Positions 1 through 64,000 of a stretch of 64,000 nt of DNA are shown in pieces. The translations under genes were made by a program, and so were the position numbers. Below the pieces are notes generated by a model. The model saw nothing but the letters and a program-made list of their open reading frames with translations. It made no database searches and had not been told where the DNA came from. Numbering within the stretch: the stretch's first letter is position 1; each line of letters starts with the position of its first letter. Source of the DNA: Patescibacteria group bacterium (GTDB lineage Bacteria > Patescibacteriota > Patescibacteriia > UBA1558 > GWA2-36-10); contig JBAYIR010000005.1 in the NCBI GenBank assembly GCA_041665505.1, positions 225-64,224 of the forward strand, given 5' to 3'.

Positions 1-456
1 CAAGAAATAGCTAGTCTTTATAATCCTTTATTACCAGCTCAAAGTTTGGTCGACTCAGGTCTGGTCACCAAGTTTATAAATGATAGCTATGCTTATAATA
101 TTTTGCGACCAAAAACTTGGTTAGTAAAAACTCTAGCTGATGTTTTGGATAATGTTCTAGTTTTACCAGATTCAGAAAGTGGTGAGTCATTTAGTATTTT
201 AGCCGAAGATAATTCAGCTGGTCAAACTTTAAATGAAGCTCTAGCTTCTCGAGCGACAGAATTGGGCAGTCCAGCTAATTACCAAAATTATTCTTTAGCT
301 GGTCAACCAGCCTTAAGGTCAAAAGATGGGAGAAATGTAATTAGTATTCATGGCAAGTATATATATGTGATATCTCATTCAGTTAGTCCTTCAGGAGAGG
401 TAAATTTTACCAATATTTTTGAAATGATGCTCAATAGTTTTGCTTGGGTAAATTAA
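1..456 (+). CDS. 3'-partial CDS, hypothetical protein (reading frame open from position 1)
   Basis: Frame 1 is open from nt 1 through the TAA at 454-456, so the ORF-track TTG at 46 is internal. No recognisable motif. Confidence 0.4.
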   Translation, partial: QEIASLYNPLLPAQSLVDSGLVTKFINDSYAYNILRPKTWLVKTLADVLDNVLVLPDSESGESFSILAEDNSAGQTLNEALASRATELGSPANYQNYSLAGQPALRSKDGRNVISIHGKYIYVISHSVSPSGEVNFTNIFEMMLNSFAWVN

Positions 457-473
457 TAAAAATTAAATAATAA

Positions 474-887
474 ATGACAGAGTTATTAAATATAAATAAA
501 AGAGGATTAGTAGCTGATTTTTCTTGGCTAGGAATTTTGGAAAAAATTATCAAGACTGATTTTAAATTAAAAAAACAAATATCCATTGCTTTATTAAGTG
601 ACAAAGAAATTCGTGATTTAAATAGAGTTTATAGAAAGAAGAATAAAGTAACTGACGTTTTGTCATTTAATATGGATAGTGATGAGATGCTAGGAGAAGT
701 ATTGATTTGTCTGACTCAAGCTCATCGTCAGGCGAAGGCTAAAAAAAATACTTATCGAGCCGAATTACAACTTTTGACTGTCCATGGTATTTTACATCTT
801 CTGGGCTATGATCATGAAAAAAGCCTAGTAGAAGAAAAAAGACAAGAAATGGCAGAGCATACTATACTGGAAAGATTAAGAAAATAA
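474..887 (+). CDS. ybeY: Endoribonuclease YbeY (rRNA maturation factor)
   Basis: 137 aa with the HGILHLLGYDHE zinc-binding H-x3-H-x5-H motif typical of YbeY. Sits directly upstream of dgkA as in Firmicutes-type operons. Confidence 0.9.
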   Translation: MTELLNINKRGLVADFSWLGILEKIIKTDFKLKKQISIALLSDKEIRDLNRVYRKKNKVTDVLSFNMDSDEMLGEVLICLTQAHRQAKAKKNTYRAELQLLTVHGILHLLGYDHEKSLVEEKRQEMAEHTILERLRK

Positions 888-890
888 TTT

Positions 891-1232
891 ATGGATTGGC
901 AATTTTACAAAAATTTTAGATTTGCTTTTCGTGGACTGAAAACAGTCTTTACAGCCGAAAAAACTTTTCGTTTACATACCCTAATTGCTATCTTGGTAAT
1001 TATTTATTCTTGGTGGCAAGGTATAGAAAAAATATATTGGGTAGTAATTTTAATGATTATTGCTTTGGTAATGGCCTTAGAGATTTTTAATTCAGCCATT
1101 GAAAGATTGGTGGATATGCTGGCTCCTCGTACTCATAATTTTGCCAAAGAAGTAAAAGATTTATTAGCGGCTATGGTGCTTTTGGTGTCACTTTTTGCCG
1201 CGGCTATAGGCTTTATTGTATTTTTGTGGTAA
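891..1232 (+). CDS. dgkA: Diacylglycerol/undecaprenol kinase (DgkA family)
   Basis: 113 aa with three TM helices and the conserved NSAIE motif. Confidence 0.8.
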   Translation: MDWQFYKNFRFAFRGLKTVFTAEKTFRLHTLIAILVIIYSWWQGIEKIYWVVILMIIALVMALEIFNSAIERLVDMLAPRTHNFAKEVKDLLAAMVLLVSLFAAAIGFIVFLW

Positions 1233-1286
1233 ATCATTTGGCAAATATGGATAATTTAGTTATAATTAGTAATCATAAGATATAAA

Positions 1287-2537
1287 ATGGTCAGCAACAA
1301 AGATATTATCACTGGTCTGGATATTGGTACTAATGCTATTAGGGTAGTTATGGGGCAAAAAATGCCCGATGGCCGCCTCAAGATCATTGGCGCAGCCGAT
1401 ACTCCATCGGAAGGAGTTATTCGCGGTAGCATCAATTCTATTGAAGATGCTGTTTCTTGTATTTCTGAGACTATAGAAAAATGTGAGCGCATGACGGGAC
1501 TGCGTATTGATAAGATGGTAGTCGGTATATCTGGGGGGCATATCAAGACCATTAGTAGTAAAGGAGTAGTAGCTGTAGCCAAAGCCAATGAACAAGTAGA
1601 AGATTCTGATGTGGAGAGAGCTTTGGAAGTAGCAGAAAATACTACTACGATGCCCAATTATGAAATATTACATGTTTTACCAATTAGCTATAATTTAGAC
1701 GATCAAAAAAACATTAGAGAACCACAAGGCATGAGTGGCGTGCGTTTAGAAGTAGAGACACAAGTAGTAATGGCTTTATCTTCTCAGGTCAAAAATATGA
1801 CCAAGGTGATTTATCGCACCGGAGTAGATATAGAGTTTATTGTTTTTTCAATTTTAGCCACAGCTGAAGCAGTTTTAACGACCAAGCAAAAAGAATTAGG
1901 AGTAGCTGTAGTCAATATTGGTTCAGCTACTACATCTTTGGCAATTTTTGAAGAAGGTAATATCTTGCACACAGCAGTTTTACCAGTTGGAGCTGGTCAT
2001 ATCACCAATGATTTGGCAATTGGGCTCAAAACCTCGGTGGAGGTGGCTGAAGCAGTGAAGATAGACCATGGTCAGGCTCTAAGTGGAGATATTTCTAAGA
2101 GAGATGAAGTAGATCTTCATAAATATTCGGAAGATGAGAAAAAAGGTTCTTATGTTTTTAAAAAAGATATAGCTGATATTGCTGAAGCACGACTAGAAGA
2201 AATATTTTCTTTAGTCAAAGATGAATTAAAAGTTATTGACAGAGATGGTAAATTGCCTTCAGGTATTGTACTCACTGGTGGTGGAGCCAAAATGCCTATG
2301 ATTGTTGATTTAGCCAAAGAAATATTAGAACTGCCAGTATTTTTGGGTATGCCAGTAGATAGCAATTTTCCTATTGATAAATTAAATGATACAGAATATA
2401 CTACAGCTCTAGGTTTAGTCTTATGGGCCAATAAAAATATGGAAAATGGTGGTAATTTTTTAAATAACATCTCCGCTATTGGCCAAAGCACAGATAAGAT
2501 GAAAAGATGGTTTAAATCTTTGTGGCCATCTTCATAA
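1287..2537 (+). CDS. ftsA: Cell division protein FtsA
   Basis: 416 aa actin-like ATPase. N-terminus GLDIGTNAIRVV..., and it sits immediately upstream of ftsZ. Confidence 0.9.
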   Translation: MVSNKDIITGLDIGTNAIRVVMGQKMPDGRLKIIGAADTPSEGVIRGSINSIEDAVSCISETIEKCERMTGLRIDKMVVGISGGHIKTISSKGVVAVAKANEQVEDSDVERALEVAENTTTMPNYEILHVLPISYNLDDQKNIREPQGMSGVRLEVETQVVMALSSQVKNMTKVIYRTGVDIEFIVFSILATAEAVLTTKQKELGVAVVNIGSATTSLAIFEEGNILHTAVLPVGAGHITNDLAIGLKTSVEVAEAVKIDHGQALSGDISKRDEVDLHKYSEDEKKGSYVFKKDIADIAEARLEEIFSLVKDELKVIDRDGKLPSGIVLTGGGAKMPMIVDLAKEILELPVFLGMPVDSNFPIDKLNDTEYTTALGLVLWANKNMENGGNFLNNISAIGQSTDKMKRWFKSLWPSS

Positions 2538-2565
2538 AATTATATTTATTTAAATTATAAAAATA

Positions 2566-3750
2566 ATGTTAAAAAAGAATATCAAAGAAGTAATACCTCC
2601 AGTCGAGACTTTTGCTAATATAAAAGTAATCGGTGTCGGTGGTTCTGGTGGATCAGCTATTAATCGTATGGTGGCTGCTAAAATTAGGGGTGTAGATTTT
2701 ATTGCTATAAATACTGATGCTCAGGCTTTACATAGTTCTATTGCACCAAATAAAATTCACATTGGCAAAACTACTACCAAAGGTTTGGGAGCGGGTATGA
2801 ATCCAGACTTAGGACTTAAAAGTGCTGAAGAAAATGAAGCTGATATCATTGGGCATCTACAGGGAGCAGATATGGTTTTTATTACTTGTGGATTGGGTGG
2901 TGGCACTGGCACTGGTGCAGCACCACTGATAGCCGATTTAGCCAGAGAAGCTGGAGCACTGACAGTAGCAGTAGTAACCAAACCTTTTACTTTTGAGGGG
3001 GTACATAGAAAAGATATAGCCGAAAGAGGTCTAGAAAAGTTGATGGATAAAGTAGATACTATTATTACTATTCCCAACGATAGATTGTTGCAGATTATTG
3101 ATAAAAAAACTTCTTTACTAGAAGCTTTTTCTATTGTTGATGAGGTCTTAAAGCAAGGTGTTCAAGGAATTTCAGAAGTTATTACTGTGCCCGGTCTAGT
3201 TAATGTAGATTTTGCTGATGTCAAAACTATCATGAGCCAATCGGGTAGTGCCCTAATGGGTATTGGTAATGCTAGTGGAGAAAATAGAGCTAGAGATGCT
3301 GCTAAAGCGGCTATAGATAGTCCGTTATTAGAATTGTCCATCAATGGTGCTACTGGTGTATTGTTTACTATCTCCGGCAGTAGTGATTTATCTATGTTTG
3401 AGGTCAATGAGGCCGCTGAAGTAATTACCGCCAACTGTGATCCAGAAGCTAGAATTATTTTTGGTACAGTGATTGACGAAGCCTTGGGCGATGAAGTAAA
3501 AGTGACAGTTATTGCCACTGGTTTTAAAGCCAATGACAATATGTCAAATAAATCTAGTGTCTCTTCAGAATTAAGTATGAGTCATCCCGAAGCCTTTGCC
3601 AAAAAATCAGAGGAAAGAAGAGAAAAACAGGCTTTTGAAAAAAGAAGAGATGATAGAGCTGAAGAAGAAGTAACAGAGTTACCAAAGAGTAAAAAAGAAG
3701 AAGAGCTTGATATACCAGCTTTTTTACGCAAAAAATTAAGAAGTAGATAG
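2566..3750 (+). CDS. ftsZ: Cell division GTPase FtsZ
   Basis: [13 protein letters not shown] and the tubulin signature [10 protein letters not shown], with an acidic C-terminal tail. Confidence 0.95.
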
Positions 3751-3753
3751 TCG

Positions 3754-4221
3754 ATGAATTGCCCAGTTTGCAATCATAAAGATACCAAAGTAAGAGACTC
3801 TCGTCTTAGTGGCGAGGGTTTTAGTATTCGTCGTCGCCGTTTATGTCAAAAATGTCATTTTCGTTTTTCTACTATTGAAGAAACAGAGCTTTTGGATTTG
3901 ATAGTTATTAAACGTGATGGACACAGGGAAAATTATGATAAAGACAAATTAATTCGTGGTCTGAGGACATCTTTGGAAAAAAGACAATATTTAGCAGAAA
4001 ATTTTCATAAACTTATCAATGATATTGAAAGAGATATTCAAAAAACATCTAAAAATGAAATTACTTCCAAGCAGTTGGGTGAGATAGTGATGAAAAGATT
4101 AAAATCTTTTGATCAGGTTGCTTATATCAGGTATGCTTCTGTTTATAGGTCTTTCAAGGATGCTGAGACTTTTCAAAGGGAGCTTAATCAACTTTTAAAA
4201 AAGAAAAAAAAGATTAAATAG
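3754..4221 (+). CDS. nrdR: Transcriptional repressor NrdR
   Basis: N-terminal zinc ribbon CPVC...CQKC followed by an ATP-cone, 155 aa. Confidence 0.9.
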   Translation: MNCPVCNHKDTKVRDSRLSGEGFSIRRRRLCQKCHFRFSTIEETELLDLIVIKRDGHRENYDKDKLIRGLRTSLEKRQYLAENFHKLINDIERDIQKTSKNEITSKQLGEIVMKRLKSFDQVAYIRYASVYRSFKDAETFQRELNQLLKKKKKIK

Positions 4222-4269
4222 TTATACACTTGTCACTCCATTTTTTCTGTGATAAGCTCAGATTACTTT

Positions 4270-4470
4270 TACGAAGCATTTTAACAATCAAATCAGGGAA
4301 GTGAGGTGAGATTCCTCCACAGTCCTAGCTACGGTAGTCTGGTATTTGCCAGATGATAGTCCGACACCTGAGATATTTACTTTCTCCTAAGGAGAGAAGG
4401 GTTAAATTTATTAACAATCATAATAATTTTACCTCTGCTTTTCTTAGGCAGGGATTTTTTATTTTTTGTT
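4270..4470 (+). promoter_or_regulatory. Candidate cobalamin (B12) riboswitch with terminator-type expression platform
   Basis: AGGGAA (4295-4300) followed by GGTGAGATTCC, and a B12-box-like AGTCCGACACCTGAG at 4358-4372. A hairpin CCTCTGC...GCAGGG plus T-run at 4432-4467 lies just before the ATG at 4492. Confidence 0.5.
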
Positions 4471-4491
4471 TATAAAAATTATTATAATACT

Positions 4492-6267
4492 ATGAAAAAA
4501 TTTATTCTTACTATTTTTGCTCTAGTTATTTTTGTCAGCCCCAATTTGATTTTAGCTGATAATGACAATACTATTGCCTATTTACAAGGGCAAAGTCAAA
4601 ATACTTGGATTAGCCAAGCTTTGGCAGCTGCGACGGCGGGTGGCATTGATATTAGCTATCTTGATTATCAAACTACAGATTTGATGGCGGCCTCTAAAAA
4701 TATTTTGACTTTAGCAGCCGTTGAATCACAAGACACAGATAATATTAGACAATTATTATCAGTTATAGAGTCTAGCAAGAATAATGGTCAATTTGGTTCA
4801 AGTGATTTACTCAATGATGATTTTTGGGTTTTAATGGCCTTGGCCTCGGTCAATCAATTAGCTGACACAGACAGTGCTAAAAATTTTATCTTAGACCATC
4901 AAAATACTGATGGAGGCTGGAGTTGGTCAGCTAGTGGCACTTCAGATAGCAATGACACAGCCGCAGCTATTATGGCTTTACTTGATTTAGGTTTAGATAG
5001 TAGCTCAACAGCGATTGTTAATGCTTTAGCTTATTTACAGACTAGCCAAAATGCCGATGGAGGTTTTGCTTATGATCTTGATAGTAGCTCCGATGGAGCT
5101 TCTACGGCTTGGGTTATTGCCGCTTTAAATAAAGCCAATATTTCGGCTAGCTCTTGGCAAAAAGATAATAATGATCCAATATCTTTTTTGGAAAGTTTAA
5201 GACAAGATAATGGTTCGTTTTTATGGATGCCTAGTGACGGGCAAGGTTCAACTATGGTGACAGCTTATGCCTTAGTAGCTTTAAGTGGCAAAGCTTATCC
5301 TATAAATTATATAGATATAGCAATAAATGAAGAAGTACTTGGTGGGCATAGTTTGCGTATTGAAGGACCAGCTGGCACTATTTGCCTAGCCAACAATTTA
5401 GAAGCTACTACAGTTTTGGAATTATTAGAGGCAGGTTCTAATGTTTGTGATTTTGAATATATTAGTCAAGATAGTGCTTATGGTGTTTATATTTCAGCTA
5501 TTGATGGAGTAAGTGCCTCTGGTATGGATGGTTGGCAATATTTTGTCGATTGGCAAGCTGGTATGTTGGCTGTGACAGATTTTATTTTAGAAGATAATCA
5601 AGAAGTGTTGTGGGCTTATGGAGGTTGGCCTTTTTATCCAGTTAAATTGGAAGTAAATGATAGTCATTTTGAGGTGGGAGAGACTTTGATGGTTGATTTT
5701 AAATATTACAACGGAGAGTCATGGTTGCCTTTGGCGGGAGCGGGCATAGTTTTTGGGGCAGAGACTTATTCTACTGATGCCAGTGGTCAATTTAGTTTGG
5801 TTCTGGATAGTGAGGGAATTTTCCCTATTTTTTCTCAGCCTAGTAGCACTTATGCCAGAAGCAATAAAGAATATATAGTAGTCGGTAGTGGCATTTCTCA
5901 AACAGTTGATTTATCAGTTAATGTAGAATCTGATGATGGTGGTGGAGTAGAAGAGGATGATGTGATTGCTTTTAATGTGGATAGATCAAGTATTAATTTT
6001 GGTACTTTAAATCCTGGTCAAGCCGTTGATACTATTGTATCTTTGTCCAATACCGGTAACGTTAATATCTATATCGAAGCTAGTGTTTTAGGGGATCAAG
6101 TTTTTACAGACTTTACCAGCTTAGATCAAGATCAATGGTCAGACTATAATCTTGATTTAGCCACAGGCTCCAGTGAAGCAGTAAATGTGGGGCTAGCTAT
6201 TCCTAGTAGTTTTTCGGCTTTAGGTCAAAAACAAGGCCAATTGATTTTTTGGGGTATTAATCAGTAA
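4492..6267 (+). CDS. Secreted alpha/alpha-toroid repeat protein with transcobalamin-beta-like (DUF4430-like) C-terminal region; putative extracellular cobalamin-binding protein
   Basis: Signal peptide, then repeated QNTDGGWSW / QNADGGFAY / RQDNGSF motifs (prenyltransferase/terpenoid-cyclase-like toroid repeats). Later GMDGWQYFVDWQ...DFILEDNQEVLWAYG resembles the GW.Y.VNG...D.v.W.Y pattern of the transcobalamin beta-domain. A riboswitch-like leader lies directly upstream. Confidence 0.5.
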   Translation: MKKFILTIFALVIFVSPNLILADNDNTIAYLQGQSQNTWISQALAAATAGGIDISYLDYQTTDLMAASKNILTLAAVESQDTDNIRQLLSVIESSKNNGQFGSSDLLNDDFWVLMALASVNQLADTDSAKNFILDHQNTDGGWSWSASGTSDSNDTAAAIMALLDLGLDSSSTAIVNALAYLQTSQNADGGFAYDLDSSSDGASTAWVIAALNKANISASSWQKDNNDPISFLESLRQDNGSFLWMPSDGQGSTMVTAYALVALSGKAYPINYIDIAINEEVLGGHSLRIEGPAGTICLANNLEATTVLELLEAGSNVCDFEYISQDSAYGVYISAIDGVSASGMDGWQYFVDWQAGMLAVTDFILEDNQEVLWAYGGWPFYPVKLEVNDSHFEVGETLMVDFKYYNGESWLPLAGAGIVFGAETYSTDASGQFSLVLDSEGIFPIFSQPSSTYARSNKEYIVVGSGISQTVDLSVNVESDDGGGVEEDDVIAFNVDRSSINFGTLNPGQAVDTIVSLSNTGNVNIYIEASVLGDQVFTDFTSLDQDQWSDYNLDLATGSSEAVNVGLAIPSSFSALGQKQGQLIFWGINQ

Positions 6268-6272
6268 AAATA

Positions 6273-6836
6273 ATGAAAGCTTTTAAAATATTTTTATTTA
6301 TATTGTTTTTTCTGCCTCTGCCATCTCAGGCTGTTGGTATTTCTGTCCAGCCATCTTCTATAGATTTATTATCGCCAGACGTAGTTGAAAAAAAACTTAG
6401 TGTCAAAAATATTTCTAAAGAACCAATAGTAGTCCATATTTATGTAGATGATTTTTCGGATAATATAAACATAGAACCAAATGAATTTGAACTTTTACCT
6501 GAGCAAGTGACGTCAGTCAGAATTTCTGGGGATTTTAGTAATTTTTCAGCTGGCACCCAAAAAACCAATATATCAGTTTTGTCTAAGGCTTTAGACAAAA
6601 AAAGTTTTAATGCTATTTCTGGTATCAAAATTCCACTGAGCATTTATATAAATAAAGATTACTTTCAGTGGTCAGGTCCAGCTGTTTTTGTAGTGGTGTT
6701 TTTGGGTGGCCTAATCATTTTTTATCTATTTAGAGTTTTTGTTAGGATTTTTAGTAAGCAAAAAAAGAAAGGCCACTGGTTTTCCATTAATCTATTGGTC
6801 CATCATAAAAAAAAGAGCTGGTATAAATGGCGCTAG
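6273..6836 (+). CDS. Hypothetical secreted protein with C-terminal membrane anchor
   Basis: Signal peptide, a beta-rich middle, one C-terminal TM helix and a basic tail. Tightly linked downstream of the 4492 gene. Confidence 0.55.
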   Translation: MKAFKIFLFILFFLPLPSQAVGISVQPSSIDLLSPDVVEKKLSVKNISKEPIVVHIYVDDFSDNINIEPNEFELLPEQVTSVRISGDFSNFSAGTQKTNISVLSKALDKKSFNAISGIKIPLSIYINKDYFQWSGPAVFVVVFLGGLIIFYLFRVFVRIFSKQKKKGHWFSINLLVHHKKKSWYKWR

Positions 6837-6880
6837 GCATATAAAATAACAATAAGCTATTATTTTTTTAATTCTGCAAA

Positions 6881-6903
6881 CGTAGCCGAAGGGCTATTTT
6901 TTT
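6881..6903 (+). terminator. Intrinsic terminator
   Basis: Hairpin GTAGCCgaagGGCTA followed by TTTTTTT. Confidence 0.6.
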
Positions 6904-6996
6904 GCTATAATCAAGATAATAAAAGTTAATATATTTATTATTAGCTAGTAGTATTTGGCTTTTAGTAGCAATTTAATAGAATAAATAACAATTATT

Positions 6997-7359
6997 ATGA
7001 TGGACGAAGAATTAAAAAGAATTATCAACCAAAATCAAGAAACTTTGGCCGATATTGACAAAAGATTGCATCGTATTGAAAAAAAATTCGTTTGGAATGG
7101 TATTTTTGGCTTTATAAAAACTTTTATTATTTTAGCACCAATCATTGTTGGTGCTATTTACCTGACGCCAATTCTAAAAGATTATATCAAAATCTTTGAG
7201 CCAATTTTTAGAAACATGCCACTGACTTTACAGAATCTAAGTAATGCTTCTTCGCAAATAAATAAAGGAACCAATGAAGCATCTGGGCAAGTCAATGGTT
7301 TAGAGGCTTTCTGTAACCAAGAGTCTCGTCAAGCGATGGTTGACCAACTTTGTCAGTAA
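6997..7359 (+). CDS. Hypothetical small membrane protein
   Basis: 120 aa with one central TM segment. No recognised motif. Confidence 0.45.
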   Translation: MMDEELKRIINQNQETLADIDKRLHRIEKKFVWNGIFGFIKTFIILAPIIVGAIYLTPILKDYIKIFEPIFRNMPLTLQNLSNASSQINKGTNEASGQVNGLEAFCNQESRQAMVDQLCQ

Positions 7360-8455
7360 AAAAATATCAGTGGAAGAACTACGTACTAAAATAAAAGAAC
7401 TGCATTCTGAAATTTCCAAAGCTTTGGACATTTTGGATTTGGCCAATAAGAAAAATAAAGTAATAGCCTTAAAACAAGAGATGATTGCTCCTGATTTTTG
7501 GAATGATCAGGATAGAGCCAAAACAATTAGTCTAGAAGCTAGTGTTTTAGAAGGGCAGATTGATGTTTGGCAGACTTTAGTTAAAGAAGTGTCCGAACTT
7601 TCTGAGATGTCACAAGATAAACAAGCTGATGAATTATTAATTGATATCCAAAATAAATATCAAAGTCTTGACAGTCAATTTAAAGATTTATCACAGCAGC
7701 TTTATTTACAGGGTAAGCATGACCATTTACCAGCTATTGTTACTATCAATGCTGGAGCCGGAGGAGTGGATGCTCAAGATTGGGCACAGATGGTAGAAAG
7801 AATGTATCTTCGTTTGGCTGAAAAAAATAATTGGACGCTTAGTTATTTATCTCGTTCTATGGGAGCGGAAGCGGGTATAAAAAGTGCTACTTTCAAAATC
7901 AATGGTTTGTATGCTTATGGTTATCTCAAAAATGAAGCTGGTGTGCATCGTTTGGTGAGGCTTTCTCCATATGATGGCGATCACGCTAGACATACTTCTT
8001 TTGCTATGTTAGAAGTGTTACCAGAATTATTACAAACAGATATGGATATTAAAGATGATGATTTAAAGATAGATACTTTCAGATCTTCTGGTAATGGTGG
8101 ACAGTCTGTCAACACTACTGATTCAGCTGTTCGTATTACTCATTTACCAACCGGTATTTCTACTAGTTGTCAAAATGAAAGATCACAGTTACAAAATAAA
8201 AAACAAGCTCTTGCTTATTTATATGGTAAACTGCAAAAATATTATGAAGCAGAAAGAGAGGAAGAAAAAAAATTACTCAAAGGAGAATATACAGAAGCAG
8301 CTTGGGGCAATCAAATCAGATCATATGTTATCCATCCTTATAAAATGGTCAAAGATCATCGTACTAATTTTCAATCCAAAGACCCAGACAGAGTGTTAGA
8401 CGGGGATTTGATGCCTTTTATCAGAGCAAATTTGGAAAAAAATGTAGTGGCTTAA
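7340..8455 (+). CDS. prfB: Peptide chain release factor 2 (intact, no programmed frameshift)
   Basis: GGQ motif (SSGNGGQSVNTTDSAVRITH), N-terminal DFWNDQDRA, and an RF2-type tripeptide region reading SPY instead of the canonical SPF. No CTT-TGA-C shift site upstream. Confidence 0.85.
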   Translation: MTNFVSKKISVEELRTKIKELHSEISKALDILDLANKKNKVIALKQEMIAPDFWNDQDRAKTISLEASVLEGQIDVWQTLVKEVSELSEMSQDKQADELLIDIQNKYQSLDSQFKDLSQQLYLQGKHDHLPAIVTINAGAGGVDAQDWAQMVERMYLRLAEKNNWTLSYLSRSMGAEAGIKSATFKINGLYAYGYLKNEAGVHRLVRLSPYDGDHARHTSFAMLEVLPELLQTDMDIKDDDLKIDTFRSSGNGGQSVNTTDSAVRITHLPTGISTSCQNERSQLQNKKQALAYLYGKLQKYYEAEREEEKKLLKGEYTEAAWGNQIRSYVIHPYKMVKDHRTNFQSKDPDRVLDGDLMPFIRANLEKNVVA

Positions 8456-8515
8456 GATATTTTGTGCTATAATAAATATATGTTTGAACACTTAGGACCA
8501 GTTCCAGAAGTCAGG

Positions 8516-9958
8516 ATGAGTAAAAAAGAAACAAATTATAAATTGTATTTGAGTTTGTTATTTTTTTCAGTTGTTGTTTTTGTTTTTTCTATGGGTGTCA
8601 GTAGAGGGCCAAGCTCCAAGGCAGAGGAATCAGCTACTTTGTCAGCTCAGGTTTTTGTTGACTCAAGTGATAAAAAAATTGTCTCCACTGCCAAAAATTT
8701 TTCAGTTTTCGATTTCGTCATAGATATTAACCAAAATAATACCTCTCTTTATAAATTAAATATTTTAGCCAATGGTGTTTATGATTTAAATGTTATTGGT
8801 GATCTAAAATTATTTCACGAAGGTGTGCAGCTAGGTCAAATAGATAAGATGGATCAAAATGGTAAAATATATTTTGATTTAGCTGAGTATCAGCTCAAAG
8901 CTGGCAAAAATACATTCTCTTTATTTTTCAACAATGGAGATAGTCTTAGCCCAGGACTGGCTCTAAGTTTTAGTATTTCTGACCAAGAAGATATATTTTT
9001 GATTAAAGATGGACATGTGTTTAGACCACAAGCAGATTTTCCTATTGCTGGAGGCCTAGTATCAGTTTTAGAAAAAGGTGAAGCCTTGGCTTCTAATCTT
9101 TATGTAGTCAATGATTTTTTAATTAACTCTGATGTCCCACAACAAGTGGCTTCTTTTGAGCTTAGCTCTATTGGTGAAAAATTGGATCTTAGGCAAATAA
9201 AATTATCTTACCAAGATTTAGAGAGTGATGATTATCCAGATTTGGATTTTGTCTTAATACATAATAAGCAACCATTAGCTCAGGCCACCTCTAGGCAAGG
9301 AGAAATTATATTTGTTTTGCCAGAGACTATAATTCTTCAGGATTTACAAAGGGAACAATTTGATTTACATGTTATAGCAATGCCAGTTGGGCGTTATCAA
9401 TTTTTTATAAAAGATATTTTAGCTCAAGGAGCTCTATCGGGTTTGGATATTTCATTGCTTGATAAATTAGCTTTAAGTAGTGTCGAAGCTAGTAAGTATT
9501 TTATACAACTTCAAGCCGGTGATTTGGACAAAAAATTATCAGCTGGCTGGAATAAAATTTATAGTTTGAATATCAAAACCAAGGGTATAGATAAAGCTTA
9601 TTTAGATAGAATAACTTGGCAGATAGACAAACAAAATTTAGATATTGAGTCTGTGGAAATTTGGAAAAATGGTCAGCCTTATATTGCTAATGTGGTTTTA
9701 AAAGATAATATGATTATTGTCAAAACAGATGCTTCAAATCCTTTGGAGATTTCTCAAACCGACACTGAAATTTCACTTTTAGCTAATATAGTTAATTTAG
9801 AGCCAAAAGCCAAGATAGAAGCCTTTGTTTTGCCTGACTATCAGCCAATTGATGAAGATCTTCTTTTAGGTAATATTATTTGGTCAGATGGAGAGAATTT
9901 TTATAATAGTTATAAAATACCATATTTACCACTAGAGCCGAGTATTTTGGCTAATTAA
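8516..9958 (+). CDS. Hypothetical membrane-anchored extracytoplasmic protein
   Basis: Start taken at ATG 8516 (MSKKETNYK) rather than the ORF-track start at 8462. N-terminal TM anchor, rest without recognised motifs. An extended -10 TGCTATAAT lies at 8465-8473. Confidence 0.55.
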   Translation: MSKKETNYKLYLSLLFFSVVVFVFSMGVSRGPSSKAEESATLSAQVFVDSSDKKIVSTAKNFSVFDFVIDINQNNTSLYKLNILANGVYDLNVIGDLKLFHEGVQLGQIDKMDQNGKIYFDLAEYQLKAGKNTFSLFFNNGDSLSPGLALSFSISDQEDIFLIKDGHVFRPQADFPIAGGLVSVLEKGEALASNLYVVNDFLINSDVPQQVASFELSSIGEKLDLRQIKLSYQDLESDDYPDLDFVLIHNKQPLAQATSRQGEIIFVLPETIILQDLQREQFDLHVIAMPVGRYQFFIKDILAQGALSGLDISLLDKLALSSVEASKYFIQLQAGDLDKKLSAGWNKIYSLNIKTKGIDKAYLDRITWQIDKQNLDIESVEIWKNGQPYIANVVLKDNMIIVKTDASNPLEISQTDTEISLLANIVNLEPKAKIEAFVLPDYQPIDEDLLLGNIIWSDGENFYNSYKIPYLPLEPSILAN

Positions 9959-10275
9959 TAATTCTAGCAGAATATAATAAAACATTCACTTATTTGGTGG
10001 ATGTTTTTTAGGTAGGTCTTTTCTTATATCTATGCTATAATTTATTTTCAATTTTTAATTAATAAAAATTATAAATAAAATAAATAGTAATGAAGAGTAA
10101 AGATAATTTAATAGTTTTAGGTACAATAATAATTTTTATTTTGGGATTTTCCATAATAATTTTTGATGTCTAGCGTCATTTTAAACGGAATTGACAAATA
10201 AATATAAATAGGCTTAAATAGGACTTGAGGAAGAAGAATTAATCCTCCTTCGCTAAAGCTGGGGAGGATTGGAAG

Positions 10276-11595
10276 GTGATTTTGATGAGCAAAAGCAAAA
10301 GTTTTTTGTTGGCTAGTCTTATTTTTTTATTGAGTAATTTAGTTTATTTGCTTTATTTTGAAAATAAAGGCAATCATAGTTTTAACTATGGTTCTTTTTA
10401 TACTTTTAAAGCTATTGTCAAAAACACAGACAAAAAATTAAATGGCTATAATTTGATAGTAGAGCCGATAGACTTGGCCAATTTTTCTGGTCAGATATTA
10501 GTTTATACGGACTTATATCCAGAATATAGTTATGGTGATATTTTACTTATCAAAGCCAAAGTTTATCAACCAGAGCCCATTGCCGATGAAACTGGAAAAG
10601 TCTTTAGGTATGATAAATATTTAGCTAAGGATGATATTTTTGCTACTTGTTTTCGCCCTCAGATAGAAGTGTCTGATCAACAAAAGGATTGGTTTTTTTA
10701 TGTTTATCGGCTTCGACAACATCTGTGGAATAATTTAGATAGGCATCTGGTCGAGCCAGCTTCGTCACTAGCCAAGGCTATGCTTTTGGGTACTCAGCGT
10801 GAATTTGCTCCAGAGATCAGAGCTATTTTTTCTCAAGTGGGCTTAAGTCATATTATTGCTATTTCTGGTTCACATATGGTGATTGTAGTTTGGCTAATAC
10901 AAATTATTTTTCTTTCTTTTGGTTTTAATCGTAAGTTAATATTTTGGCTTTTACTTATATCTTTATTTTTGTATTTGGCTTTAATTGGGTTTTTACCGCC
11001 AGCTCTTCGATCCAGTCTAATGGTTATAATTAGTTTAGCCGGACCATTTTTGGGGCGTTCAAATTTATCAGTCTGCAGTTTGCTCTTAGTAGCTGATTTG
11101 ATGATTATTTTCAATCCTTACTTACTGATTTATGATTTGGGCTTTCAACTGTCTTTTTTATCAGTTTTGGGGCTTATTTATTATAGCCATTTTTTTACCA
11201 GATTATTTTCTTTTTTGCCTGATGTTTTTAAGATTAGAGAAGTTTTGGCTACGACGATGTCAGCTCAATTTTTTATTGTGCCACTGATTTTGTATCATTT
11301 TGGTATTTTGTCTCTTATTTCACCTTTAGCCAATTTTTTGGTTTTACCTTTAGCTACTATGATTTTAATTTTTAGTTTTCTGCTAGCTATTTTTGGTGCT
11401 TGGTCATTTTTGGCAGTGATATTTTCTTGGCCACTTTATATTTTGTTTAAAATAATGGTAGAGATTAGTGAATTTTTAGCTCGTCTGCCTTGGTCTTATT
11501 TTAATATTGATAATTTTAATGTTTATTATTTATTAATTTCTTATGTATTTTTAATTATTATTACTTTTATTTTAAAACCCCTTGAATATGAATAA
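10276..11595 (+). CDS. comEC: ComEC/Rec2 N-terminal part (DUF4131 + competence channel domain)
   Basis: Polytopic membrane protein carrying the ComEC competence-domain signature QVGLSHIIAISGSHMV. Confidence 0.8.
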   Translation: MILMSKSKSFLLASLIFLLSNLVYLLYFENKGNHSFNYGSFYTFKAIVKNTDKKLNGYNLIVEPIDLANFSGQILVYTDLYPEYSYGDILLIKAKVYQPEPIADETGKVFRYDKYLAKDDIFATCFRPQIEVSDQQKDWFFYVYRLRQHLWNNLDRHLVEPASSLAKAMLLGTQREFAPEIRAIFSQVGLSHIIAISGSHMVIVVWLIQIIFLSFGFNRKLIFWLLLISLFLYLALIGFLPPALRSSLMVIISLAGPFLGRSNLSVCSLLLVADLMIIFNPYLLIYDLGFQLSFLSVLGLIYYSHFFTRLFSFLPDVFKIREVLATTMSAQFFIVPLILYHFGILSLISPLANFLVLPLATMILIFSFLLAIFGAWSFLAVIFSWPLYILFKIMVEISEFLARLPWSYFNIDNFNVYYLLISYVFLIIITFILKPLEYE

Positions 11596-12388
11596 AAATT
11601 ATTATTTTTTATTTATTTTTTTACTTCTACTAATCTTATTTTTTACTTTAAAAAATGATGAAAAATTAGCAGTGTATTTTCTCGACGTCGGTCAAGGCGA
11701 TGCTATTTTAATCAGAACGCCAGAGAATCAAAATATTTTAATAGACGGCGGGCCGGATAATAATTTACTTTATCAAGTAGCCAATCATTTACCTTGGTGG
11801 GAAAGGACTATTGATTATTTAGTTATTACGCATTATCACACAGATCATTATGTCGGTTTTTTGGATTTATTAGATAAATATAAGATAAAAAATATTTTAG
11901 TGACAGCCAATGAGCCAAATGATTTTTTATATTATCAGTGGTTAGAAAAATTAAAAGAAAAAAATCTAAAGCCCAGTGTGGTCAGGGCAGGGGAGAACTT
12001 TGTAGTCAGTCCAGACTTAAATTGGCGAGTGCTTTTGGCGGATAGTCAGCACGAAGATTTAAATGAAAATTCTATAGTTATAAAATTGACTTATAAAGAT
12101 ACAGATTTTTTGTTGATGGGCGATTTGCCAGTGGAAGGTGAGCAAAAATTATTAGCCAGCGATTTTGATCTTGATTCGGAAATACTCAAAGTTGGCCATC
12201 ACGGTAGTAAATATTCATCTTCGGAAGAATTTTTAAAAGCAGTTTCTCCAGAAATTTGTGTGATTCAATCAGGACTAGACAATAAATTTAATCATCCCCA
12301 TGAGGAAGCTATGACAAGATTAGAAAATATCGGCTGTGATATAAGAAATACACAAAATTTAGGGCTAATTAGTTTGTTTTTTGATTAG
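11582..12388 (+). CDS. ComEC-type metallo-beta-lactamase domain protein (separate ORF, own N-terminal TM anchor)
   Basis: LDVGQGDAILIRTP and HYHTDHYVGF (HxHxDH) motifs of the ComEC C-terminal MBL domain. Overlaps the preceding ORF by 14 nt in another frame. Confidence 0.8.
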   Translation: MNMNKNYYFLFIFLLLLILFFTLKNDEKLAVYFLDVGQGDAILIRTPENQNILIDGGPDNNLLYQVANHLPWWERTIDYLVITHYHTDHYVGFLDLLDKYKIKNILVTANEPNDFLYYQWLEKLKEKNLKPSVVRAGENFVVSPDLNWRVLLADSQHEDLNENSIVIKLTYKDTDFLLMGDLPVEGEQKLLASDFDLDSEILKVGHHGSKYSSSEEFLKAVSPEICVIQSGLDNKFNHPHEEAMTRLENIGCDIRNTQNLGLISLFFD

Positions 12389-12506
12389 TATTGTCAAATT
12401 TTTTGGATATTGCTAAAATTAAATAACTTGTGAGCGATGCTTACGAGTGTTGCTCACCTAACGGCGCACCATGTGCGCCAGGCCTCTAGCCGAGGGAGAG
12501 ATTCCT

Positions 12507-12647
12507 ATGAGAATCACCATCCATCCGACGTTGACCGCGCGAAGACGGAAGAACACCGAGCAGGCGACGCAGAAGGCCACGGCGACCAAGAAGGCCGCGA
12601 GGAAGAAGAACGCCAAGAAGGCGACGAGCAGCGAGGCGATCGTCTAG
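12507..12647 (+). CDS. Candidate small basic protein (46 aa) inside island 1
   Basis: SD GGGAGAG 6 nt upstream of ATG 12507 and ~89% GC3. The overlapping acidic frame 12437..12727 has ~50% GC3 and is probably not coding. Terminator hairpin 12676-12696 plus T-run follows. Confidence 0.35.
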   Translation: MRITIHPTLTARRRKNTEQATQKATATKKAARKKNAKKATSSEAIV

Positions 12648-12955
12648 GAGACGACTTCTCCGATGATGACGAGGGGCCCCCGGACACTACGGGGGCTCTA
12701 CTTTTTTTACTGCGATTTATTATTTAGTCTTATTTATAAATATTAGTTTGGATTGACTAGTTTTAGCCTCTTTGCTATCCTAAAATCAGCATTTCTCGCA
12801 TAGCTTGTTAGCTCGGTAAGGAGGAAGTCTCAAACAAAGAGCTCTCGAGTTTTCGGGAAATGTAGCCACAAGGCTTAACCAAGGAGGTTTTAACCGATCA
12901 TCACATGCCACTATGAGAGTGGCATTCACTCCGTCATGCATGGAGGTTTGTGGGC

Positions 12956-13480
12956 ATGAAGCCTATTCTTCGGTGGGCATGCCTCAGCGGTGTGCTGGCC
13001 ATTCTGGCTATCTTGACGCCCTGCCAGGGAGCCACCTGCCAGAATGACGAAGCGGTCATCATGACCGCGCTGAATATCGCCAGTTGCGACGGCACGAGCG
13101 CCATCGCTCTGAGCGAAGTCAAGCTGACGGCTAATCCCGCGGATGGGAACGTCGTCAAGGTCACCATCAACCACCTGATGAGCGGACAGACCGTGGCTAC
13201 TGCCGGTGATGCTATTTGGCTCTACTACGCGCCTTCCTACGACGCCCGGCAGTTCAGCGACGCTTACGCGACTACTGTCGTCCTGGACGCCAACATGATC
13301 GCTTCGCCGGCACTCTTCACCTACACGCACACGGCCCGGGGTGCCCTGATGCCCGGCGACCAGCTGGTGGTTCAGCCCACCTACAATACCTCCAATACCT
13401 CGGCCAGCTCGGCCCGTACGTGGAGCTCTGATGCCACGGGCATTGCCGACATTGACATGGGCGGTCAGCAGGCCGCCTAG
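12956..13480 (+). CDS. Secreted Ala/Thr/Ser-rich protein (high-GC codon usage) inside island 1
   Basis: GGAGG 9 nt upstream of ATG 12956, signal peptide MKPILRWACLSGVLAILAILTPCQGA, TAG stop. The 8-bp inverted repeat ATGCCACT/AGTGGCAT at 12905-12925 lies just upstream. Confidence 0.5.
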   Translation: MKPILRWACLSGVLAILAILTPCQGATCQNDEAVIMTALNIASCDGTSAIALSEVKLTANPADGNVVKVTINHLMSGQTVATAGDAIWLYYAPSYDARQFSDAYATTVVLDANMIASPALFTYTHTARGALMPGDQLVVQPTYNTSNTSASSARTWSSDATGIADIDMGGQQAA

Positions 13481-13595
13481 TTCGATCTCCCGGTTCAGAG
13501 GACATACAGATCTGTGAACACCACACCGCTTTCCAAGCGGCAACAGTTGGTTTGTATCCATCTGTAAAGTCCTTCGGGTCAAGAAATGGCCCATT

Positions 13596-13660
13596 CCCGG
13601 CAAGAAGACACTATCTGGTTTCGGCCAGAGAAGACTTCTTGCCGGGTCTTCTTTTTGTCT
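13596..13660 (+). terminator. Intrinsic terminator closing island 1
   Basis: 12-bp perfect stem CCCGGCAAGAAG / CTTCTTGCCGGG followed by TCTTCTTTTTGTCTTG. Confidence 0.7.
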
Positions 13661-13709
13661 TGATTTTTATATTTATTTGACATATAATATAAGCATAAAT
13701 TATTAATAA

Positions 13710-14102
13710 TTGCGTTTTATGGCAGAAAATAAAACTAAAATTTTGTTAATCGAAGATGAAGAAATGTTGGCCAATATGTATGAGGTCAAATTTAAAAACG
13801 AAGGTTTTGATTTAGAAAAAGCCCTTGATGGTGCCGATGGATTAGTCAAAGCCAAAGCTAATAAACCAGATTTTATATTATTAGATATCATCATGCCTAA
13901 GATGGATGGTTTTTCTGTACTCAAAGCTCTTAAAGAAAATGAATCTACCAAAGATGTGCCAGTAATGCTTTTGACCAATCTTGGTCAAGATGAGGATATT
14001 GAAAGAGGCAAAGAGCTGGGTGCAGTTGGCTATTTAGTCAAAGCCAATGTTACTCCTTCCGAAGTAGTAGATGAGGTTAAGAAAAAATTAGCTAAAAAAT
14101 AA
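13710..14102 (+). CDS. Stand-alone response-regulator receiver domain (CheY-like)
   Basis: LLIEDEE, DFILLDIIMPKMDG and a conserved Lys in LVKANV. 130 aa with no output domain. Confidence 0.85.
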   Translation: MRFMAENKTKILLIEDEEMLANMYEVKFKNEGFDLEKALDGADGLVKAKANKPDFILLDIIMPKMDGFSVLKALKENESTKDVPVMLLTNLGQDEDIERGKELGAVGYLVKANVTPSEVVDEVKKKLAKK

Positions 14103-14123
14103 TTTAAGCCAAAGTAAAATATG

Positions 14124-14165
14124 AACCCCCGCTAGAAATTTACGAAGTTCTACGGGGTTTTCAAA
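14124..14165 (+). terminator. Intrinsic terminator
   Basis: AACCCCCG...CGGGGTT hairpin followed by TTTCAAAAG. Confidence 0.6.
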
Positions 14166-14180
14166 AGTAAAATTATAATT

Positions 14181-14717
14181 ATGAAAAATAATAAAATTTC
14201 TAACGGGGTGAATGATAAATTAGAAAGAAGTCTTGTTTTGTTAAAACCAGATGCTATCAATAGGGGATTAATAGGAGAGATTTTACACCGTTTTGAAAGA
14301 ACTGGTCTGAAGTTGGTTGGATTAAAATTGGTTTGGTCTGATGAAGATACAGCTTTGAAACATTATAGCGAAGATTTGGCCAAACGCCGTGGTCAAAGAG
14401 TTAGAGATATTATGGTGGAGATGATTACTTCTGGACCAATAGTAGCTATTGCCATTGAAGGTGTGGAGGCAGTAGAGATAGTACGTAAAATGGTTGGTGC
14501 TACTGAACCAAAGAGTGCTGCTCCTGGCACTATCAGAGGCGACTATGCCCATCTTTCATTTAAGCACGCTGATGATAATCAGATGGCAGTGTTCAATCTG
14601 ATTCATGCTTCATCTAGTGTTCCAGAAGCTAAAGAAGAAATTTCTTATTGGTTTCATGACTTTGAGCTTTATTCTCATCAGCCAGATTATACCAAGCATA
14701 CTTTATTAGAAAAATAA
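14181..14717 (+). CDS. ndk: Nucleoside diphosphate kinase
   Basis: GTIRGDYA and NLIHASSS motifs. The catalytic His lies in NLIHAS. Confidence 0.9.
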   Translation: MKNNKISNGVNDKLERSLVLLKPDAINRGLIGEILHRFERTGLKLVGLKLVWSDEDTALKHYSEDLAKRRGQRVRDIMVEMITSGPIVAIAIEGVEAVEIVRKMVGATEPKSAAPGTIRGDYAHLSFKHADDNQMAVFNLIHASSSVPEAKEEISYWFHDFELYSHQPDYTKHTLLEK

Positions 14718-14774
14718 TCTCTCGACACTTCGACTGTGCAGAGCACTGGCTAAGCTCGAGATAAAAAAATAAAA

Positions 14775-14800
14775 AGAGCTAAGTTTAGCTCTTTTAACTT
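14775..14800 (+). terminator. Intrinsic terminator after ndk
   Basis: AGAGCTaagtttAGCTCT followed by TTTAACTT. Confidence 0.55.
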
Positions 14801-15149
14801 GATAGTTTGCTAGGCTATTTTTTTAGTGTTATAATCAAGTTGTAGCCTCTTCTTTTACAAAATATGTAACTCTACAACAATGTTACATTGGAACTCTATA
14901 TTAGCTGGGACTTTGGTCTACAGTTTGCGAGTGCCACCCTTTTCAATAGGGGTTATACATATTAAAAAGAATGCTATGTAGTCAATTTTATCAGTAACCA
15001 TATCAAACATGCTGACATGTGACTAGCAAAAAGGTGTTTTATCAGTACTTCACTATACAAACGCCTTTTTGTTTTGTGTATATTTTTTTAAATAATTTAT
15101 ATTAATTTGTGTGAAATAAAAAATCGTCCGAGGCGATTTTTTAGAGCAA

Positions 15150-15180
15150 TCAAAAAACCTGCCTAAGAGCAGGTGGATAA
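15150..15180 (-). terminator. Intrinsic terminator for rpmB (reverse strand)
   Basis: ACCTGCctaagaGCAGGT hairpin, followed on the reverse strand by a T-run. Confidence 0.6.
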
Positions 15181-15183
15181 AAA

Positions 15184-15375
15184 TTATTTTGAAGTTTGGT
15201 TTTTCTTCAATTTATTTAGAGTCTTCAAACAAGAAGTACAAACAATCATTCTAGAACCACCAATTTTTTTTGATTGCAAGTTTATTTTCATAGTTCTTTT
15301 ACTAGCAATATTGGAGTGACTGCGTTGATTGCCAGTTACTTTTCCTCTGTTGCAGATATCACATGCTTTAGCCAT
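15184..15375 (-). CDS. rpmB: 50S ribosomal protein L28
   Basis: 63 aa reading MAKACDICNRGKVTGNQRSHSN... Confidence 0.85.
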   Translation of the reverse strand: MAKACDICNRGKVTGNQRSHSNIASKRTMKINLQSKKIGGSRMIVCTSCLKTLNKLKKNQTSK

Positions 15376-15460
15376 ATATTTTGAATTTCTAATTAATTAA
15401 GCTATAATTATTTATACAACGTAGAATAATTTATCATAAAAGTAACTTTTTGTCAAAGCT

Positions 15461-16090
15461 ATGTTAATATCTTCATTATTTTCAGATCCAACATTATTTT
15501 TAATTACAGTCTTATCTATCATATACGCGCTGACTATTCATGAGTTTTCGCATGCTTTAGTGGCTACTTATTTGGGAGATAACACCGCCAAATACAATGG
15601 GCGCCTTAATCTCAACCCATTATCCCATATGGAGTTTTTTGGTACTTTGATGCTACTTTTTGCTGGTTTTGGTTGGGGGAAACCAGTACCAATTAATCCT
15701 TACAATCTAAGATGGAAAAGATGGGGGAGTGCTTTGGTTGCTTTGGCTGGACCAATATCAAATTTCATTTCCGCCTTTATTTTTGTGACTGTTGTCAATA
15801 TTTTGACCAATTTTATACCAGCTGATAGTTTAGTTTTTGATTTTTTAGTGTATTTAATATTCATCAATTTTATATTAGGGATGTTTAATCTTATTCCCAT
15901 CCCTCCTTTAGATGGTTCTAAAGTACTTTTTGCCGCTTTACCAGCTCGTATGGATGAGTTTAAACGTCAATTTAGCGTTAATGGGCCTTGGATATTATTG
16001 GGTCTTATTTTTCTAGACAATTTTGCTGGGGTAAATATTTTTGGTCGAATCTTTGAATTTTTTATAAATTTGATATATTTATTGTTTTAA
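15461..16090 (+). CDS. Membrane zinc metalloprotease, peptidase M50 (site-2 protease-like) family
   Basis: HEFSHAL (HExxH) motif embedded in a TM helix. Polytopic membrane protein of 209 aa. Confidence 0.6.
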   Translation: MLISSLFSDPTLFLITVLSIIYALTIHEFSHALVATYLGDNTAKYNGRLNLNPLSHMEFFGTLMLLFAGFGWGKPVPINPYNLRWKRWGSALVALAGPISNFISAFIFVTVVNILTNFIPADSLVFDFLVYLIFINFILGMFNLIPIPPLDGSKVLFAALPARMDEFKRQFSVNGPWILLGLIFLDNFAGVNIFGRIFEFFINLIYLLF

Positions 16091-16158
16091 ACCAGCCTAG
16101 CTAGCAGCTAAAAAAGTCAATAAAATAGGGGTTTTTATAGAATATTTGTCATTTACTC

Positions 16159-16186
16159 TTGACAAATTTTTTATTTGTGCTATAGT
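16159..16186 (+). promoter_or_regulatory. Near-consensus sigma70 promoter reading into island 2
   Basis: TTGACA (16159-16164), 16-nt spacer, extended -10 TGcTATAGT (16178-16186). A TGGTGAttTCACCA palindrome sits at the predicted transcription start. Confidence 0.6.
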
Positions 16187-16332
16187 ACACAATCTGGTGA
16201 TTTCACCATCCGTACCATTGACATTACACAGCTTGAAACAGGCTGTAGCATATTCCTCCACTAGGGAGGTATCCGCGCTTCTTGATTTCGGTCAAGAGGC
16301 ATAGTTCATGGCTCAATCATGGAGGTTTTTCC

Positions 16333-16434
16333 ATGCCCAACTGCCGCGGACCCACGCATCGCCGTCTCTCGAGTTTTCACAAGGACAACATCTTCACCAC
16401 CGACCGCGTCGCGGCCGCCAGCCCCCAGGCCTGA
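16333..16434 (+). CDS. Candidate small ORF (33 aa) in island 2
   Basis: GGAGG 8 nt upstream of ATG 16333, ~85% GC3, TGA stop. The overlapping ORF-track frame 16319..16504 has lower GC3. Confidence 0.25.
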   Translation: MPNCRGPTHRRLSSFHKDNIFTTDRVAAASPQA

Positions 16435-16666
16435 CCCGGGCGCCGGCGTCGTGATCGTGCTCCGGGAGAAATCCTGGGGCGTCCATCCACTGTTGGGTAG
16501 ATAAGGAGGCATTCGTCTATGCTTTCCTGGCTTCTGCCCGACGATGACCGTGTTGTCGAAGCCCTCGTCTGGGTCAGACAGCACAGAGTGGACCGCACCG
16601 TAAAGGCCGGTGTATGGACCACGCGTCATCGTTTTCTGACACCTGAACTGACAAGGAGAAACCAAA

Positions 16667-16780
16667 GTGTTCTTCCTCCTACCCGAGTACCGCGGGAAGG
16701 TCGCCGAAGGCGACGACCCTCACGCGGAGCGACGCGGGTTCCGCAGCGTTGTGGACGCTGTATGGGCCCATGATGAGTAG
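16667..16780 (+). CDS. Candidate small ORF (37 aa) in island 2
   Basis: AAGGAGAAACC upstream of GTG 16667, ~75% GC3, TAG stop. A further candidate ATG 16519 is preceded by TAAGGAGG, but its extent is ambiguous. Confidence 0.2.
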   Translation: MFFLLPEYRGKVAEGDDPHAERRGFRSVVDAVWAHDE

Positions 16781-17366
16781 CCTATTGCTGCTCATGAGTT
16801 CAGCCCTGGTTTTTTCCTAGGGAACGTTTGGTGCTTTGCGTCGAGGCCAGACTCGGCCCCTTTCTCTGAGAGGGCGCCGCCGGCGGTACGACGGATTGCT
16901 ACACAGCTAAAGACTTGCGCATCCCTGCGTAGCGCGCGTGCCTACGCTGCACCTGTTTCCTAGCTCGGCCCTCGGGCCCCGATGTCATGCGGACGCTTCC
17001 AGCGCCCGCGCAGACTGGGGCTCGAGGGCCTCTCATCAACACGGCCGCCAGCCGGCCTCCTTCAAGTGTTCCTCGTATTTTTTGATATGAGGTTGTCCCC
17101 GCGGGACATAATTCGCAGGATGCCCGGTGTGGTTCGTGTTGTTCTTCCCCTCGGGGGGCGCCTTCGTTTGCCGACTGCTCAGTAGCAGCCGACAATTCGA
17201 ATGGCGCTTCCCGGGGGCCTATTTTTTTTATTAAAAATTTTTATAAACAGTCCAAATCCTTGACTTTAATATTTTATTATGCTATTTTATTGGGGACTTT
17301 TGTCGCGTAATAATAATTAATTTTACGGACAGAATAGTCGCATTTTTTTATTTTTATTAACAAAAT

Positions 17367-17798
17367 ATGCCAACAGTAAATCAATTATTGAAAAAACCTA
17401 GGAAAAATAAGAAAGCTAAGAGTAGTACTCCAGCTTTACATACTGTTTTAAATAGTTTGAGAAGAAAGAAAAAAGAACTTCCAGAAGGAGCTCCATTTAA
17501 ACGTGGTGTTTGTGTGAAGGTAACTACTAGCACGCCAAAGAAACCAAACTCTGCTTTGCGTAAAATTGCTAGGGTCAGACTTTCCAACGGAATGGAAGTA
17601 ACTGCTTATATTCCCGGAGAAGGACATAATCTACAAGAACACAGTATTGTGCTTATTCGTGGTGGTAGGGTCAAAGATTTACCTGGTGTCCGTTATCATA
17701 TTGTCCGTGGTGTTTATGATACTCAAGGAGTGAACGGTAGAAAACAAGGCCGATCTTTGTATGGTACTAAGAGAGAAAAAGCAGCCAAAAAAAAGTAA
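17367..17798 (+). CDS. rpsL: 30S ribosomal protein S12
   Basis: N-terminus [13 protein letters not shown]..., str operon position, conserved [17 protein letters not shown]-17-TATTTT promoter lies about 17290-17320. Confidence 0.9.
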
Positions 17799-17828
17799 AA
17801 TAATATTTCAATAAATTCAATATAAATT

Positions 17829-18293
17829 ATGAGAGGAAACAAAATTCCAAAAAGAGATATTTTACCAGATCCTAAATTTCAAAGGATAGATATTGCCAAA
17901 TTGATTAACAAAGTAATGTCTAACGGTAAAAAAACTACAGCTCAAAAAGTTGTTTATGAGGCTTTGCAATATATTTCTGAAAAAACCAAACAAGATCCTT
18001 TAGAGGTATATGATTCAGCTATTAGAAATGTATCTCCTAGTTTAGAAGTCAAAGGTAAAAGAATTGGTGGAGCCAACTACCAAGTGCCTATTGTGGTGAC
18101 TGGAGAAAGAAAACTTATTTTGGCTTATCGTTGGATTTTGGAAGCTGCTCGTGCTAAAAAAGGAGCTACTATGGCCAAAAGATTGGGTGATGAACTGATA
18201 GCCGCTTCTAATAGTGAAGGCGCTGCTATGAAAAAACGTGAAGATGTCCAACGTATGGCTGAATCAAATAAGGCCTTTGCACATTTCGCTTAA
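17829..18293 (+). CDS. rpsG: 30S ribosomal protein S7
   Basis: 154 aa between rpsL and fusA. Confidence 0.9.
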   Translation: MRGNKIPKRDILPDPKFQRIDIAKLINKVMSNGKKTTAQKVVYEALQYISEKTKQDPLEVYDSAIRNVSPSLEVKGKRIGGANYQVPIVVTGERKLILAYRWILEAARAKKGATMAKRLGDELIAASNSEGAAMKKREDVQRMAESNKAFAHFA

Positions 18294-18369
18294 ATTAACA
18301 ATTATTTAAAATAAAGGCAGACTTTGTCTGCATTTTATTTTTAAAAAATAAATTAAATAAAATAATATT

Positions 18370-20466
18370 ATGGAGCGACACCCTTTAGAAAAAGTAAGAA
18401 ATATTGGAATTATTGCGCATATTGATGCTGGTAAAACTACTGTTACCGAGCGTATTCTTTTTTATACTGGGAAAAAACATAAAATTGGCGAAGTCCATGA
18501 AGGTAAAGCCGAGATGGATTGGATGGAGCAAGAAAAAGAGCGCGGTATTACTATTACCTCAGCCGCTACAACTTGTTTTTGGGATTTACCAGATTGGTTG
18601 GGTGGAGGTAAAGCCAATATTAATATTATTGATACACCAGGTCACGTAGATTTTACTGTCGAAGTAGAAAGATCACTAAGAGTGCTTGATGGTGGCGTGA
18701 TTGTTTTTGATGGAGTAGCTGGTGTAGAACCACAATCAGAAACTGTTTGGAGACAAGCTGATAAATATCATGTGCCAAGATTGGCTTTTATAAATAAGAT
18801 GGATAGAATGGGTGCAGATTTCTATTTTGATATGGATACTATCCACGAGCGCTTGACCAAAAAAGCCTATCCTATGCAATTACCAATTGGTGCCGCTGAA
18901 ACATTTACTGGTATTATCAATGTCTTAGAGCGTGAAGCTTGGTACTATCTTGATGAAGATGGTAAACAATATGAAAAGCGTGAGGTTCCTGATGACATGA
19001 AAGATAAAGTAGAAAAATATCGAGCTGAACTGATTGAAGCAATTGTGGAAAATGATGAAACTTTGATGGAAAAATATCTTGGTGGGCAGGAGCCAGATTT
19101 AGTAGCCATCAAAAAAGTATTAAGACAAGCAGTAATTGATAATAAACTAGTACCAATTTTTTGTGGTAGTGCTTTGAAAAATAAAGGCGTCCAATTTTTA
19201 TTAGACGCAGTAGTATCTTATCTACCATCACCAATTGATGTGCCACCGATTGAAGGTAATGAACCAAGAAATGAAGAAAATATTATCCAAGTCAAGATTG
19301 GTGATAGTGAACCATTTGTTGGTTTGGCTTTTAAAGTAGCTACTGATCCTTATGTTGGCCGATTAACTTTTGTGCGTGTTTATTCAGGTACTTTAAAGGC
19401 TGGTTCTTATGTTTATAATGCTAATACAGAAAAGAAAGAAAGAATTGGTCGAATACTGCGAATGCACGCCAATGCCAGAGAAGAATTAACTGAAATTTTT
19501 AGTGGTGATATTGTGGCCGTAGTTGGTTTAAAAGACACTACCACTGGTCACACTATTTGTGATCCAGCTCGTCCAGTAGTTTTGGAAAGTATGGAATTCC
19601 CAGACCCAGTTATACACGTGGCGGTAGAACCAAAAACCAAGCAAGATCAAGAAAAAATGGGTATGGCTTTGGCCAAATTGACTGAAGAAGATCCTACCTT
19701 TACTGTCAGAAGTGATGAGGAGACAAATCAAACTATTATTGGTGGTATGGGAGAGCTTCACTTAGATATTATCGTTGATCGTATGAAACGTGAGTTTGGT
19801 GTGGAAGCTAATGTCGGTGCTCCTCAGGTAGCTTATAAAGAAACTATTACTGGTAGTGCTGAAGCTGAAGGAAAATATGTCAAGCAATCTGGTGGACGTG
19901 GTCAATATGGTCATTGTTGGTTGCGCTTGGAAGCTCAAGAGCCTGGTAAAGGATTTGAGTTTATAGAACAAATTAAAGGTGGTTCTATTCCTAAAGAGTT
20001 TATTGCGCCGATTGAAAAAGGTGTTAAAGAAACTATGAACAATGGTATTTTGGCTGGTTATCAGATTCAAGATGTCAAAGTGACTGTTTATGATGGATCA
20101 TATCATGATGTTGACTCTTCAGAAGCCGCTTTTAAAGTAGCTGGCTCTATGGCTTTTAAAGCTGCTTTTAGGCTAGCCAATCCAGTAATACTAGAACCAA
20201 TTATGAAAGTAGAAGCAGTTACTCCAGAACAATATATGGGCGATGTGATTGGTGATCTTAATTCCAAGAGAGGACAAATATCAAATATGACTGACAGAGC
20301 TGGGGCTAAGGTAATTAATGCTGAAGTGCCACTAGCTGAAATGTTTGGCTATGCTACTGCTCTTAGATCTATGACTCAAGGTAGAGCTAGTTATTCTATG
20401 GAGTTTGCTAAATATCAAGAAGTGCCTAGAAATGTCGCTGAAGAAATAATGAAAAAAAAGGCTTAA
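18370..20466 (+). CDS. fusA: Elongation factor G
   Basis: [10 protein letters not shown]1 motif and DTPGH. 698 aa. Confidence 0.95.
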
Positions 20467-20482
20467 ATTAATATTTATCTAT

Positions 20483-20513
20483 ACAGTCGCGTCTGACGCG
20501 GCTGTATTTTTTT
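20483..20513 (+). terminator. Intrinsic terminator after fusA
   Basis: ACAGTCGCGtctgaCGCGGCTGT followed by ATTTTTTTTG. Its core is nearly identical to the tuf terminator. Confidence 0.7.
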
Positions 20514-20572
20514 GTTTAAAAAAAGAAGTCGCCCGCCACTGCTGCTGCAGGGCGGGCGACGAAAGCGTCAGC

Positions 20573-20803
20573 CTATGTCGGCTGATGAAGCCTCTTTTCC
20601 AGGCTTCGGACGCGAGAACGCGTGATGCCTTTGGTCTTCAGCTGAGACCAGCTCAGAGCACGGTTCTTCAGCGCTCTTTTGATCATCATGATCATGGTAA
20701 AGAGTGTCAGTTCCGTAGGATCTTCATCCTCGAAGATCAACTGAGCCTTAGTGAGGAGCTCCTCGCTGGTCATATTAAAGTCCAGGTTCACAGCTTCGGA
20801 CAT
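20573..20803 (-). CDS. Hypothetical 76-aa protein (high-GC codon usage), island 3 cassette A
   Basis: AAAGGAG 7 nt upstream of ATG (reverse strand), TAG stop. Terminator GTCGCCCGCC...GCGGGCGAC plus T-run lies at 20527-20566 on the reverse strand. Confidence 0.45.
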   Translation of the reverse strand: MSEAVNLDFNMTSEELLTKAQLIFEDEDPTELTLFTMIMMIKRALKNRALSWSQLKTKGITRSRVRSLEKRLHQPT

Positions 20804-20858
20804 CAACTACTCCTTTTCGACTGTTACATCCTTGTGCAGGGGTGAACGAGGCAACATA

Positions 20859-20890
20859 ATAACATATATTTTAAGTTTAGTCAATCCAGC
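20859..20890 (-). repeat. Direct repeat copy 1 (27-nt exact match with copy 2); encodes reverse-strand promoter TTGACT-17-TATTAT
   Basis: Forward-strand ATAACATATATTTTAAGTTTAGTCAAT(C)CAG. Sits 43 nt upstream of the cassette A start. Confidence 0.7.
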
Positions 20891-20971
20891 TCTTAGTAAG
20901 GAGCTAGATTAATATTCAAAGGGGGCGCTTCTGGCGAAGCGCCCCCTCGGTGTCGGCTGACCGATGTCGGA

Positions 20972-21418
20972 TCAGACGAAGAAGTGTATGATCTTGATGT
21001 CCAGACCGTGATGATAATAGTATTCGCCGTTCATGTCGATGCCGACAACCGAGCCATCGGCAATCTTGTCGGGCAGATCCAACTGCATGGTCTTCATCAG
21101 GATTTCATGAGCCAGTTCGCTATGGATGCTGAACATCTTGATCTTCTGGAGAATCTCGAGATGACGATCGTACTCGCTCTGGCAGGTGCCAGCACAGTGG
21201 CCACGGCACTGCTCCGGCGGACAGAGCTCCTGGTGTTCGCGTTCCAGCTCCTTGAGGTCCTGCACGATTCCGTAGAACAAGCCCCATGCTCGTTTGACGT
21301 CTTTACTCGCTTTGATGCCGAGCAGCCGTCGTGGGTCGAGGATCTCCATCTTGGGCCAAGTGACCTTATCCAGATCGATCCCTTGGGCTCGATCGTTGAG
21401 TTCGCTGAGCAGGTTCAT
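20972..21418 (-). CDS. Hypothetical 148-aa Cys-containing protein (CPPEQCRGHCAGTC), island 3 cassette B
   Basis: AGGAGG 6 nt upstream of ATG (reverse strand), TGA stop. Terminator AGGGGGCGCTTCgccaGAAGCGCCCCCT lies at 20920-20950. The 5'UTR carries the 10-bp inverted repeat TAACGGTGTA / TACACCGTTA. Confidence 0.45.
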   Translation of the reverse strand: MNLLSELNDRAQGIDLDKVTWPKMEILDPRRLLGIKASKDVKRAWGLFYGIVQDLKELEREHQELCPPEQCRGHCAGTCQSEYDRHLEILQKIKMFSIHSELAHEILMKTMQLDLPDKIADGSVVGIDMNGEYYYHHGLDIKIIHFFV

Positions 21419-21593
21419 CTTACTCCTCCTGGATTCCCTTGCTAGGGAATGAAATAACGGTGTAACACAAATACCACATTAGTTAGTACACCGTTAGGCT
21501 AACTAATGTTTTTCAAAACACAGAATTAAAGAATATTATTATTCTTCAAGTCTATATTTTAAAATTTATAAACAACATTTCAGATTTATGTTT

Positions 21594-21625
21594 ATAACAT
21601 ATATTTTAAGTTTAGTCAATTCAGT
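21594..21625 (-). repeat. Direct repeat copy 2; reverse-strand promoter TTGACT-17-TATAAA for cassette B
   Basis: ATAACATATATTTTAAGTTTAGTCAAT(T)CAG. 31 of 32 nt identical to copy 1. Confidence 0.7.
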
Positions 21626-22074
21626 TGCGTCTGACCTGATTGGCCTAAAAATAAAACTCCAGATAAAAATCTGAAGTTTTATTTTATATCCCTCCTAAAT
21701 TTATCACTAGTTGCTAAACTTGGGAGGGGGCCGGTCTTTGTCAGACATTGATCGGCCTTGTGTGTGGGGTATGTGGGCAGATGTAGGCGGAGTAGCGGAG
21801 TTGATGGATAAACCCTTTTTTCCAAGGCATAAATCTGGAGCAGAGCTACCTAGCTTTTGGCCGTAGCCAGCTGAGGTCAGATAAATATACTGAAATTATT
21901 GAGTATAGACCCAATAGAATCTAGCTTTTTATCTGTTCTCTTTACTCCAAATTTATACCTTGGAAGGATGGATATTTAAAGAACTTTTTATGTTAATGTG
22001 GTAGTATAGCATATATTTATATTTTTGTCAAGCATATAAGCTCTGCTATTTGATGTTTTGATATAGCAATTTTC

Positions 22075-22102
22075 TTGACAAAAGACCTGTTTTTGCTATA
22101 AG
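22075..22102 (+). promoter_or_regulatory. sigma70-like promoter
   Basis: TTGACA, 16-nt spacer, extended -10 TGcTATAAG. Confidence 0.5.
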
Positions 22103-22137
22103 ATATGGGGACTTAAGTAGCTTTTAATCATAAAAAT

Positions 22138-22512
22138 ATGTCAAATTATAAGCAAATGGACAAAGTTTTAGATTTAGCAGCTAAAACTGGCGATAAAGTG
22201 ATAGTTTTATCTGATCATCATGATCCTTATGTGATAATGACTGTTAAAGAATATGAAGCTTTATTACATGGTCCATCTTCAGTCAAGGATTTATCAGAAG
22301 ATGAATTGCTTAGTAAAATCAACCGTGATATAGCAGTTTGGAAAGCTTCTAAAGACGATTTAGATGATTATAGTTTAGATGATTTCAAGGTAGATACTTT
22401 ACGTAAAGATTTAAAAAACGTAGAAAAGCCTAGGGAAGATGCAGACAAAATTACTGTTGATAAGTCTATAGTGCCAGAAGAAGATAGATACTATATTGAG
22501 CCTGTAGATTAA
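22138..22512 (+). CDS. Hypothetical acidic protein
   Basis: 124 aa with no recognisable motif. Sits between island 3 and tuf. Confidence 0.5.
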   Translation: MSNYKQMDKVLDLAAKTGDKVIVLSDHHDPYVIMTVKEYEALLHGPSSVKDLSEDELLSKINRDIAVWKASKDDLDDYSLDDFKVDTLRKDLKNVEKPREDADKITVDKSIVPEEDRYYIEPVD

Positions 22513-22569
22513 AATTTTAGCTAATTTTAGCTAAAAGAGCTTAAAAAAGGATTTGGCACTCTTAGAGGC

Positions 22570-22598
22570 TTGCCAAAAGTCAAAAACAGTGCTATAAT
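22570..22598 (+). promoter_or_regulatory. Strong promoter for tuf
   Basis: TTGCCA, 17-nt spacer, extended -10 TGCTATAAT. A perfect palindrome TGTGTTTTAAAAACACACA follows at the predicted start. Confidence 0.65.
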
Positions 22599-22709
22599 CT
22601 TTGTGTTTTAAAAACACACAAAATTAATAAATAATAATTAATATTTTAAGATAGCTGGATCACAAACCCCTGAATTTTGAGGGGGGCTATCACAAGGAGA
22701 AAAAATCAA

Positions 22710-23897
22710 ATGGCAGATATTTTCAAACGTGAAAAGCCACACGTTAATGTGGGCACTATTGGTCACGTCGACCACGGTAAAACTACTTTGACAGCGGCTA
22801 TTTTAAAAGTTTTAAATGCTTCAGGTGGAATAGCTCAACAAAAGGATGTTGATCAAATTGACAATGCACCAGAAGAGAGAGAGCGTGGTATTACTATTGC
22901 TACAGCTCATGTTGAGTATGAATCAACAGCTAGACACTATGCACACGTTGACTGTCCAGGTCATGCTGACTATGTCAAAAACATGATTACTGGTGCAGCT
23001 CAAATGGATGGTGCAATACTAGTAGTATCAGCTGCTGATGGTCCAATGCCTCAAACTAGAGAACATATTCTATTAGCTCGCCAAGTTGGTGTGCCTTATA
23101 TAGTAGTTTTTCTAAATAAGATGGACCAAGTAGATGATCCAGAATTGGTAGATTTAGTAGAAGAAGAAATTAGAGATTTATTGAAGAAATATGAATTTCC
23201 TGGTGATACCACTCCAATTATTCGTGGTAGTGCTATCAAAGCTTTGGAAAATCCAAGTGGTGAGGATGCTAAACCTATTTTAGATTTAGTAAAAGCTTTG
23301 GATGATTATATTCCAGAACCAAAACGTGATACAGATAAACCATTTTTGATGCCAATTGAAGATATTTTTTCAATTGAAGGTCGTGGTACTGTAGTCACTG
23401 GTCGTATTGATAGAGGTATTATAAAATTGAATGAAGAAGTAGAATTGGTTGGTATCAATGACACCAGTAAGACTGTAGTCACTGGTATTGAGATGTTTAA
23501 CAAACAACTAGAAGAAGGTAGAGCTGGTGATAATGCTGGTTTACTTCTTCGTGGTACCAAGAAAGAAGATGTTGAACGTGGTCAAGTATTGGCCAAACCT
23601 GGTTCTATTACTCCTCATACAGAATTTGAAGCTGAAACTTATATCTTAAGTAAAGAAGAAGGTGGTCGTCATACCCCATTTTTCAAAGGATATAAACCAC
23701 AGTTTTATATTCGTACTACTGATGTTACTGGTGAAGTAGAACTTTCAGAAGGTGCAGAAATGGTTATGCCTGGTGATACAGTTAATTTGAAGATCAAATT
23801 AATATCCCCAGTAGCGCTTGAAGAAAAATCAAGATTTGCTATTCGTGAAGGTGGCCGTACTGTTGGTGCTGGTGTAGTAACCAAAATTATAAAGTAA
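22710..23897 (+). CDS. tuf: Elongation factor Tu
   Basis: [26 protein letters not shown]. Start taken at ATG 22710, which has AAGGAG upstream, rather than the ORF-track start at 22677. Confidence 0.95.
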
Positions 23898-23906
23898 AAT
23901 TATTTA

Positions 23907-23931
23907 CCCAGCCGCGTCTAACGCGGCTGGG
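23907..23931 (+). terminator. Terminator hairpin after tuf
   Basis: CCCAGCCGCGtctaaCGCGGCTGGG perfect stem. Shares its core with the fusA terminator. Confidence 0.6.
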
Positions 23932-23979
23932 CCTAGTAGTTTAAATAATCAATAAGTAAATTAACAATCAAAAAATTTC

Positions 23980-24309
23980 ATGCCAGTCAAAGCTAAAGAA
24001 GATACTCAGTCAAGAATTCGTATCAAGATCAGAGCTTATGATCATAAAATCATTGATCAGTCTACCAAGACTATCATTGAGACTGTTGATCGTAGTGGAG
24101 CAAAGATCGTTGGACCAATTCCACTGCCTACAGAAAAAAAGAAATTCACAGTGCTTCGCTCAACTTTTGTGCACAAAGATGCTCGTGATCAGTATGAAAT
24201 GAGAGTTCATAAAAGACTCTTGGATATTATCGACCCTACTCCACAAACCATTGATGCTTTACAAAGCCTCAATTTACCAGCTGGCGTTGATTTGGAAATT
24301 AAAATGTAA
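23980..24309 (+). CDS. rpsJ: 30S ribosomal protein S10
   Basis: [17 protein letters not shown]... Confidence 0.9.
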
Positions 24310-24625
24310 ACCTTTGACTCAAATGGTCTTAGGTAAAAATTAAAAATACTTTGCTTGTTTATATAACCCTTTATTAGAAGATGATAATAGGAAGTGTGTA
24401 GGGAGGCAAAGCGTTTAAGAAGGATAAAAATCGTAAAAATTTTTAAAAAATATTGTCGAAAGAAATTAGCCAATTAGGTTAATAGTCGCGATTTTATCCT
24501 GAAAAGTATTTTAGTAAGTATTTTTAAAGATAAAATCGCGATTTTTTTACCCACATAATTAACATAGTCAGGGTAATCCCGCCGTAGCAATAGTGCCGAT
24601 GCGGGGTATAAAGATTAAGAAAAAT

Positions 24626-25426
24626 ATGGCCAAGTTTATTTTAGGAAGAAAATTGAATATGACCCAGAAGTTCCAAGCGGATGGTCGTGTAGTTCCAGTC
24701 ACAGTGGTGGAAGCTGGTCCTTGCACAGTGGTGCAAGTGAAAAGCAAAGATAAAGATTCTTACAACGCTGTACAAGTGGGCTTTGCTACCAAAAAAGTGG
24801 TCAATAAACCAATGGCAGGTCATCTAAAAAATTTAGACAATTTTAGATACTTGAAAGAGTTTAGATTGGATAATGTTGAAAATTTTGCTAGAGCTAAAGT
24901 TTTTGATGTTAGTAGTTTCTCAGCTGGTGATAATTTGAAAATCACAGCTACTTCAAAAGGTAAGGGATTCCAAGGTGTAGTAAGAAGACATGGTTTTCAT
25001 GGTTCTCCAGCTACTCATGGTCATAAAGACCAACATAGAATGCCTGGTTCTATTGGAGCTACTGACTCAGCTCGTGTGTTTAAAGGCACTCGTATGGGTG
25101 GACGCATGGGTACAGATACAGTGACTGTCAAAAATCTTGAATTGATTGAAGTTGATGTAGAAAAAAATCTACTTTATATCAAAGGAGCAGTACCTGGATC
25201 TAGAAATGCTTTGGTAACTATTTGGGCTGATGGCGAAATTACTTTTGTAGAAAAAGCTTCTGCTAAAACTTCAGTTGAAAAGACAGAAGAAAAAATAGAA
25301 GATAAAAAAGAAGAGGTAAAAGTAGAAAAGGAAGAAAATGTTGAAACTCCAACTGTAGAAGAAAAATCTGAAAAAGAATCCAAGACCGAAATAGAAGAGG
25401 AAGTTAAGAAAGAAGAAAAAAAATAA
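24626..25426 (+). CDS. rplC: 50S ribosomal protein L3 with ~60-aa K/E-rich C-terminal extension
   Basis: MAKFILGRKLNMTQ... Start at ATG 24626 rather than the ORF-track start at 24593. Confidence 0.85.
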   Translation: MAKFILGRKLNMTQKFQADGRVVPVTVVEAGPCTVVQVKSKDKDSYNAVQVGFATKKVVNKPMAGHLKNLDNFRYLKEFRLDNVENFARAKVFDVSSFSAGDNLKITATSKGKGFQGVVRRHGFHGSPATHGHKDQHRMPGSIGATDSARVFKGTRMGGRMGTDTVTVKNLELIEVDVEKNLLYIKGAVPGSRNALVTIWADGEITFVEKASAKTSVEKTEEKIEDKKEEVKVEKEENVETPTVEEKSEKESKTEIEEEVKKEEKK

Positions 25427-25430
25427 TTAT

Positions 25431-26066
25431 ATGGCAGATATTAAAGTAAAATTATATGATTTCCAAGGTAAGGAGACCGGAGAAGAAATTCTTGATGGAG
25501 CGCTTTTTGGTGTAGTTCCTGATCCAGAACTTATCTATGAAATGGTTACAGCTCAGCAAAAAAATTCTAGAGATGTCTTGGCTCATACCAAAGGAAGAGC
25601 AGAAGTCCGTGGTGGTGGTAAGAAACCATGGAAGCAAAAAGGAACTGGTCGTGCTCGTCATGGCTCTATCCGTTCTCCATTGTGGATTGGTGGAGGTATA
25701 ACTTTTGGTCCAACTAAGGAAAGAAATTTTTCTGTCAAAGTAAATAAAAAAGTTAAACAAAAAGCTTTAGCTATGGTTTTGTCTGATAAAGTAGCTAATA
25801 ATAAATTAATTTTGTTAGAAGCATATAATCTTCCAGAAGCTAAGACCAAAGTTTTACAAACTGCTTTTTCAAATTTACCAAACAAAAATAAATCAACTTT
25901 AGTAGTTACTAAAAATGCTAAGGAGAATATCGTTATAGCTTCAAAAAATTTACCAAAAGTAGAGACAATTAATTTTGGTAGTTTAAATATCGTTGATTTG
26001 ATGAAGAAAGAATATTTAGTGATTAATAAAGAATTACTTAAAAAAGTAAGCGAACATTATTTATAA
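25431..26066 (+). CDS. rplD: 50S ribosomal protein L4
   Basis: Position in the operon and the GTGRARHGS motif. Confidence 0.85.
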   Translation: MADIKVKLYDFQGKETGEEILDGALFGVVPDPELIYEMVTAQQKNSRDVLAHTKGRAEVRGGGKKPWKQKGTGRARHGSIRSPLWIGGGITFGPTKERNFSVKVNKKVKQKALAMVLSDKVANNKLILLEAYNLPEAKTKVLQTAFSNLPNKNKSTLVVTKNAKENIVIASKNLPKVETINFGSLNIVDLMKKEYLVINKELLKKVSEHYL

Positions 26067-26070
26067 ATAT

Positions 26071-26544
26071 ATGGGTTTGTTCAATAAAAAAACCGAAAAC
26101 GACAAAAAAGCCACAGTTGATTCAGCTGGCGCTAAAGTTAAAGCTAGTCAGAAAAAATCTGAAGACCAGAAGTCAGCTAAAATCAAAACAACTGTTGTCA
26201 AAAAAACTACAAGCTCTGAACTTAGTCGAAAAGATGCTAAAAATTCTAATAAAAAAGCTAATCAAGCTTATAGATTTTTACGCCGACCAATTATTTCAGA
26301 GAAAGCCACTGTCGGAGCTGCTGACGGTAAATATATTTTTGAAGTATCAATTGATGCTAATAAAGTAGCTATCAAAAAAGCTATCCAAGAAGTATATGGT
26401 GTGTTGCCAATTGATGTGAATATCATGAATAAAAGCGGAAAAAACATTAGTTCTGGCAGAAGACATGGTCGTACAAAAAATATTAAAAAAGCTGTTGTTA
26501 CACTGAAGAAGGGTGATAGCATCAAATTATACGAAGGTATTTAA
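26071..26544 (+). CDS. rplW: 50S ribosomal protein L23 with ~60-aa Lys-rich N-terminal extension
   Basis: Conserved core LRRPIISEKAT... Confidence 0.8.
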   Translation: MGLFNKKTENDKKATVDSAGAKVKASQKKSEDQKSAKIKTTVVKKTTSSELSRKDAKNSNKKANQAYRFLRRPIISEKATVGAADGKYIFEVSIDANKVAIKKAIQEVYGVLPIDVNIMNKSGKNISSGRRHGRTKNIKKAVVTLKKGDSIKLYEGI

Positions 26545-26553
26545 TAGATATAT

Positions 26554-27402
26554 ATGCCAATTAAAGTTTACAAACCAACTACACCAGCTCGTCGTCAGAC
26601 TAGTGTTTTAGTTGATAAAGATTTATCCAAAAAACGTCCCCAAAAATCTTTAACTAAAATTAGAAAGCAAAAAGCTGGTAGAAACAACCAAGGCCGTATT
26701 TCAGTCAGACACAAGGGTGGCGGAGCTAAAAGAAAAATTAGAATCATTGATTTGAAAAGATTCAAATTTGATATGATAGCCAAAGTAGAGGCCCTTGAAT
26801 ATGACCCAAATAGAAATACTAATATTGCTTTAGTTGTTTATATTGATGGTTCTAGAAGTTATATTTTGGCTCCCGATGGTATGAAAGTCGGTGACAAAGT
26901 AGTTTCCTCTGAACAAAAAATTGATATCAAACTTGGCAATCGTTTGTTATTAAAAAATATACCAACTGGTACTATTGTCTATAATGTAGAATTGACTCCA
27001 GGTAAAGGTGGCCAGATGGCTCGCAGTGCTGGAAATGGTTTGACACTGATGGCTATCTACGATGGTAAAGCTCAGTTAAAGATGCCAAGTGGTGAGATCA
27101 GAACAGTTCCAGAAAAATGTATGGCTTCTATTGGAGCCCCAAGCAATCCAGAACATAGAAATATCCGTTATGGAAAAGCTGGTCGCAAACGTCATATGGG
27201 TATTAGACCAACTGTGCGTGGTAAAGTAATGAATCCAGTTGATCATCCTCATGGTGGTGGTGAAGGTCACAACCCAATTGGTTTGAAGCATCCAAAAACT
27301 TATAAAGGTAAACCAGCTTATGGTGTGAAGACCAGAAAGAAAAACAAAGCTTCAAATAAGATGATTGTTAAACGTCGTGAGTCTAAAACTGGTAGAGATT
27401 AA
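26554..27402 (+). CDS. rplB: 50S ribosomal protein L2
   Basis: [10 protein letters not shown] near the C-terminus. The conserved histidine lies in DHPHGGGEG. Confidence 0.9.
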
Positions 27403-27421
27403 TTAATAAATATCATAAACT

Positions 27422-27703
27422 ATGTCAAGAAGTTTAAAAAAAGGTCCATTTACTGAGCCGAAATTACTAAAAAAGATTGCAGGAATTACTCCAGAGAAAG
27501 CACAAGTAATCAAGACTTGGTCACGAGCATCTGTTATCACACCAGAGATGGTTGGATTTACTTTTGGAGTGCATAATGGCCGGACTCATTTGAATGTTCA
27601 TGTTATAGAAAACATGGTTGGACATCGTCTAGGGGAATTTTCTCCGACTAGAAAATTTGTCAATCATGGTGGTAAAATGGCCAAAAGTCAATCTAAAAGC
27701 TAA
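27422..27703 (+). CDS. rpsS: 30S ribosomal protein S19
   Basis: [10 protein letters not shown]... Confidence 0.9.
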
Positions 27704-27725
27704 CTAATTTAGGTAAATATTCAAT

Positions 27726-28247
27726 ATGGTTGAATCAAAAGCAAAACTGAATCATCTTCGCATATCATCCAAAAAAATTCGTTTGGTAGCTGATACTATC
27801 CGCGGATTAGATGTGGTTGATGCTTTGGCAAAACTACCAGTTATTTTCAAAAAATCTACTCCAGTTATTGAAAAACTTCTAAGATCAGCTGTAGCTAATG
27901 CTACTTCTAAATATAATGTCAAAGAGGAAGATTTGAAAATAAAAAGTATTGTAGTCAATAAGGCAATGGATTTAAAACGTTGGAAACCAGCTGCTTTTGG
28001 TCGTGCTCATCCATTTAGAAAAGCTTCTTCTCATATAGAAATTGTTTTGGTAACCAAAGAAGGAGTAAAAGTTACTAGTAAAGAAAAAGTAAAAGAAGAA
28101 ATTGAGACTGTTGATTTGACTAAAACAGATCAGAAACCAATTTCAAAAAATGCTGATAAAAAGCTTGGTAGTAGCTCAGTTAAAAAATCAGTTAAAGAAT
28201 CTACTGCTGGCGCCGCTAAAGATAAATCCAAAGTAAAAAAAGGTTAA
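27726..28247 (+). CDS. rplV: 50S ribosomal protein L22 with Lys-rich C-terminal extension
   Basis: Position in the operon. The core runs to about aa 110, followed by a K-rich tail. Confidence 0.8.
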   Translation: MVESKAKLNHLRISSKKIRLVADTIRGLDVVDALAKLPVIFKKSTPVIEKLLRSAVANATSKYNVKEEDLKIKSIVVNKAMDLKRWKPAAFGRAHPFRKASSHIEIVLVTKEGVKVTSKEKVKEEIETVDLTKTDQKPISKNADKKLGSSSVKKSVKESTAGAAKDKSKVKKG

Positions 28248-28251
28248 TTAT

Positions 28252-29043
28252 ATGGGAAAAAAGGTAAATCCAATAGTATTTAGATTAGGGCTAAGTGAGA
28301 AATGGAGATCTCGCTGGTATTCTGGTCGTGATTTTGCTAAATTTTTACAGCAAGACGTTTCTTTAAGAAGAAGCCTGAGACTAGAATTAAGAGATGCTGG
28401 TATTGATAGAATTGATATTGAGAGAAGCCGTGGTGAAGTAGTAGTTAATATTTTAGCCGCTAAACCCGGTGTTATTATTGGTCGTGGCGGTAGTGGGATT
28501 GAAGATTTAAAGAAAAAAATTCAAAGTAAATTTTTGGATAAAGATACTAAATTGAATATAAATATCAAAGAGGTGGCTATTCCAAATTTATCAGCCAGTG
28601 TGATTGTGGAAGCTATTAGAGTAGATATAGAAAAGCGTATTCCTTTTCGTCGTATCATGAAACAAAATATTGATAAGATGATGAAAGCTGGTGCCAAAGG
28701 AGCAAAAATAATGGTAGCTGGTAGATTAAATGGTGTAGATATTGCTCGTAGTGAAAAAATAGTAGAAGGCAAAATTCCACTTCAGACTCTAAGATCAGAT
28801 ATTGATTATAGTAGAGGAGTAGCCAATACTATTTATGGTGTTATTGGTATCAAAGTTTGGGTTTATAAGGGAGAATATTTTGACAAAAAAGAAAGTAAAG
28901 AAGCCAAAAAACCAGTACCTGTCAAAAGCGCCAAATTATTTTCTGGAGATGATATGAAAAAAGCTCCTGTAGAAAAACCAGGTACTAGACCAACAGCTCG
29001 TCCTTTTGAAAGAGGAGCGGTCGGCGGAAAATTTAAGAAATAA
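28252..29043 (+). CDS. rpsC: 30S ribosomal protein S3
   Basis: MGKKVNPIVFRLG..., with a KH domain. Confidence 0.9.
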   Translation: MGKKVNPIVFRLGLSEKWRSRWYSGRDFAKFLQQDVSLRRSLRLELRDAGIDRIDIERSRGEVVVNILAAKPGVIIGRGGSGIEDLKKKIQSKFLDKDTKLNINIKEVAIPNLSASVIVEAIRVDIEKRIPFRRIMKQNIDKMMKAGAKGAKIMVAGRLNGVDIARSEKIVEGKIPLQTLRSDIDYSRGVANTIYGVIGIKVWVYKGEYFDKKESKEAKKPVPVKSAKLFSGDDMKKAPVEKPGTRPTARPFERGAVGGKFKK

Positions 29044-29093
29044 GATTTGTCTACCTAGCGGTAGGCAGAAAATAAGTTCAACTTAATAAATAT

Positions 29094-29510
29094 ATGTTAG
29101 CACCAAAGAAAGAAAAACACAGAAAGTGGCATAGAGGAGATAAAATCAAAGGCAAAGCTACCCGTATGACAAAGGTAAGCTTTGGCGACTATGGTCTAAA
29201 AAGTTTACAAACTGCTTGGATCACTGCTCGTCAGATTGAATCTGCTCGTCGTGCTATTGTCGGTCATATCCAACGTGGTGGTGAAGTATTTATCCGTATT
29301 TTTCCAGACAAACCAATTACTGCTAAAGGTAGTGAAATGCCTATGGGTAAAGGTAAAGGTGCAGTTGACCATTATATAGCTGTGGTTAAACCCGGTACTA
29401 TAATGTTTGAGATGAAAGGTGTAGATGAGGCTACTGCTAAGCGTTCTCTAGAATTAGCTGGTTATAAATTACCAGTCAAGACAAAAGTTGTTAGCAAGGA
29501 ATTAGTATAA
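29094..29510 (+). CDS. rplP: 50S ribosomal protein L16
   Basis: [15 protein letters not shown]... Confidence 0.9.
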
Positions 29511-29516
29511 AATATT

Positions 29517-29747
29517 ATGAAAATTGCAGAATTAAGAAAATTAGATATAGAAAAACTAAATGAAAATTTAGCTGAGTTTAGAAATAAAAATCGTGAACTT
29601 AGATTTTCTATTGCTAATAATCAATTAAAGAATGTCAGACAGTTACGAGTAATGAAAAAAGATGCCGCTAAAATTTTGACCGTTTTAAATGAAAAGAGAG
29701 TAGCAATTGAAAATAAAACTACTGTTAGTCAAGATCATAAAGAATAG
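29517..29747 (+). CDS. rpmC: 50S ribosomal protein L29
   Basis: 76 aa between L16 and S17. Confidence 0.8.
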   Translation: MKIAELRKLDIEKLNENLAEFRNKNRELRFSIANNQLKNVRQLRVMKKDAAKILTVLNEKRVAIENKTTVSQDHKE

Positions 29748-29785
29748 AAATAATTTTCCCGCCTAAGGCGGAGTGAATAAAACAT

Positions 29786-30049
29786 ATGGAAAATAAAGTA
29801 ATCAAGAGAAAATTTGAAGGTGAGGTAGTTAGTGACAAAATGGATAAAACCGTGTCAGTTTTAGTAGTCACCATCAAAACTCATAGTAAGTATAAAAAAC
29901 AATACAAGTCATCAAAGAAATATAAATCTCATGATGAAAATAATGAGTATAAAATAGGTGACAAAGTAGTGATTGAAGAGTGTCGTCCAATTTCAAAGGA
30001 TAAAAGATGGCGCGTAATTAAAAAAGTATCCGCTCAGAGCGGTAAATAA
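29786..30049 (+). CDS. rpsQ: 30S ribosomal protein S17
   Basis: 87 aa, operon position. Confidence 0.85.
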
Positions 30050-30068
30050 CCCGATAAAGAATACAGAT

Positions 30069-30440
30069 ATGATTCAACACATGTCCATGTTAAAAGTCGC
30101 TGATAACTCAGGTGCAAAACTAGTAAGATGCATCAGAGTTTTAGGTGGTTATAAAAAGAGATATGCTCGTGTTGGCGATTTAATTACTATTGCCGTCAGA
30201 AGTGCTCAACCACATAGCGCTGTTAAAAAAGGTCAAGTCCTTCATGCCGTAATCGTCAGACAAAGAAAAGAAATTAGAAGAACTAATGGTATCTATATTC
30301 GTTTTGATGATAACGCTGTAGTGATTGTAGATAAAAAATCTAAAGAGCTTAAAGGTACTCGTATCTTTGGACCAGTAGCTAGAGAACTTAGAGCCGCTGG
30401 TTACACCAAACTAGTTTCATTAGCTCCTGAAGTATTATAG
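30069..30440 (+). CDS. rplN: 50S ribosomal protein L14
   Basis: [17 protein letters not shown]... Confidence 0.9.
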
Positions 30441-30465
30441 TTCGATAAACTCACTATAAAATTAT

Positions 30466-30795
30466 ATGAAGATAAAAGTAAATGATAAAGTACAAGTAAT
30501 TGCTGGCAAGTACAAGGGTAAAACTGGTAAAGTCTTGCAAGTTTTGCCTGATATGAAAAAAGTTGTGGTAGAAAGCATTAATGTTATGTACAAACATCTT
30601 AGGCCAAGACAAAAAGGTGAAAAAGGCCAAAGAGTACAGTTTAATGGTCCAGTCACCGCTAGTAATCTAATGATTATTTGCCCAAAGTGTAATAAAACTA
30701 GTCGTTTGGGGCTTAAAATTTCTGAAAGCCTTGGAGAGGCAAATAAAAAAACCAAAGCTAGATTTTGTAAAAAATGTAATGAAGTAATTGATTAG
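30466..30795 (+). CDS. rplX: 50S ribosomal protein L24 (with C-terminal CxxC...CxxC zinc-ribbon-like tail)
   Basis: KVKVNDKVQVIAGKYKGKTG core, then CPKCNK...CKKCNE. Confidence 0.8.
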   Translation: MKIKVNDKVQVIAGKYKGKTGKVLQVLPDMKKVVVESINVMYKHLRPRQKGEKGQRVQFNGPVTASNLMIICPKCNKTSRLGLKISESLGEANKKTKARFCKKCNEVID

Positions 30796-30830
30796 TACTT
30801 CTTTGGACGCAGTATAAATATATAAAAAAT

Positions 30831-31394
30831 ATGAGCAGATTAGCAGATAAGTATAAAAAAGAATTAAGAAAACAGCTAAAAGAAACTTTAGGCTTGACCA
30901 ATGTCATGGCCGTGCCAAAAGTTGAAAAAGTTGTGCTTAATATTGGTATTGGTAAAGCTACTCAAGATAAACAGTGGGTTGAATTGGCCACTTCCATTTT
31001 GAGCCGTATTACTGGTCAAAAACCATTAACTACCAAAGCCAAAAAATCTATTTCCAACTTTAAAGTAAGACAAGGTATGATAGTTGGCGCCAAAGTTACT
31101 TTGCGAGGAGAAAGAATGTATGATTTTTTGGATAAATTGGTCAATATTACCTTACCTAGACTGAGAGATTTTTTTGGTCTAGATCTTAAGAAAGGTTTTG
31201 ATAAAAATGGAAATTATACAATTGGTTTTAGAGAACATATAGTATTTCCAGAAATTGGTAATGAAGATATAGACAGAACACATGGTTTGGAAGTGACTAT
31301 TGCTACATCAGCAAAAAATAATGAAGAAGCTCTAGAGTTGTTAAAGGCTTTAGGATTCCCATTTAAAAAAGTAAAAAATAATTCTAATAAATAA
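30831..31394 (+). CDS. rplE: 50S ribosomal protein L5
   Basis: Operon position, 187 aa. Confidence 0.9.
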
Positions 31395-31396
31395 AT

Positions 31397-31582
31397 ATGG
31401 CAACATCAGCACAAGTAGCAAAATCAAAAAGAAAGCCAAAATTTTCAACACGCACTACCAGTCGTTGTTGGCGATGTGGCAGACACCGTGCTTATATGAG
31501 AAAGTTTGATCTTTGTCGTATCTGTTTTAGGGAATTAGCCAATAAAGGCGAAATTCCAGGAATTAAAAAAGCAAGTTGGTAA
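31397..31582 (+). CDS. rpsN: 30S ribosomal protein S14, zinc-binding type Z
   Basis: 61 aa with the [10 protein letters not shown]...CRIC zinc ribbon. Confidence 0.9.
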
Positions 31583-31603
31583 TTAATTTAAATTTAAAAT
31601 ATC

Positions 31604-31993
31604 ATGACAGATCCTATTGCAGACATGCTAACAAGAATCAGGAATGCCGTGGCCGTTAAAAAGCCAGAGGTAGTTTTGCCTTATTCAAAACTAAAGTTCA
31701 ATGTAGCCAAAGTCTTGGAAGCAGAAAATTATGTAGGTAAAGTAACTAAGATCACAAACGGTAAGTTTGATGAGCTTAAGATTGAATTGAAATATACTGA
31801 AAAAGGTCCAGCTATTCGTCACATCAAGAGACTTTCTAGTCCTGGTCAAAGAATTTATTCAGCTGGTAAAGAGTTGCCCTATATTTTAAATGGTTATGGT
31901 GTGGCTATTATTTCTACTTCTAAGGGAGTTATGACAAACAAAGAAGCAAAACGTCAGAATATAGGTGGAGAATTAATGTGTGAAATTTGGTAA
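31604..31993 (+). CDS. rpsH: 30S ribosomal protein S8
   Basis: MTDPIADMLTRIRNA... Confidence 0.9.
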   Translation: MTDPIADMLTRIRNAVAVKKPEVVLPYSKLKFNVAKVLEAENYVGKVTKITNGKFDELKIELKYTEKGPAIRHIKRLSSPGQRIYSAGKELPYILNGYGVAIISTSKGVMTNKEAKRQNIGGELMCEIW

Positions 31994-32002
31994 TATAAAA
32001 TT

Positions 32003-32554
32003 ATGTCAAGAGTCGGAAAAAAATCAATCAAAATACCTAAAGGCGTTGAAATAAAAATCAATGTTGAAGAAACAGGTAATAAAGTAAATATCAAAGGCCC
32101 AAAAGGATCTTTGGAACTTATTTTAAATAAAAGTGTAAGCATTGAGCAAAAAGATGATCAAATTGTTTTTATGGTTGAAAATCAAGAATTAGGATCAGAC
32201 AAAGCACTTTGGGGTCTAGTCAGAACATTGGTGAATAATGCAGTAATTGGAGTAGTGGAAGGTTTTTCCAAAGAGTTAGAAATCAACGGTGTTGGTTTCA
32301 AGGTAGCTTTACAAGGTAAAAAATTGATACTTAATGTTGGTTTTTCTCACCCAGTAGAATATAATTTACCAGAAGGCATCAGCGCTATAGTAGAAAAAAA
32401 TAATATTAAACTAGCCGGAATAGACAAACAATTACTTGGCCAAGTAGCCGCTGAAATTAGAAGTATTAAAAAACCAGAACCATATAAAGGAAAAGGTATC
32501 AAATATGTTGATGAACAAATCCGTAGAAAAGCTGGTAAGGTAGTAAAATCTTAG
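32003..32554 (+). CDS. rplF: 50S ribosomal protein L6
   Basis: MSRVGKKSIKIPKGVE... Confidence 0.9.
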   Translation: MSRVGKKSIKIPKGVEIKINVEETGNKVNIKGPKGSLELILNKSVSIEQKDDQIVFMVENQELGSDKALWGLVRTLVNNAVIGVVEGFSKELEINGVGFKVALQGKKLILNVGFSHPVEYNLPEGISAIVEKNNIKLAGIDKQLLGQVAAEIRSIKKPEPYKGKGIKYVDEQIRRKAGKVVKS

Positions 32555-32576
32555 TATCATAAATATATAAAATATT

Positions 32577-32933
32577 ATGAAGGATAAAAATAAAGTAAAA
32601 AGAAGTAATTTCGTCAGAAGACAACGCCGAGCTAGAGCCAAAATTGTTGGTACAGCTAGCAGACCACGCGTTTCTGTTTTTAGAAGTTTGATGCATATCA
32701 GCGTTCAAGCTATTGATGATATTTCTAAAAAAACTTTAGTCGCCGCGACTGATCAAACTATCAAAACCAAGGGTAATAAGACAGAGAAAGCAGCCTTACT
32801 TGGTGAAGAATTTGGTAAAAAATTGAAAGATAACAAAATTGATTCAATTATTTTTGATAAAGGTGCTTATAAATATCACGGCAGAGTAAAATCTCTAGCT
32901 GATGGAATTAGAAAAGTAGGCATAAATTTTTAA
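32577..32933 (+). CDS. rplR: 50S ribosomal protein L18
   Basis: Operon position, 118 aa. Confidence 0.85.
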   Translation: MKDKNKVKRSNFVRRQRRARAKIVGTASRPRVSVFRSLMHISVQAIDDISKKTLVAATDQTIKTKGNKTEKAALLGEEFGKKLKDNKIDSIIFDKGAYKYHGRVKSLADGIRKVGINF

Positions 32934-32936
32934 TAT

Positions 32937-33680
32937 ATGGAAGATAAAAAGACAAAAGAAGCCACAGAAATTCAAGCAACAGTAGCTCCAATAGAATCAG
33001 CTACCAGCAAAAAATTTCCTCCAAGAAAAAAAGGTGGTTTTAAAAAACCAGGGGCTAGAAAAACACCAGAAAAACCAAAGGATGATTTTGAACAAAAAGT
33101 TTTGGATTTAGCTCGAGTTACTCGTGTCATGGCTGGTGGTAAAAGAATGAAATTTAGAGCCACTATGGTTATTGGTGATAAGAAAGGTAAAGTCGGTCTT
33201 GGTATTGCCAAAGGAGCAGATGTGTCTATGGCTATTCAGAAAGCAGTGGCCAAAGCTAGAAAAAATATTATTGAAGTAGCTATTATTGATGGTACAGTGC
33301 CTCATGAAGTCCGGATTAGTAATCATTCAGCCAAATTAATGCTTAGACCAGCTCGTCAAGGTAGTGGTATCAAAGCCGGCGGTGTAATGCGTATCGTATT
33401 TGAGTTAGTTGGTATTAAAGATGTGGTGGCTAAGATTTTAGGCACCAGCAACAAAGTAAATAATGCTAAGGCTACTATTCAGGCTTTGAGTTCTTTTGTA
33501 CCACAAGCTGTCACAGCGGCTAAATCCAGAGCAGCTAATAAAAAGGTTTTTGTGCCACAACCAGCTATTAAAAGACCTCCTTTTAAACCACAAGCCGCAC
33601 CCAAAAAAATAGTTAAGGCTGAGGAAAGTAAAAATGATAAAACCGAAGATCCTAAGCAGGGTCAAGGGGAAAGTAAATAA
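32937..33680 (+). CDS. rpsE: 30S ribosomal protein S5 with N- and C-terminal low-complexity extensions
   Basis: Conserved core RVTRVMAGGKRMKFRA... Followed directly by L15 with no L30 gene. Confidence 0.85.
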   Translation: MEDKKTKEATEIQATVAPIESATSKKFPPRKKGGFKKPGARKTPEKPKDDFEQKVLDLARVTRVMAGGKRMKFRATMVIGDKKGKVGLGIAKGADVSMAIQKAVAKARKNIIEVAIIDGTVPHEVRISNHSAKLMLRPARQGSGIKAGGVMRIVFELVGIKDVVAKILGTSNKVNNAKATIQALSSFVPQAVTAAKSRAANKKVFVPQPAIKRPPFKPQAAPKKIVKAEESKNDKTEDPKQGQGESK

Positions 33681-33682
33681 AT

Positions 33683-34213
33683 ATGTTGAGTCTGAATAAT
33701 TTAAAAAAGTCAAAAGGGATTGGCAAAAAAAGAGAGAGAAAAGGACGCGGTAATGCTACTGGTAGCGGTAATTATTCTACCCGTGGTATGAAAGGTCAAC
33801 GTTCTCGTTCTGGCGGTAAGTCAGGTTTAGCTCTACGAAGTATCAAGAGCTATCTTTTGGGAATTCCTAAGACTAGAGGTTTTAAATCACTAAACAAATC
33901 TAGAGAAGTTGTAAATGTTGGTGCCTTAGATAAAATTTTTGCTAATGGTTCAACTGTCAACGCTAGAGCTATGCTCAAAGCAGGTTTGATTACTACTATT
34001 TCTGGTGGTGTTAAAATATTATCAGAAGGAAAAATAACTAAAAATTTAACCGTAGAAGCTAATGCTTTTTCTCTAGGTGCTAAGACCAAAATTGAAGCAG
34101 CTGGGGGTAAAATAATAGTGATATCTACTACCAAAGAAGAAAATAAAAAAACAGCTAAAACTACTGATAAAGCTGAGACAACTCCAGTGGAAAAAACTGT
34201 TGATAATAAATAA
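33683..34213 (+). CDS. rplO: 50S ribosomal protein L15
   Basis: KGRGNATGSGNYSTRGMKGQRSRSG. Confidence 0.85.
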   Translation: MLSLNNLKKSKGIGKKRERKGRGNATGSGNYSTRGMKGQRSRSGGKSGLALRSIKSYLLGIPKTRGFKSLNKSREVVNVGALDKIFANGSTVNARAMLKAGLITTISGGVKILSEGKITKNLTVEANAFSLGAKTKIEAAGGKIIVISTTKEENKKTAKTTDKAETTPVEKTVDNK

Positions 34214-34238
34214 TTTTCTAAACTTTAATAAAATATTT

Positions 34239-35516
34239 ATGTTAGCCAAACTACAACAAATTTTTAAGGCTAAAGATATCAGGAACAATATATTTTTTGT
34301 TCTAGCTCTTTTGGTTGTGTTTAGGATAGCCGCTCATATTCCTGTGCCTGGTATAAATGTTGTAGATTTAAAAATGTATTTTGAAGGTAATCAAGTTTTA
34401 GGTTTGTTAGATCTATTTTCTGGTGGAGCGATGCAAAATTTTTCGGTGGTGATGCTTGGTGTCGGTCCTTATATTACAGCCTCTATTATCTTTCAATTGC
34501 TAGTGATGATAGTACCAAAGTTGGAAGCACTATCCAAAGAAGGTGAGTATGGACGAGAGAAAATAAATCAATATACTAGATTATTGACTGTACCATTAGC
34601 TTTTATTCAAGGCTACAGTTTCATAAAATTATTATCTAACCAGACCAATGGCAGATTATTGTCTGATGTTACTACTATGCAGCTAATTGCTACTTTAGTA
34701 ATAGTGACGGCTGGTACTATGTTTTTAATGTGGATTGGTGAGCTAATTACTGAACGTCATATTGGCAATGGTGTTTCACTTTTAATTTTTTCAGGTATTG
34801 TTAGCGGTTTGCCACAATCAATCAGAAATACTTTCATAGCTATTGATAATACTATGATATTAAATTTGCTAATTTTTGCAGTCATTGCTTTGGTTACTAT
34901 TGCGGCAATTGTTTTGATTACTGAAGGTACTAGAAATATTCCAGTTTCTTATGCTCGTCATGTAGTTGGTCAAAAAAATGTCGGGGGAGTAAAGACACAT
35001 TTACCACTACGCGTTAATCAAGCTGGCGTTATTCCAATCATTTTTGCTATTTCGGTGATTATATTTCCTCCAATGGTAGCTCAGTTTTTTGTCCGTTCGC
35101 AAGTTGCTTGGGTAGCTAATTCTTCCCAATGGATAATAGATATTTTTGCTAATCAGACTTTTTACGCAGCATTTTATTTCTTAATGGTTATATTTTTTAC
35201 TTATTTTTATACTTCAGTTATTTTTAAACCGGTAGAAATAGCAGAAAATTTGCAAAAACAAGGTGGTTTCATTCCGGGTATTAGACCAGGTAGACAGACT
35301 TCTGATTATCTTGGTACTACTATGAATCGCATTGTGTTTATTGGGGCTATATTTTTGGGCTTGATTGCCATTTTGCCTCTAGTAGTGGGGCCTATTACTG
35401 GCATTGCTACTATTGGTTTAGGTGGTACTAGTTTACTGATTACAGTGTCTGTAGTTATAGAAACAGTCAAACAAATTGATGCTCAATTAATAATGAGAGA
35501 TTACGAAGGATTTTAA
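34239..35516 (+). CDS. secY: Preprotein translocase subunit SecY
   Basis: Ten-TM protein. Start at ATG 34239 (MLAKLQQIF...) rather than the ORF-track start at 34200. Confidence 0.9.
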   Translation: MLAKLQQIFKAKDIRNNIFFVLALLVVFRIAAHIPVPGINVVDLKMYFEGNQVLGLLDLFSGGAMQNFSVVMLGVGPYITASIIFQLLVMIVPKLEALSKEGEYGREKINQYTRLLTVPLAFIQGYSFIKLLSNQTNGRLLSDVTTMQLIATLVIVTAGTMFLMWIGELITERHIGNGVSLLIFSGIVSGLPQSIRNTFIAIDNTMILNLLIFAVIALVTIAAIVLITEGTRNIPVSYARHVVGQKNVGGVKTHLPLRVNQAGVIPIIFAISVIIFPPMVAQFFVRSQVAWVANSSQWIIDIFANQTFYAAFYFLMVIFFTYFYTSVIFKPVEIAENLQKQGGFIPGIRPGRQTSDYLGTTMNRIVFIGAIFLGLIAILPLVVGPITGIATIGLGGTSLLITVSVVIETVKQIDAQLIMRDYEGF

Positions 35517-35540
35517 TTTTTATTTATTATAATTATAAAT

Positions 35541-35600
35541 TCCCCTGTTAGGGGGATTTTTAATAGATTTTTATCCAGCCCCTCGCGAGGGGCTGGATTG
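35541..35600 (+). terminator. Tandem intrinsic terminators after secY
   Basis: TCCCCTgttaGGGGGA plus T-run, then CCAGCCCCTCGCGAGGGGCTGG plus ATTGATTTT. Confidence 0.65.
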
Positions 35601-35653
35601 ATTTTAAGCAGTTAATTTGGTATAATTTGACTGAATGTAATTAATTAGAACAT

Positions 35654-36292
35654 ATGAAAAAAGTTGTATTAATAGGTCCTCAGGCCTCTGGGAAAAGTAC
35701 TCAAGCCAAGATAATTACTGATTTTTTGCATATTCCCATGGTTTCAGCTAGCCAAGTTCTTCGTGAAATGGTAGCTAGAGGTACTAATTTGGGTGAGAGA
35801 CTAAAAGAAAAAATGGATAAAGGCCTTTTAGTGCCAGACGATCAAATGATTAACCTAGTTTTAGGTGAATTAGGCGGTGATTATTGTCTTAATGGCTATC
35901 TACTAGATGGTTTTCCTAGGAATCTTAATCAAGCTCAAGCTTTAGATACTAGTTGTGGGGTGGATAAGGTTTTTAATATTGAAATATCCGATGAAGAAGC
36001 TATGAAGCGTATTTCTGGTCGGCGGATGTGCAATCGGGGGCATGTTTTTCATTTAGAGTTTAAGCCTTCTAGTCAGGGAGAATTTTGTGATATTTGTGGA
36101 GATAAATTATCTCAAAGAGATGATGATAAGGAAGAAGTAGTCAAAAAACGTTTGTCTATTTATAGAGCCGAGACTTCAAAATTGCTTGAGCATTATAAAA
36201 AACAGGGTAAGCTGATAGTTTTTGATGGAGAAAAAGATATTGTTCAGGTCTCTGAGGACATATTAAATTATTTAAAGACAAATGCTAGATAA
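35654..36292 (+). CDS. adk: Adenylate kinase (zinc-lid type)
   Basis: P-loop GPQASGKSTQ. Lid region contains C..H...CDIC. Confidence 0.9.
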   Translation: MKKVVLIGPQASGKSTQAKIITDFLHIPMVSASQVLREMVARGTNLGERLKEKMDKGLLVPDDQMINLVLGELGGDYCLNGYLLDGFPRNLNQAQALDTSCGVDKVFNIEISDEEAMKRISGRRMCNRGHVFHLEFKPSSQGEFCDICGDKLSQRDDDKEEVVKKRLSIYRAETSKLLEHYKKQGKLIVFDGEKDIVQVSEDILNYLKTNAR

Positions 36293-37028
36293 AAAAACTC
36301 CCGAAGAAATAAAAATTCTTCAAGTGGGGGGCAAAAAATTAGCTGATATTCTTCGCCAATTAGCTAGTGAGGTCAAAGTTGGCCATACTGGCAAGCAGCT
36401 AAATGCCTTGGCTGAAGAATTGATAAAAAAAGCTAGTGGTACACCGTCTTTTAAAAATTATCACGGTTTTCCAGCGGCTTTATGTGTTTCTATAAATGAA
36501 GCAGTAGTGCATGGCATTCCGACAGATGAGCCTTTTGAAGAGGGTGATTTGGTGGGCATTGATATTGGTATGAAATATCAGGGTTTCTATACTGATACAG
36601 CCGTGACTGTTGGAGTAGGTAAAATCAGTCCAGAGGCAGAAAAATTATTATTTGCCACCAAAAAATCACTAGATTTGGCTATTGAACAGTTAAAAGTAGG
36701 CGGATATATTTCAGATATTGGCAAAACTATAGAAAAATTTATTAGGCCTTATGGCTATGGTATAGTTAGGGATTTAGCTGGTCATGGAGTAGGTCGTCAA
36801 GTTCATGAAGACCCTAGCGTACCAAATTATTATCCAGGCAGAAAAACTGAGCAGATTTTTGATGGTTTAGTTATTGCTATTGAACCGATGCTGACTATGG
36901 GTGGTGATTGGAAAGTAAAAACTAGGGAAAATAATTGGGATGTAATTTCTAAAGACGGTAGTCTGACTGCTCATTTTGAGCATTCTATTGCTATTACCCA
37001 AGATGGACCAATTATTTTGACACAGTAA
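36282..37028 (+). CDS. map: Methionine aminopeptidase type I
   Basis: Pita-bread fold; HGIPT and FYTDTAVTVGVG are visible. Confidence 0.85.
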   Translation: MLDKKTPEEIKILQVGGKKLADILRQLASEVKVGHTGKQLNALAEELIKKASGTPSFKNYHGFPAALCVSINEAVVHGIPTDEPFEEGDLVGIDIGMKYQGFYTDTAVTVGVGKISPEAEKLLFATKKSLDLAIEQLKVGGYISDIGKTIEKFIRPYGYGIVRDLAGHGVGRQVHEDPSVPNYYPGRKTEQIFDGLVIAIEPMLTMGGDWKVKTRENNWDVISKDGSLTAHFEHSIAITQDGPIILTQ

Positions 37029-37029
37029 T

Positions 37030-37422
37030 TTGTATATTATGCGAAATAAATTTTTAGGAATTGATTATGGCGACCAAAGAGTCGGCCTAGCTTTAGCAGA
37101 AGGTAGTGGGCCAGCTTTGCCATTTAAGGTACTTAAAAATACTAAAAGATTAATAGAAGACATCAAAGATATTATTAAACAGGAAGATATTAATAACATT
37201 GTAGTTGGTCTGCCACATAGTTTTTCTGGCCAAGAAAATGAGCGCTTGATTATTACCAAAAATTTTATTAAAGATTTACAAAAAGTTTTAGATATCAATG
37301 TCGCCACAGTAGATGAGCAATTAACTTCCAAACTTTATGAAAAAATGGGTGTGGTCAAAGATATAGATAAACATGCGGCCACAGCAATTTTAGATACTTA
37401 CTTAATTAAAAATGATTTCTAA
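37030..37422 (+). CDS. ruvX: Putative pre-16S rRNA nuclease / Holliday-junction-resolvase-like YqgF (RuvX)
   Basis: LGIDYGDQRVGLALAEGSG, the RNase H-like N-terminal motif of YqgF. Confidence 0.75.
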   Translation: MYIMRNKFLGIDYGDQRVGLALAEGSGPALPFKVLKNTKRLIEDIKDIIKQEDINNIVVGLPHSFSGQENERLIITKNFIKDLQKVLDINVATVDEQLTSKLYEKMGVVKDIDKHAATAILDTYLIKNDF

Positions 37423-38476
37423 TCCACAAAAATTTATTTTAGTTTTTGCCTTGGCAGTTTTTCTAGCCTGGGTATTTTCAAAATTAGTTATTTTTTTAGC
37501 CTATAAATTTAATATTTTAGATTATCCTAGTCAGGAAAGGAAAATACATAAACAGCCAATTCCACTTTTGGGTGGTCTAGCTATTTATGCATCTTTTTTA
37601 GTGACAGTTTTAGTATTATGGCAAGCTAACTTATTATTAGATAGTAGAGTCAGTTTAGTGGCTATTGTCTGGTTTTTGCTAGCCGGGCTCATTTTGATGC
37701 TTAATGGGTATTTAGACGATAAATACTCTTTAAGCCCTAAAATCACCATTTTAGGGCCTATTTTGGCTTCATTAGTAGTCATTTTAGGTGGTTTAAAAAT
37801 CGCTTATATTACTAATCCTAGTGGGGGGATATTATATTTAGACCAATTATCTATTTGGAGTTTTATCGGACCCTTGATTACTTTTTTATGGCTAATGGGT
37901 ATCACTTACACTACCAAACTTTTAGATGGTATTGACGGGCTTACTTCTAGTATTGGACTGATAGCTAGTTTGGTCATTTTTGCGGTTAGTCTGTCTTGGG
38001 ATGTAGCTGGCTCTAGCACTTCTTTTTTATCATTAGCTTTAGCTGGCTCTATCTTTGGTTTTTTGATTTTTAATTGGCATCCAGCCAAAATATTTTTAGG
38101 TGAAGGAGGTAGCACCTTAATAGGTTTTTCCTTAGGGGTTTTATCTATTATCTCTGGTTCCAAAATTGCCACAGCGCTACTAGTCATGGGGTTACCAGTT
38201 TTAGATATTTTTTGGGTGATTGTCAGGCGTATCAAGCAAGGTAAGGCCTTTTGGCAAGGTGATAAGGAGCATCTACATTTTAGAATGCTGAGAGCTGGTT
38301 TTTCTCAAAAACAAATTGTTCTTTTTTTGGGTTTAGTATCTTTGTCTTTTGGAGTAGTATCTATTTTTTTTACTACCAAGATAAAAATTAGCGCTCTCTT
38401 GATAATTTTTGTTTTAATGTTTGTACTCAGCTCTTGGCTCAATTATCGTTTAAAAGAAAAACATGAAGAAACATAA
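37412..38476 (+). CDS. Polyprenyl-phosphate N-acetylhexosamine-1-phosphate transferase (TagO/WecA/MraY family)
   Basis: Polytopic membrane protein with the LLDGIDGL motif, PAKIFLGEGGS and DKEHLHFRML (TagO-like DKNHLHHRL). Confidence 0.7.
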   Translation: MISNPQKFILVFALAVFLAWVFSKLVIFLAYKFNILDYPSQERKIHKQPIPLLGGLAIYASFLVTVLVLWQANLLLDSRVSLVAIVWFLLAGLILMLNGYLDDKYSLSPKITILGPILASLVVILGGLKIAYITNPSGGILYLDQLSIWSFIGPLITFLWLMGITYTTKLLDGIDGLTSSIGLIASLVIFAVSLSWDVAGSSTSFLSLALAGSIFGFLIFNWHPAKIFLGEGGSTLIGFSLGVLSIISGSKIATALLVMGLPVLDIFWVIVRRIKQGKAFWQGDKEHLHFRMLRAGFSQKQIVLFLGLVSLSFGVVSIFFTTKIKISALLIIFVLMFVLSSWLNYRLKEKHEET

Positions 38477-38921
38477 ATTTACAATATTTTTGTTGATTGT
38501 AGTGCTAGCTCTATTGGGTCTAGCTTATTATAGTTTTTTGACTTATCAGCAGACGACGGTTAGTATCAATGGTTTTGTGTTTAAGACGGATGTTGTTAAA
38601 AATGCCAAAGAATTAGAGCGGGGTTTATCTGGTCAAGAGACTCTAGCTGATGATCAGGCGATGTTATTTATTTTTCCAGATAAAAATAAGCGTGTTTTTT
38701 GGATGAAAGAAATGAATTTTAATATTGATCTTTTATGGATAGATGGCGATAAGGTCATTGCTTATGAAAAAAATATGCCAGCCCCAGATAAAAATCAACT
38801 ATTAGATGCTTTAGTAAAATATAATTCACCGTCAGCAGTTGATAAAGTTTTGGAAATAAAAGCCGGCTTAATTGATGTTTTAGGTATAAAAGTAGGCGAT
38901 ATAATAAAATTTAATATTTAG
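38463..38921 (+). CDS. DUF192-family protein (N-terminal membrane anchor)
   Basis: MLFIFPDKNKRVFWMKEMNFNIDLLWIDGD resembles the DUF192 core GMLFvF...fWMknT..pLDiiFid. Confidence 0.5.
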   Translation: MKKHKFTIFLLIVVLALLGLAYYSFLTYQQTTVSINGFVFKTDVVKNAKELERGLSGQETLADDQAMLFIFPDKNKRVFWMKEMNFNIDLLWIDGDKVIAYEKNMPAPDKNQLLDALVKYNSPSAVDKVLEIKAGLIDVLGIKVGDIIKFNI

Positions 38922-38952
38922 TTTAGCTCAATTTATTTAAAATAATAAATAT

Positions 38953-39270
38953 ATGACCAAAGAACGCTTCCAGGAAATAAAGGCTAATATAAAACAAAAT
39001 TTTAGTATAGAAGATAATTACGAAGAAGATTTAGAACCAGGTATAGCAGAACTAATAGAATTTATCGGTCCCCAAGGCAGAACGCTCTTACGATTTGTTA
39101 CTAAACCAAAATTATTGGATAAAAAAACCAGTTTTTCCAATCGAGCTGGTTCTGACGTCAAGGTAGATTATGTTTATTCTGAAGAGGAAACAGTTTCTTA
39201 TTTGGAAGTTTATAATTGGTCAGAAGACAAAGATGATTGGATAAAGCTAGACGTCGAAGCTTCATTTTAG
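38953..39270 (+). CDS. Hypothetical protein
   Basis: 105 aa, acidic, no motif. Confidence 0.4.
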   Translation: MTKERFQEIKANIKQNFSIEDNYEEDLEPGIAELIEFIGPQGRTLLRFVTKPKLLDKKTSFSNRAGSDVKVDYVYSEEETVSYLEVYNWSEDKDDWIKLDVEASF

Positions 39271-39283
39271 TTATAATAGAGAT

Positions 39284-39739
39284 ATGTTTAAAAATAGACA
39301 AAAAATAATTTTTAAAAGTGATAATCAAACGAAAAATATTTTGTTTTTAGTGTTGGTATTTATTGCTATAGGTTTGGTAAGTATATTTTTTACGCACCAA
39401 GCTCCTCAGTCAGACGTTTCAAGAATTTTAGTATCTCAGGAGAATTATGTAAATTACATCAAACCATGGATGAATAGTGTCTATTTAGATCAATCGGTAG
39501 CCAATATAACAGTTATAAAAAATAATTTTCTCAATTTTCAAGGGGCTGATCAATCAATCGGGCCAGCTCATATTGCTTTATTTTTGGCCTTAGATGCTTG
39601 GGAAAAGTTTTTGCTGACTGGTGATGATAACAATAAACAGCAAGCTATCAGACATTTCTCTTCAGCAGCTGATTTATTGCCAGAGCTTAGTTTAGAAATA
39701 AAAAATTTAGCTAATATTTTAAAAAGACAAAATGTTTAA
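39284..39739 (+). CDS. Hypothetical membrane-anchored protein
   Basis: 151 aa with one N-terminal TM helix. Confidence 0.4.
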   Translation: MFKNRQKIIFKSDNQTKNILFLVLVFIAIGLVSIFFTHQAPQSDVSRILVSQENYVNYIKPWMNSVYLDQSVANITVIKNNFLNFQGADQSIGPAHIALFLALDAWEKFLLTGDDNNKQQAIRHFSSAADLLPELSLEIKNLANILKRQNV

Positions 39740-40460
39740 ATATTTCAGCATATTTATTAGCCCACTTTTATTATTGTTTGGTTTTTGGTCTTTATTTTAT
39801 AGCCAAAAAAGCATACATTATTGGTTGCTCGGGCTAGCTATAGTGGTTATTTTACTATCGGGGCGTATTTTGGCCAGAAATAAGTTTTGGAAGTTTAAGG
39901 TTTTATGGCTTAATTTGATTTTAGTTTATATTTCTCAGTTATTATTTATATTATTATTAATTTCCGGAGGAGCTAGGTATGTCTTATCTTTTATTTTAGC
40001 TTTATCATGGTTGCTTATCTGGTGGTTGATGGCTAAATATTTTGAGAACATAGATAGTAGTATAGTCAGTAGTAATTATTTGGCAGTGAATAAATTTTTT
40101 TATTATCTAGGTTTTTGGTTTTTATCTACTAGTCTATATTCCTTAGTCATATTTTTACATTTTCCAATATTTTATGCTGGCCTGATAATGTTAGGAGCGA
40201 CATTTTTTTGGTCATTAGACATTATCAGAAGTCGAGATGATCTTAATTGGCCTTATTTGCTCTTTACTTTATTTTTACTTAGTCAAATACTAACAGTAGT
40301 TTATTTATTACCGCTTAGTTTTTATGTGGCTGGCACTATTGCAACTTTATGGTTTTTCTTTATAATAGATAGTACAGCCAATACTTTAAAATCATTCAAA
40401 TTGTATTTAAGCTTGTTTTTATTGAGCATTTTGCTATTATTAATTACTTCTATAATATAA
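39732..40460 (+). CDS. Hypothetical polytopic membrane protein
   Basis: 242 aa with about seven hydrophobic helices. Confidence 0.5.
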   Translation: MFKYFSIFISPLLLLFGFWSLFYSQKSIHYWLLGLAIVVILLSGRILARNKFWKFKVLWLNLILVYISQLLFILLLISGGARYVLSFILALSWLLIWWLMAKYFENIDSSIVSSNYLAVNKFFYYLGFWFLSTSLYSLVIFLHFPIFYAGLIMLGATFFWSLDIIRSRDDLNWPYLLFTLFLLSQILTVVYLLPLSFYVAGTIATLWFFFIIDSTANTLKSFKLYLSLFLLSILLLLITSII

Positions 40461-40547
40461 TCAAATACCTGCTTATAAGGTAGGTAGGTGTGCATTCTTT
40501 ATAAATCGTAGTCAATAACGGGGGCTAATAATTAAATTTCTAATGAG

Positions 40548-41633
40548 ATGGAAGAAAAATATAAACATTTTGTCAGACCAACTACTCAAAGACCACCATC
40601 TATGTTTAATTTGACTATTTGGACTATTTTAGTAGGATTAGTGGCTGGATTCGGAGGCTATTTATTGGCCAATTATATATTACCATCTAGTAGCGCTAAC
40701 TATTTTAATATCAATAACCCCGATCGTGAAATTAAAGTAGCTATAGAACAGCCTTTGGTCAATATTGGTGAGAAAAATCAAAAAAGCGTGGCTGGTATTT
40801 ATAAACAACAAAAAGCCTTATCAGCTGTGGGGCAGGCTTTATTTTCTAAGGAAGATTTTTTAGGCTCGGCCGTGGTGGTGACTTCTGATGGCTGGTTGAT
40901 GACCACTGACCAAGTAGCTGCTGATATTGGTCTAAGTGTCGTATTGGCAGATAAAATATATCAAGTAGAAAAGCTGACTAAAGATGAATTTAGTGGTTTA
41001 GTATTTTTGAAAATAAATGATAATTCTCTGCAGCCAGTTAATTTTCAATTGACAGATGATATAAAGATAGGGGAGAAGCTATTTACTAGCATAGATATCC
41101 CCAATGCTTATAATCATTATTTTGCTACTACTTATTTAAGTAACAACCATTATTCTCCTAGTAAATATTTATTTACAGATACTATAGATTATTATATCAA
41201 AATTTCAGACATCAATTTGGAACCAGCTTCCCCATATTTCAATCTAACTGGAGATTTACTTGGTTTATCATACAATGTGGAGGATGAAATATTACTTATT
41301 CCTTCAGAATATATAAAACAAGCAGTCAAGAATTTACTCAATAATACTGAGCGTTTTAAATTGGGTATTAGATATGTAGATATGGAAAATAATAGTGGTT
41401 TTGATCGTAAAGGTAGTTTGGTTTATAATCCGCAAACAGTGCCAGTAGTTTATAATTCTCCAGCTTATAAAGCGGGTATAAAACTTGGTGATCAGATAGT
41501 AGCTATAAATAATGATATTATATCCAATTATAGAAGCCTGACTTCAATTTTACAAAATTATAGGCCAGGTGATGTGGTAATTATAAAAATTTTACGAGAA
41601 GGAATAGAACAAGATATAGAGATATCTCTTTAA
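40548..41633 (+). CDS. Membrane-anchored HtrA-like protein with C-terminal PDZ domain, probably catalytically degenerate
   Basis: GSAVVVTSDGWLMTTDQV aligns to the HtrA block GSGF.I..DGYILTNNHV, with the catalytic His replaced by Gln. No GNSGG block. PDZ-like IKLGDQIVAINNDII...GDVVIIKILREG. Confidence 0.4.
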   Translation: MEEKYKHFVRPTTQRPPSMFNLTIWTILVGLVAGFGGYLLANYILPSSSANYFNINNPDREIKVAIEQPLVNIGEKNQKSVAGIYKQQKALSAVGQALFSKEDFLGSAVVVTSDGWLMTTDQVAADIGLSVVLADKIYQVEKLTKDEFSGLVFLKINDNSLQPVNFQLTDDIKIGEKLFTSIDIPNAYNHYFATTYLSNNHYSPSKYLFTDTIDYYIKISDINLEPASPYFNLTGDLLGLSYNVEDEILLIPSEYIKQAVKNLLNNTERFKLGIRYVDMENNSGFDRKGSLVYNPQTVPVVYNSPAYKAGIKLGDQIVAINNDIISNYRSLTSILQNYRPGDVVIIKILREGIEQDIEISL

Positions 41634-41639
41634 TGTAAA

Positions 41640-41708
41640 AAACATAAATTCCCCTAACCCCGCTTCATCCCTCTGCTTCGCTCGGGATTTCGCGGGGCAG
41701 GCAGGGGC
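41640..41708. terminator. Bidirectional terminator hairpin
   Basis: AAAAAACATAA...GC-rich stem...TTATGTTTTTTT lying between convergent genes. Confidence 0.6.
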
Positions 41709-41997
41709 TTATGTTTTTTTATTTAGTGCCAGTTTGATATGAGGGCTAAATTTTTTGTTGTTTATTTTCCACTTGTCTACATATTGCCCAATACCTTGAT
41801 TGTCCAATTGATTGGAGCGGCGAGTGGACTGCCGTGACCAGTCTACTAAAGAGACAAAGTTAATTTTATATCTTCCTTTGACGACAATATATTTTATTTG
41901 TTCTTCTTTAATGGCTTGGCGAATAGTTTTACTAGATACACCAAAGAGGCGGGCAGCCTCTGACACAGATACTCGGATGACATTATCATTTTTAAGC
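41709..41997 (-). CDS. Small helix-turn-helix DNA-binding protein (excisionase/MerR-like HTH)
   Basis: SVSEAARLFGVSSKTIRQAIKEEQI. Start taken at the internal Met of MLKNDNVIRV; the ORF-track start at 42041 is probably too long. Confidence 0.5.
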
Positions 41998-42332
41998 ATA
42001 TACTTGTGGATAATATAAAATATTATAAATAAAGTATACATTATTCTAGACTTTATTACAATATTGTGGATAAATATATTTATTTTATAGATAAAAAAAG
42101 ACTTAAAAAATAGCTAATTTTAGCCTATTTTTCTCTTTACATAAATTTTAAAAAGTGTTATAATCTCTAAGATTACAATCAATAAAAATCTTTATCAATA
42201 ATAAAGAAATAACTAATACAGTAATGAATATCGATATATTAGCTAATATTAGCTAATATATTAACTAGACTTTAAACCCAATCGCGCGCTTATTTTAGTG
42301 TAATATTTTGGGTCTTTTTTCCGTCTATATAT

Positions 42333-42881
42333 ATGCAAAGTATAAAAAGTAATTTACAAGAAAGAATAGCTTTTTTAAAGCTTAGATCAGGAGATTCTGA
42401 CGCTTTTGCCTTTTTTTATGATAAGTATGTAAAAAGTATTTATCGTTTCGTCTATATAAAGGTTGGTAACAAACAAGTAGCTGAAGATTTGACCCAAGAT
42501 ATATTTTTGAAAATTTGGCAACATTTGGTAGACAAAAAGAATGTTAGAAGTTTTCAAGCTTTCATATTCCGTATAGCTAGAAACACAGTCGTAGATCACT
42601 ATCGTAGTACTAAACAAGAGTTGCCACTGGATTATGTATCAGAGTCAGTAGAGATTATAGAGGAGACAGTGATAATGGCTGATAAAAATATAGATGCCAC
42701 TATACTACTTAAAGAAATAACTAAGCTAAGATCAGAATATCAAGAAGTATTGTTACTAAGGTATGTTGAGGATATGTCTATTGATGATATAGCTCAAGTA
42801 ATGGATAAAGACAAAAATAATATTAGGGTCACTATTCATAGAGCCTTGGCTAAATTAAAAGCCATCACCAAAGGTAAATAA
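42333..42881 (+). CDS. ECF-type RNA polymerase sigma factor (sigma-70 regions 2 and 4)
   Basis: DLTQDIFLKIWQ (region 2.2) and SIDDIAQVMDKDKNNIRVTIHRALAKLK (region 4 HTH). Confidence 0.85.
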   Translation: MQSIKSNLQERIAFLKLRSGDSDAFAFFYDKYVKSIYRFVYIKVGNKQVAEDLTQDIFLKIWQHLVDKKNVRSFQAFIFRIARNTVVDHYRSTKQELPLDYVSESVEIIEETVIMADKNIDATILLKEITKLRSEYQEVLLLRYVEDMSIDDIAQVMDKDKNNIRVTIHRALAKLKAITKGK

Positions 42882-42899
42882 TAATCGCGAAATAAACTC

Positions 42900-44303
42900 A
42901 TGAGTTTAATAAAAAACATTTCTCACATCAAGCATCTGGATAGTGTCCAGCCAGATAGAAGATGGAGAAATACAGCTAAATACGATTTGCTAGAGGAGAT
43001 CTCATCTCAAAATAGATTGATGCAAGCCTATAAACTATCTAATAATCAAAAGATAGATCTTTTTGTTATGCGTTTTATCAATCGTCTAGCTCCATCAATG
43101 GCTAAACTTATGACAGTGTTTTTGGTCTTTACGATGTTTTTTGGTGTTAATATTGCTGCTCAAGCCTCTGCTCCAGGAGATGATTTGTGGCCAGTCAAAA
43201 GAGCTATTGAAGAAGGTGAAGTATTAGTGGCTTTCAGTCCAGTTGCGAAAGCAGAAATTCATATTGAACATGTTGGTAAAAGATTAAAAGAAATTGATAA
43301 GATTTTACAAAAGCCAACTAACACCGAGACTAAAGTCAAAAAAGATAAGGCCATAAAACAAGCTATTAGTCATTTGGAAAAAGATGTGACTTCAGTTGAT
43401 TCGGCTCTGAAGATTGTCAAAGAAGAAAAGAGTCCAATGGAAGTAGTAGAGCTAGTCAAGAAAGTAACAGATGCTACTAAAGGAGTAGATAATAAATTAG
43501 CAGAAAAAAAAGTAGAAGCTCAAAATACTAATGATAAAGAACTTGGTAAAGCAATAGATAGTGCTAAAGTTTTAAATAAACAGGTCAAAAAAGCCGCCGT
43601 AGAAGTAGCTATAGAAGTGCACGAGGAGTTGCAAAAGATAGCAGAAGATAAAGCAGTCTTAGATGCTAGCATCACTGACGGGGCAAGGACGAATATTGAT
43701 AATACTGGGTCTTTAGAAACTGGTACAGTTGATATAGTAGACTCAGGAGCAGTGGAAGAAGTAAGCCCAGAGGAAGTAGAAGCTATTGGTAATTTAGTCA
43801 AAGAAATATTAGCTTCAGAAATTAGTGATTTGTCAGAAGAAGTCAAAGACGTCAAGCAAAAAGTAGAAATAGTAAATGAAGAAGCTTTAAAGACTATTAA
43901 GCATGAGGCTTTGGGTGAAGAAAATACAGAAAAAATTATTACTGCTGAGCTAGATGAATTTGATGTCATTAAAAAAGAAAGTTCTCAGGAAAGTGAAGTA
44001 GTATTGGAAGAAGCTAAAGTGTTGCTAGATAATGGAATGTTTAAAGATGTTTTTAATAAAGTATCTGAGGCTAACGAAAAATATGAAAAAGCAGAAGTTA
44101 CTTTGAAGAAAATAGAAGAGGTCATTGAAGTGAAACAAGAAATTGAAAATCAAAATCCAACTATTATAGAAACACCAAATAATTTCAAGACGCCATCTTC
44201 TCCTAGTGCTTATCTTAATGCTAGCGACCAAAATATTATTAGAGCTTCAGCCATTGATATAAGTGGTCAAGAAGCCAAAGAGCTAGAAACTTTAGTAGAA
44301 TAA
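42900..44303 (+). CDS. Putative anti-sigma factor / membrane protein with long E/K-rich extracytoplasmic coiled-coil region
   Basis: Immediately downstream of the ECF sigma gene. One TM helix at about aa 68-90, and a long charged C-terminal part. Confidence 0.4.
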   Translation: MSLIKNISHIKHLDSVQPDRRWRNTAKYDLLEEISSQNRLMQAYKLSNNQKIDLFVMRFINRLAPSMAKLMTVFLVFTMFFGVNIAAQASAPGDDLWPVKRAIEEGEVLVAFSPVAKAEIHIEHVGKRLKEIDKILQKPTNTETKVKKDKAIKQAISHLEKDVTSVDSALKIVKEEKSPMEVVELVKKVTDATKGVDNKLAEKKVEAQNTNDKELGKAIDSAKVLNKQVKKAAVEVAIEVHEELQKIAEDKAVLDASITDGARTNIDNTGSLETGTVDIVDSGAVEEVSPEEVEAIGNLVKEILASEISDLSEEVKDVKQKVEIVNEEALKTIKHEALGEENTEKIITAELDEFDVIKKESSQESEVVLEEAKVLLDNGMFKDVFNKVSEANEKYEKAEVTLKKIEEVIEVKQEIENQNPTIIETPNNFKTPSSPSAYLNASDQNIIRASAIDISGQEAKELETLVE

Positions 44304-44774
44304 GCCAATTTAATTTGTAGTTTAATAATTAACGCGTCTTGGTTGTTTAATCAAATAGCTAAGGCCAATATACAAACTTCTATCGCGACGTGCTGATCTA
44401 GTCAATCAGGAGGCATTAGACAAGATAGGTTGAGGGTATTTAGCTTTTATTCCCATGCGTAAAAAGAATAAGAGCTATTATCCCTAACTTATCGCCTTAA
44501 TCGCGCGCGAATTAGGGTTTAGTTTATAGCTTGCTATAGAGGGCTATAAACAAATTCTTATTATCAGGCCCTGCCTGATAATAAGATCTTAATCAACGTT
44601 CCTAGATAATTCATTTTTTCAGACGGATTGGTAAACCTATTAATTTAGTTGACCAGAAAGGTCGGCATGGCAATGCCGTGGGCGCTAAATCTAGTAGTTT
44701 TAGCCTCTGTAAGACAGAGACGTTTGCTAATTAGCTGATGAGATAGTATTTAGAGAACTTTTAAAATCGAACAA

Positions 44775-47700
44775 ATGAGTTTAATAAAAAGACTTTTTGT
44801 GTTTTCCTTGGTACTTACCACTGTCCTATGGTCATTTGGTGGCCTAAAGGTTAATGCAGCTGGTAACTACGGAGCAGGATCACTTCTTGCTTTACAGGGA
44901 CAAAGCGGAGCTGCTGTCTATTACATTGGTTCAGATGGTAAAAAATATGTTTTCCCTGATGGAAAAACTTATGCTACCTGGTATGCCAATTTTAACGATG
45001 TTGTTAGAGTTAGCGTAACTGAACTAGATATGTATCCTGATGGTGGTGCCGTTACTTATCGTGCTGGTACAAAATTAATCAAACACGAAAATACAGCCAA
45101 AATTTATGCTGTGGGCAATGGTGGAACTATCCACTGGGTTCCTAGCGAAGCAATCGCTGTAGCTTTATATGGTGCAACTTGGTATACAAAAGTCATGGAT
45201 GTAATTCCTGGCTATTTTTCATCAAGCTACACTTTAGGAGCTGATTTATCTGACAAATACCCAAGTGGAACTTTGTTACAAATGGGTGAAAATATGTACG
45301 TTGTAGATGGTACATCTGTCAGACCATTTGCTGATGCTGATGCTTTTGAAGCCAACAATTTTGTCTATGCCAACTTAATCGAAGTTACTAGCATTGCTGG
45401 TTATTCCACAGGTGAATCTGTCACTGGTGAGGAAGTTGCTTTATCCGGCTTTATGGCCGCTGAAGAAGACGATACAGTAGTGGTAGATGGAAACTTAACA
45501 GTTTCTCTATACCAAACTCCAGAGGCTATGAATATGCCAGAGTTGTCATCAAATGATTTCTTAGGATTAAAACTAGCTGCTGGTTCTTCAGCTGTTAGTG
45601 TAGAATCATTGACTTTGACCTCTTATGGTCTAGGTGATTCTGAAAATGTTGATGATGTTACTATTTACCAAAATGGTGTCAAAGTTGGTACTTCCAAGAA
45701 TGTCAACTCAGACAGAAAAGCTGTATTTAACTTTTCTACCCCAATCGAAATTGCTGCCAACAGCTCAGTTATGTTGACAGTAAAAGCTACTATTGCTGCC
45801 GCTGCAGTTGCTAGCGAAACCTATGGTTTAGGTATTGCTTCAGCTAGTGACATAGTCACTGGTGGAACTGTTGGTGGTTCTTTCCCAGTCATGGGTAACT
45901 TAATGACAGATGTAGCAGCTAATATTGGAACTGTTGTTTTGTCAGGCGTTCAAAATTCTGATAACGTAGCAGTAAATTTTGGTGAAGACAATGTCTTGTT
46001 AGCAGAATTTACTTTGACTACTGGTTCAAATGAACCATTGCTATGGGAAACTGCCAGATTTAGAAATGGTGGTACCAACAACGCTGATGTTTTAGACAAC
46101 TTAAGAATTGAAGTTGACGGTGACATTGTCGCTGAAGGTGCTTCATTGGTTGATAAATACATCAACTTTGATATGGGCAGTTTATTACTTGATAAGAGTA
46201 AAGCTGTTAATGTAGAAGTATATGGTGATATTGGTGTTGCTAGTGTAAATAACACTATTGACCTATATATTGACAATGCTTCTGACTTTGTATTTATGGG
46301 TCAAACCTATGGATACGGAGTACAAATTACTAGCATTGCTACATTAGATGCAGCTGGTGATGGTATCCAAGCTCTTTTAGCTGCTGCTGATTTCACATTA
46401 GATATGGACAAAGCTGCTACTCCTTCCAAGGATGTAAAAGCTGGTGATGATAATGTAGTATTAGCTACAATGTCTTTCACATCAAATGGTGAAAATGCTA
46501 CTATCAATGATATTAGTAACACTGGAACAGCTACTGCTGCTCAAATGGATTTCTATGTTGAAACTAATAGCTCTCAAGCCGCTGGTTTTGATGACGAGTT
46601 GTCCAATTTTGAGTTAAGAGATGTCTCTAATGGTATTTTATATGATATCACAGCTACAGCTTCTACAACTTTCAAAGGTTGGGCCTTAGCTATGACTGAT
46701 GAAATAGCATTGACAGCTGGTGTAACCAAGACTTTTGAGTTGAGAGTAGATGTAGCTGGTACTGGGGATACTGATGCAGCTGATGATGCTGATACTTATA
46801 AAGTTTATCTAGAAAGTAGCGCTATGAATGTCACTGGTGATGATTCAGATGCTACTATCAGTGATATTACTCCAAGCTCTGTTTCAGGCACTACAGCCAC
46901 TGTTAGAGATGGTTCACTTAAAGTAACAACAGTTGCTTTGACCAACAAGTCAGTAGTAGGTGGTGCTGGTTCTGTAACTCCAGTAGTGGTTTACAAAGCT
47001 GGTTTGGAAGTTGGCGATTCATCAGATTTGACTTTAACTTCTTATCAAGTTGATGTTACTAATGAATATCCTAACTTCACTGGTTTTGAAGATAGTAATG
47101 TAGCTCAATTAGATTTATATATCGTTGAAAATGGAGTATCTAGATTGTTGAAATCTACTTCAAATGATATTACTAATGATGGTTTAGCTACAGCTTATAT
47201 CAACTTTACTAGCTTAAATACTACAAATAGAGTATTGAAGGCTGGTGTTGATGTTGAGTTGGAAGTAAGAGCATTATTTGCTTCAAGCTTCTCATCTACT
47301 ACTACTGAGTACTTTGCTCTAGAGCAAGTAGACAACTCAGGACTTAACGTTGTAGTAAAAGATTCAGACAACACAGATGTTGATGAAACTATTGCTAATG
47401 GAGGCACAGATTCACGTGTAATGACATTGTCCTCTGCTGGTACTTTGAAAGCTGAAATTTTAACTACAGATACCAAAGCTAATGATGATATGTACATCTT
47501 AGCTGGTTCTGAATCAACTCATGGTAGATATTTAGCTGAATTGAAATTCACTACAGCTAATGAAGCTATTAAGTTGACGGATTTAGCTTTGCAAGAATAT
47601 GGCGATAGTACTGGTGCTGATGTCAAAGTTGTAAAACTTTATGATTCAGCTGGTACAGTTGTAGCTTACAAGAGTCCAACAGCTGATGGTCATGTCCATT

Positions 47701-48521
47701 TTGAAGAAGGAGACTTCTTGAACAGCAAAAATGTATTAGCTGCTGATCAATCAACTTCATTCTTTGTTGGTGTATTGACCAAAACTATCAATGCTGATGG
47801 TGATGTTGAAGGTACTGCTACCTTTGATAATGGCATCCGATATGGTTTTGCTTCATCTGCTGCTTTGGCTGTATTTACAGACTTAGCTGTTGGTGATGCT
47901 GTTAAAGCTACTGGTGTTGATAGTGGTAGCGACATCTCATTGGTTGAAGATACCAATGGCGGTGCTGCTGAAGTTGGTGATTATACAATTTCTTCTACCA
48001 AATCAAAGACAGCTTCTACTACTGGTTCTATCTTGACTGTAATCACCAATGACATGGCTAATAGCACATTGTCTGGTGGTAACAACAAGATCATTGGTGA
48101 ATACAAGTTTGTATTCAACAATGGTAATAACAGAACAGCTGCTAATACAGAATTAAAAGCTCAATTGAGACAGTTGATTTTGACTATTGCTACATCTTCC
48201 ACCACAAACGTTACAGATGTACAAGTCTACATTGAAGGCGATGAGTCTAATAAGACAACCGCTGTCGATCCTCTTGTAGGTGTTGCAACTGTGGACCTTA
48301 CAACTTTACTTACTGATACCAATTTGGTTGATGGAACAGTTACCTTAGTTGTAATTGGTGACTTAGCTGTAGTTGGTGCTGATCAATATGTCCAGACCGA
48401 AATTGCTAGTTTAACCACTGACTTTACCTACAATGGTAACAATGGTACTTCAGGCGCTAACTGGGTAAATGCTAGATTAGATGGCATTTCTCAAGTAACT
48501 GGAGCTACTCTATCTAACTAA
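44775..48521 (+). CDS. Giant secreted Ser/Thr/Ala/Val/Asp-rich surface protein (S-layer-like or adhesin); three ~55-aa N-terminal tandem repeats
   Basis: Signal peptide MSLIKRLFVFSLVLTTVLWSFGGLKVNA. 1248 aa, no Cys, beta-rich low-complexity. Followed by a very strong terminator. Confidence 0.8.
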   Translation: MSLIKRLFVFSLVLTTVLWSFGGLKVNAAGNYGAGSLLALQGQSGAAVYYIGSDGKKYVFPDGKTYATWYANFNDVVRVSVTELDMYPDGGAVTYRAGTKLIKHENTAKIYAVGNGGTIHWVPSEAIAVALYGATWYTKVMDVIPGYFSSSYTLGADLSDKYPSGTLLQMGENMYVVDGTSVRPFADADAFEANNFVYANLIEVTSIAGYSTGESVTGEEVALSGFMAAEEDDTVVVDGNLTVSLYQTPEAMNMPELSSNDFLGLKLAAGSSAVSVESLTLTSYGLGDSENVDDVTIYQNGVKVGTSKNVNSDRKAVFNFSTPIEIAANSSVMLTVKATIAAAAVASETYGLGIASASDIVTGGTVGGSFPVMGNLMTDVAANIGTVVLSGVQNSDNVAVNFGEDNVLLAEFTLTTGSNEPLLWETARFRNGGTNNADVLDNLRIEVDGDIVAEGASLVDKYINFDMGSLLLDKSKAVNVEVYGDIGVASVNNTIDLYIDNASDFVFMGQTYGYGVQITSIATLDAAGDGIQALLAAADFTLDMDKAATPSKDVKAGDDNVVLATMSFTSNGENATINDISNTGTATAAQMDFYVETNSSQAAGFDDELSNFELRDVSNGILYDITATASTTFKGWALAMTDEIALTAGVTKTFELRVDVAGTGDTDAADDADTYKVYLESSAMNVTGDDSDATISDITPSSVSGTTATVRDGSLKVTTVALTNKSVVGGAGSVTPVVVYKAGLEVGDSSDLTLTSYQVDVTNEYPNFTGFEDSNVAQLDLYIVENGVSRLLKSTSNDITNDGLATAYINFTSLNTTNRVLKAGVDVELEVRALFASSFSSTTTEYFALEQVDNSGLNVVVKDSDNTDVDETIANGGTDSRVMTLSSAGTLKAEILTTDTKANDDMYILAGSESTHGRYLAELKFTTANEAIKLTDLALQEYGDSTGADVKVVKLYDSAGTVVAYKSPTADGHVHFEEGDFLNSKNVLAADQSTSFFVGVLTKTINADGDVEGTATFDNGIRYGFASSAALAVFTDLAVGDAVKATGVDSGSDISLVEDTNGGAAEVGDYTISSTKSKTASTTGSILTVITNDMANSTLSGGNNKIIGEYKFVFNNGNNRTAANTELKAQLRQLILTIATSSTTNVTDVQVYIEGDESNKTTAVDPLVGVATVDLTTLLTDTNLVDGTVTLVVIGDLAVVGADQYVQTEIASLTTDFTYNGNNGTSGANWVNARLDGISQVTGATLSN

Positions 48522-48561
48522 GATTGAGTAAGAACTAGAGACGATTAATTTCGTCAAAAAA

Positions 48562-48594
48562 ACACCCTCCCCTTTGGGGGAGGGTGTTTTGATT
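48562..48594 (+). terminator. Strong intrinsic terminator
   Basis: ACACCCTCCCCtttgGGGGAGGGTGT followed by TTTGATTT. Confidence 0.8.
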
Positions 48595-48649
48595 TATTTA
48601 TAGCTATTTGCTATAGTATAGGCACTAAATAGCTAACTTATTAATCAAT

Positions 48650-50839
48650 ATGGTCTTAGAACACAAGTTAAAAAAGATAAATCTGGTTCTAGCATTGTTT
48701 ATAATGTTTAGTCCACTAATAGCTCATTATGAGTATATTTTTCCTTATATTTATTTGAAAAATATTGTTTTTAGATCCCTAGTTCTTTTGGGGATATTTT
48801 TTGTGGCTTGGTATACTTTACACAAGGACAAAATCAGTGTTAAGAAATATCTAATATTTTTGGCTTTTATAGTTTTTTTGCTAGTGCAAATACTAGCTAC
48901 TATCTTTGGTGTAAATGTGATTAATAGCACTTTGGGAAATTTTGAGAGAATGGACGGCTTATTAAATTTAATATCACTAGCTTTATATTTTTTATTTTTG
49001 ATAAATACTTTCAAAAGCACCAAAGATTGGTTATGGATATTTAGGGCCTCTATTATAGCCTCTCTACTGGTTGTTGCTTATGAACTTTTTGGTCGCTGGG
49101 GTTGGATAGGTGATACGCCTATTCCTCATAAATCTGGCACTATTGGTACTACTTTGTATTTTGGTTCTTATTTGATGTTTAATGTATTTTTTGCTTTATT
49201 GGCCTATTACATAGATAGACATAGATATTGGAAAATATTTTATTTGTTAAGCATAATTCTGGAAGTAGTTTTTATTTTTATTAATGCTTCTCGTTCTTCT
49301 ATGATTGGTTTAGTAGCGGGCATGGGTTTGCTACTAGTATTTATGTTTTTTAGGGTTAATAAAAAATTAAAAATATTATTTATTAGCTTGATTATTATTT
49401 TCCTATCTTTAGTGGGACTGGTGATAGCTCAGAGAAATAGTGCTTGGGTGCAAAATATTTATTTTTTAGAGCGTTTGACCAATATTTCTAGAGATGATTT
49501 TTCTACTAATAATAGATTATTGACTTGGCAGGTATCACTAAAGGCTTTTTATGATAAGCCAATTTTAGGCTATGGTCCAGAAAATGCTGTCTATGCCGTG
49601 AGTAAGTATCATAATCCAGAAGTTTCAGAACAATGGTTTGATAGAGCCCATAATTTTGTGCTAGATCATTTGCTCAACGCTGGTATTTTAGGGCTTTTAA
49701 GTTTCTTGGCTATATTTGTTCTAGCCTTTAAAGCTTCTTGGCACTATCTTAAAAAACATTATTTTTTAGCAGCTACTTTGATGGCTACTTTAGTGGCTTA
49801 TCTCATTAGTAATTTATTTACTTTTGATTCTTTGGTTACTTGGTTGCCACTAGTGCTCATCTTGGCTTTTATAGATTTTTTGGCTATTCAAGATAAGGAA
49901 GTTAAACAAATAGAATTGCCACTGTGGCTGAGAAAAAGTAAAAAAATAATATTGGTAATTATCCTTATATTATTTTCTACTTATGCTTACTTTATGATTA
50001 TTAGACCGACTCAGGCCAATAAATTGGGCATTAGAGCGGTTAGATCTATATATACTCAGACAAGTAATATGGATAAGAGTTTGGAAAAATTCCAGCAAGC
50101 TTTTGATTATAATACTTATGGTAATGGTGAGATTGCTAGAGCGCTAGCCGATATAGCTAAATTGAAAATAGCTTCTGAAGATGTGACTGTTAGTGATAAA
50201 GAAAAAATTGTTTTGGAGTTGGAAAGAGAAGTTTTGTTTATTTTGGAGCGTGATCCTATCAATGTCCGTATGAGGATGATGTTGGCTGATATTTATCTTG
50301 ATATAGCTGAGTTTGATATTTCTTATGCCGATAAAGCTATCGAAATAGTAGAGCCTGGCTTTGCTGATTCTCCAAATAGATTGGAGCTTCATGCTATCAT
50401 GGCTAGGGCTTATCTGACTAAAAATGATTTAGGTAAAGCTTTGGAATATTTGGAGCAGTCTCTAGCTATTTATGATGGTCGGGAACAAGATTATCTAAAT
50501 GTGTTTTATTTACTCTACAAACACAACGATATAGAAAAAATGGACTCTTATATGACTAAATATTTGGCTAGATTTGATAATATTAGTGTAGAAAATTATA
50601 ATATTATAGCTCGTTATTATATCAATATGTTGGCCGGACAAAAATTATTGGACAGCGGTATTTGTCAGCGTTTGATTGAGCTACAGCCAGAGGTCATTGG
50701 GCACCGAACAGTATTGTTGGATGCTTACAATAGTGCTGGCTTAAAAGCAGAGGCTTTAGAATATATAGCTAGTATGTCTGCTATAAATCCTGAATGGCCT
50801 GATAAACTTCAAAAATATTGGAAGCTAATACAAGATTAA
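48650..50839 (+). CDS. O-antigen-ligase-like (Wzy_C) polytopic membrane protein with C-terminal TPR domain; candidate O-oligosaccharyltransferase
   Basis: About twelve TM helices. Wzy_C-like block RLLTWQVSLKAFYDKPILGYGPEN...FDRAHNFVLDHLLNAGILG. Soluble C-terminal TPR-like repeats. Confidence 0.65.
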   Translation: MVLEHKLKKINLVLALFIMFSPLIAHYEYIFPYIYLKNIVFRSLVLLGIFFVAWYTLHKDKISVKKYLIFLAFIVFLLVQILATIFGVNVINSTLGNFERMDGLLNLISLALYFLFLINTFKSTKDWLWIFRASIIASLLVVAYELFGRWGWIGDTPIPHKSGTIGTTLYFGSYLMFNVFFALLAYYIDRHRYWKIFYLLSIILEVVFIFINASRSSMIGLVAGMGLLLVFMFFRVNKKLKILFISLIIIFLSLVGLVIAQRNSAWVQNIYFLERLTNISRDDFSTNNRLLTWQVSLKAFYDKPILGYGPENAVYAVSKYHNPEVSEQWFDRAHNFVLDHLLNAGILGLLSFLAIFVLAFKASWHYLKKHYFLAATLMATLVAYLISNLFTFDSLVTWLPLVLILAFIDFLAIQDKEVKQIELPLWLRKSKKIILVIILILFSTYAYFMIIRPTQANKLGIRAVRSIYTQTSNMDKSLEKFQQAFDYNTYGNGEIARALADIAKLKIASEDVTVSDKEKIVLELEREVLFILERDPINVRMRMMLADIYLDIAEFDISYADKAIEIVEPGFADSPNRLELHAIMARAYLTKNDLGKALEYLEQSLAIYDGREQDYLNVFYLLYKHNDIEKMDSYMTKYLARFDNISVENYNIIARYYINMLAGQKLLDSGICQRLIELQPEVIGHRTVLLDAYNSAGLKAEALEYIASMSAINPEWPDKLQKYWKLIQD

Positions 50840-50845
50840 TAAATT

Positions 50846-53149
50846 ATGAACACCATTGATAAGTATTTAGACAAAGTATTAAAAATAATTATAGCCAGTA
50901 TATTTTTCTTGCCTTTTGTAATTAGCGCTGATTTTTATTTCCCTTTTATCACGCCTAGAAATTTTTTGTTTAGAATTATAGTTACTATAGTAGTAGCTTT
51001 ATATTTGTATTTATTTTTTAGAAATAAACAAAAATATACTTTTGGTAAAAATAAACTAGTGCTAGCTTATGTAGCTTTGGTGTTTATCATGACCTTGGCT
51101 AGTTTACTAGGAGGCGATTTTCGCTATAGTTTTTGGAGCAACTACGAGCGGATGGATGGTTTATTAAGTTTGTATTATTTAGTAGCATTACTTTTAGTAA
51201 TATTGGGCGTTTATAGACGGAAAAAAGCTTGGTTGGATTTACTGAGGATATCGGTCTGGTCATCACTCTTAATGGCTATTATGGCTATTAGTCAGCATTG
51301 GGATATAAATTTGTTTATGGAGTCATCAGGTGGGGAGAGGGTATCTGGCACCTTAGGCAATGCGGCTTATTTGGCAGCTTATGCTTTGTTTAATTTATTT
51401 TTTGCTTTGTATTTATTTTTTAATGATAAAGATAGGCGACCAAAATTGGAATTATGGTTTTTTTATGTTTTGGATATTTTACTTATTGTATTTGAATTAT
51501 TTGGGCGAGGTAAAGGAATCTTAGCTGAATTATTGGCTGATATTAGAATATTTTTATTGTTTGTAATACCGCAGATATTTATTATATTAAATTATTATTT
51601 TTATAATACCAAAAAAACTATTAAATATAGTTTATCAGCTTATTTTATTTTGATAGCCTTGTTGAATTTTTTGGCTTTGTTTAATACTCAAACTAGAGGA
51701 GTGCTAGTCGGCTTATTTGTAGCGGCTCTCTTAGTAGCAATATTTTTATTGTTTAGTAAATATATAAATAAAAAATTTAAATATTTCATTTTAAGTGCTT
51801 TAGTTTTGTTGATTTTATTTTGTGCTGGCATATTTGTTTTCAAAAATTCTAGTTTTATACAAGCCAATAATACCTTAAGAAGAGTAGCTAATATATCAGT
51901 TTCTGACGCTACCGCAGAAACTAGGCTACTGACTTGGCAGTTGAGTCTCAAAGGTTTTAAAGAAAAACCAATACTGGGTTGGGGGGAAGAAAAATTTTAT
52001 GTAGTGTTTAATAAATATTTTCCAAATCAAATTTTTAAAGATACTGGTTCAAGAGTATGGTTTGATAGGCCACATAATGTATTTTTACAACAATTGGTTC
52101 ATGGGGGTATTTTGGGTTTATTGGCTTATTTGGCAATTTTTCTCTTGGCTTTTAAGAATTTGTGGAGGCATTATAAGAAAACACACAATCCAATCACTAT
52201 TAGTATTTTTGGTGGTTTACTAATAGCTTATCTAGTACAAAACTTTTTTGTTTTTGACAGCATAAATTCTTATATTCCACTTATAGTCTGTTTGGCGGTC
52301 AGTGTATTTTTGGCGGGGGATGCCAAGGGTGATAAAAAAACCAAAGGTTTTGTCGAAGGCTCAGAGCAAGAGCGTGGGAATAAAAATAATAGCAGAGCAA
52401 ATAATACATTAGCTCTGGGAGCAGTATTATTAGTTTTGTTTTTGGGTTATATTTTGAATATTCCACAGCTCTTGACCAATCATAACTTTATCGTTCAATA
52501 TGAAACTTTACGTAAAGGTATTAGCCAAGGTAAATATAAAAAAGCGGATACTGACAAATTATTGGAGATTATAGATAGCCAGTATTTTGGTAAATTTGAG
52601 CTTAGACAAGTCTATGCGGAGTTTGTACCGAGCCTCATAGCCGCTAAAGCTTTATCGCCTTTGGAAACAAAATATTTTATAGATACTGCTGAAGCCAAAA
52701 TGCTTAAAAGCATAGATGAACAACCTGATAATGTGCGCCACCATAGCTTTTTATTAAATTTATATTTATATACCTCTACTTTAGATGCTTCTTATGCAGA
52801 AAAAGCTGTGGCTTTGATAGAAAACAAAGCTATCCCACTTAGTCCGACTCGTATTCAGTTGTATTATTCTCTGGGGCAAGCTTATATGAGTTTGGGTCAA
52901 AAAGATCAGGCAGTTACTAGTTTTTTAAAAGCCAAAGAATTAGCACCAAAAGTTTTTGATTCTTATTATAATTTGATTTATACCTACTTAAATATAGCTG
53001 ACTATAATGCTGCTCAAGCTACTTTGGAAGAAATGCACAGCAATGTGCCTAATATCAGTAATAATAATTATGTGCGCTTGGCGGCTTTGTATAATTATTT
53101 TGGTAAGCAAGAGGAGCTAGATAAAATAATAAATGGTCCACAAAAATAG
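50846..53149 (+). CDS. Second Wzy_C + TPR membrane protein (paralog of 48650..50839)
   Basis: RLLTWQLSLKGFKEKPILGWGEEKF...FDRPHNVFLQQLVHGGILG, and a C-terminal TPR region. Confidence 0.65.
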   Translation: MNTIDKYLDKVLKIIIASIFFLPFVISADFYFPFITPRNFLFRIIVTIVVALYLYLFFRNKQKYTFGKNKLVLAYVALVFIMTLASLLGGDFRYSFWSNYERMDGLLSLYYLVALLLVILGVYRRKKAWLDLLRISVWSSLLMAIMAISQHWDINLFMESSGGERVSGTLGNAAYLAAYALFNLFFALYLFFNDKDRRPKLELWFFYVLDILLIVFELFGRGKGILAELLADIRIFLLFVIPQIFIILNYYFYNTKKTIKYSLSAYFILIALLNFLALFNTQTRGVLVGLFVAALLVAIFLLFSKYINKKFKYFILSALVLLILFCAGIFVFKNSSFIQANNTLRRVANISVSDATAETRLLTWQLSLKGFKEKPILGWGEEKFYVVFNKYFPNQIFKDTGSRVWFDRPHNVFLQQLVHGGILGLLAYLAIFLLAFKNLWRHYKKTHNPITISIFGGLLIAYLVQNFFVFDSINSYIPLIVCLAVSVFLAGDAKGDKKTKGFVEGSEQERGNKNNSRANNTLALGAVLLVLFLGYILNIPQLLTNHNFIVQYETLRKGISQGKYKKADTDKLLEIIDSQYFGKFELRQVYAEFVPSLIAAKALSPLETKYFIDTAEAKMLKSIDEQPDNVRHHSFLLNLYLYTSTLDASYAEKAVALIENKAIPLSPTRIQLYYSLGQAYMSLGQKDQAVTSFLKAKELAPKVFDSYYNLIYTYLNIADYNAAQATLEEMHSNVPNISNNNYVRLAALYNYFGKQEELDKIINGPQK

Positions 53150-53164
53150 TATTTTAAAATAAAA

Positions 53165-53192
53165 AAGCTCTCCACTAAGGAGAGTTTTTTTG
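53165..53192. terminator. Bidirectional terminator
   Basis: AAAAAAGCTCTCCactaaGGAGAGTTTTTTT. Confidence 0.7.
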
Positions 53193-53202
53193 TTTAGAGA
53201 AA

Positions 53203-53592
53203 TTAGGCAGTCATTATGAGTTTAACTTCTTTTTTGTTGATAATCTTTTTATTATCCAAAACTTTTATGAGGGTGTTTACTTTTTTGTCTTTTTTATCTA
53301 CTGTGCCTAGCATATCTATTTTAAGGTCGCTTAGTTTATCATCTAGATAATCTTTGGTCACCATGGTAGATTCAATTTTATCAAAACGTTGATCAATCTT
53401 ATCAAAACGCTCTTCTGTATGGTTAGCAAAATCATTGATAGCACTAGCTAATTTATCAATGTTAGTAGTATTTTGGCTTACTTTCACGTCTAAGTCTTGC
53501 AATTTTTTGTCTAAAACCTGCACTGTTTTGTCTAAACCTTGCACGGCTTGGAGTATTTTTTGATTTGATACGTTGCTTTTCTTCTTAAGCAT
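53203..53592 (-). CDS. Hypothetical coiled-coil protein
   Basis: 129 aa with heptad-like K/D/L-rich repeats. Confidence 0.45.
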   Translation of the reverse strand: MLKKKSNVSNQKILQAVQGLDKTVQVLDKKLQDLDVKVSQNTTNIDKLASAINDFANHTEERFDKIDQRFDKIESTMVTKDYLDDKLSDLKIDMLGTVDKKDKKVNTLIKVLDNKKIINKKEVKLIMTA

Positions 53593-53653
53593 AGTTTTAT
53601 TAGTTAATTATTTAGGTCATTGTATTATACAATGGTGATTTTTAGCTGTCAAT

Positions 53654-54877
53654 TTAGAATAATTTATTATAAATATTCTTAGTTTTTTCTAAAGTATTTT
53701 TAAGATCAAAATTTTCTTGGATATTTTGATAGTTTTTATTTATCATTTCAGGGCTACAATGAATTATGTTTTTGATAGCTTCAGCTAGAGCTAGAGGATT
53801 AGCTGCTTCAACTAATAGCCCAGTAACTCGGTCTGCAATAATTTCTGGCACGCCGCCAACCCGAGTAGCTACTATAGGTATTTTGGCCAGTCCTGCTTCT
53901 AAGAGAGTATAGGGCAGACCTTCTTTGACAGAGGGAAGTATAAAAGCCTCAAAAGCTAGCAGATATTTATAAGCATCATCTTTAGCTCCTAAGAGTTGAA
54001 AATATTTATCTAAATTATTTTCCTTTATTTGTTGTTTAATTTTATTCTGCTCCGGTCCATCACCAATCAGTACAAATTGATATTCATCTAAAATAGGAGA
54101 TTTACTTTCAGCAAGTATTTTGACAGCTTCAACTAAATAATTATAGCCTTTGCTTTGATAAAAACTGGCAATAGTGCCAAAATATTTCTTACTGCTGTCT
54201 AATTTTAATTTTTCCAAGGCACTTTGCCGGTCATAAAATTTGTAATTATCTATATCAATACCATTGTGTATGGTAATTAGTTTTTCTTCATAAGTAATTT
54301 TATTGGCAATAGCACTTTGTCTATCAGCTTCAGAGACAGTAATAATCAGATGTTCAATGCTAGTTGAAATTATTTCAGATAATTTGTATATTTTTTTTCG
54401 GAGTTTTGATAGAGGCTCATTGAAGACAAAACCATGGGCAGTGTACACTAAGCGTAGTTTGGTGTTCATCGGATTAGCGCTATACATACGAGCGGCTAAA
54501 GATCCTAATAATCCTACTTTGGAGCTATTAAGATGAACTAAATCATAATGACCAGCATTGTATATTCTGAGAATTTCCATGATAGCTAAATAATCTCTAC
54601 CCAAATCTATTTGTCTACCTAGGTAGGGGACGGCAATAGATTTTATTTTGAGCTCCTCTAAGATTTGAAAAAATTTAGGGTCTTTATTTTTTTCTTCGCC
54701 ATAAGCTACATGGACTTCATTAGCTCTAGAAAAATATTTGGCTAGCTCCAAGACATATTTTTGGGCTCCTCCCCATTTACTTTGAGTGACAATATAGAGT
54801 ATTTTTTTGTTTTTAAACTCTTTTTTATCCTGTGTTGAGCTTGCCGAAGCATTATCTTTTTGGCTAATATTAGACAT
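53654..54877 (-). CDS. Glycosyltransferase family 4 (GT-B fold)
   Basis: EGLPYTLLEAGLAKIPIVATRVGGVPEII (E-x7-E motif region). Confidence 0.8.
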   Translation of the reverse strand: MSNISQKDNASASSTQDKKEFKNKKILYIVTQSKWGGAQKYVLELAKYFSRANEVHVAYGEEKNKDPKFFQILEELKIKSIAVPYLGRQIDLGRDYLAIMEILRIYNAGHYDLVHLNSSKVGLLGSLAARMYSANPMNTKLRLVYTAHGFVFNEPLSKLRKKIYKLSEIISTSIEHLIITVSEADRQSAIANKITYEEKLITIHNGIDIDNYKFYDRQSALEKLKLDSSKKYFGTIASFYQSKGYNYLVEAVKILAESKSPILDEYQFVLIGDGPEQNKIKQQIKENNLDKYFQLLGAKDDAYKYLLAFEAFILPSVKEGLPYTLLEAGLAKIPIVATRVGGVPEIIADRVTGLLVEAANPLALAEAIKNIIHCSPEMINKNYQNIQENFDLKNTLEKTKNIYNKLF

Positions 54878-54966
54878 TTGTTTAATTGATTTATTTACTA
54901 AATACTGGTATAATTTTATAGTATTTACAGGGCTAAAGCAAGTTTTTAATAGAGAAATATTTTAAG

Positions 54967-56079
54967 ATGAAAATAGTTATTGCTACAGGGGTATATAAAA
55001 TTGGTGGTCCAGCCACTTATACGCGTTTGATGACAGAATATTTATCTTCTCAGAATATTAAGGTAGAGGTCTTAAGTTTTGATGAGGTTAAAAAATTTCC
55101 TAAAGTCATTAGGCATTTTATTTTTTTTATAAAAATATTTATTAAATTATTCAAAACAGATTTAGTCTTTGCTCAGGATCCAGTCAGCGTTGGTTTGCCG
55201 AGTTTATTGGCCGCCAAAATTCTTAGAAAAAAAATAATTATTCGTTTTGTCGGTGATTATGCTTGGGAACAATCTGTCCAGCGATTTTCTGTCAAAGATG
55301 GCATTGACGCTTTCCAAAATAATAAATATGGATTCAAAGTAGAATTTTTACGCCGCATTCAAATATTTGTTTTAAATCATGTAGATAAAATTATTACTCC
55401 TAGTGTTTATTTTGGCGAAGTGGCCAAAAAATGGCTGAAAGACAAAAATAAAGTAAAACCAATCTACAATGGCATTGATACTAATTTGCCGATTTTAAAT
55501 AAGCTTGAGGCTAGAAAAAAATTGTCTTTAAAAAATGAAGACATAATTTTATTTACAGCGGGTAGATTAGTGCCTTGGAAAGGTATTGATGTTTTGATAG
55601 ATATTATGCCGGACTTATTGAAAAAAGATAATAGGTATAGACTGATGATTGTTGGGGACGGTCCAGAGGAAGAAAAATTAAAAAAACAAATTAAAGATTT
55701 GCAATTAAAAAAAGTAGTATACTTCAAGGGGCGTTTGAGTAGAGAAGATTTACTTTTAAATTTACAGGCGGCAGATATTTTTATTTTAAATACAGGTTTT
55801 GAAAGTTTTTCTTTTCAAGTATTAGAGGCTATGTATTATAATGTTCCAGTTATTACTACTAATATTTGTAATTTGCCAGAAATAATAAAAAATAATCAAG
55901 AAGGTATCTTAGTTGATTATAATAATAAAACACAAATTATAGCCGCTATAGAAAAATTGTTAGCTGATAGTAGTTTTAGAGATAGTATAATAAAAAATGC
56001 CAAACAGAGGGCAGAGTATTTCTCTATTCAAAAAACTATGGATAATTTATTGGAGCTTTTAAAAAGCCTAGAGTCATAA
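54967..56079 (+). CDS. Glycosyltransferase family 4
   Basis: FESFSFQVLEAMYYNVPVITTNICNLPEII. Confidence 0.8.
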   Translation: MKIVIATGVYKIGGPATYTRLMTEYLSSQNIKVEVLSFDEVKKFPKVIRHFIFFIKIFIKLFKTDLVFAQDPVSVGLPSLLAAKILRKKIIIRFVGDYAWEQSVQRFSVKDGIDAFQNNKYGFKVEFLRRIQIFVLNHVDKIITPSVYFGEVAKKWLKDKNKVKPIYNGIDTNLPILNKLEARKKLSLKNEDIILFTAGRLVPWKGIDVLIDIMPDLLKKDNRYRLMIVGDGPEEEKLKKQIKDLQLKKVVYFKGRLSREDLLLNLQAADIFILNTGFESFSFQVLEAMYYNVPVITTNICNLPEIIKNNQEGILVDYNNKTQIIAAIEKLLADSSFRDSIIKNAKQRAEYFSIQKTMDNLLELLKSLES

Positions 56080-56091
56080 ATTTATAAGGGG

Positions 56092-57171
56092 ATGAAAGTC
56101 ATAAACTTAAGTTTAGATAATAAAATACTAGATAAAAACTCAGCGGTGGCTCAGAGAGCTATTTCTTATGGCGCTTTATTAGATGAATATTTGATTGTTT
56201 TAGTCGGTAAAAATCAAAATGTTAATTTGTCTGCCAAAACAAAAGTAGTTGCTATGGCAGCTACTAATAAATTTTTTACTTTATTTAAAATTTATAAATA
56301 TCTGCTAGCTAAATTGTCGGTTAATAAATATGATATTATTACTATTCAAGATACTTATTATCTAGCCTTTTTGGGGTTATTTTTAGGCAAAAAATTTCAT
56401 ATCAAAGTAGAACTACAAGTCCATGGCTTTGAAAAATTATCTGGCTTAAGAAAATTTTTAGCTAAATATAATCTCAAGAGAGCTGACACCATCAGAGTAG
56501 TCAGTCAAAGATTAAAAGATAAAATTGTTAGTGAATTTTCTGTGGAGGCAAAAAAGCTTTATATAGTGCCAGTAGCTATAGATAAAGACCATTTGATAGC
56601 CTTACAAGATGGTTTTAATTTGAAAGAACAATATCCTAATAATTTTATTTTTTTGACAGTTTCTAGACTAGTACCGATAAAAAATATTGCTATGCAAATC
56701 AGAGCTTTGTCTCAGATAAAAAATGATAATATAAAACTAGTCATTGTTGGTGAAGGGCCAGAAGAAAATAATTTGAAAAATTTGGTCAGCCAATTAGGCT
56801 TGTCTGATAAAGTAGAGTTCTCTGGTGCTTGGGTTGAACATTTAGCTAGTTATTATCAGAGTGCTGATTGTCTACTACTTAGTTCAAATAGTGAGGGTTA
56901 CGGCATGGTAGTAGCCGAAGCAGTTTTGGCTGGCTTACCAGTAATAATGACAGAAGTAGGAGTAGCCGGCGAATTATTGGAAAATAATGTCAACGGTTTA
57001 GTGGTACCAGTAGCTGATGAGCAGTCTTTTACTCAGGCTATGATGAGGGTAATAGAAGAAGATAGTTTATTACAAAAATTTTCTGCTAATTCTATAGCCT
57101 TTAAAGATAAAATTTTAGACAAAGAGCAGTTAATAAATAAAGTAGTGGAGCATTGGCAGACAATATTATGA
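56092..57171 (+). CDS. Glycosyltransferase family 4
   Basis: EGYGMVVAEAVLAGLPVIMTEVGVAGELL. Ends with a TGA stop at 57169-57171, which overlaps the next gene's ATG. Confidence 0.8.
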   Translation: MKVINLSLDNKILDKNSAVAQRAISYGALLDEYLIVLVGKNQNVNLSAKTKVVAMAATNKFFTLFKIYKYLLAKLSVNKYDIITIQDTYYLAFLGLFLGKKFHIKVELQVHGFEKLSGLRKFLAKYNLKRADTIRVVSQRLKDKIVSEFSVEAKKLYIVPVAIDKDHLIALQDGFNLKEQYPNNFIFLTVSRLVPIKNIAMQIRALSQIKNDNIKLVIVGEGPEENNLKNLVSQLGLSDKVEFSGAWVEHLASYYQSADCLLLSSNSEGYGMVVAEAVLAGLPVIMTEVGVAGELLENNVNGLVVPVADEQSFTQAMMRVIEEDSLLQKFSANSIAFKDKILDKEQLINKVVEHWQTIL

Positions 57172-58238
57172 ATGATAAAGCCAAAAAAATTTGCTACGTC
57201 TTACCCAATTTTGATCTAAATATAGATACACATTATTTTTATTTATATGATTTTATAAATGAAGTAGCCAAAGATTTAGAGCTTACACTGCTCATTGAAA
57301 AAAGCAATTCGGATATTAGTTTTTTTAAAAATGTTCATAAAATTTATCAACAAAAATTTTCATGGAAGCCACTGCGGGTAATAGAAAATTTTTTATTACT
57401 ATTTTGGATTAGACTTGCTGGTGTTAAAAATTATTATATTCACTATTCATACATTTCAGCTATCAATGCAACTGTGATAGCTCGCTTATCAGGAGCCAGG
57501 ACTTTTTATTGGAGCTGTGGCATGATGTGGCTTTTTGCTAGAGATAGAGCTTTGGAATTTATTTTAAAGTCAATTAATTATCTGGTAACTGGTGTAGAGA
57601 CCTTAAAAGCTGGATATATAGAGCATTACAATATTACCCAAGACCGAATAAAGATAATGCCTAATTGGGTTGATTTGGCTAGATTTACTAACATTGATAG
57701 CACTAAGGTTTTGGAAAAATATAAATTAAATAGTAAAGGCTTATATATTCTTTTTGTCCATCGTCTAGCCAAGCGCAAAGGTGCTCACTATATAGCTCAG
57801 CTGGCTAAAGATAATCCAGAATATAAATTTTTAATAGCAGGTGATGGGCCGTATAAAGAAGATTTAGAAAAAGAAATAAAAGATTTAAATAATGTTATAA
57901 TACTTGGCAAAGTACCCAATAAAGATATTCCCAGTTTAATGAAGATTTCCAAATTATTTTTTATGCCCTCAGAAGAAGAAGGTTTTCCCAGAGTACTTTT
58001 GGAAGCTATGGCAGCTGGTCTTCCTTATGTAGCATATGATATTGGTGGGGTCAGAGAAATAAGTAGTCCAGAGCAACAAAAATATATTGTTAGTGGAGTC
58101 AGTAATATGGATAGAGCCATTAAAAGTATTTTGAGTAGTGAGGAAGAATACAATAAATTGAAACAAGCAAATTTAGAGCAGGTCAAACAGTTTGATATCA
58201 AAATAGTTAAAGATAAATTTAGCAGATTATTTTCTTAA
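57168..58238 (+). CDS. Glycosyltransferase family 4
   Basis: EEGFPRVLLEAMAAGLPYVAYDIGGVREI. Start at ATG 57168 (MNDKAKK...). Confidence 0.8.
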   Translation: MNDKAKKICYVLPNFDLNIDTHYFYLYDFINEVAKDLELTLLIEKSNSDISFFKNVHKIYQQKFSWKPLRVIENFLLLFWIRLAGVKNYYIHYSYISAINATVIARLSGARTFYWSCGMMWLFARDRALEFILKSINYLVTGVETLKAGYIEHYNITQDRIKIMPNWVDLARFTNIDSTKVLEKYKLNSKGLYILFVHRLAKRKGAHYIAQLAKDNPEYKFLIAGDGPYKEDLEKEIKDLNNVIILGKVPNKDIPSLMKISKLFFMPSEEEGFPRVLLEAMAAGLPYVAYDIGGVREISSPEQQKYIVSGVSNMDRAIKSILSSEEEYNKLKQANLEQVKQFDIKIVKDKFSRLFS

Positions 58239-58239
58239 T

Positions 58240-59364
58240 ATGGGGGAGAAAAAAATAAAAATTGCGATTGTCATAAATAATATGATGATTGGTGGGGCAC
58301 AGAGATTGATAGTTGATCAGTTTAGATATTTTGATAGAAATAAATTTGATTATTCATTATTGATATTATCCAAATTTTCAGGGCAAGCTGATTTTATGGA
58401 CGAATTACCAAAGGATTTAAAGATTTATCAATTTGATTTTAAAAATTTTAGCAGTTTTAAAGAGTGGTTTAAATTATTTAAAATTTTACAAAAAATAAGA
58501 CCACAGGTAGTAAGATCCAGTCTATTTATGTCCAATACTATTGTCAGAGTTTTTAAACCATTTTTGGGCTATCAGGTGATAATTACAGAAAATAATACGC
58601 ATTACAATAAAAGTAAGTTTAAAATTTATTTGGACAAGCTACTAGCAATTTGGACATATAAAATAACTCCAGATTCTCAGACAGTGACTGATTTTACTAT
58701 CAAGCAGGAAAAAATAAATCAAAATAAATTTTTGACTATTTACAACGGTGTGGATATTGAGGAAATAAAAAATTATCTAAGTCTTAGTCAGGAAAATAAT
58801 TTAAAAAAAGAATTGGGTATAGCTCAAAACGGCAAGATAGTTTTAAATATCGCTAGACTAGTCAGACAAAAAAATCATAAATTACTAATAGAGTCTTTTG
58901 CTAAATTTTCTAAGCTACAGCCAGATTATAATTTGATAATAGTCGGTGATGGGACATTAATGCCAGATCTTAAAAAACAAGCCAAAGATTTGGGAGTGGA
59001 GAACAAAGTATTTTTCCCAGGCGCTAGCAAAGATTTATATCAGTATTATGCTATCAGCGATTTGTTTGTTATTAGCTCTACTCAAGAAGGATTTTGCCTG
59101 ACTGCAGTAATGGCTTTGGCTTTTGGTATACCAGTAGTAGCTACCAAGGTAGCGGGACTGGTAGAATATATAAAAGATGATTATAATGGATTGCTAGCAA
59201 CTTATAATTCAGATGAGCTGTCCCTTAAAATGTCCAAACTAGCTAGTTTGGAAATTGGGCAGAGAGAAATTTATAAAAAAAATTGCCAAGCTACAGCTGA
59301 AAACTTTGATATCAAAAAACACGCCAAAGCTTTTGAAGATTTATTTTTAGCTAGTTTAAATTAA
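58240..59364 (+). CDS. Glycosyltransferase family 4
   Basis: QEGFCLTAVMALAFGIPVVATKVAGLVEYI. Confidence 0.8.
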   Translation: MGEKKIKIAIVINNMMIGGAQRLIVDQFRYFDRNKFDYSLLILSKFSGQADFMDELPKDLKIYQFDFKNFSSFKEWFKLFKILQKIRPQVVRSSLFMSNTIVRVFKPFLGYQVIITENNTHYNKSKFKIYLDKLLAIWTYKITPDSQTVTDFTIKQEKINQNKFLTIYNGVDIEEIKNYLSLSQENNLKKELGIAQNGKIVLNIARLVRQKNHKLLIESFAKFSKLQPDYNLIIVGDGTLMPDLKKQAKDLGVENKVFFPGASKDLYQYYAISDLFVISSTQEGFCLTAVMALAFGIPVVATKVAGLVEYIKDDYNGLLATYNSDELSLKMSKLASLEIGQREIYKKNCQATAENFDIKKHAKAFEDLFLASLN

Positions 59365-59369
59365 AAAAT

Positions 59370-60023
59370 ATGTCCAAAGATTATAATATACAAGTAGATG
59401 CTGACAAGCACTATAAGAATAAAAAATATGATGACTTAGGAAGATTTATTTCTTATTATCATCAAATTGACGAAGCCAGAAAAATGTCTGTTGATAGCAT
59501 ATTGGAGATTGGTATTGGAGGCGGAGTGGTGGCTAATTATCTAAAGAGTATTGGCAAAGAGGTAAAAACTTGTGACTTTGACCAAAAAACAGGAGCAGAT
59601 ATTATCTCAGATATCAGAGATATCAATTCACCAGATAATTCTTTTGATTTGGTGATGGCTTGTCAGATACTAGAACATATTCCTTTTGAAGATTTTGCCA
59701 AAGGTTTGTCAGAAATTAGAAGAGTCAGTAAAAAATACGCCATTATATCTTTGCCTTATCGCTCTTCTTATTTTGAAATGATTATAAAATTTCCTTTTAT
59801 CCGTACACTATTTAAAAAAGATTTCTTTGATTTTAGCATCAAGCGAGCTATCAGATTTCCGGGTTTTGACCAATCAGGCCAGCATTATTGGGAGATAGAT
59901 CAAAAGCAATACAAGCTCAAAGACATCCGTACCAAGCTGGAAGAAAAATTTAAGATTTTAAATGAGTTTAGTCCGATTTTAAATAAATATCATTACTTTT
60001 TTATATTAGAAGTTAAGAAATAA
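59370..60023 (+). CDS. Class I SAM-dependent methyltransferase
   Basis: Motif I ILEIGIGGG, and motif post-I DLVMACQILEH. Confidence 0.75.
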   Translation: MSKDYNIQVDADKHYKNKKYDDLGRFISYYHQIDEARKMSVDSILEIGIGGGVVANYLKSIGKEVKTCDFDQKTGADIISDIRDINSPDNSFDLVMACQILEHIPFEDFAKGLSEIRRVSKKYAIISLPYRSSYFEMIIKFPFIRTLFKKDFFDFSIKRAIRFPGFDQSGQHYWEIDQKQYKLKDIRTKLEEKFKILNEFSPILNKYHYFFILEVKK

Positions 60024-60024
60024 G

Positions 60025-60774
60025 ATGTCAGAAAAAAAATTAGACAATCAATTTGTTAGAGAAGCTTACAATCAATCAATGGGAAATTATCCAGCTGGCT
60101 ATCATCACTGGCGTTGGTTTCGGGAAGCAATATCACGCTATCATTACAAACAGAGTAAGCGTAGTTTTTTGTATGCTCTAAAAGGTTCCCATTTTGATAA
60201 AGCTTTGGAAATAGGCGGTGGCGATGGTGAGTGGACCAAAATACTTTTGTCTTATGTTGGGCAGATAGATTTTTATGATATCTCTGAAGAAATGATGAAA
60301 CAAGCCAAAAATCGTTTGGCTGATAAACAAAATATAAATTTCTTTTTGGGAGATTTTTTGGAAAATGATTTGTCTGATTATAGCTATGATTTTATTTTAT
60401 CTTTTCGTTCTTTTGAGTATTTTGATGATAAAGAAAAGTTTTTTCAAGAAACAAAGAGATTACTCAAAAGTGGAGGGAAAATGATTATGGTTAGCAAAAG
60501 TCCACATTATGATTGGAAAAAATATTATCAAAGTAAAAAACTTCATTCAGGCATTTTGCCTATACAAGAGATAATAAAAATGTTTGCCAGTCATGATTTT
60601 GAAATAGAGTTGGTCAAACCAGCTATTGTTGGCAAAAAGTTGAGCTGGCCACTGATGCGGTTTTTGTTTGATATTTTTCACCGTAGTAATTATTTATTCA
60701 AATTTAATATCTTACCACTTTTTATTTTACAATATATTTCGGAGAGTTTTATTATTAAGGTAGTCAAAAAATAA
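60025..60774 (+). CDS. Class I SAM-dependent methyltransferase
   Basis: ALEIGGGDGEWT motif I. Confidence 0.75.
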   Translation: MSEKKLDNQFVREAYNQSMGNYPAGYHHWRWFREAISRYHYKQSKRSFLYALKGSHFDKALEIGGGDGEWTKILLSYVGQIDFYDISEEMMKQAKNRLADKQNINFFLGDFLENDLSDYSYDFILSFRSFEYFDDKEKFFQETKRLLKSGGKMIMVSKSPHYDWKKYYQSKKLHSGILPIQEIIKMFASHDFEIELVKPAIVGKKLSWPLMRFLFDIFHRSNYLFKFNILPLFILQYISESFIIKVVKK

Positions 60775-60776
60775 TT

Positions 60777-61385
60777 ATGCTCCTAGAATTATATGGACTG
60801 CCGGGTAGCGGTAAGTCAACACTAGCCAAACGCTTGGCAGAGATAGACAGCTCAAAATTTGTAGTAGTCAATTTTTCCAATAAATTGTCTAGATATTTTT
60901 ATTTATTGCTTTATATAATAAATCATCCTGTAAATTTTTATCAATGGATAATGTTTTTATTACAAAATAAAAAATTGTTTATTTATAAATTGCATTTGTT
61001 ATTTTTATCTCTGGCCAAGATGCAAAAAGCCAGCTTTATAAAAAATAAGCAGGCCTTAGTAGATGAAGGATTATTACAAAGAGTTTTGACTATTTCGGAT
61101 AATTTGGTAGATGATAAGTCATTGGATAAATTATTAAAATATTTAGTCAGTCCAGTCCATTTGATTATTATGGAGGGTGGTGTTTTTCATCGTTTTATAA
61201 CAGACGAGCAGAAAGATAATAGCCCTAGATTAAAATTGGGGCAAGATTATTTTGTAGCCTGGCAAAATATGCTAGAGAAAAATAATAATATTATAAAAAG
61301 ATATTTAGCCGATAAAAAAAATTTAAAGGTAGCTATATATAATAAAGAATCTATTAAGGCAGAGGATATTGTCTCTGGCATTTAA
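60777..61385 (+). CDS. P-loop NTPase/kinase-like protein
   Basis: Walker A LYGLPGSGKSTLAKRL at the N-terminus; 202 aa. Confidence 0.55.
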   Translation: MLLELYGLPGSGKSTLAKRLAEIDSSKFVVVNFSNKLSRYFYLLLYIINHPVNFYQWIMFLLQNKKLFIYKLHLLFLSLAKMQKASFIKNKQALVDEGLLQRVLTISDNLVDDKSLDKLLKYLVSPVHLIIMEGGVFHRFITDEQKDNSPRLKLGQDYFVAWQNMLEKNNNIIKRYLADKKNLKVAIYNKESIKAEDIVSGI

Positions 61386-61452
61386 TTTTTGGGTAAATAA
61401 AGAAGCGCCTCACGGGTGGACTGATGTCCCGCCGCGAGGCGCCCAAGACGAT

Positions 61453-61878
61453 TCATACAACATCGCCGCTGTCTTCATATCGTACGCCATCGCTATCGAG
61501 GCGTACCTCAATGCTGGTGTCAAACACGCTGCAGAGGGTTTGGCACAACTCTACGACTTCTTGGCGATGCATTTCGCCGTTGAATTCAAAGACCCAGTGG
61601 TCTTCGGTAGCACTTCGCCGGCTGTTCTCGAACCAGATGACACCGATGAGCAGGTGCATGTGTTGTCCCAGCAGCAGACGCAGCAGGCCCCGGCGAGGCT
61701 TCTTGGTGGGGTTCCATTTGAGAATCCCCAGTGAATCTTCGGGTGACAGGGGAGCTTTGAGTTTACTCCCGCCACATGATGCCAACTCCCAGCCTTGGTT
61801 CTTGAGCCATCGCCCAACTCGGATCGAGATGTGGACATCTGACACCTTAACTTCAGGAGTGTTCACGTCTAACCTCAC
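61453..61878 (-). CDS. Candidate 141-aa protein in island 4 (GTG start, weak SD)
   Basis: Reverse frame with plausible amino-acid composition, GC3-biased codons and a TGA stop. Other overlapping frames look like high-GC artefacts. Confidence 0.3.
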   Translation of the reverse strand: MRLDVNTPEVKVSDVHISIRVGRWLKNQGWELASCGGSKLKAPLSPEDSLGILKWNPTKKPRRGLLRLLLGQHMHLLIGVIWFENSRRSATEDHWVFEFNGEMHRQEVVELCQTLCSVFDTSIEVRLDSDGVRYEDSGDVV

Positions 61879-61934
61879 TTGCTAGGGGTGTACATTCATT
61901 GCCGCACTACTTTTGTAGTAGTCTTGACCTTGTG

Positions 61935-62489
61935 TCAGGCCAGACCGCGTCGCAGCTTGGCTGCGAAGTCCTTGGCGTAGTCTTCCTTGACCTGGAAGTC
62001 GGCCTGAGCTTCCGGCAGCAGACAGCGGAACTGTCCGATCACGTGCTGCTCCAAGTAGCTCAGCGACTCTTCCACGGTCTTGCCCATCGCCGCCCCACTG
62101 GCGAAGGTCTTGACGATCCAGAAGGTCTCGCCACCCTCCAAGAGGTGGGCATCGTGGACGATGTCGCCTTCGATGGTCAGGATGTCGTCGGGATTGGTGT
62201 CCTTCTGAGAATCCCAGGCAGTCCGGACAATGCGAGCAATGTCGCCCTCGCACACCTGCTGCGAACGCAGGAAAGTGATGGTGGCTTCTTCGCCGCCGGG
62301 CAGATGAATAACGCCATGGAAGTACAGCGCGACCCGGATCAGCTTCAGACTGGCCTCAGGGTAGTTCCGGGTCAGTTTCACGGAGATGTCCCAGATGCGG
62401 TCGATGTGGCACATGTTGTGCATCACGTCTTTGGCTTCGTAGTAGGGAGCTACGAAGTTGGAGACAGAGGAGAGCTTGAGTTTATCCAT
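61935..62489 (-). CDS. Hypothetical 184-aa protein in island 4
   Basis: ATG 62489 with AAAGG 9 nt upstream, TGA stop, GC3-biased. Contains MHNMCHIDRIW...YFHGVIH, His-rich and possibly metal-binding. The ORF-track start at 62558 runs into the promoter. Confidence 0.5.
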   Translation of the reverse strand: MDKLKLSSVSNFVAPYYEAKDVMHNMCHIDRIWDISVKLTRNYPEASLKLIRVALYFHGVIHLPGGEEATITFLRSQQVCEGDIARIVRTAWDSQKDTNPDDILTIEGDIVHDAHLLEGGETFWIVKTFASGAAMGKTVEESLSYLEQHVIGQFRCLLPEAQADFQVKEDYAKDFAAKLRRGLA

Positions 62490-62529
62490 CGTGTGGCCTT
62501 TCGGTTGGGGTACATAGGGCGGACTATAT

Positions 62530-62558
62530 ATAATAGCATATATGTTAGTTTTTGTCAA
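62530..62558 (-). promoter_or_regulatory. Consensus sigma70 promoter (reverse strand) driving the island 4 genes
   Basis: Reverse strand reads TTGACA, 17-nt spacer AAAACTAACATATATGC, then TATTAT. Lies in AT-rich DNA flanking the island. Confidence 0.65.
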
Positions 62559-62622
62559 TAAGAATCAATAATAACATATTTGACTTTTAAGGCTCTAAAT
62601 GGTATGGTTTTTTAAGTAATTT

Positions 62623-63861
62623 ATGCAAATTTTACGCAATATTAAAGCAATTATTCGTAGTATTTTGGCCTGGATTATCTATGGTTTATCTTTTTTAGTA
62701 CCCAAAGATAAAAAGCTATGGATTGTCATGGGTTGGCGAAAAAATAAGCAAGGAGAGCTATTTGGTGATAATGCTAAGTATTTTTTTCTATATGCTTCAC
62801 AAAATCTCAAAGATATTAAAGTAATTTGGCTTGGACAAGATAATAGAATATGTCAGAGACTCAAAGAGCATAATTACCTAGCTTATAATCTTAATAGTTT
62901 AAAAGGTATTTGGGCATCTATGCGAGCCGGCTATACTATAGTTGATGCTAATATTCGTCTAGAAAATTGGCAGTATAGTGGTGGTTCTAGATTAGTGCAA
63001 CTCTGGCATGGTAAGTCACTGAAAAAAATGGGGCATAATAGTCCTTACGCTATGGGTAAATACAGAAAATTTTTAGCCCCAAATTTATTTCGCAAATTTT
63101 ATCTATTAACAGCGGCTTCTAAGTTTTTGGGAGATTTTAATGTCTCAGGTTTTAGAATGAAGTCAGAAGATTTATTGGTCAGTGGTCTGCCCCGCTATGA
63201 TATTTTATTTTCTGATATTAAAGATTCCGATATAGATGTAGATAAAGATTTTGAAGAAAAATTAAAAGAGTTAAAAGCCAAAAATTATAATAAGATAATT
63301 TTTTATGCGCCGACTTTTCGTCCAGATGGTAGCAATCCTTTAGCTGGTGCCGACTTAGTAGCTTTGGATAAAGTTTTAGAGCAGCAAAATGATTATTGTC
63401 TGGTGTCACTTCATCCCAAGTTTGCCACCAAAGATTGGCAACCAGATGAAAAATTTCATAATTTGGAATTTGTAAATACTGGTTCGGATTTATATCCTTT
63501 GATGAAATATTTTGATTTACTAATTACTGATTATTCATCTTTAGCTTTGGATTTTCTATTAGTCAAAGTACCAGCTATATTATATATTTATGATTTAGAA
63601 TCTTTTAAAGCCGGTATGGGTCTACACAAAGAAATAGTAGAAGCTACGCCAGGTCCTAGAGTAGCGACTTTTCCAGATTTGTTAGAGGTGCTAAAAGGTG
63701 ATAGCTATATTTGGTCTAGTGAACATGATAAAGCTAGGGATTTATTTTTTTCTTATCAAGATGCTCATTCAGCCAAGAGAATAGCTGATGAACTGATCAG
63801 TGTAATGGATGTATCTGGACAAACTATAGCAGAGAGCAAAAAATTTTTAACAGCTAAATAA
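62623..63861 (+). CDS. CDP-glycerol glycerophosphotransferase (TagF/TagB family, Glyphos_transf)
   Basis: IIFYAPTFRPDG and LITDYSSLALDFLL motifs. N-terminal membrane-association region. Confidence 0.8.
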   Translation: MQILRNIKAIIRSILAWIIYGLSFLVPKDKKLWIVMGWRKNKQGELFGDNAKYFFLYASQNLKDIKVIWLGQDNRICQRLKEHNYLAYNLNSLKGIWASMRAGYTIVDANIRLENWQYSGGSRLVQLWHGKSLKKMGHNSPYAMGKYRKFLAPNLFRKFYLLTAASKFLGDFNVSGFRMKSEDLLVSGLPRYDILFSDIKDSDIDVDKDFEEKLKELKAKNYNKIIFYAPTFRPDGSNPLAGADLVALDKVLEQQNDYCLVSLHPKFATKDWQPDEKFHNLEFVNTGSDLYPLMKYFDLLITDYSSLALDFLLVKVPAILYIYDLESFKAGMGLHKEIVEATPGPRVATFPDLLEVLKGDSYIWSSEHDKARDLFFSYQDAHSAKRIADELISVMDVSGQTIAESKKFLTAK

Positions 63862-63868
63862 TATAATT

Positions 63869-64000
63869 ATGTCCAAAATAAAAATATTAATTACTGACAA
63901 TATAGATCAAACAGGCGTAGATATGATGGAGGCCGAAGGCTATGAAGTAAGGCAAGAACAAAAATTGTCCAATGATGCTCTGCTACTCATAATTAAAGAC
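63869..64000 (+). CDS. 5'-partial CDS, probable D-isomer-specific 2-hydroxyacid dehydrogenase (e.g. phosphoglycerate dehydrogenase-like)
   Basis: MSKIKILITDNIDQTGVDMMEAEGYEVR... is typical of the N-terminus of this family. Runs off the window. Confidence 0.45.
   Translation, partial: MSKIKILITDNIDQTGVDMMEAEGYEVRQEQKLSNDALLLIIKD

Follow-up and report, generated by a model that had tools for sequence, protein, structure and literature searches.

The GC-rich two-gene unit beside the cell-wall gene tagF in this AT-rich Patescibacteria genome appears, on a balance of evidence that we put slightly above even, to be a native accessory slot and not a recently inserted foreign island. The unit lies on the minus strand of the window (the whole 64,000-nucleotide stretch that was analysed), adjoining tagF on one side and a convergent P-loop gene on the other. 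In the mechanism that we propose, a strong sigma-70-type extended −10 promoter in a conserved back-to-back block upstream of tagF would fire away from tagF and, in the lineage of the window (hereafter W; compared contigs are L001, L007, L009 and so on), yield a bicistronic mRNA of ~1.13 kb, which the terminator would end a little ahead of the P-loop stop codon. Gene 1 would be the ancestral resident and gene 2 a later addition. The unit would move like a phage ‘moron’ in a cellular chromosome, being swapped between related Patescibacteria by recombination, and its GC would be the most pronounced instance of a trait found clade-wide in a small group of self-contained accessory units that occupy conserved intergenic slots.

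Anatomy and composition of the unit

The host genome (Komeilibacteria-like) is ~33% GC, whereas the transcribed tract of the unit is 55–60% GC, with a step from ~0.28 to 0.51–0.60 between ~61400 and ~62520. GC at third codon positions (GC3) is 0.79 in gene 1 and 0.62 in gene 2. Host genes average 0.241 (s.d. 0.034, n = 59), which puts the two at z = 16 and z = 11, and the first-pass annotation was correct in describing two reverse-strand genes of anomalous GC. Neighbouring genes encode glycosyltransferases, methyltransferases and TagF. The features are as follows.

61392..61444, minus strand: intrinsic terminator, a GC-rich stem of 13 bp enclosing a second one of 4 bp, followed by UUCUUUAUUU
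61453..61866, minus strand: gene 2, 137 aa, from an uncharacterised family of ~125–160 aa (the NCBI start is the second GTG, at 61866)
61867..61934, minus strand: intercistronic spacer with a small hairpin (61906–61922) and, for gene 2, a GAGG ribosome-binding site
61935..62489, minus strand: gene 1, 184-aa YpgQ/YedJ-like protein with a predicted HD fold (homologs, synteny, PDB profile, AlphaFold2, Foldseek)
62490..62523, minus strand: putative GC-rich 5′ UTR of gene 1, ~34 nt, read from the sequence
62530..62538, minus strand: extended −10 element TGcTATTAT, separated from the −35 by 17 nt (promoter scan)
62553..62558, minus strand: −35 hexamer TTGACA of the unit promoter (promoter scan; invariant in W, L001, L007 and L009)
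62580..62608, plus strand: divergent tagF promoter TTGACT-17-TGgTATGGT (tagF ATG at 62623)

The consensus promoter TTGACA-17-TATTAT that had been placed at 62530–62558 on the minus strand, in host-type DNA, was recovered by a promoter scan as the only 11/12 match across 60700–63000, with the −35 at 62558–62553 and the −10 hexamer TATTAT at 62535–62530 directly preceded by TG. Relatives carry TGtTATTAT, TGtTACTAT or TGcTACAAT at the same position as the extended −10, and the promoter is conserved in four diverged lineages. Unit and tagF promoters stand back to back in one intergenic block, which is kept in the four lineages. The motif TTGAC-N14-16-TGnTAnnnT occurs nine times in the window against 0.6 expected, and the unit promoter appears to be of the organism’s normal strong type. 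From these signals we infer a transcription start ~6–7 nt past the −10, co-transcription of both genes as one bicistronic mRNA and the level of expression. The putative 5′ UTR of gene 1 (62490–62523) gave no significant fold.

At the other end, the hairpin and T-rich tract that had been proposed to close the unit (61395–61440) hold up: the stem at 61403–61444, followed by UUCUUUAUUU, folds at −33.6 kcal/mol (z = −4.9; 0 of 200 shuffles fold as well), and the terminator is conserved in L009 (−33.4 kcal/mol). The spacer hairpin is not significant alone in W (z = −0.05); its counterpart in L009 uses other stem bases (z = −2.0), and homology between W and the L009 cassette starts at this hairpin.

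Both reading frames are coding. For gene 1, which ends in TGA as previously described, this follows from a GC pattern of 0.60/0.37/0.79 over codon positions, and the product is identical to an NCBI metagenome-assembled genome (MAG) protein; a longer 207-aa ORF with a TTG start (61935–62558) was rejected, as it overlaps the promoter. The candidate 141-aa ORF at 61453–61878 is also real, since its differences from a homolog of 82% identity number 20/11/31 at the three codon positions; NCBI places the start at 61866 (137 aa), with the GTG at 61878 as the alternative. The gene 2 family has 148 representatives at E ≤ 1e-3 and no match in Pfam or PDB, and its AlphaFold2 model is poor (pLDDT 47). A structured non-coding RNA gene was rejected on the coding signatures of both ORFs and on Rfam, where neither the whole window at gathering thresholds nor 61300–62700 at E ≤ 1 gave a match.

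There is no tRNA or tmRNA gene in the window and no integrase ORF within 58000–64000. Flanking repeats are limited to one direct repeat of 12 nt, CTATATATAATA (61333–61344 and 62524–62535), which we rejected as a target-site duplication: it is A/T-only in AT-rich DNA and not conserved in relatives, and one copy overlaps the conserved −10 region while the other lies within the P-loop gene.

Gene 1 orthologs and the exchange of gene 2

The slot between tagF and the P-loop gene is syntenic in L001–L006, L007, L012 and L040. The unit had been thought to interrupt an otherwise coherent gene block, with the P-loop gene and tagF possibly adjacent in relatives. This is not so in two diverged relatives (L001/L012 and L007), where the slot is occupied by a gene 1 ortholog and has the same promoter; the comparison covers diverged relatives, beyond the closest ones (EF-G 90–98% identical). 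Gene 1 is 54.7% identical to the slot gene of L001 and 50.3% to that of L007, and the L001 and L007 genes share 55.3% identity; for host genes, every pairing among W, L001 and L007 gives ~70%. Divergence of gene 1 from the relatives’ slot genes (50–55%) thus equals theirs from each other (55%), as it does for host genes. Its nearest homologs are the syntenic Patescibacteria genes, and the proteins of W, L001/L012 and L007 form one clade in a neighbour-joining tree, albeit a simple one with long branches. A search of 5.8 billion proteins, of contigs from genomes and metagenomes and of phage, plasmid and viral collections gave no closer or GC-rich gene 1 homolog. Gene 1 is the positional ortholog of the relatives’ slot gene and is best read, with the same modest preference as the native-slot reading of which this is part, as the ancestral occupant of the slot.

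Gene 2 has a different history. It is absent from the slot in L001 and L007 and present without gene 1 in L009/L010, and it alone behaves as an addition to the slot, of which it is the accessory part. The earlier description of a recent island is only partly right: absence from the orthologous site of relatives holds for gene 2 and fails for the promoter and gene 1. For gene 2, neither 5.8 billion proteins nor the collections of phages, plasmids and viruses gave a closer or GC-rich homolog. The same promoter–gene 2–terminator architecture recurs in L009 and L010, contigs of two further metagenomes, at ~86% nucleotide identity to W and together with a dead, W-like fragment of the tagF 5′ end; their own tagF is only 59.5% identical to that of W in protein and 68.8% in nucleotides, and W 62630–62751 matches twice in L009. 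The presence in L009/L010 of gene 2, its promoter and a dead piece of the W-lineage tagF 5′ end shows that the unit has been exchanged horizontally between Patescibacteria lineages. The case records how such a unit moves between lineages, taking with it a piece of the donor’s neighbouring gene.

Phage morons are independent transcription units in lambdoid prophages (PMC3594210). The unit resembles them in its own sigma-70 promoter and intrinsic terminator, its GC unlike that of its neighbours, its place between genes of a conserved block and its horizontal spread between related genomes. It differs in lying within a glycopolymer gene cluster of a cellular chromosome, away from any phage genes and without viral relatives; in that its promoter and gene 1 are conserved residents in relatives and only gene 2 is added; and in a GC anomaly that persists over deep divergence. 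With genomic islets and islands detected by GC it shares an abrupt change in GC, unusual codon usage and gene content that varies by lineage. However, it measures only 1.1 kb and has no integrase or tRNA, relatives lack its 12-nt AT-only repeat, and its main gene and promoter are present at the orthologous site of relatives, so that absence holds for gene 2 alone.

Elevated GC across lineages and its possible causes

Slot genes exceed their hosts in GC3 in every lineage compared: 0.79 versus 0.24 in W, 0.415 versus 0.30 in L001, 0.367 versus 0.157 in L007 and 0.55 versus 0.26 in L009. Conserved homologs of similar GC had been named beforehand as the sign of an ancient acquisition; the homologs exist, and in L001 and L007 gene 1 has a lower GC3 than in W, yet one far above its own host background. 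Elsewhere, the families of genes 1 and 2 have native or lower GC. The third codon positions of unit genes are C-rich, and the level of elevation varies by lineage yet is similar across the slots of one genome. The older resident, gene 1 (0.79), is richer in GC3 than the newcomer, gene 2 (0.62), which is the opposite of what amelioration predicts.

The unit genes also differ in translation signals. A Shine–Dalgarno core precedes only one of the 59 host genes (tuf), leaving 58 without, whereas the genes of the other islands have GGAG- or GAGG-type sites; gene 1 itself has a weak AAAGG ribosome-binding site and was scored as lacking a core, and the slot-3 gene of L038 has none at its annotated start. 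The other GC-rich islands of the window follow the same design, and at two of the three slots concerned, relatives have GC-elevated counterparts. Positional homologs of the W148 gene in L038, L039 and L082 have a GC3 of 0.59, 0.53 and 0.38, and the slot-1a peptide and its two 5′ hairpins are conserved in L038 and L039. Slot contents differ between lineages. Island 2 (16180–17230), the GC-richest, is found in W only and fits import better than slow in situ enrichment; the low-coverage contigs L076 and L078, from close relatives, break off close to the slots of islands 2 and 3. Scans of viral contigs with gene 1, gene 2, W148 and the island-1b protein gave no relatives. A ComEC-type competence gene lies at 10285–12388.

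A recent horizontal acquisition would have brought in a GC-rich tract, or a GC-rich gene 1 allele with gene 2, from a GC-rich source that uses Shine–Dalgarno sites; the import would have landed behind the resident promoter, replaced an AT-richer gene 1 and not yet ameliorated. The GC3 gap between both genes and the host, the C-rich third positions, Shine–Dalgarno-type sites in island genes of a genome otherwise without them, the absence of gene 2 from L001 and L007, the movement of the unit between lineages, the W-only island 2 and the contig ends of L076 and L078 all suit such an event. We nevertheless regard it as unlikely, though the strongest of the alternatives. The nearest homologs of gene 1 are syntenic Patescibacteria genes of one clade, and no GC-rich or closer homolog emerged from 5.8 billion proteins, from contigs (for gene 1) or from viral, phage and plasmid collections; in each lineage the slot genes stand above their hosts in GC, although host divergence is saturating; the older gene is the GC-richer; and neither integrase nor tRNA accompanies the unit, only the unconserved 12-nt AT-only repeat. 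The elevation could instead have arisen in situ by GC-biased gene conversion, if slots are often exchanged by natural transformation and homologous recombination and biased heteroduplex repair raises their GC. The cassette exchange with flanking homology in L009, the variable slot contents, the competence gene and an elevation that differs by lineage but is similar across the slots of each genome are in keeping with this, as is L011, a separate JGI contig in which 49 clustered SNPs at the tagF 3′ end sit beside a fully identical stretch, suggesting a recombination tract. Biased conversion has been reported to shift bacterial GC3 by a few points, as against ~55 here. Moreover, the boundaries of the GC-rich tract lie within a few bases of the inferred transcription start and at the terminator, and the neighbouring tagF 5′ end, which moved with the cassette, shows no elevation (0.28 GC). 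We consider biased conversion improbable.

An assembly or binning artefact, with reads of a GC-rich organism joined chimerically into an AT-rich contig, would account for the abrupt switch in composition, and low-coverage contigs (L076, L078) do end near two of the slots. The first-pass annotation had named assembly error as a possible undoing of the island, but L011 is identical to W over the entire unit and both junctions, L009 and L010 from two other metagenomes share the promoter–gene 2–terminator design at 86% identity, gene 1 orthologs occupy the same slot and functional signals sit exactly at the boundaries. Together these observations effectively refute an artefact, to which we give almost no credence.

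In the native-slot reading, which we favour by the modest measure given above, the extreme GC of gene 1 is not the footprint of a recent import, and a persisting local force must maintain the GC of accessory units, because the units stay elevated in every lineage despite saturating divergence. The most likely such force, put forward with low confidence, would be selection on the transcript (structure, stability, Shine–Dalgarno-dependent translation). Biased gene conversion and repeated replacement from an unsampled GC-rich pool are rival candidates for the cause. Strand-asymmetric mutation (transcription-coupled deamination, editing) was rejected because the sense strand is depleted in neither A nor C (GC skew ~0, AT skew +0.05 to +0.08). 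Translational selection for C-ending codons was rejected because highly expressed host genes are not GC3-rich (EF-G C3 0.087, tuf GC3 0.18). A phage or plasmid origin was also rejected, there being no blastn match to phages or plasmids, no relatives in viral contigs and one partial match to a function-unknown PHROG; so was a defence origin, for which PADLOC gave only QatA at the noise level of E = 0.044.

Atypical GC is a standard signal of recent horizontal transfer, and for gene 1 it would mislead: the gene is orthologous, in a conserved position and 55 GC3 points above its genome. Its orthologs are elevated too, despite saturating divergence, which argues that a force other than recent import holds small units off the genomic composition. 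The GC elevation and near-exclusive use of Shine–Dalgarno sites by the units may mark out an expression class of their own in ultra-small symbiotic bacteria. In Shine–Dalgarno-poor bacteria such as the Bacteroidia, the anti-Shine–Dalgarno sequence is sequestered and a few genes keep a site for special regulation. W is similar in being almost site-free (1 of 59 host genes) with a small, distinct gene set that keeps sites; it differs in coupling site use to extreme GC enrichment, which is not part of the known system. A bolder reading, which we rate as a long shot, is that Komeilibacteria-like Patescibacteria maintain certain accessory genes as a class of their own, in GC-enriched mini-operons at fixed intergenic positions, each with a consensus promoter, a Shine–Dalgarno-type site and a strong terminator in a genome otherwise without such sites, and with composition actively driven or maintained per whole transcript. 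Were this so, these genes would have a separate expression regime, for example mRNAs that survive or are translated where the AU-rich bulk transcriptome does not or, more speculatively still, units tuned to a GC-rich host cell, and no example so far would be more extreme than the unit described here (island 4).

The gene 1 product and its altered HD motif

A metal-dependent hydrolase fold had been suggested for the 184-aa protein, and AlphaFold2, Foldseek and a family profile agree on one, the HD fold. The model (pLDDT 93) is best matched by YpgQ (5dqv/5dqw), followed by 3b57, 2pjq and 3djb (TM 0.69–0.75, probability 1.0), and the family profile matches 3b57 (E = 7e-13) and 3gw7 (E = 6e-9) in the PDB. 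The product is accordingly modelled as all-helical. The profile also matches NCBIfam PRK10119 (E = 8e-8), yet far below that model’s cutoff. The W protein itself has no Pfam HD match even at E ≤ 1, and 8 of its 11 relatives match PF01966 (best E = 5e-6). In PHROGs, residues 10–61 partially match phrog_3921, a function-unknown family (E = 5e-5), the only match there. On the W branch, amino-acid changes run seven towards G/A/R/P versus three away, and eight away from F/Y/M/I/N/K versus five towards, a direction that fits the GC shift, with counts too small to separate the hypotheses.

The likeness to the HD phosphohydrolases YpgQ, YedJ and Lin1889 (PDB 5dqv, 3gw7, 3b57) extends beyond the all-helical fold to the H..H motif of helix 2 (MHNxxHIxR in gene 1, GHDxxHIxRV in that subfamily) and the first His of the HD doublet. 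In YpgQ, the metal-binding motif H...HD...D comprises H29, H58, D59 and D124 (PMC8177086). The residues invariant in the gene 1 family are H24, H28, H58, G59, S94, H112, D113, H115, E118 and G119, so that H28, H58 and D113 are kept while the doublet reads HG (H58-G59) and the DAD-type motif reads HDAH, with H24, H112 and H115 as further invariant residues. The Gly in place of YpgQ D59 is invariant in 28 family sequences, a count that is partly circular because YFHG was among the patterns used to collect the family. Gene 1 thus departs from the H...HD...D motif, and without a Pfam HD match in W, HD activity should not be assumed. Because the Asp of the doublet is replaced by an invariant Gly and extra invariant His residues are present (HDAH), the product is likely to have a remodelled metal site or to be a binding protein, and is probably not a standard H..HD..D phosphohydrolase.

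Organisation of the GC-rich unit beside tagF

The window, from a Patescibacteria metagenome-assembled genome, has an overall GC content of ~33%, which climbs to 0.51–0.60 from ~61400 to ~62520, between a P-loop gene and tagF. This tract, island 4, comprises the following elements, with the neighbouring tagF promoter listed last.

62558–62553, minus strand: −35 element TTGACA, with a 17-nt spacer ending in TGc
62535–62530, minus strand: −10 element TATTAT, with TGc directly upstream
Between promoter and gene 1, minus strand: GC-rich leader of ~34 nt
61935–62489, minus strand: gene 1, 184 aa, TGA stop
Between genes 1 and 2, minus strand: 68-nt spacer
61453–61866 (137 aa, NCBI annotation) or to 61878 (141 aa), minus strand: gene 2
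61403–61444, minus strand: terminator hairpin, then UUCUUUAUUU
62580–62608: tagF promoter, TTGACT-17-TGgTATGGT

The promoter, 184-aa gene, second open reading frame (ORF) and hairpin with T-rich end reported in the first-pass annotation are all present, and each passed its own check. Across the 2.3 kb scanned, only the unit's promoter combines an 11/12 match and an extended −10, and the hairpin folds at −33.6 kcal/mol (z = −4.9 against shuffles). Codon-position statistics show both genes to be protein-coding: GC at codon positions 1/2/3 is 0.60/0.37/0.79 in gene 1, and differences between gene 2 and an 82%-identical homolog fall at 20/11/31 sites by codon position. NCBI protein WCV71_03645 is identical to the gene 1 product, among named lineages Candidatus Komeilibacteria come closest, and neither Rfam nor ARAGORN gave a match.

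Assembly error, which the annotation had allowed for, was rejected, as a separate JGI strain contig (L011) is identical over island 4 and both junctions and the promoter–gene 2–terminator design recurs in two further metagenomes. A 12-nt perfect direct repeat (CTATATATAATA, at 61333–61344 and 62524–62535) lies on either side of the island; being AT-only, overlapping the conserved −10 region and missing from relatives, it was judged coincidental. All 49 differences between the window and L011 fall at 63556–63967, in the final ~400 bp of tagF and slightly beyond, and the preceding 2.96 kb are identical; the cluster looks like a recent recombination tract.

Resident and accessory parts of the unit

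The best homologs of gene 1 occupy the same position and orientation, in the tagF/P-loop slot, on contigs of relatives L001–L006, L012, L040 and L007. Protein identity is 54.7% (window–L001), 50.3% (window–L007) and 55.3% (L001–L007), host proteins flanking the slot are ~66–78% identical in all three pairings, and the window, L001/L012 and L007 form one clade in a neighbour-joining tree of 28 family members. Such values are characteristic of a faster-evolving gene passed down in situ, as opposed to one received from a distant donor, and on these comparisons we regard gene 1 as the ancestral occupant of the slot instead of the recent arrival first proposed. The possibility raised earlier, that relatives carry conserved homologs with similar GC, was borne out for conservation only: third-position GC (GC3) is 0.79 in the window against 0.24 in its host genes (z = 16), and orthologs exceed their hosts by less, at 0.415 versus 0.30 in L001 (z = 5.5) and 0.367 versus 0.157 in L007 (z = 11). 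Elsewhere in bacteria and archaea, members of the gene 1 family have GC equal to or below that of their own genome.

When the intergenic region next to tagF was aligned between the window and three diverged lineages, L001 (Komeilibacteria RIFOXY), L007 and L009/L010, it proved to be one conserved block containing two back-to-back promoters. The unit's promoter is present in all four lineages, with invariant TTGACA, a 17-nt spacer and TGnTAnnAT, and on this conservation is native and old at the site. The motif TTGAC-N14-16-TGnTAnnnT occurs nine times in the window against 0.6 expected and is used both by host genes (rpsL, tagF) and by four of the GC-rich islands; the textbook promoter thus simply represents the strong type native to this organism.

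The gene 1 family profile matches Lin1889 (3b57; E = 7e-13), the HD-family hydrolase 3djb, YedJ (3gw7) and Bacillus subtilis YpgQ (5dqv), and an AlphaFold2 model (pLDDT 93) superposes on these structures at TM ~0.7, in line with the metal-dependent hydrolase fold that had been suggested. The fold is that of the HD family, and the defining H..HD..D motif is absent: YpgQ binds Mn through H29, H58, D59 and D124 (PMC8177086), whereas the gene 1 family has an invariant Gly in place of the doublet Asp (H58-G59), with an invariant H112-D113-A-H115 downstream. We therefore describe gene 1 by fold, without an assigned activity, as a YpgQ-like HD-fold protein whose predicted metal site is remodelled and possibly rich in His. 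Because it adjoins tagF in a glycopolymer cluster, its substrate may be nucleotide-linked.

Gene 2 is an accessory part of the unit. It is absent from L001 and L007, where a terminator or a convergent gene lies directly 3′ of gene 1, and its sole close homolog (82% identical) is in L009/L010, directly behind a unit-type promoter without gene 1. The island is thus an addition with respect to gene 2 and not with respect to gene 1 and the promoter, which relatives retain. L009 is ~86% identical to the window over 62751–62534 (tagF 5′ end and promoter block) and over the cassette at 61904–61386, whereas its own tagF shares only 59.5% protein and 68.8% nucleotide identity with that of the window; moreover, window positions 62630–62751 match L009 twice, in the real tagF and in an upstream fragment with small indels. 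The L009 lineage therefore received, by transfer, a window-like segment made up of tagF 5′ fragment, promoter, gene 2 and terminator. The upstream fragment is a dead, window-type tagF 5′ copy at L009 2416–2635 (L010 1790–2009), ahead of the lineage's own tagF start, with a 2-nt gap that shifts the frame, as read from the promoter-block alignment; it is the scar of the transfer that delivered the promoter and gene 2. An exhaustive HMMER search of the gene 2 family yielded 148 cluster representatives at E ≤ 1e-3, all of 125–160 aa; the family is uncharacterised, with no Pfam or PDB match, and members checked elsewhere (L079, L080) have native GC.

Further GC-rich units in the window

Island 4 is one of a class of GC-rich units. 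Further tracts at 12430–12700, 12790–13650, 16180–17230 and 20520–21450 each begin a few bases past a promoter of the same type and end at a hairpin and T-run.

12390–12700: island 1a, promoter TTGTCA-17-TGcTAAAAT, two 5′ hairpins, GGGAG ribosome-binding site, peptide, terminator; GC ~0.57
12750–13655: island 1b, own promoter, GGAGG ribosome-binding site, 174/176-aa signal-peptide protein (GC3 0.77), terminator
16159–17235: island 2, 1.05 kb at 0.61 GC behind TTGACA-17-TGcTATAGT, ending in hairpin and T-run
20520–21625, minus strand: island 3, two genes (76 and 148 aa) with GGAG-type ribosome-binding sites

Against relatives anchored on EF-G identity (L038, 92%; L039, 88%; L082, 89%; L077, 92%), host DNA is collinear, with nucleotide alignments interrupted precisely at the GC-rich tracts. 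The very basic 46-aa peptide of island 1a (MRITIHPTLTARRRKNTEQATQKATATKKAARKKNAKKATSSEAIV) has counterparts in L038 (5540–5790) and L039 (6130–6400), whose slots hold two hairpins and a small basic peptide at GC 0.47–0.49; the island-1b slot holds a different 106-aa secreted protein in L038 (GC 0.52) and nothing in L039. Island 2 contains only short ORFs (33–60 aa) with good ribosome-binding sites, no convincing ORF in its ~430-nt 3′ part and no significant Rfam match, and its slot, from an M50 peptidase gene to rpsL, is empty (110–185 bp) in all four relatives. In island 3, an exact 25-nt promoter segment occurs twice (20861–20885 and 21596–21620), one copy per gene. L038, L039 and L082 carry fast-evolving positional homologs of the 148-aa gene (21–27% identical; GC3 0.59, 0.53 and 0.38 versus host ~0.2–0.3). 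In L082 both genes have orthologs, and the slot additionally houses a YfbR-like HD_3 gene whose GC is host-like. GC elevation is similar across slots inside one genome, in the order window > L038 > L039/L001 > L082. Two contigs from close relatives, L076 (EF-G 98% identical) and L078 (92%), begin shortly before rpsL and break off shortly past fusA, close to the places of islands 2 and 3 in the window; heterogeneous strains at these slots, or low coverage (2.6x in L076), may account for the contig ends.

Host gene leaders are A/T-rich, and of the window's 59 host genes just one, tuf, is preceded by a Shine-Dalgarno core (GGAG/GAGG/AGGA), with the same near-absence in L038 and L039. Island genes other than gene 1, which has a weak AAAGG only, carry GGAGG, AAGGAGG or GAGG sites; the L038 slot-3 gene has no core at its annotated start.

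Persistence of high GC and comparison with known systems

With host proteins 70–90% identical, synonymous sites are saturated, so a GC3 of 0.4–0.8 on a background of 0.16–0.30 cannot be a passive relic in the window or these relatives, and requires either import over and over again or some local force that sustains it. Island 2, very GC-rich and found only in the window, is a genuine counter-example that keeps import alive. For gene 1, the evidence counts against it: the gene falls in one clade with the syntenic orthologs, the collections searched (protein, genome/metagenome contig, phage, plasmid, viral) yielded neither a closer nor a GC-rich homolog, and the gene families are native in GC elsewhere. 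Moreover, GC3 is higher in the older resident, gene 1 (0.79), than in the newcomer, gene 2 (0.62), and gene 2 is lower still in L009 (0.55; 38 sites GC in the window and AT in L009, 18 the reverse). A simple mutational or gene-conversion cause is also disfavoured, since high GC is confined to the inferred transcription unit, the tagF 5′ end that moved along with it has no raised GC and the sense strand has no skew. Because these points tell against both, we tentatively favour a force that acts on the whole transcript, which would keep the unit GC-rich.

The initial reading of a recent foreign island thus holds for atypical composition, the added gene 2 and the unit's mobility, and fails for the promoter and gene 1, residents in relatives. 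Composition aside, the unit lacks the hallmarks normally expected of a genomic island. Full-text literature searching turned up no account of accessory units in Patescibacteria that are GC-enriched, carry Shine-Dalgarno-type sites and occupy fixed slots, which does not prove their absence. Since the compositional anomaly survives orthology, the finding goes beyond a routine islet. In anatomy and behaviour, the closest system is the phage moron (PMC3594210): like the unit, morons bring their own promoter and terminator, deviate in GC and spread horizontally. The unit differs in that it belongs to a cellular chromosome, away from any phage genes, and in that relatives retain its promoter and first gene at the same site.
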